From positions 1 through 24,167 of the forward strand of contig JAYUCN010000609.1 in assembly GCA_043740335.1 (NCBI GenBank): a stretch of 24,167 nucleotides of DNA. Reading direction: 5' to 3'. This stretch comes from Planctomycetota bacterium. Its GTDB lineage: Bacteria > Planctomycetota > UBA1135 > UBA2386. The position numbers were made by a program, and so were the translations under genes. Under the pieces are notes generated by a model that was not told where the DNA came from, did no database searches, and saw only the letters and a program-made list of their open reading frames with translations. Shown piece after piece: positions 1-24,167 of the stretch; within the stretch, counting starts at the first letter, position 1, and each line of letters begins with the position of its first letter.

Positions 1-934
1 CCTCGTTTCGAGCAGAGACCGCCCCAGCGAAGTGGCTGAGGTCGCTGAACTCAAAGTCCAGGATGTTCTTGCTCGGCTCGGTAGTGGTCCACTTAGTCCG
101 ATCGTCGTCCTTGGTTGAATCGAAGCCGAGATGAAACTCCATGGGTTGCCGCAGGAAGCGGGCCGGCCGCTTGATCTCATCAACGGCCAACCCTCTCCAG
201 AAGCCTTCAGCAGCGAGCTTCAGGAACATCTCGCGATGCTTCGGGGCTTGTGGCATCAAGGCGATGACGAACTGCCCGCGTCCACCTGAGAGTTCGAACT
301 TTACCTTGCTCGCGTCCGCTGGGGGCTCGACCGGCGAAAAATGGCTGGGGGGTGCGTAGTTGCGTGCGGCGGCAATCTGCTCGCGCACTAGCGCCACCGC
401 GCTACCTGCCCTCACAGGCTTCAGTTGCGGTTCCTTGCCAGGCTTGAGGGGCTCTTTCGGGTCGGGCTTGAGATCCTCTCGAACTTGCACGGGATAGCCA
501 GAACTATTGACCAAAGAATGGTTTGGGAACCTTGATTCGAGTTCCTTGAGCGCCGATTCGGCACGCTCCCACTCCTTGGCAAGGACAGCCTTACGCGCTA
601 CCGCCATCAAGACGAAAGGCTTCTGGGATTCGTTCGCCTTGCCAAGACCAACCTCGAGCGTGCCAAGGTCGATCGAAGCAAGGCGCTGCGCCAAGCTGTC
701 CCCCGACTTCGTGACGTCCTTGTAAGAATCATCAAGGCCAATGGTTGCAGCAAATGACGACCAACTGGCATCAACTTCCCTCTGGTTGAAATACTTGATA
801 GCGTAATTGACTCCGACCGCGCACATTACTGCCGCAACAAGGGTCCATGCAAGCGAACGATAGCGAACCCAAAGGAACTCGATCTGGCTAGGGGACTGGG
901 TCCCTTCCAGCGTTGGGGTAGGAGTAGCGGACAT
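1..934 (-). CDS. Membrane-anchored protein with a helical (TPR/YfgM-like) region and a C-terminal degenerate cyclophilin-like domain; runs off the window at position 1
   Basis: Manual translation from ATG at 934-932 is stop-free to position 1 (311 codons): MSATPTPTLEGTQSPSQIEFLWVRYRSLAWTLVAAVMCAVGVNYAIKYF (TM) ... KEWERAESALKELESRFPNH (TPR-like) ... KVKFELSGGRGQFVIALMPQAPKHREMFLKLAAEGFWRGLAVDEI ... DFEFSDLSHFAGAVSARNE (cyclophilin-like pattern). Absent from the ORF track because it has no stop in the window. Confidence 0.8.
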   Translation of the reverse strand, partial: MSATPTPTLEGTQSPSQIEFLWVRYRSLAWTLVAAVMCAVGVNYAIKYFNQREVDASWSSFAATIGLDDSYKDVTKSGDSLAQRLASIDLGTLEVGLGKANESQKPFVLMAVARKAVLAKEWERAESALKELESRFPNHSLVNSSGYPVQVREDLKPDPKEPLKPGKEPQLKPVRAGSAVALVREQIAAARNYAPPSHFSPVEPPADASKVKFELSGGRGQFVIALMPQAPKHREMFLKLAAEGFWRGLAVDEIKRPARFLRQPMEFHLGFDSTKDDDRTKWTTTEPSKNILDFEFSDLSHFAGAVSARNE

Positions 935-948
935 TGTTCGTTGTGCGG

Positions 949-1395
949 TCAGCGGCGGGAGTAGTTGGTCGCGTAGTCAACGACCATTTCGGTAGATCCG
1001 TCGCGGCGTAGAAACGTGTAATCGGCGGAGTAGACGCCTCTCTCGAAGCGCAGGAGCGTTCCAGCTTCGTCCACTGCCCCCTCGGCTACCATGGTCCAAC
1101 TGTGCTGTGACATCCGTTGGCGGACGTAGCCCAGTGCCTCTTCAATCTTGACGGCGCCAAGGTAGACGAAATGGCCCTGTCGCCATCCAGCTTCCTCGCG
1201 TGAGAAGCTCTCATGGGCGGCGTCCCGTAGCCGAAAGCCCGTTGGCACGACTACATCCTGGAACTGTCCCGAGGTGACGCCATCCCCATGTCCCTGGTCG
1301 CTGGTTTCGCATGCGCCGAACAGCAGGAGGCTGGCGAAGAGCAAGATGCACCCGATGCAACGGCATGGGCCTCCTGGTCGGCAATGCGATTGCAT
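949..1395 (-). CDS. Putative lipoprotein, hypothetical
   Basis: Hydrophobic stretch ILLFASLLLFGA followed by Cys (lipobox-like FGA-C), then a small alpha/beta domain (FQDVVVPTGFRL...YLGAVKIEEALGYVRQRMSQHSW). Start uncertain (ATG 1395 or 1431). Stop lies 14 nt before the next ATG (934), suggesting co-transcription. Confidence 0.7.
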   Translation of the reverse strand: MQSHCRPGGPCRCIGCILLFASLLLFGACETSDQGHGDGVTSGQFQDVVVPTGFRLRDAAHESFSREEAGWRQGHFVYLGAVKIEEALGYVRQRMSQHSWTMVAEGAVDEAGTLLRFERGVYSADYTFLRRDGSTEMVVDYATNYSRR

Positions 1396-1470
1396 GGGCG
1401 CGATGCCCAATTGGCCTGGGGTGTGGGTCATGGTTCCTCGTGTACAAAAGTGTGCATCGGAGGGAAGAGG

Positions 1471-1607
1471 GGCGAGAGTCTAGCTCTGTCGGCCTGCCGA
1501 GGCAACGGCGACTACAGCCCCGAGGCGGGCACGGGAACGAGCCAGCACAACGCGAGGGCCGCGGGGGCATTTTCTGTGCCATCGGGCCGACATAGACTCT
1601 CCGCGCC
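1471..1607 (+). ncRNA. Candidate structured RNA, family not recognised
   Basis: GAGAGTCTA 1474-1482 pairs with TAGACTCTC 1593-1601; TGTCGGCC 1487-1494 with GGCCGACA 1585-1592; GGCACGGGAA 1528-1537 with TTTCTGTGCC 1571-1580 (two G-U); small hairpins at 1495-1510, 1517-1526 and 1551-1563. Lies between divergent genes. Confidence 0.45.
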
Positions 1608-1651
1608 GCGGGGCCACGAATGCCAGGACCCCAGGTCATGGAGTTCTTCAA

Positions 1652-2272
1652 ATGCGGGCATGCGACCCAGTCCGACGAGCAACCCTGCTGGAACGGGCCA
1701 CCCTCGTACTCAACCGGTCGTGGCGCCCTGTCCACGTCACCACTGTGCGCCGCGCCTTGTGCATGGTGTTCCGCGATGCCGCTCAGATCGTTTCGCCCGA
1801 GACCCTGTCGACCTACACCTTCAACGAGTGGTTGAACCAACCCCGGACAAGGGAAGACCTGACGATTCGCTCACCGAGCGTTCAGCTGGCGGCCCCCGAA
1901 GTCATTCTGCTCGTTCACTACGATCGTGTGCCGTGTCACGAGGCGCCATTCACGCGCCGGAACCTCTTCTTGCGCGACGAGTTCACGTGCCAGTATTGCG
2001 GCAGGAAGTGCACGACGGATCATCTCAGTGTCGACCATGTGCTACCTCGATCGCGCGGTGGCAGCACCTCGTGGGAGAACTGTGTGTTGGCCTGCGTTGG
2101 CTGCAATGCGCGCAAGGCAGACCGCACGCTCAAGGAAGCTGGTTTTCGCCTGCTTCGACCACCTGTTCGACCGCGCTGGACTCCCTACCTCAACCTACGG
2201 CCCAGCCAGCGAATGGAGTCCTGGTCCCGATTCGCGCCAGAGCACAAGCGACGTTCAGCCGGCGGGTCCTGA
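1652..2272 (+). CDS. HNH endonuclease (McrA/HNH_5-like, Zn-binding)
   Basis: TLVLNRSWRP N-terminal motif, FTRRNLFLRDEFTCQYCG, SVDHVLPRSRGGSTSWENCVLACVGCNARK (CxxC...H...N...CxxC-N). True start may be ~30 nt downstream (LLERATLVLN). Confidence 0.9.
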   Translation: MRACDPVRRATLLERATLVLNRSWRPVHVTTVRRALCMVFRDAAQIVSPETLSTYTFNEWLNQPRTREDLTIRSPSVQLAAPEVILLVHYDRVPCHEAPFTRRNLFLRDEFTCQYCGRKCTTDHLSVDHVLPRSRGGSTSWENCVLACVGCNARKADRTLKEAGFRLLRPPVRPRWTPYLNLRPSQRMESWSRFAPEHKRRSAGGS

Positions 2273-2404
2273 CCTTGGATTGCAGGCCATGCGAGCCGAG
2301 CTTCGGTTGCGGTATCACCGGTATCACCGCGTTGGGAGTGGACAGAACCGCCCTCTCGCACCGATCATCGTTGAACATTCCTGAGCCAACGCCGGGTCAC
2401 AACC

Positions 2405-3772
2405 ATGAAGGCACCGTTCCAGATCGCACTCTCCCTCGCCCTTCTGGCCCTCCCAGCCTTTGGCCAGACCGCCACGCAACTGAAGCAGGAACTGCGCAAC
2501 AAGGAAACTGCGGCGAAGAAGGATCCTGAGGCTCTGTTCGAAGTGGGAAAGTGGGCCAACGAGAAAGCGCTGGCTGCGGACGCCAAGCGCATCTACCAAG
2601 AGGTGCTCAAGCTCAAGCCGGATCACGAAGGAGCCAATCTTGCGGTCGGCAATGCACTCGTTGAAGGCAAGTGGCTCTCCGCCAAGGAAGCCGATGCGTT
2701 GCGAAAGAAGGCGATGGCTGCCGAGTATTCGGCGAAGGGCTTCGTCGATGTCGCGGGCGTGTGGGTCGAGAAGGAGAAGGTCGCCGACGCCAAGCGTGGC
2801 ATCTTCCACCACGAAGGGGACCAAGTGACCAAGGAAGAGAAACTGGCCCTCATGAATGGCAGGGTCCGCCACCCCGAGACGGGCGAGTTGATCGACGCCC
2901 AATACCTCGAGAAGGCCAAGAACAAGTACTTCCCGATCGGCTCGGAGGGTCGCTGGGTCGACGAGAAGGAAGCGGACACACACCACAGTGACATCAAGCG
3001 GCCGTGGAACGTCCGGACTTCGTACTGCACGGTCAGGAGCACCTTGGCGATCGCGAAGCTCCAAGAGTTCAAGCAGCACGTCGACCGCGGCTACGAGATG
3101 GTGCGACCGCTGCTCGGCTCCGCGACGCCCAGTCCAGCCAACCGACCGGTCGTGGTGGTTGCAGCGAGCCGCATCGAGTTCAAGGACTACGGCGCCCAGC
3201 TGGGGGATGAAACGTCGTCCTACGGGGCGTTCCTTGCCGACCCAGGGCGTCTCGAGAAGATCCCCATGCAAGGCGAGGTTCGCGTCGCAGTGTGTGACAA
3301 CGACAAGGAGTGGGGCACGAGATTCGCGCGCCACGCAGCAGGAATCGCCTACGTCTCTGGCGTCTCGGCCGACATCGGCGCCGACCTACCGCTGTGGTTC
3401 GTGCATGCCTTCGGCAGCTACGCAAGCCGCTTCGAGAACGACCACGACGCTGGATGGTTCGGGAAGCAACACGTTCAGAAGGGGGGGGTCCGCAACCTCA
3501 AGGGCTTCTTCTCGAGCTTCGCGATCAACATGGAAATGGAGTCGAAGGACATCGACTACAACATCTTCCAGGCGGGCTTGATGATCGCCTTCGCCGCCAA
3601 GGGCGGTGACGCCAAGGTCACCGAGGCCCTGCAAGCGGTGACGGCGGCACTGTCGGAGGGAAAGAAGGGTGGACCCGACAAGGCCATCGTCAAGTTTCAA
3701 GCCGCTCTCATCGAAGCCGAGCCAAAGATCGTCACCTACCTGCAGCAGCTGATCGCCAAGGCCCCCTCCTGA
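2405..3772 (+). CDS. Secreted hypothetical protein: TPR-like N-terminus, short G-x-W repeats, degenerate DUF1570/peptidase-MA-like C-terminal domain
   Basis: Sec signal MKAPFQIALSLALLALPAFG; typical GC3-biased codon use; LPLWFVHAFGSY resembles the PxWxxEGxAxY motif of gluzincin-like families. Confidence 0.8.
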   Translation: MKAPFQIALSLALLALPAFGQTATQLKQELRNKETAAKKDPEALFEVGKWANEKALAADAKRIYQEVLKLKPDHEGANLAVGNALVEGKWLSAKEADALRKKAMAAEYSAKGFVDVAGVWVEKEKVADAKRGIFHHEGDQVTKEEKLALMNGRVRHPETGELIDAQYLEKAKNKYFPIGSEGRWVDEKEADTHHSDIKRPWNVRTSYCTVRSTLAIAKLQEFKQHVDRGYEMVRPLLGSATPSPANRPVVVVAASRIEFKDYGAQLGDETSSYGAFLADPGRLEKIPMQGEVRVAVCDNDKEWGTRFARHAAGIAYVSGVSADIGADLPLWFVHAFGSYASRFENDHDAGWFGKQHVQKGGVRNLKGFFSSFAINMEMESKDIDYNIFQAGLMIAFAAKGGDAKVTEALQAVTAALSEGKKGGPDKAIVKFQAALIEAEPKIVTYLQQLIAKAPS

Positions 3773-3878
3773 GTCTCCCGCGACAGAATCGCTACACCCC
3801 CGTCCACTACCCTGGTTGTTCCGTCGCGCATCTGCCGAGCAGTAGCCGACTTCGTTCCTCCTTTCGTACTTTCTGCCA

Positions 3879-5747
3879 ATGATGCTGTTCCATCTCCCCG
3901 CCCTGGCATCCATCGCGCTGCTCGCGGTGCCAGCCGCCGCTCAGGGCTCGATCCTGCCCTACCTTCCCCAGAAAACAGTGTTCGTGGTCTCGGCGCCCGA
4001 CCTGCCCATGTCGATGGCCGAGTTCGCGAAGATGCCGGTCGCGAAGATGTGGGCCGAGGAGGAAGTGCAGAACTTCCTGGCCGACGTGAAGGAACTCGTC
4101 GCCAAGCAGTTCGCGAAGGGAATGGCGCAGGCGAAGGAGATGCATGCACAGGGGGCGCTGCCGATCGATCCGGAGCAGCTGCTCAATCTCCGCGTGAACG
4201 GCGTCACCTTCGCAGTCACCCAGCTCGAGGTGACCATGGGCGACTTCGGGCCGCTGCCGAAGATCGGAGTCGTGCTGCACCTCGACTTCGGTGAGTCGGC
4301 ACCGACGTGGAACTCGCTGATCCAGATGGGCCTCGGCATGATGGAGGCCAACGCGGGCGACGAACTGGTCAAGAAGGAGGCGAAGATCGGCGACGTCCAG
4401 ATGCTCTCGTTCGAAGCGAACGATGCGCGCGGCATCGAGATGGGTCTCCACATCGCGATGGTGCCGGGCGGTGTCCTGATCGGCACCCTGGCCGACGACG
4501 TGCGCGGCATCGTCGAGAACATGCAGAAGAAGACGCCGGTGCTGACGGCTTCCGAGCAATACAAGGCGATCGCGAAGCACCTGACCACCGACGGTGCCGA
4601 GTGTGAGATGTTCGTCCGCCTCGACCCGCTCGTCGAGTTCGGCTTGAGCGCATTGCGCCTCGGTGCCTCTCTGAACGAAGAGATGAAGGTGGTCGACATG
4701 GACGGGGTCGAACGCGCCATCCAGGCCATGGGGCTGCGCAACCTGGGTTCCTCGGGCTCCACGTACAACTACCTGGACGGCAAGTGCGTCAGCCGAAGCC
4801 ATAGCGCCCAATCCGGTGGAGCTGCCACGGCAGCAGTCAAGACCATCGACATGTCGTTCCTCAAGTGGGTGCCGAAGGATGCCGTCGGCTTCAGCGCTTC
4901 CACGCTGAACGTCGCGAGCATCTACGACACCTTGCTCGCCGGTTTGCAGGCCTACGATCCGGAGTTCGCCAAGCAGGCGGTCGGCCACTTGGCGGAGATC
5001 GAGAAGCAGCTCGGGTTCAACGTGCACGACGACCTCTTCGGCTCGTTGGGTGACCACTTGATCACCTGGTCGATGCCCATGGGCACGATCTCGTCCGCGC
5101 CGGAAGTTGCCATCCTCATGAAGGTGAACAACGAAGACAAGTTGGTGAAAGTGCTGAAGAGTCTCGCTCAGCTCAGCAATGGCCTGGTCGAAATCGAGGA
5201 GGGCGAAAAGCGCGGCCTGAAGGCCTACCAGATCCGCATCAACTTCGACCCCACCCAGGGCATGGGCGGCATGAACCCACTGGACATGTTCCAGCCGACG
5301 TTCGCCTTCAAGGCTGGCTATATGGTCCTCGGTTTCTCGGCCAGCGATGTCAAGCGCGTGTTCCAGCGCATGGACCGCGAAGACGACCCCAAGGGTGACA
5401 TCCGCAGCAACAAGGAGTTCACCGCCATCGCCAGCTCGCTGCCGAGTGGCATCGACAGCGTCTCCTTCACGGACTGCAAGGCGCAATTCGAAAGCTATTA
5501 CCAGATCGCCACGGGTCTGCTGGCCTTCGTGCCAATGGGTGAAGACGTGCCGATCGACATGTCCTTGCTGCCAGACTCGGGCACCTTGACCAAGCACCTG
5601 TTCGGCTCGTTGAGCTACAGCAAGACGGACGGCATGGGGTCGGAATCGGTGAGCGTCGGCCCGTTCGGCCCAGAGATGGGTCTTGCCGTTGTCGCCGCAG
5701 TCGCAGGCGCCCTGGCGACTGTTGGCTGGATGCGTCGGGGCTTCTGA
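3879..5747 (+). CDS. Secreted/membrane-anchored hypothetical protein (DUF3352-like, two similar halves)
   Basis: Signal peptide ending PAAAQ; similar domain starts ILPYLPQKTVFVVSAPDL and FLKWVPKDAVGFSAS; C-terminal hydrophobic helix followed by RR. Family assignment is by resemblance only. Confidence 0.75.
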   Translation: MMLFHLPALASIALLAVPAAAQGSILPYLPQKTVFVVSAPDLPMSMAEFAKMPVAKMWAEEEVQNFLADVKELVAKQFAKGMAQAKEMHAQGALPIDPEQLLNLRVNGVTFAVTQLEVTMGDFGPLPKIGVVLHLDFGESAPTWNSLIQMGLGMMEANAGDELVKKEAKIGDVQMLSFEANDARGIEMGLHIAMVPGGVLIGTLADDVRGIVENMQKKTPVLTASEQYKAIAKHLTTDGAECEMFVRLDPLVEFGLSALRLGASLNEEMKVVDMDGVERAIQAMGLRNLGSSGSTYNYLDGKCVSRSHSAQSGGAATAAVKTIDMSFLKWVPKDAVGFSASTLNVASIYDTLLAGLQAYDPEFAKQAVGHLAEIEKQLGFNVHDDLFGSLGDHLITWSMPMGTISSAPEVAILMKVNNEDKLVKVLKSLAQLSNGLVEIEEGEKRGLKAYQIRINFDPTQGMGGMNPLDMFQPTFAFKAGYMVLGFSASDVKRVFQRMDREDDPKGDIRSNKEFTAIASSLPSGIDSVSFTDCKAQFESYYQIATGLLAFVPMGEDVPIDMSLLPDSGTLTKHLFGSLSYSKTDGMGSESVSVGPFGPEMGLAVVAAVAGALATVGWMRRGF

Positions 5748-5776
5748 CCAAGACTCTCTTGGCCGCGGGTCGACCC
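5748..5776. terminator. Possible terminator hairpins between convergent genes
   Basis: CCAAGA-CTC-TCTTGG (5748-5762) and palindrome GGGTCGACCC (5767-5776) in the 34-nt gap between two convergent stops; no clear U tract. Confidence 0.3.
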
Positions 5777-5781
5777 TTCGT

Positions 5782-6936
5782 TCAGCACAACCCGGCGGCG
5801 AGGTAGTCGGAGCCGACGCGATCGGCCATGAGCAGACCGGCGGACGTGAGCCGGAGCATGCGCCCGTCGAAGTCGACCCAGCCGGCGCATTGGTGGGTTG
5901 CCGTGACCTCGGCGAACAGTCGGCGGGCTGGCACCTCGAGCCGTGCCTCGATGGCCTGAAGATCGATGCCCTCGGTGCGTCGGATGCCGAGCCAGACGGC
6001 CTCGCTGGCGCGCTGCGCCGGCCGCAGCGTCTCGGCAGAGCCCGCGCACGGTTCACCCGCCAGCGCAGCTGCGGCCCATGCCTCGACCGCCTTCAGGTTC
6101 GTCGTTCGCATGCCGCAACGGTGGCTCGCGGCCCCAGGCCCGACTCCCGTGTAGTCGCCTTGCAGCCAGTAGTGATCGTTGTGCAAACAGGGGCCGCCGC
6201 GCCCCGCGAAGTTGCTGACCTCGTACGCGGTGAAGCCCGCAGCCGCGAGGCGCTCGCGTGTGTGCAGGAACATTTCACGATCGTCTTCCTGATCGTTGGG
6301 TGACACCTGCTCGCGTTGCAGATCGCGGTATAGGCGCGTGCCGGGCTCGAAGGTGAGGTTGTAGCAAGACAGATGGTCGGGCATCAGCGCGAGCGCCCGC
6401 TCGAGATCGGCACGCCACTCCGCCGGAGTCTCCTTCGGGATGCCGAACATCAGATCGAGGTTGATGTTCTGGAAGCCTGCCTCGCGGAGCAGACGGAATG
6501 CATCCTCAGCGCGCTCGGCCGAGTGTGCGCGATCGAGGAACCGGAGGTGGTGCGTATGGAAACTCTGCACACCGATGCTCATGCGCGTCACGCCGGACTC
6601 ACGTGCCATCTGCGCTTTCTCGAGCGTGAGGCTCTCGGGATTGGCCTCCATGGTCACTTCGTGACTTTCGCGCAACGGCACGTGTGACGCGAGGATCGAA
6701 AACAGCCGCTGCAACCGCTCCGGGTCGAGCAGGCTCGGTGTGCCGCCGCCGAGAAAGACCGAGACCGGCGTTCCACCATGCCAGCAACGGCGCAGCTCCG
6801 CATCCAGCGCATCGAGGAAGCGGTCGTGCACGGTGCGATCGTCGTCGACATACGAGTTGAAGTCGCAGTAGCCGCACTTCACGACGCAGAAGGGCACGTG
6901 CACGTAGAGCGACGTGCCTTTGCCCGATGCGATCAT
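5782..6936 (-). CDS. hemW: Radical SAM heme chaperone HemW (HemN-like)
   Basis: SLYVHVPFCVVKCGYCDFNS (CxxxCxxC), GGGTPS, EVTMEANPE, RMSIGVQSF, NINLDLMFGIP, YEVSNFA, HNDHYW, GVGPGAAS. Start ATG 6936 (alternative 6960). Confidence 0.9.
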   Translation of the reverse strand: MIASGKGTSLYVHVPFCVVKCGYCDFNSYVDDDRTVHDRFLDALDAELRRCWHGGTPVSVFLGGGTPSLLDPERLQRLFSILASHVPLRESHEVTMEANPESLTLEKAQMARESGVTRMSIGVQSFHTHHLRFLDRAHSAERAEDAFRLLREAGFQNINLDLMFGIPKETPAEWRADLERALALMPDHLSCYNLTFEPGTRLYRDLQREQVSPNDQEDDREMFLHTRERLAAAGFTAYEVSNFAGRGGPCLHNDHYWLQGDYTGVGPGAASHRCGMRTTNLKAVEAWAAAALAGEPCAGSAETLRPAQRASEAVWLGIRRTEGIDLQAIEARLEVPARRLFAEVTATHQCAGWVDFDGRMLRLTSAGLLMADRVGSDYLAAGLC

Positions 6937-6985
6937 GGCTGATCGAATCGACACCCGCACAGGCTACGCCGCCCGACCGCCAGCG

Positions 6986-7846
6986 TCACTGCTCGCGAGC
7001 CAATCGGCGACGCGAGCGGCAAGCAACCCGCTCTTCCCCGAATTCGCGGGACATGATGCCGCACAGCTTCTCGAGGGCGTGCTGCTCCATCTGGCGGACG
7101 CGTTCCCGCGTGAGCCCGAACCGCTTGCCGATCGCTTTCAGCGTCATGGGTTCGCCCGAGCCGAGCCCGAATCGCAGCTTCAGGATCCGGGACTCGCGCG
7201 TGTCCAGCATATCGAGCAACTCCCGCATCCGCCCGATCTCCATCGCCGACAGGATCTGCGCTTCGGGCGTCTTGACGCGGGTGTCTTCGATGGCATCGGC
7301 GAACGTGGCAGCTGAGTCTTCACTCATGGAGTGAGTCGGCTGCGAGTTCGCGAGCACCGTGTCGCGCACGACGTTCCAGTTGTTCTCGGGCAGCTGCAGC
7401 TCCTCGGCGATCTCTGCCGACGTAGCCTGACGGCCGAGACGATAGTTCAACTCCATCGACGTCGCCTTCCAGCGCGAGACGATCTCCGACATGTACGAAG
7501 GCACGCGCACGGTCTTGACGGTGTTGACCAGGGAGCGGCGGATGCCCTGCTTGATCCACCACGTCGCGTAGGTCGAGAAGCGGCATCCCGCATCCGGGTC
7601 GAACTTCTCCACGGCCTTCATGAGCCCGATGTTGCCCTCCTCGATCAGGTCCATGAACGACAACCCGCGATTCGTGTAGTTCTTGGCGATCGAGACCACG
7701 AGGCGCAGGTTGGCGCGAATCATGTGCTCGCGTGCCGCCAGGTCGCCCCGTTGGATGCGTCGGGCGAGTTCGATCTCCTGTTCCGCGGTCAGCAGTGGCA
7801 CTTCGTTGATGTCGGCCAGATACGTGTCGAGACCTTGGTCCCGCAT
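6986..7846 (-). CDS. RNA polymerase sigma-70 factor, RpoD/RpoS family, lacking region 1.1 (group-2-like), 286 aa
   Basis: Region 1.2 [16 protein letters not shown]; 2.1-2.4 [41 protein letters not shown]; 4.2 [26 protein letters not shown] upstream of ATG 7846; the 8074 start in the ORF track is an artefactual extension. Confidence 0.93.
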
Positions 7847-7977
7847 GGCAGTTCCCCCTTCGTGTGTGACTGCCCCGATATCGACAACTCCAACACCCAC
7901 CTTCGCCGTGGTGAGGAAGTGGATACCGATCCGGGACTGCATCCGGGATGCCGCGCGTAGCGTCGCTTCGACGGGTC

Positions 7978-8169
7978 CTACCCGACGAACGGGTAGAGGA
8001 AGGGTGCGACGCCCGTGGCACCGAACACGATGCCCATCAGCAGGAACACGACGAGGATCGGCGTCAGCCACCACATCCTGTTCTCGGCCATGAAGGCGAC
8101 GAACGCGGCGATCAATCCACGTTCCTTCTGGCCGGCGGCCCGCCTGAACTCATCGCCTGGCTCGTTCAC
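7978..8169 (-). CDS. DUF5989/SxtK-like small membrane protein, copy 2 (63 aa, GTG start)
   Basis: [63 protein letters not shown]; family-like WWLxP and APFxY motifs; GAGAG upstream of GTG 8169. Confidence 0.7.
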
Positions 8170-8191
8170 GCCGTCTCTCGTGGTTGCCCGC

Positions 8192-8404
8192 TCACACGAA
8201 CGAGTAGAGGAAGGGCGCGACGCCCGTGGCACCGAGCACGAGCAGGATTCCCAGCAGCAGGAACACGATCATGATCGGTGTCAGCCACCACATCTTGTTC
8301 TCGGCCATGAAGGCGACGAACTCGGCGACGAGTCCACGTTCTTCCTGTCTCGCGGCCTGCAGGAACTCGTCCTTCTGCGGATCTTTGTGCATCTGTTCGC
8401 TCAT
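8192..8404 (-). CDS. DUF5989/SxtK-like small membrane protein, copy 1 (70 aa)
   Basis: [70 protein letters not shown]; starts 7 nt after the SxtJ-like stop. Confidence 0.85.
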   Translation of the reverse strand: MSEQMHKDPQKDEFLQAARQEERGLVAEFVAFMAENKMWWLTPIMIVFLLLGILLVLGATGVAPFLYSFV

Positions 8405-8411
8405 GGTCGGC

Positions 8412-8858
8412 TCAGTATAGCTTGAAGTAGCTCGACGGGTCGCGGGCAGGACCACGATCGTGCCAGTAGCTGGCCTGATCCGGCTCGAGCTTCCGTCTCA
8501 ACGCATCGCGGCCGACGAGGCGGAACACGAGCGCGATGGGCGTCATCACGAGGTAGAAGATCGTGGCCATCAGCACGTGCGAAACCACGAAGCCGATGGG
8601 GTACGCGACGAGGGTCAGCAGCTGGAACACCAGCCGCGGAATCAGCTTCTCGAGCAGTGCGCCGAAGGCACCGAGCGCTTCCTTCAGCAGCAGCTCGACA
8701 ACCGCGATGAGCACGCCAACACCGATCAGCACGAGCACCCATGGCAGGGGGAGATCGTGCCGCCACGCCAGGAAGCAGGCGATCGCAGGAAAGAGGATCA
8801 GCGACGCCCAGGCGAACTGACGCAGGAGGCGCCGGTCGGGATCGAGGTTGAGCTTCAT
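8412..8858 (-). CDS. SxtJ-family membrane protein (148 aa)
   Basis: C-terminal part of track ORF 8412-10232 from ATG 8858: LRQFAW, hydrophobic helices, PIGFVVSHVLMATIFYLVMTPIALVFRLVGRDAL...SYWHDR; 5 nt after the carbamoyltransferase stop. Confidence 0.85.
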   Translation of the reverse strand: MKLNLDPDRRLLRQFAWASLILFPAIACFLAWRHDLPLPWVLVLIGVGVLIAVVELLLKEALGAFGALLEKLIPRLVFQLLTLVAYPIGFVVSHVLMATIFYLVMTPIALVFRLVGRDALRRKLEPDQASYWHDRGPARDPSSYFKLY

Positions 8859-8863
8859 GGGCG

Positions 8864-10696
8864 TCAGTCCAGGGAGAATCCCGCCAGGTACTTCTCGCGA
8901 TCGATCACGGGCAGGTTCTTCTGCGCGGCGCGCCGGATCACGAAGTTCTCGAGCACGAGCACGTCCATCTCGGTGCCGAGGAAGCACCGCAGCGCATCCT
9001 GCGGTGTGCAGACGATCGGTTCGCCGCGCACGTTGAAGCTCGTGTTGATGAGCACGGGACAACCGGTCCGTGCCTTGAACCGGCGCATGAGGCTCGCGAG
9101 GCGCGGATTGCGCTCCGCGTCCACGGTCTGCAAGCGCGCCGAGAAGTCGACGTGGGTGACGGCGGGGATGACCGAACGCAGTTGCTTGAGCTTGTCGAGC
9201 CCACGCGCCGTCCCGTCCACGGGCTTGCGCTTGTCGTCGCGCACCGGAGCGACGACGAGCATGTAGGGACTGTCGTGCTGCGGCGCGATCTGGAAGAACT
9301 CGCTCGCATCTTCGCGCAGCACGATCGGCGCGAACGGCCGGAACGACTCGCGGAACTTGATCTTCAGGTTCATCACGCTCTGCATCTTCGACGACCTGGC
9401 GTCGCCGAGGATGCTGCGCGCACCGAGCGCGCGCGGACCGAACTCCATCGGTCCCTGGAACCAGCCGATCACGTTCTCCTGTTCGATGAGCTCCGCCACA
9501 CGATCGGCGAGCTGCGCTTCGCTGCCGCAGTCCTCGTAGACGACGTTCTGGCTGTCGAGGAATACGCGGATGTCCTTCGACTCGTAGCGCGGTCCGAGCA
9601 GGCTGCCATGTTGTGTGTCGTTGGGGGACACGCGGCGCAGCTTGCCGAGCAGGTGGTGCCAAAGGAACTGTGCGGCACCGAGCGCACCGCCCGCGTCGCC
9701 CGCGGCCGGCTGGATCCAGAGGTTGTCGAACGGTCCTTCGCGCAGGATGACGCCATTGCCCACGCAATTGAGCGCGACGCCGCCGGCGAGGCACAGGTTC
9801 TTCTTGCCCGTCACCGCGTGCGCATGGCGCGCCGTGCGCAGCATGACTTCCTCGGTCACCTTCTGGATCGATGCCGCCAGATCCATGTGGCGCTGTTCGA
9901 GCGGCGACTCCGGCCGACGCGGCGGGCCGCCGAGGAGTGCGTGGAACTTCGCGCTCGTCATCGTCAGACCCTGGCAGTAGTTGAAGTACGACAGGTCCAG
10001 GCGGTAGCTGCCGTCGTCGCGCAGGTCGATGAGGTGATCGCGGATCTGCCGCTCGAAGCGCGGCTCGCCGTAGGGTGCGAGCCCCATGAGCTTGTACTCG
10101 CCGCTGTTGACCTTGAAGCCGCAGTAGAAGGTGAAGGCCGAGTAGAGGAGACCGAGCGAGTGGGGGAAGCGGATCTCTTTCAGGAGTCGCAGCTTGTTGC
10201 CCTCGCCGACGCCGAGCGACGTCGTCGCCCATTCGCCGACTCCGTCCATCGTCACGATCGCGGCCTCCTCGAACGGCGACGGATAGAACGCGGACGCAGC
10301 GTGGCTCTCGTGGTGCTCCGGGAAGACGTAGCGGTTTTTCGGTTTGGTGCCGAGGCTCCGGTCGAGCAAACGCCGCATGTTGAGCTTCTCGCCGAGCAGG
10401 ATGGGCACTGATTTGGCGAACGACCTGAGGCCGAGCGGCGCGTAGCCGAGGAAGGTCTCGATGACGCGGTGGAACTTCAGGATCGGCTTGTCATAGAAGG
10501 CGACGAAGTCGACGTCCGCCGCACGGATGCCGGCACGAACGAGGCAGAACTCGACGGCGCGGAACGGGAACGCTGCGTCGTGCTTCTTGCGCGTGAACCG
10601 TTCTTCCTGGGCCGCCCCGACGATCTCGCCGTCGCGCAACAGGCACGCGGCGGAGTCGTGGTAGAAAGCCGAAATGCCGAGGACGTAGGCGGTCAT
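8864..10696 (-). CDS. O-carbamoyltransferase, NodU/CmcH/SxtI family (610 aa)
   Basis: LGISAFYHDSAA, AQEERFTRKKHD, HHESHAASAF, DGVGE, SGEYKLMGLAPYG, LAGGVALNCVGN, MEFGPRALGARSIL, LINTSFNVRGEPIV. Start ATG 10696. Confidence 0.95.
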   Translation of the reverse strand: MTAYVLGISAFYHDSAACLLRDGEIVGAAQEERFTRKKHDAAFPFRAVEFCLVRAGIRAADVDFVAFYDKPILKFHRVIETFLGYAPLGLRSFAKSVPILLGEKLNMRRLLDRSLGTKPKNRYVFPEHHESHAASAFYPSPFEEAAIVTMDGVGEWATTSLGVGEGNKLRLLKEIRFPHSLGLLYSAFTFYCGFKVNSGEYKLMGLAPYGEPRFERQIRDHLIDLRDDGSYRLDLSYFNYCQGLTMTSAKFHALLGGPPRRPESPLEQRHMDLAASIQKVTEEVMLRTARHAHAVTGKKNLCLAGGVALNCVGNGVILREGPFDNLWIQPAAGDAGGALGAAQFLWHHLLGKLRRVSPNDTQHGSLLGPRYESKDIRVFLDSQNVVYEDCGSEAQLADRVAELIEQENVIGWFQGPMEFGPRALGARSILGDARSSKMQSVMNLKIKFRESFRPFAPIVLREDASEFFQIAPQHDSPYMLVVAPVRDDKRKPVDGTARGLDKLKQLRSVIPAVTHVDFSARLQTVDAERNPRLASLMRRFKARTGCPVLINTSFNVRGEPIVCTPQDALRCFLGTEMDVLVLENFVIRRAAQKNLPVIDREKYLAGFSLD

Positions 10697-10849
10697 GGGG
10701 GACTGAGGCCAGACGCCGCAGTTCACTCTCTGAGAATGGCGGCGCAGTATGCGTCGGTAGCAGCATCGTGGCACGCAAAAGTACGCTCGTGCCCCACCCC
10801 TGGAAGACCTTGGGTGTCGCAGGGACAGCGGGCAAGTTAGTCTTCGGCG

Positions 10850-12007
10850 ATGCAACGTACGGCGTCGACGAAGCGGAGAGCCGGTCCCCGCTTACTGCTC
10901 GCGCTGCTGGCGACAGCCGTCGCCCTCGTCCTTTGCGAAGTTGCCGTTCGTCTCTTCGTGCCGGTTGAAGCCCCGCAGCTTGGTCAGGTGAGCTACGCGA
11001 ACGGTGATGGCACGCAGATCACCCGTGAGGACGCCTTCGCTCGAGGACTCATCGTTCCCGTCGAAAAGACCAAGACCCCGCGAGACCGTCTGATGGTCGC
11101 GCCGGCACAGAAGTTCTTCCTCTGCTACACCGATGCGAAGAAGCTGAGGCGCGCATGGTTCGATGACCAGGGGCGGGTTCGGATCCGCATCAATCGCTTC
11201 GGTCTGCGCGAACGTGACGAGATCACCCAAGAGAAACCTGTCGGACAGAAACGCATCGTGTGCGTCGGTGACTCATTCACCTTCGGATGGGGGATACCGG
11301 AGGAAGACGGCTGGGTGAGGCGGCTGGAGGATGAACTGCGCAAGGCAGGGTCGGATGTGCGCACGGTAAACTGCGGCTGGGCAGGCACGGTCTGCGTCGA
11401 CGAGTACTGGTGGGGCCTGCAGCACCGCTTCCATGTGTTCGGACCCGACGCGGTCATCGTCACCATCTGCTTGAACGACCTCATCCCGAGCAGCGGGCTC
11501 AACCTGATCGACCCGCAGAGGACCACGGGCATCCGCATTCTCGACCTGCTGCTCGGTGCAGTGGGTCGCAGCCCGCTTGACCTCGATCCGTCCCGCGACT
11601 GGGTGCAGGAACTTCTCGACTTGCCTAGGCAGCAAGCCATCGACTCACGTCTGGCAGGTCCGGACAAGCCGTTCGAAGCAATGTGGTCGCAGGGGGTACC
11701 CCAGGCTTCCCTGCGCGCCATGAAGAGCTGGTGCGACGAACGCAAGATTCCGCTGATGGTCATCTTGTGGCCGTTCCTCCAAGGGCTTGGCGAAGGTCGT
11801 TTCTACCCATTCCGCAAGCTCCACGAGCTCGTCGCCGCGGACTGCAAGGCGGCCGCGATTCCTTACCTCGACGTGATGCCTGCGCTCGCCGGTACCCGCG
11901 ACGAGGACCTGTGGGTGACGCCGGCCGATCCCCATCCGAACCCGCTCGCGCAAAGCCTTGCGCTGCCGAAGATCTTTCAGTTCGTGACGACCCACTGCCG
12001 CTTTTGA
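10850..12007 (+). CDS. Membrane-anchored SGNH/GDSL-family protein
   Basis: N-terminal basic residues plus TM (RLLLALLATAVALVLCEVAVRLF); block I VGDSFTFG (Ser codon 11273-11275); CLND; C-terminal DPHPN (11927-11941). Confidence 0.88.
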   Translation: MQRTASTKRRAGPRLLLALLATAVALVLCEVAVRLFVPVEAPQLGQVSYANGDGTQITREDAFARGLIVPVEKTKTPRDRLMVAPAQKFFLCYTDAKKLRRAWFDDQGRVRIRINRFGLRERDEITQEKPVGQKRIVCVGDSFTFGWGIPEEDGWVRRLEDELRKAGSDVRTVNCGWAGTVCVDEYWWGLQHRFHVFGPDAVIVTICLNDLIPSSGLNLIDPQRTTGIRILDLLLGAVGRSPLDLDPSRDWVQELLDLPRQQAIDSRLAGPDKPFEAMWSQGVPQASLRAMKSWCDERKIPLMVILWPFLQGLGEGRFYPFRKLHELVAADCKAAAIPYLDVMPALAGTRDEDLWVTPADPHPNPLAQSLALPKIFQFVTTHCRF

Positions 12008-12009
12008 GC

Positions 12010-12037
12010 AGCAGCCCATCGCGCCGATGGGTGCTTT
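12010..12037 (+). terminator. Probable intrinsic terminator after the SGNH gene
   Basis: AGCA(G)CCCATCG-CGC-CGATGGG-TGCT hairpin just after stop 12007, followed by a short T run. Confidence 0.4.
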
Positions 12038-12123
12038 GGAGCCAGACCGAAGCAGCGCTGAAGCAGACACACACGGATCGCATCGCCTTGGCCCCTTCAA
12101 GGTCGATTCTCAGAACTCTGAAA

Positions 12124-12152
12124 TTGACCCGGCGGCTACGTTCTTTTACAGG
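12124..12152 (+). promoter_or_regulatory. Possible sigma-70 promoter of the act operon
   Basis: TTGACC at 12124-12129, 17-nt spacer, TACAGG at 12147-12152, in the AT-richer intergenic region; the -10 match is weak. Confidence 0.2.
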
Positions 12153-12323
12153 GGTTGCCCTTTGGGCTAGCCCGCTCGTGCTCTCCCAACTTTGGTTCCC
12201 GCCACAGCCAATCGGTATGGCGGCTGTCGGGAGGCAGGTTGGGGCACCTGACCCGACGCGCACGCAGGGCTATCCGTAATTCCAGCGACCGCAAACTGTC
12301 CCCACCCGCGGAGGGGATCCACC

Positions 12324-13001
12324 TTGACCGTCCTGTTCCCGAAGTGGACCAACAAGTTGCCTGCCTTGCTCGCGCTCGGCGCGGCGGCGACCGGTCTGTT
12401 CGTGGTGTTCGTGGTGAACTTCTGGTTCTCGCCAAAGCACACGGATGTCGGCTACCAACCGTACCAGCCCATTCCCTACAGCCACAAGCTCCATGCGGGC
12501 ACGCTGGGCATGGACTGCCGCTACTGCCACCGTCTCGTCGAAGAAGGTCCGCATGCGACGGTGCCCGACGCGCAGACCTGCATGGGCTGCCACTTGAAAG
12601 TGAAGCCGGACAGCATCTCGCTCGAGCCGCTGCGACTGGCGCTGCCAGTCGGCCAGCCCGAAGGCCCGCCAATCCAGTGGATCAAGGTGCACCTGTTGCC
12701 CCAGCACGCGTACTTCAACCACGCCGTGCACATCCGGGTCGGAGTCGGGTGCGTGAGCTGCCACGGTCGCATCGACGAAATGGAGATCGTGCGGCAGGCC
12801 GAGCCCCTCAGCATGGGTTGGTGCATCGAGTGCCACCGCGATCCCACGTCCCACCTTCGCCCCGCTGCTGTCGCGGTGACCAAGATGGACTGGGTTGCCG
12901 ACCCTGCCAGCATCACCGCCGCCAAGCGGCGGCTCGAGTGGCAGGGTGAAACCCGGCCCGAGCTGAACCCCCCGACCTACTGCTCGGCATGCCACCGATG
13001 A
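12324..13001 (+). CDS. actA: Alternative complex III pentaheme cytochrome c subunit ActA
   Basis: N-terminal TM, YQPYQPIPYSHKLHAG, five CxxCH motifs (CRYCH, CMGCH, CVSCH, CIECH, CSACH). TTG start with GGAGGGG SD at 12310-12316. Confidence 0.93.
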   Translation: MTVLFPKWTNKLPALLALGAAATGLFVVFVVNFWFSPKHTDVGYQPYQPIPYSHKLHAGTLGMDCRYCHRLVEEGPHATVPDAQTCMGCHLKVKPDSISLEPLRLALPVGQPEGPPIQWIKVHLLPQHAYFNHAVHIRVGVGCVSCHGRIDEMEIVRQAEPLSMGWCIECHRDPTSHLRPAAVAVTKMDWVADPASITAAKRRLEWQGETRPELNPPTYCSACHR

Positions 13002-16000
13002 CCAGCGTCCCGACCAAACCGGTGTTCACGATGAACGAGCCGCCGCCACACGAGTCGCAGCACAACGAGCCATCCCACGGGCCAGCGGTCAACGAGCCCT
13101 TGGTGACCGAGGCAGTGGGCACCACCCATTGGCGCAGCCTCGATGAGTTGGAGAACTCGCCGGCGTTCCAGGACAACTTCCAGGACTTCGTCGCGCGCGA
13201 GTTTCCGGAGGGCATCAGCGACGCCCCCGACGAGGTGTCGCGCCGCGGGTTCCTCAGCGTCGTCGCCGCTTCGGTAGCCCTGGCCGGCCTGACCAGCTGC
13301 CGCAAACCCGAGACGAAGATCCTGCCGTTCAACAAGCGGCCCGAAGGGTTCAAACCTGGCATCCCGCACTTCTATGCGACGACGCTGACGCGCCACGGCT
13401 ACGGCATCGGCGTGCTCGTCAAGAGCAGCGACGGTCGGCCGACGAAGATCGAAGGCAACCCCGACCATCCGAGCAGCCGCGGTGGTTCGGACCTCCAACT
13501 GCATGCCGAGTTGCTGCAGCTCTACGACCCAGGTCGCAGTCGCAAGGCGCGCGGACCGATCAAGACGGCGGCGGCGGACGCTCATGGTGGGGACGAGCAC
13601 GGCCATGGTCACGAAGGGCCCGCCGAACCGGTGGTCGACGTCTGGGTCGAGTTCCGCAAGTGGCTCGAGGAAGCCTCGAAGGACCTCGTCAGCATCAAGC
13701 AGGGTGAAGGTCTGCACATCCTGATGCCGCCCTGCTCGTCGCCGTCGCTGCTGGCGGTCGTCGATCGCATGAAGAAGGGCAGCTTCCCGAAAGCGCGCTT
13801 CCACACTTGGTCGGCGCTGCACGCGGACAACGAGCTCGCCGGTGCGCAGCTGGCGTTCGGTCGCGCCATCGCCACGCACTACGACTTCAGCAAGGCCGAC
13901 GTCGTGGTGTCGCTCGACAGCGACTTCCTCGCCAACGACGGCAACAACCTGGGCAACGCCCGCTCCTGGGCAACGACGCGACGCCAACCAGTGCCTGGCA
14001 AGAAGCTCTCGCGTCTCTACGTCGCCGAATCGACGTTCAGCACGACAGGCACGGCGGCCGACCATCGCTTCCGCACCAAGGCCGGTGACATCCCCGCCGT
14101 GGCCTTCGCCCTGGCCAAGGCACTTGGCATCGGCAGTGGCAGCGACCTCGCGCAAGCCCTCGAGACCCACTCGCCCGACACGTTCCAGAAGAACGGCAAG
14201 AAGTGGGTCGAGGTGATCGCCAAGGACCTGCAGTCGGCGCGCGGCCGCTGCATCGTGCTGGCCGGTCCACGCCAACCGGCGTCCGTTCACGCCATCGTGC
14301 ATGCGATCAACGAGGCCCTCGGCGGCGTTGGTCAGAACGTCGGTCAGACGGTGTGGTTCACGGCCGTGCCCGAGTCGATGCAGGCGAGTTGTGTGGCCTC
14401 GATCCAGGAGTTGCGCAACGCGATCGACCAGGGCACCTGCGACACGCTGGTGTGCCTCGGCAGCAACCCCGCTCACGACGCCCCAGCGGATCTCAAGTTC
14501 GGCGAGCTGCTGAAGACCAAGAAGCCAAAGACCACGATCCACGTCGGTGCCTACGACGACGAAACCGGCGAACTGTGCGACTGGCATTTCCCACAAGCCC
14601 ACGAGCTCGAGTGCTGGGGCGATGCGCGGGCACACGACGGCACGGTCTCGCTGCAGCAACCGCTCGTTCTGCCGCTGCACGGCGGTGTCTCCGCACTCGA
14701 GTTCCTCGCCTTCCTGAACCAGGATGCCCTCCGCGACGCGACCTTCGAGGATCTGGTCGGCAAGCGCGACACGACCTTCGGCTACGAACTCGTGAAGGCC
14801 TACTGGCAGACCAAATTGGGCGCGGCCGACTTTGCCACCAACGGGTGGCCCAAGTCTCTGCACGAAGGCCTCGTCGCCGATTCGTCGTTCCCAATCGAGA
14901 ACGTGAAGGTGAATCCCGCGGGAATCGCCGGCGGTGTGCGCAGCTACAACCGACCGACTGGCATCGAGGTCGTGCTGCGCGGCTGCCCGAAGATGGGCGA
15001 CGGTCGCTACGCCAACAATTCCTGGATGCAGGAGATCCCGGACCCACTCACGAAGTTGAGCTGGAACAACGCGGCGTTGGTCAGCATGGCGACGGCCAAG
15101 CAGCTCAACGTGCAAAACGGTGACTGGCTGACGATCACCGCGGGTGCCGGTGGTGGTTCCCTGCAGATCCCGGCGTGGATCCTGCCTGGCCACGCGGACG
15201 ACAGTGTGACGATCCACCTCGGCTGGGGTCGTTCACTGCCCGAAACCTGCAAGGTCGCACACGGCAACGGTTTCAACGGCTACGTGCTGCGCACCACCGC
15301 TACCCAGTGGATCGTGGCGGGGGCACAGGTGCGGCGCGGTCAGGGCAACTACCCGCTCGTCTGCACGCAGGACCACGGCACCATGGTCGGCCGCGCCATC
15401 GTGCGCGAGACCACCGCCGCGAAGAACGCGCAGGACCCGCGCTGGGCGCCGAAGCGGTCACCGCTCGATCAGGCGGCGCGCGTGCACGACGAGAAGGGCA
15501 CCGAAGCCGACCTTGCCCACTCGCTGTGGACGGAGCGCTTCGATCCGGCCCGCAACGACCCCGAGGTCAGGAAGTCGCGCTACCAGTGGGGCATGGTGAT
15601 CGACCTCAACGCCTGCACGGGTTGCAGCGCGTGCATCGTCGCCTGCGTCGCCGAGAACAACATTCCGATGGTCGGCAAGATCCAGGTCGCGCGCAACCGC
15701 GAGATGTTCTGGATCCGCGCCGATCGCTACTTCAGTTCGGTTGCCGACACCAAGGCTGCGGGTGGGGCGAAGAAGGACGTCACGTACGCCGACAAGCTCG
15801 AGATGGCCGAGGACCCGCAGGTGTCCAACATGCCGGTGCCCTGCATGCAGTGCGAGAACGCGCCCTGCGAATCGGTCTGCCCGGTGGCCGCGACCACGCA
15901 CAGTCCCGACGGGCTCAACGACATGGTCTACAACCGCTGCATCGGCACCCGCTACTGCAGCAACAACTGCCCCTACAAGGTCCGCCGCTTCAACTACCTC

Positions 16001-16375
16001 GACTACCTCGGCACCGTGCCCGACACCAAGCGCATGGCGTTCAACCCGGACGTCACCGTGCGCAGCCGCGGTGTGATGGAGAAGTGCACCTACTGCGTGC
16101 AGCGCATCAACGGCGGTCGCATCGAGGCCAAGATGACCGGCAAGACGGTCGGTGACGGCAAGGACGACGTGCACGTCACGACCGCGTGCGCCCAGGCTTG
16201 CCCGACGCAGGCGATCACCTTCGGCAACATCCTGGAAAAAACCAGCGCCGTCAGCATGCAGAAGGCCCTCGATCTCAACTACGGGCTGCTGTCCGAGCTC
16301 AACACGAAGCCGCGCACGACGTACCTGGGTCGCGTGCGGAATCCCAATCCCGAACTCCAACCCGAGCTGGCCTGA
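12998..16375 (+). CDS. actB: Alternative complex III subunit ActB (molybdopterin-oxidoreductase-like domain fused to an Fe-S domain), Tat lipoprotein
   Basis: [14 protein letters not shown] Tat motif with LTSC lipobox; Fe-S motifs [48 protein letters not shown] 12998 overlaps the actA stop (ATGA). Confidence 0.93.
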
Positions 16376-16379
16376 TCCG

Positions 16380-17870
16380 ATGACCGCCACACGAGTTGCC
16401 CCGTTGCAGGTCGTCGACGAGCCGGAGAACCCGCTGCGCCGGCCACCGCTCGTCGAAGGCAAGAACGACTTCGCGTCGGTCACCGACCTCATCGCGGGTG
16501 TCGCCGAGAGAAGGACACCGCGCGGCTGGTACCTGATGTTCGGCGTGTCGGTCGCACTGTTCCTGAACCTCGGCGCGATGCTCGGGTACCTGTTCTTCAC
16601 GGGTGTGGGCGTGTGGGGCAACAACGTGCCCGTCGGCTGGGGCTGGCCGATCGTCAACTTCGTGTTCTGGATCGGCATCGGCCACGCCGGCACACTGATC
16701 AGCGCGATCCTCTTCCTGTTCCGGCAAAAGTGGCGCACGTCGATCAACCGCGCATCCGAGGCCATGACCATCTTCGCGGTCATGGCGGCGGGCATCTTCC
16801 CGGCGATCCACGTCGGGCGCATCTGGGTCATCTACTGGGTGTTCCCGGTACCGAACCAGATGTCGTTGTGGCCCAACTTCAAGAGCCCGCTGCTCTGGGA
16901 CGTGTTCGCCGTCAGCACCTACTTCACGGTCTCGGCGCTGTTCTGGTTCGTCGGCCTCGTGCCCGACCTCGCCACCTTCCGCGATCGCGCCGCCAAGGCC
17001 GGCCGCACGATCGCTGCGCGCGCCTACGGCGTGTTCGCGATGGGCTGGCACGGCAGCACCCGCCACTGGGGGCACTACGAGAAGGCCTACCTGATCCTGG
17101 CCGCGCTGAGCACGCCGCTCGTGTTGTCGGTGCACTCGATCGTGTCCTTCGACTTCGCGGTGTCGATCGTGCCCGGCTGGCACACCACGATCTTCCCGCC
17201 CTACTTCGTCGCGGGCGCCATCTTCTCGGGCTTCGGCATGGTGCTGACCCTCATGATCCCGGCGCGCCAGTGGCTCGGTCTGCAAGAGCTCGTCACGCTG
17301 AACCACCTCGACAACATCGCCAAGATCCTGCTGCTGACGGGCACCATGGTCGGCTACGCGTACGGGATCGAGTTCTTCATCGCCTGGTACAGCCAGGTCG
17401 ACTACGAGCAGTTCGCGTTCATCAATCGCGCGACCGGCCCCTACTGGTGGGCGTACTGGACCATGGTGACGTGCAACGTCGTCAGCCCGCAGTTCTTCTG
17501 GTTCCGCGCGCTGCGGCGCAACCCGCTGGTGTTGTTCGTCATCTCGATCTTCGTCAACATCGGCATGTGGTTCGAGCGCTTCGTGATCGTGTGCACGTCG
17601 CTGAACCGCGACTTCCTGCCGTCGAGCTGGGGCTACTTCACGCCAACGCTCATCGACATCCTCACCTACGCCGGCAGCTTCGGCCTGTTCTTCACCTTCT
17701 TCCTGCTGTTCTGCCGGTTCCTGCCGATCCTCGCGATCAGCGAAGTGAAGGGCGTGATGCCGCAAGCCAACCCGCACCACGGTCACGACACCCACCACGG
17801 CGAGCCCCGCCACCACGGGGGTCACGCCCACCCCGCTGGCCACCAACCCGCTGGCCAAGGTACCCACTGA
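16380..17870 (+). CDS. actC: Alternative complex III quinol-oxidising membrane subunit ActC (NrfD/PsrC family)
   Basis: [99 protein letters not shown] 16380 is in frame with track ORF 16152-17870. Confidence 0.95.
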
Positions 17871-17890
17871 GGAGACCTCAGGAATCGCCC

Positions 17891-18427
17891 ATGACCAAGA
17901 CCACCAAGTGGGGCATCGTCGCCGAGTTCGAGTCGGCATCCGCGATCTACAAAGCGGCCGAGAAGACCACCGCCCACGGCTACACGCGCGTCGACGCGCA
18001 CACGCCGTTCGCCGTGCACGGCCTCGAGCACGCGCTGCGGCAAGGGCCGAGCCCGCTCGGCTGGATCGTCGTCGGCTGCGGCTTCACGGGGATCTGCCTG
18101 GCGCAACTCATGATGTGGTGGATGAACGGGCACGACTACCCGATCTGGGTCTCCGGCAAGGAACCATACGCGTGGCCGTCGACCATCCCGATCACGTTCG
18201 AGTGCATGGTGCTGTTGTCGGCCTTCGGGGCCGTGTTCGGCATGTTCGGACTCAACCGGCTGCCGCGCCTGCATCACCCGATCTTCAGCCACAGCACGAT
18301 CGCGCGCGTGACCGACGACCGGTTCTTCCTGTCGATCGAGGCAACGGATCCGAAGTTCGACAGCCGCGAGACGGCGCGTTTCCTCGAAGGCCTCGGCGGC
18401 AAGCACGTCGAGATCGTGGAGGATTGA
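17891..18427 (+). CDS. actD: Alternative complex III subunit ActD (DUF3341)
   Basis: GIVAEF, DAHTPFAVHGLEHAL, two TMs, DYPIWVSGKE, PITFECMVLLSA, LPRLHHPIF, DDRFFLSIE; C-terminal part of track ORF 16613-18427. Confidence 0.92.
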   Translation: MTKTTKWGIVAEFESASAIYKAAEKTTAHGYTRVDAHTPFAVHGLEHALRQGPSPLGWIVVGCGFTGICLAQLMMWWMNGHDYPIWVSGKEPYAWPSTIPITFECMVLLSAFGAVFGMFGLNRLPRLHHPIFSHSTIARVTDDRFFLSIEATDPKFDSRETARFLEGLGGKHVEIVED

Positions 18428-18430
18428 TCC

Positions 18431-19126
18431 ATGACGATTGGTTGCATGAAGTTTGGCAGCATGACCATCACGTTCCTCAGGTCCTCCGTGTTCTGGTCCA
18501 CGCTGGTGCTGGCCACCGTCTCGGTCGGCCTCACCAGCTGCATGCGCGGCGGCACATCGTCGCTACCGCCCGTGCACCTCGTGCTGGACATGGACTTCCA
18601 GCCGAAGCTGCGGGCCCAGTCCGAGACGCACTTCGAAGGTTGGTCCGATCACCGCAGCATGCGCCTGCCGGTCGCCGATGCCTTCGGCAAGACGCTCGTC
18701 GTCGCGCGCGGTTCGTTGCCGAAGCCCGAACTCGCGCATCGCGATGCCAGTAACCAGTTCGTCAAGCAGAACCCGCTGCCACTGAACACGAAGTTCATGT
18801 ACCTCGGCCGCAACGTCACCGCGCTCGAACGCGGTCGTGATCGCTTCGAGATCCACTGTTCCGTCTGCCACGGCTACTCGGGCCAGGGCGGCAACGATCC
18901 AAAACAAGGCCACGGGATGGTCGGCCGGCGGTGGCCGGTCGTGATCCCGAGCTTCCACTTCGTCGAAGGCAAGGACAACCGCGTCCCGCTGATGCCGGAC
19001 GGCGAGTACTTCGACGTCATCACCAACGGCAAGGCCACGATGCCGTCCTACGGCGCGCGCCTCTCCGTGGAAGACCGCTGGGCCATCGTCCACTACGTCC
19101 GCGCCCTGCAGTCCCTGAGCAAGTAG
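18431..19126 (+). CDS. actE: Alternative complex III monoheme cytochrome c lipoprotein ActE
   Basis: Lipobox GLTSC, DMDFQPKL, one CSVCH, ITNGKATMPSYG axial-Met motif, DRWAIVHYVRALQ. Start could be M1, M6 or M11. Confidence 0.9.
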   Translation: MTIGCMKFGSMTITFLRSSVFWSTLVLATVSVGLTSCMRGGTSSLPPVHLVLDMDFQPKLRAQSETHFEGWSDHRSMRLPVADAFGKTLVVARGSLPKPELAHRDASNQFVKQNPLPLNTKFMYLGRNVTALERGRDRFEIHCSVCHGYSGQGGNDPKQGHGMVGRRWPVVIPSFHFVEGKDNRVPLMPDGEYFDVITNGKATMPSYGARLSVEDRWAIVHYVRALQSLSK

Positions 19127-19147
19127 ACCTGAGCAAGACCAGCGCCC

Positions 19148-20473
19148 ATGACCGCAACCGCACACCTGACCGCGCCGAGCCTCCAGCAACTGGCGCCACA
19201 CGTCACCTCCAGGGTCAAGAACGGTGACCTCGTGACCGCCCAGATGGGGCTGCTCGGGGTCGGCCTCGCCCTGCTCGGTGGCGCCTGGGCCCTCGGTGGT
19301 GACGACTTCTACGGCGCGTACCTGGTCGGCTACATGGGGATCCTCGGCATCTGCCTCGGTGCCCTGTTCTTCACGATGCTGCAGCACATCACGCGCGCCG
19401 GGTGGAGCGCGACGACGCGGCGCCTCGCCGAGAACACGATGTGGGCGTTGCCGTTCATGCTGCTCCTGTTCGTGCCCATCGTCGTGGGTTTCGACACGCT
19501 CTACGCGCATTGGGCCCACGCCGACTTGGGCAAGGACCTCGTGGTCGCGGGCAAGTCCGCGTGGCTGAACAAGACCTTCTTCTTCGTGCGCGTCTTCCTC
19601 TACTTCGCGATCTGGATCGGCCTCGCCTGGTTCTTTCGCAGCAACTCGATCAAGCAGGACGAAACCGGCGATCCAGCCATCAGCCTGAAGCTCTCGCGTC
19701 TGGCCGCGCCCGGCTTGCTCGTGTTCGCGCTGTCGACGACGTTCGCGGCGTTCGACTGGATCATGTCGCTGGATCCGCACTGGTTCAGCACGATCTTCGG
19801 CCTCACCTACTTCTCCGGCGGGTTCATGGCCTTCCTGGCCTTCACGATCCTCATGGCGAAGTGGCTCGGCAAGCAGGGCTACCTGCAGGGCGCCATCACG
19901 GTCGAGCACTACCACGACCTCGGCAAGCTGATGTTCGTGTTCATGGTCTTCTGGACCTACACGAACTTCAGCCAGTACATGCTCATCTGGTACGCGAACC
20001 TGCCCGAGGAGACGCACTGGTTCACGGTGCGCAGGACGGACGGCTGGGGTGCGGTCGGCATGATCCTCATCGTCGGCCACTTCTTCTTTCCGTTCGCCTT
20101 CCTCATGTCCAGGCACGTGAAGCGCAACGGCGTGGCCCTGTCCGCTGGCGCGATCTTCCTCCTGGTCATCCATTGCATGGACATGCAGTACCTGATCCTG
20201 CCGTCAGCAGGACACGGCGGCGGTCACGACGCCGGACACGCTGGCGCCGAGCACGCTGGCGAACATGGCGCGACCGCGACGAACTTGGATCACACCGGCT
20301 TCTCGCACCAACTCGGCGACTACCTGAGCAACGTGCACTGGATCGACTTCGGTTGCTTCCTCGGCATGCTGGCCGTGCTCGCGGGCCTCACGCTGATGGG
20401 GGTGCGCAAGGCGAACCTCGTTCCGCTCCGCGACCCGCGGCTGTCCGAGTCGCTCAACTTCCTGAACGCCTGA
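19148..20473 (+). CDS. actF: Alternative complex III membrane subunit ActF
   Basis: Polytopic; LQHITRAGWS, WLNKTFFFVR, AFDWIMSLDPHWFSTIFG, HYHDLGKLMF, WTYTNFSQYMLIWYANLPEE. Confidence 0.92.
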   Translation: MTATAHLTAPSLQQLAPHVTSRVKNGDLVTAQMGLLGVGLALLGGAWALGGDDFYGAYLVGYMGILGICLGALFFTMLQHITRAGWSATTRRLAENTMWALPFMLLLFVPIVVGFDTLYAHWAHADLGKDLVVAGKSAWLNKTFFFVRVFLYFAIWIGLAWFFRSNSIKQDETGDPAISLKLSRLAAPGLLVFALSTTFAAFDWIMSLDPHWFSTIFGLTYFSGGFMAFLAFTILMAKWLGKQGYLQGAITVEHYHDLGKLMFVFMVFWTYTNFSQYMLIWYANLPEETHWFTVRRTDGWGAVGMILIVGHFFFPFAFLMSRHVKRNGVALSAGAIFLLVIHCMDMQYLILPSAGHGGGHDAGHAGAEHAGEHGATATNLDHTGFSHQLGDYLSNVHWIDFGCFLGMLAVLAGLTLMGVRKANLVPLRDPRLSESLNFLNA

Positions 20474-20523
20474 TTCCGATCCCGTTTTCCCACCGGCTGG
20501 GCCGACAACAACAGACACCTTCC

Positions 20524-20847
20524 ATGGCACACGGCACGCACGAACACAGTCACTACGGCGAACCAGGCGCCAAGCATGCTCCCGTCGTGAACGACCCCGA
20601 GCACGACATCAATGCACGGTCGGCCACGATCTGGTTCGTCGCCGGTGCGATCGTCGTGTTCTTCACCCTGTGGATCATGGTGCCGATCTTCGTTCGCGTG
20701 CTCGAAGCCGAGCGCGAGCACAAGGTCAACAGCTCCCCGAACACCGAGCTGCTCGACGTCAAGGAAGCCGAGCAGCAGTTCCTGAAGGGCAGCAACCCGA
20801 CCAAGAAGTCGATCGACCAGGTCCTGCAACAGTTGGCTGGAAAGTGA
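20524..20847 (+). CDS. Small single-TM protein at the actG position (107 aa)
   Basis: MAHGTHEHSHYGEPG...DPEHDINARSATIWFVAGAIVVFFTLWIMVPIFV...; lies between actF and SCO; C-terminal part of track ORF 19402-20847. Confidence 0.75.
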   Translation: MAHGTHEHSHYGEPGAKHAPVVNDPEHDINARSATIWFVAGAIVVFFTLWIMVPIFVRVLEAEREHKVNSSPNTELLDVKEAEQQFLKGSNPTKKSIDQVLQQLAGK

Positions 20848-20875
20848 TGTCCGGCAAGTGATGTCCGGCAAGTGA
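20842..20875 (+). repeat. 14-bp tandem repeat AAGTGATGTCCGGC (2.4 copies)
   Basis: Units at 20842-20855 and 20856-20869, partial AAGTGA at 20870-20875. Confidence 0.9.
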
Positions 20876-20885
20876 CCGCAACCCC

Positions 20886-21704
20886 GTGATCAAGCACCTT
20901 CTCCTCACTGCACTCTTCACCGGCGCCGCCCTGGCGCAGGGTGAAGGCCATTCCGGCAGCTCGCTCGAGGTGCGCGAGGAGGCGGCGTCGCAGATGGACC
21001 GCATCGGCGCCGTCGTCGATGGCAACCTGAGCTTTCTGGACGAGCGCGGCTACCCCTACCAGCTACGCCAGTTGTTCCCGGGCAAGCAGCCCGTCGTGCT
21101 GTTGCTCGGCTACTACAGCTGCCCGGCCATGTGTGGGCAGGTCATGGAAGCGACGCTCCGCGCGCTCAGCGATGTCGATCTCCAACCTGGCACGGACTAC
21201 CGGCTCCTCAGTGTCTCGATCGATCCGCGCGAAACGCCTGCAACAGCCCTCGCGAGGAAGCAGACGTTTCTGCCGAAGCTCACCAAGACCGGTGGCGACG
21301 AGGCGTGGCGGCTGCTGGTCGGCGACGAGGCCAACATCAAGGCTCTGACCGAGACCGTCGGCTTCCGCTACTACTGGTCCGAGCACACCCATCAGTACGC
21401 GCATCCGCCGTCGCTGCTGTTCCTGACGCCGCAGGGCAAGGTCAGCCGCGCCATCGTCAACACCGTCTTCGATGCCGAGGACCTGCACCTGGCCCTGGTC
21501 GAGGCCAGCGGCGGCACGCTCGGCACCCTTTGGGACCAGGTGAAGCTCAACTGCCTCACCTTCGACGGCCGTACCAATTCGTACTCCCTCGCAGCGATGA
21601 CCATCATGCGCGTCGGCGGTGTCATCACCGTCGTCGTGATCGTCACGATGATCTTCGTCATGCTGCGCAAGGACCGTCGCCGCATCACCCCCGCAGTCGC
21701 ATGA
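20886..21704 (+). CDS. SCO1/SenC-family copper chaperone
   Basis: Signal peptide, YYSCPAMCG (CxxxC), SVSIDPRET, YAHP (Cu-ligand His), C-terminal TM. GTG start. Confidence 0.9.
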   Translation: MIKHLLLTALFTGAALAQGEGHSGSSLEVREEAASQMDRIGAVVDGNLSFLDERGYPYQLRQLFPGKQPVVLLLGYYSCPAMCGQVMEATLRALSDVDLQPGTDYRLLSVSIDPRETPATALARKQTFLPKLTKTGGDEAWRLLVGDEANIKALTETVGFRYYWSEHTHQYAHPPSLLFLTPQGKVSRAIVNTVFDAEDLHLALVEASGGTLGTLWDQVKLNCLTFDGRTNSYSLAAMTIMRVGGVITVVVIVTMIFVMLRKDRRRITPAVA

Positions 21705-21792
21705 CACCCGTCGCTCCCCGCACTTCAGAAACCAGCCCTGCCGACGCCGGCATCCCCAAAGATCGGCGCGCCATCCGCAGCAGAGGACTCCC

Positions 21793-22851
21793 GTGCTTGC
21801 CCAACTGATCCAGGATCCGGCCAAGATCAACTACATCGAGACGCCGGTGAAGCCGCCGGTGAACGATGCCTACGGCCAGCTCGTGAAGCTCGGCAGCACG
21901 TTCGACCACGTCGACAACCTGTTCTACTTCACGTACGCGGTCTGCATCTTCTGCTTCGTGTTGATCACGGGCGTGCTGCTGTTCTCTTGCGTCAAGTACC
22001 GCCGCAAGACCTACGACCAGCCGCCGGCGTCGAACATGACGCACAACACGCCGCTCGAAGTCGCCTGGACCGTGATCCCGCTCGTCGTCGTCATGGTCAT
22101 GTTCGCATGGGGCTTCAAGGGCAGCCTCGACATGATCACGGTGCCGGAAGCCGCGAGCCGGAACATGTACAAGGTCACCGCGAGACAGTGGAACTGGACC
22201 TTCGCCTACCCGAACCACCCGGTCCCGAGCACCAACGAGGTCTGGCTCGAAGTGAACAAGCCAGCCGCGTTCCTGCTCGAGTCGGTGGACGTGCTGCACG
22301 CGTTCTTCATTCCGACGATGCGCGTCAAGCGCGACATCGTGCCGGGGCGCTTCCAGACCGTCTGGTTCACGCCGATCGAGATCGGCGACTTCCACATGTT
22401 CTGCGCCGAGTACTGCGGGGAATTCCACTCGACCATGTACGCGCAGGTCCATGTCGTCAGCGCCGAGGAGTTCAACGCTGCGCAACGGCCGTGGGACAAG
22501 TGGGAAGACGCCACACCGCAGTTGGCGGCCAAGAGCGGCGAGAACCTCTACAAGCAGCTCTGCCGCACCTGCCACTCGACCAACGGTTCTCTGGGCACTG
22601 GTCCGAGCTGGAAGGGCCTCTACGTGAAGGCCGCCGACGGCACGATCACGGGCGGGCAGCGCGAGGTGTACGTCGGTGGGCAGAAGCAGACGATCACGGT
22701 CGACGACGCCTACATCACGGAGTCGATCCTGAAGCCCGATGCCAAGAAGGCCGTTGGTTTCGAGAAGAACAACATGACGGTCCCGGCGCAAGACGAACGC
22801 CGGATCAAGGGCATCATCGAGTACATGAAGACGCTCGCGGAAGCCAAGTGA
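21793..22851 (+). CDS. coxB: Cytochrome c oxidase subunit II with fused cytochrome c (caa3-type)
   Basis: Two TMs, [24 protein letters not shown]; CuA ligands DVLHAFFIP and [12 protein letters not shown]; C-terminal CRTCH heme domain. GTG start with AGAGGA SD. Confidence 0.95.
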
Positions 22852-22885
22852 GGCACAGCGTAGTGAGGCAGAACGAAGTGAGGCA
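22847..22885 (+). repeat. 15-bp-period imperfect triple repeat with core AGTGAGGCA
   Basis: Core at 22847-22855, 22862-22870 and 22877-22885. Confidence 0.85.
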
Positions 22886-22888
22886 ACC

Positions 22889-24167
22889 ATGACGACCAAC
22901 GTCCCAGCCATCGACCGGCACCCGACCGCACCAGCGACCCGGAAGAACTTCTGGAACATCACGAACACCTTCATGTCGTGGGCGGGCACGCTCGACCACA
23001 AGCGCATCGGCGTCATGTATCTGGTCGGGGTGTCGACGGCCTTCCTGTGTGGTGGTCTGTTCGCGCTGCTCGTGCGCCTGCACCTCTGGGAGCCGCACGG
23101 CATGCTGTTCAGCAACGCCACCTACAACCAGATCTTCACGCTGCACGGCGCCTTCATGGTGTTCCTGTTCATCATCCCGGCAATCCCGGCGTCGCTGGGG
23201 AACATGGTGCTGCCGCTCATGCTCGGCGCGAAGGACGTGGCGTTGCCGCGCCTGAACCTGCTGAGCTTCTACCTGTGGGTCGGCGGTGCCGCGCTGACGG
23301 GCCTCGCCATCGTGCTCGGCGGTTTCGACACGGGCTGGACCTTCTACGCGCCGTACAGCCTCTACACCAACCAGGCGGTCGTCTCGGTCGGGCTCGGCAT
23401 CTTCCTGCTCGGCTTCAGCTCGATCTTCACGGGGCTCAATTTCATTGTCACGACGCACAAGTTGCGCGCGCCGGGCATGACCTGGTTCCGCATGCCCCTG
23501 TTCGTGTGGGCGCTCTACGCGACGGCGATCCTCCAGGTGCTCGCGACGCCGGTGCTCGGCATCACCGTGCTGCTGGTCGCATTCGAACGCCTCTACCACA
23601 TCGGCATCTTCGATCCGCGCCTCGGCGGTGACCCGGTGCTGTTCGAGCACTTCTTCTGGTTCTACAGCCACCCGGCCGTCTACATCATGATCCTGCCGGC
23701 CTTCGGCATCATCAGCGAGACCGTGTCGGTCCACAGCCGAAAGCCCCTGTTCGGCTACAAGCTCATCGCCTTCAGTTCGCTGGCGATCGCGATCATCAGC
23801 TTCCTCGTGTGGGGCCACCACATGTTCACGTCGGGTCAGTCGACGTACGCGCTGTTCGCCTTCTCGTTCCTGACCTTCTTCGTGGCGATCCCGACTGCCA
23901 TCAAGGAATTCTCCTGGGTGGCCACGGTGTGGAAGGGCTCGATCGCGCTCAACTCGCCGATGCTCTACACGCTCGCGTTCCTGATCATCTTCGCGATCGG
24001 CGGCCTCACGGGCGTGATCCTCGGTGCGCTGAACGTGGACATCCACCTGCACGACACCTACTTCGTCGTCGCCCACTTCCACTACGTGATGATGGGTTCG
24101 ATCGCGCTGGCCTTCTTCGCCGGCCTGCACCACTGGTGGCCGAAGATGTTCGGCGTGATGTACAACG
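22889..24167 (+). CDS. coxA: Cytochrome c oxidase subunit I, A2 type; truncated by the window end
   Basis: Manual translation from ATG 22889: [67 protein letters not shown]; open to 24167 (absent from the ORF track). Confidence 0.96.

Follow-up and report, generated by a model that had tools for sequence, protein, structure and literature searches.

A 24,167-nt contig from a Planctomycetota bacterium (JAYUCN010000609.1, assembly GCA_043740335.1; hereafter the window) raises the question of why a cytoplasmic carbamoyltransferase is encoded next to small membrane proteins and a membrane-anchored SGNH protein. A sequence-only reading of the window proposed that these genes move a carbamoyl group across the envelope, with DltX-like microproteins as tyrosine carriers and the SGNH protein as a transferase. 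We found no published proposal of such a relay in the literature. The match to a known tyrosine tag described below gives a testable role to a widespread, unstudied and unexplained gene set.

Organization of the cassette

All five genes named in that reading were recovered by profile matches where it had placed them (Table 1). The minus-strand genes form an operon with intergenic gaps of 5, 7 and 22 nt, the sxtJ-type gene starting 5 nt past the carbamoyltransferase stop codon. The carbamoyltransferase and SGNH genes are divergent and separated by 153 nt, where the promoters are presumably located; a scan of this interval, uninformative for Planctomycetota, found no sigma-70 consensus. Around the cassette lie genes for a sigma-70 factor, a HemN-like radical SAM protein and, as an operon, alternative complex III. 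As the earlier reading had conceded, no MBOAT was found within the window; in the source genome one is encoded on a different contig, as a pair with an AlgX-type protein.

Table 1. Coordinates of the cassette features within the window
Feature	Position	Strand	Basis
Carbamoyltransferase, NodU/CmcH/TobZ-family, 610 aa, cytoplasmic	8864..10696	-	Pfam Carbam_trans_N 320.5 bits + Carbam_trans_C 240.2 bits
SxtJ-family small membrane protein, 148 aa, ~4 TM	8412..8858	-	PF19588 26 bits
DUF5989 (SxtK-like) microprotein copy 1, 70 aa	8192..8404	-	PF19451 57.9 bits
DUF5989 microprotein copy 2, 63 aa, GTG start	7978..8169	-	PF19451 39.9 bits
Membrane-anchored SGNH/GDSL protein, 385 aa	10850..12007	+	Lipase_GDSL_2 46.7 bits
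Divergent intergenic region, carbamoyltransferase/SGNH	10697..10849	.	Start-codon coordinates of both genes

The carbamoyltransferase has the same two domains as the O-carbamoyltransferases TobZ, NodU and CmcH, its NCBIfam NodU match being partial, and it lacks an N-terminal hydrophobic segment, in agreement with the claim that it has no signal peptide. Enzymes of the TobZ/NodU family form carbamoyl-adenylate from carbamoyl phosphate and ATP, and in TobZ-type enzymes transfer takes place in a deep cytoplasmic active site. The characterised members use soluble small molecules and have no membrane partners. The SxtJ-like protein ends in SSYFKLY, as claimed, and its profile score exceeds the PF19588 cut-off of 24.4 bits. 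Its homologs (n=110) share a conserved core (P.G / TP / R..G.D / SYW) and a conserved terminal tail, Y-F-[RK]-Q-[FY]; the C-terminal tail is predicted to be cytoplasmic.

The cassette belongs to a widespread module

Cyanobacterial saxitoxin clusters carry sxtI (carbamoyltransferase), sxtJ (405 bp), sxtK (165 bp) and sxtL (GDSL lipase) together (PMC2679770, PMC2684587). The same four gene types lie side by side in the window, and the sxt proteins lend their names to, or typify, the Pfam families that the window proteins match. The two arrangements differ in that the window SGNH gene is divergent whereas sxtL is downstream, in that the window microprotein is duplicated, and in that no toxin pathway surrounds the window cassette. 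We are nearly certain that the window locus is the planctomycete copy of a widespread sxtI-J-K-L-type module. To our knowledge SxtJ, SxtK and SxtL are themselves uncharacterised; SxtL has been proposed as a decarbamoylase rather than a transferase, and is annotated 'decarbamoylation' in saxitoxin work.

Linkage was assessed in 92 loci, drawn from more than ten phyla, whose flanks both extend for 5 kb or more. Within 3 kb of the DUF5989 gene there was a carbamoyltransferase gene in 81/92 and an SxtJ gene in 79/92 (about 87%). Such loci occur in Planctomycetota, Myxococcota, Acidobacteriota, Chloroflexota, Bacteroidota, Proteobacteria and Desulfobacterota, with the cassette gene order shuffled among them. 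An SGNH homolog was present no more than 5 kb from DUF5989 in 33 of the 92 loci (36%), usually within the operon, and only four more appeared at 5-10 kb. The co-occurrence expected by the sequence-only reading takes the form of strong, specific clustering, and in some proteins the SGNH domain is fused to DUF5989. Among 43 linked SGNH genes, 33 were no more than 500 bp away from one of the cassette genes, 26 of these being co-directional with it. Orthologs of the window SGNH protein itself adjoin the cassette in L048, L069 and L070. An SGNH gene of the window-type family is absent within 10 kb in about 60% of cassettes, and therefore the core trio can apparently work without an SGNH gene nearby.

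Eleven SGNH-4TM-DUF5989 fusions have precomputed Pfam matches to PF13472 as well as PF19451, with an additional PF16822 (AlgX) match in six. Judging by the number of helices, the SGNH domain and the tail of these proteins should share one side of the membrane. One further protein, P0259, is a read-through fusion of SxtJ and DUF5989.

The DUF5989 microproteins end in an invariant tyrosine motif

The tyrosine held up as invariant across the DUF5989 family. In 109 diverse representatives W40, P43 and Y67 are the only three invariant columns, and A63, P64, F65 and F70 are each at least 90% conserved. The tyrosine stands at position -4 in 143/150 cluster representatives, 120/120 close homologs and 123/126 locus ORFs. 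Three of the seven exceptions among the representatives have frameshift-like, unrelated ends that lack the tail tyrosine; all remaining exceptions, those among the locus ORFs included, retain it, 1-4 residues out of register. The consensus tail is ...AAPFIYTLF-COOH, in which FIYTLF is an exact FXYXXF at the extreme C-terminus. Because the 15 residues before the TM helix contain 2.5 K+R and those after it 0.007, DUF5989 is predicted to be a single helix of N-in/C-out orientation, which would expose the uncharged tail of about 11 residues.

Copy 1 in the window consists of an amphipathic helix, one TM helix and the tail APFLYSFV-COOH, in which the FXYXX register is intact, Tyr standing at -4 and only the last Phe being replaced by Val; its FLYSFV ending is common to 21/120 close homologs. 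Copy 2 is a recent tandem duplicate. The two copies have 86% mean column identity in the DNA alignment, copy 2 having six fewer N-terminal codons, two fewer TM codons and one additional C-terminal codon. Its tail ends in APFLYPFVG, where the extra Gly places the tyrosine at -5, and the PFVG ending was found in no other sampled sequence.

Comparison with DltX and MBOAT tails

The FXYXXF motif with an acylated tyrosine is the shuttle motif of DltX and PatA (PMC12148441; PMC13653941). Profile-profile comparison aligned DUF5989 with DltX, TM helix and motif in register, with a score of 26.9 (P 4.7e-5, probability 68%), against a best score of 17.0 in 150 column shuffles. With the motif removed the score fell to 16.8, level with the best shuffles; the signal comes mostly from the TM helix plus the motif. 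Pfam DltX gave no match at E <= 0.01. The likeness to DltX claimed earlier is modest at the sequence level, and convergence is inseparable from homology. A comparable score (25.4, P 1.1e-4) was obtained in an end-to-end alignment with the C-terminal tails of the MBOATs in the sampled loci, which end F-x-Y-[FY]-x-F.

The cassette and the Dlt pathway (DltA, DltC, the MBOAT DltB, DltX and the SGNH-like DltD) both contain a single-TM microprotein of ~45-70 aa with an F-x-Y-x-x-F tail and an invariant tyrosine, extracytoplasmic in Dlt and predicted to be so here, and both have an SGNH partner anchored through an N-terminal TM helix. The window cassette, however, lacks an MBOAT, a carrier protein and an adenylating ligase; its donor enzyme is a carbamoyltransferase, SxtJ is an additional membrane protein, and its host is diderm. 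In the MBOAT-SGNH acetylation systems of peptidoglycan and alginate (PatA/PatB, AlgI/AlgJ/AlgX) the terminal motif likewise follows an amphipathic helix and a TM helix, but there the MBOAT itself carries it, and acetyl-CoA serves as donor. No match to the AlgX Pfam model was obtained for the window SGNH protein.

The SGNH protein resembles GDSL esterases

The SGNH protein comprises an N-terminal TM helix, a beta-rich extension and an SGNH domain predicted to be periplasmic; its AF2 model (pLDDT 93.7) places the helix at residues 7-36. The catalytic blocks are intact, as claimed, and conserved among 48 relatives: G140-D141-S142, N174/G176/G179, N209-D210 and D360-P-H362. The proposal that the protein is a transferase rather than a hydrolase did not find support in its fold. 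Block II is canonical (N174-x-G176-x-x-G179), and the nearest structures, at Z 14-19, are CgnD (the best, Z 19.4) and ordinary GDSL esterases rather than PatB, which gave a middling Z of 12.9; OafB gave 11.9.

The match to CgnD, the SGNH hydrolase of the crocagin cluster (PDB 8a2n), covers 235 residues and takes in the beta-rich extension of the window protein. The two proteins are only 15% identical, and no match between them was found at the sequence level. CgnD, by contrast, is soluble, and its slow reaction is the cleavage of a leader peptide. The part of the crocagin description considered here includes a carbamoyltransferase, CgnI, and mentions no SxtJ- or SxtK-like genes (PMC10070186).

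A possible carbamoyl relay and its alternatives

The invariant tyrosine, the predicted topology, the in-register profile alignments, the gene linkage, the fusions and the MBOAT-SGNH pairs next to DUF5989 or the cassette in L064 and L070 (see below) suggest that the DUF5989 tail is an SGNH-directed shuttle-type motif, which we consider fairly likely. In the full trans-envelope relay the cytoplasmic carbamoyltransferase would form carbamoyl-adenylate from carbamoyl phosphate and ATP while held at the membrane by SxtJ, whose cytoplasmic Y-F-[RK]-Q-[FY] tail could act as a docking peptide or as an acceptor. The carbamoyl group would cross the membrane through SxtJ to the invariant tyrosine of the periplasmic F-x-Y-x-x-[F/V] tail, which would serve carbamoyl as DltX or the C-terminal tail of a PatA/AlgI-type MBOAT serves acyl groups. 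Ser142 of the SGNH protein, acting as a transferase, would then receive it and deliver it to an acceptor outside the cytoplasm. This acceptor would probably be a glycan or lipid of the envelope, with no genes for it in the vicinity. We judge this complete scheme to fall a little short of probable. Neither an MBOAT nor any other known conduit is part of the cassette and SxtJ is small, a deep cytoplasmic active site of the TobZ type is hard to square with a periplasmic tyrosine, and both window tails are off consensus. The earlier reading had asked whether the tyrosine docks at the SGNH serine or at the transferase site; when a natural SGNH-DUF5989 fusion was modelled with AlphaFold, its tail had a pLDDT below 50 and was not confidently docked.

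This lack of confident docking, the missing conduit, the esterase-like fold and blocks, the cassettes with no linked SGNH gene and the decarbamoylase proposal for SxtL all count against the relay and favour a rather unlikely alternative, in which SxtJ and DUF5989 do no more than anchor or position the carbamoyltransferase on the inner membrane face. The enzyme would there modify a precursor that is lipid-linked or membrane-associated, the conserved tails would be protein-protein contact peptides, and the SGNH protein would act in the periplasm as a hydrolase, removing or trimming O-carbamoyl or O-acyl groups. A plain anchor, however, would need no invariant tyrosine whose distance to the free periplasmic-side C-terminus is fixed, the DUF5989 tail is in register with a motif of proven catalytic role in two SGNH-partnered systems, and SGNH-DUF5989 fusions are known.

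The MBOATs raise the improbable alternative of two neighbouring but separate systems. In L070, from a genome of the window's own family, the gene of an MBOAT with the ending FAYFRF lies ahead of an SGNH gene whose product is 51% identical to that of the window, the pair being divergent from the carbamoyltransferase. The window SGNH protein would similarly partner an MBOAT acyl (acetyl) transferase, and acylation of the MBOAT type may be a function of DUF5989 too. The carbamoyltransferase and SxtJ would act independently on the same polymer, with no carbamoyl passing via Tyr or SGNH. The source genome does have an MBOAT elsewhere, further MBOATs occur close to the cassette in L049 and L151 and probably in L124, and in L064 an orphan DUF5989 gene, with no carbamoyltransferase or SxtJ gene nearby, is directly upstream of an MBOAT-SGNH pair. 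Against this, an MBOAT is present in only 4/92 full-flank loci, far fewer than the carbamoyltransferase; the MBOAT of the source genome is already adjoined by its AlgX-type partner; and the linked MBOATs have their own FXYXXF tail and therefore need no microprotein. The SGNH gene, moreover, lies between cassette genes in many phyla, in shuffled orders.

Organization of the cassette

On the minus strand the carbamoyltransferase, SxtJ-family and two DUF5989 genes follow one another head to tail, and with gaps of 5, 7 and 22 nt between them they form an operon. The SGNH gene is on the opposite strand and starts 153 nt from the carbamoyltransferase start. These five genes had been proposed from the sequence-only reading, which was confirmed in every detail. 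The carbamoyltransferase covers positions 2-345 of 346 in the Carbam_trans_N profile and 1-170 of 170 in Carbam_trans_C, corresponding to a Kae1-like N domain and a YrdC-like C domain.

Coordinates of the features in the window and in the comparison loci
Feature	Source	Coordinates	Strand	Match
Carbamoyltransferase, 610 aa	Window	8864-10696	-	Carbam_trans_N 320 bits, Carbam_trans_C 240 bits
SxtJ-family membrane protein, 148 aa	Window	8412-8858	-	PF19588 26 bits, cut-off 24.4 (marginal)
SxtJ terminal region (SYW and tail)	Window	8412-8470
DUF5989 copy 1, 70 aa	Window	8192-8404	-	PF19451 57.9 bits, cut-off 27
DUF5989 copy 2, 63 aa, GTG start	Window	7978-8169	-	PF19451 39.9 bits, cut-off 27
SGNH/GDSL protein, 385 aa	Window	10850-12007	+	SGNH/GDSL
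Five long upstream ORFs	Window	2-934, 949-1431, 1288-2529, 2405-3772, 3879-5747
SGNH-DUF5989 fusion	L071	9904-11490	-
SGNH-DUF5989 fusion	L067	7935-10082	+
MBOAT and SGNH genes	L070	4666-7406
DUF5989, MBOAT and SGNH-like genes	L064	9899-12673
MBOAT and AlgX-family genes	L276 (contig C846)	5033-7700		AlgX family 133 bits
Orphan DUF5989	L055	9265-9897
Orphan DUF5989	L059	10053-10700

Saxitoxin clusters contain the sxtI, sxtJ (405 bp) and sxtK (165 bp) genes together with the GDSL lipase gene sxtL (PMC2679770, PMC2684587). All four trace to non-toxic Oscillatoriales relatives. The window carries a block of this type, all four gene types being clustered within 4 kb, and the same combination recurs in many phyla. 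To one side of the cassette are genes for a sigma-70 factor and a HemN-like radical SAM protein; to the other lies an alternative complex III operon. Neither a glycan locus nor an MBOAT was found in the window, no carrier-protein or ligase genes (DltA/DltC-like) adjoin the cassette, and a promoter and terminator scan returned nothing above chance. Five long upstream ORFs (window 1-5747) gave no Pfam hit at E ≤ 0.001, and the high GC content of this DNA may mean that some of them are shadow ORFs.

The tyrosine tail of DUF5989

An exhaustive search returned 1,737 DUF5989 clusters at 50% identity. Members were found in 185 of 401 Planctomycetota genomes, with at least 494 confirmed matches among species-representative genomes from many phyla. 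No searchable paper mentions the family, and its longer members carry no second domain by Pfam. In an alignment of 109 diverse representatives the sole invariant columns were W40, P43 and Y67, all retained in both window copies. A63, P64, F65 and F70 were at least 90% conserved, giving a consensus tail of ...AAPFIYTLF-COOH. The WW-x-x-P sequence at the start of the helix and the C-terminal AP-F-x-Y tail are likewise found in both copies. The tyrosine, which had been put forward as part of a DltX-like carrier, held its place four residues from the free C-terminus (position -4) in 143 of 150 representatives, in all 120 close homologs and in 123 of 126 ORFs from the fetched loci, so the expected conservation is borne out. 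Three of the seven exceptional representatives have frameshift-like, unrelated ends that lack the tail tyrosine; every other exception retains it, displaced from the register by 1-4 residues. Lys and Arg together average 2.5 in the 15 residues ahead of the helix and 0.007 in the approximately 11-residue tail after it, and DUF5989 is therefore predicted to adopt an N-in/C-out topology.

The copy 1 tail, FLYSFV, preserves the register and differs only in the replacement of the last Phe by Val, a variant common to 21 close relatives. Judging from sequence comparison, the two DUF5989 genes (window 7978-8404; 86% mean column identity in a DNA alignment) are a recent tandem duplicate, and other genomes of the window's family have a single copy. 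Copy 2 lacks six N-terminal codons and two transmembrane codons relative to copy 1 and has one extra codon at its end, which gives the tail FLYPFVG (FVG for FV). This ending was found in no other sampled sequence, and copy 2 may thus be decaying or specialized.

Comparison with DltX

The C-terminal F-x-Y-x-x-F sequence, exposed on the extracytoplasmic side, has been termed the acyl-shuttle motif; its tyrosine, which receives D-alanine in DltX and acetyl in PatA, hands the group on to the serine of the partner SGNH protein (PMC12148441, PMC13653941). When aligned by hhalign with 25 non-redundant metagenome DltX sequences, which were collected by a FIYNEF-stop pattern and in which the motif is thus fixed by construction, DUF5989 matched with helix and motif in register (score 26.9, P 4.7e-5, probability 68%). 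Among 150 column shuffles the highest score was 17.0, and the DUF5989-DltX score was 16.8 once the motif was removed. Five MBOATs from the fetched loci, all ending F-x-Y-[FY]-x-F, aligned end to end with DUF5989 over their last 70 residues, at a score of 25.4. The window microproteins did not match Pfam DltX at E ≤ 0.01. A DUF5989 profile search of the PDB retrieved no DltX chain, only chance transmembrane matches to DsbB and a light-harvesting protein.

At the family level, and in predicted topology, DUF5989 is like DltX in having a single transmembrane segment, an extracytoplasmic C-terminal FXYXXF and an invariant tyrosine. Unlike the DltX family, the cassette is not encoded with DltA, DltC or the MBOAT DltB. 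DUF5989 shares its architecture and motif with DltX, be it by common descent or by convergence. We file the microproteins under DUF5989, as proteins that resemble DltX and probably work like it, and not under the DltX family.

SxtJ carries a second conserved tail

Reviews list SxtJ and SxtK without known function. The 110 SxtJ sequences gathered by jackhmmer (L038-L157) share a core consisting of a P.G...TP hairpin, R..G.D and SYW. At the extreme C-terminus Tyr occupies position -5 in 89 of the 110, Gln position -2 in 86, and Phe or Tyr position -1 in 97, which gives the terminal consensus Y-F-[RK]-Q-[FY]-COOH, with SYW ahead of the tail. The window protein ends in YFKLY, as do five other members. 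Flanking positive charges place this tail on the predicted cytoplasmic side. The cassette thus has a second terminal peptide with a tyrosine, and this one is plausibly a docking or acceptor peptide for the carbamoyltransferase.

Gene linkage and natural fusions

Linkage was assessed in two sets of loci, 40 from Planctomycetota and 80 from species-representative genomes spanning more than 10 phyla. Each locus had a DUF5989 gene at its centre and extended up to 10 kb to each side of it; the 80-locus set was gathered with a 19-sequence subset of the 109-sequence alignment and is biased to tails ending APFIYTLF. Among the 92 loci that had 5 kb or more on each flank, a carbamoyltransferase lay within 3 kb of DUF5989 in 81 and an SxtJ gene in 79. 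The anticipated co-occurrence of SGNH genes with the cassette was also found: a homolog of the window SGNH lay within 5 kb in 33 of the 92 loci, with only four more between 5 and 10 kb, and in the window's clade SGNH orthologs are on the same contigs as the microprotein. Altogether 43 linked SGNH genes were identified, 33 of them within 500 bp of a cassette gene (26 of the 33 co-directional), often between cassette genes and in varying orders. From these counts we conclude that the SGNH gene often joins the cassette as its fourth member but is not obligatory. All-against-all clustering of the locus proteins revealed no further widely shared neighbour.

In two loci, L071 and L067, the partners are fused: a single protein starts with an N-terminal anchor and the SGNH domain, continues through three further helices into the amphipathic helix and transmembrane segment of DUF5989, and ends in a FIYTLF tail. 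Eleven such SGNH-4TM-DUF5989 fusions (P0273-P0283) all have precomputed Lipase_GDSL_2 and DUF5989 matches, and six of them also have a precomputed Pfam match to the AlgX SGNH family. With four helices between the SGNH domain and the tail, the two should lie on the same side of the membrane. An AlphaFold model of a fusion was used as a stand-in for the SGNH:DUF5989 multimer; its SGNH domain was well folded, and its last 12 residues had pLDDT values below 50, too low to speak for or against docking of the tail. Extra DUF5989 genes of 42-44 aa occur near the fusions.

In a further fusion, P0259 (182 aa), read-through of the SxtJ stop links SxtJ (tail SYYRQS; detected with our SxtJ profile) to DUF5989 across the former intergenic spacer. 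This fusion agrees with placing both the SxtJ C-terminus and the DUF5989 N-terminus in the cytoplasm. ESM Atlas clusters of approximately 185 aa from Acidobacteriota and Binatota hint, as a lead only (score 0.77), that SxtJ-DUF5989 fusions form a family.

The SGNH protein

The window SGNH contains blocks I (GDS), II (G), III (N) and V, the last as D-x-H and not D-x-x-H. In an alignment of 48 sequences G140, S142 and H362 were invariant, and D141, N174, G176, G179, N209, D210 and D360 were at least 90% conserved. The AlphaFold model (m906b6518b4c3; pLDDT 93.7) has a helix at residues 7-36. Its closest structure, N-terminal extension included, is CgnD from the crocagin RiPP cluster (Z 19.4), followed by ordinary GDSL esterases (Z 14-17), with PatB at 12.9 (rank 38, below many esterases) and OafB at 11.9. 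By sequence, generic esterases are the best PDB matches and AlgJ and AlgX match weakly, and a Swiss-Prot fold search returned no SxtL. A carbamoyltransferase, CgnI, is also encoded in the crocagin cluster (PMC10070186), which may or may not be meaningful.

In PatB and OatA block II is atypical, its Gly being replaced (PMC12148441). The window SGNH differs from both in its canonical block II (N174/G176/G179) and does not show a transferase-type fold ranking. The canonical block II and the PatB Z-score make a PatB-type enzyme less likely without lowering the likelihood that the protein can transfer. The conserved blocks and the fold fit a transferase as well as a hydrolase.

A possible carbamoyl relay and its alternatives

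The reading that we tentatively favour, while holding it to be possible rather than probable, is a full carbamoyl relay through the DUF5989 tyrosine to Ser142 of the SGNH protein and on to an extracytoplasmic acceptor. The DltX-like microprotein and the SGNH link underlying this idea pass the in silico tests; the transfer itself is inferred. TobZ-type enzymes transfer the carbamoyl group inside a cytoplasmic active site. Location is consequently the main chemical objection, as the DUF5989 tyrosine is predicted to be periplasmic. A more elaborate form of the relay, which we regard as improbable, would constitute an MBOAT-independent trans-envelope class with two tyrosines. The carbamoyl group would be made from carbamoyl phosphate and ATP, stop first at the cytoplasmic Y-F-R-Q-F tail of SxtJ, then at the periplasmic F-I-Y-T-L-F tail of DUF5989 and the SGNH serine, and finally reach extracytoplasmic glycans. 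Saxitoxin carbamoylation would then also take place outside the cytoplasm, since these four genes are present in saxitoxin clusters too. No searchable paper connects carbamoylation with the acyl-shuttle motif.

The cassette could instead comprise a scaffold plus an esterase, which we consider rather unlikely. CgnD and generic esterases head the fold searches with both models, a result that does not separate a transferase from a hydrolase. Quite improbable, in our estimate, is that the SGNH protein belongs to a neighbouring system and serves an MBOAT. This explanation draws on L070, a locus of the window's family in which an MBOAT ending FAYFRF is followed by an SGNH ortholog 51% identical to that of the window, the pair being divergent from the carbamoyltransferase. 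It also draws on L064, where a DUF5989 gene is directly upstream of an MBOAT (ending FVYFQF) and an SGNH-like gene, and where neither a carbamoyltransferase nor an SxtJ gene occurs within 10 kb. The window's own genome, a Planctomycetota MAG of 982 contigs that is 71% complete, has one detected MBOAT, ending FIYYQF; it lies on another contig, outside the window, and forms a classical MBOAT-SGNH-like pair with the AlgX-family protein that follows it. These cases tie the cassette to the acyl-shuttle world and also feed the MBOAT explanation. Unlike MBOAT-SGNH systems, the window cassette has no MBOAT conduit, and an MBOAT was near only 4 of the 92 cassettes.

If the DUF5989 tail is a carbamoyl shuttle, it would represent a third route for extracytoplasmic polymer decoration, beside MBOAT-SGNH and AT3-SGNH and with different chemistry. 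DUF5989 is a very common family, and O-carbamoylation of surface glycans would then be far commoner than recognized. The relay would fill an old gap in the saxitoxin cluster, whose SxtJ and SxtK have been without an assigned function since the first description, and the topology of the final steps in making saxitoxin would call for re-examination.

Orphan DUF5989 genes

Orphan DUF5989 genes neighbour cytidylyltransferase, GT2, rhomboid protease, tRNA ligase and transposase genes, with no common theme, L064 aside. Two orphans of one planctomycete family (L055 and L059) adjoin not a carbamoyltransferase or SxtJ gene but a cytidylyltransferase-like gene.
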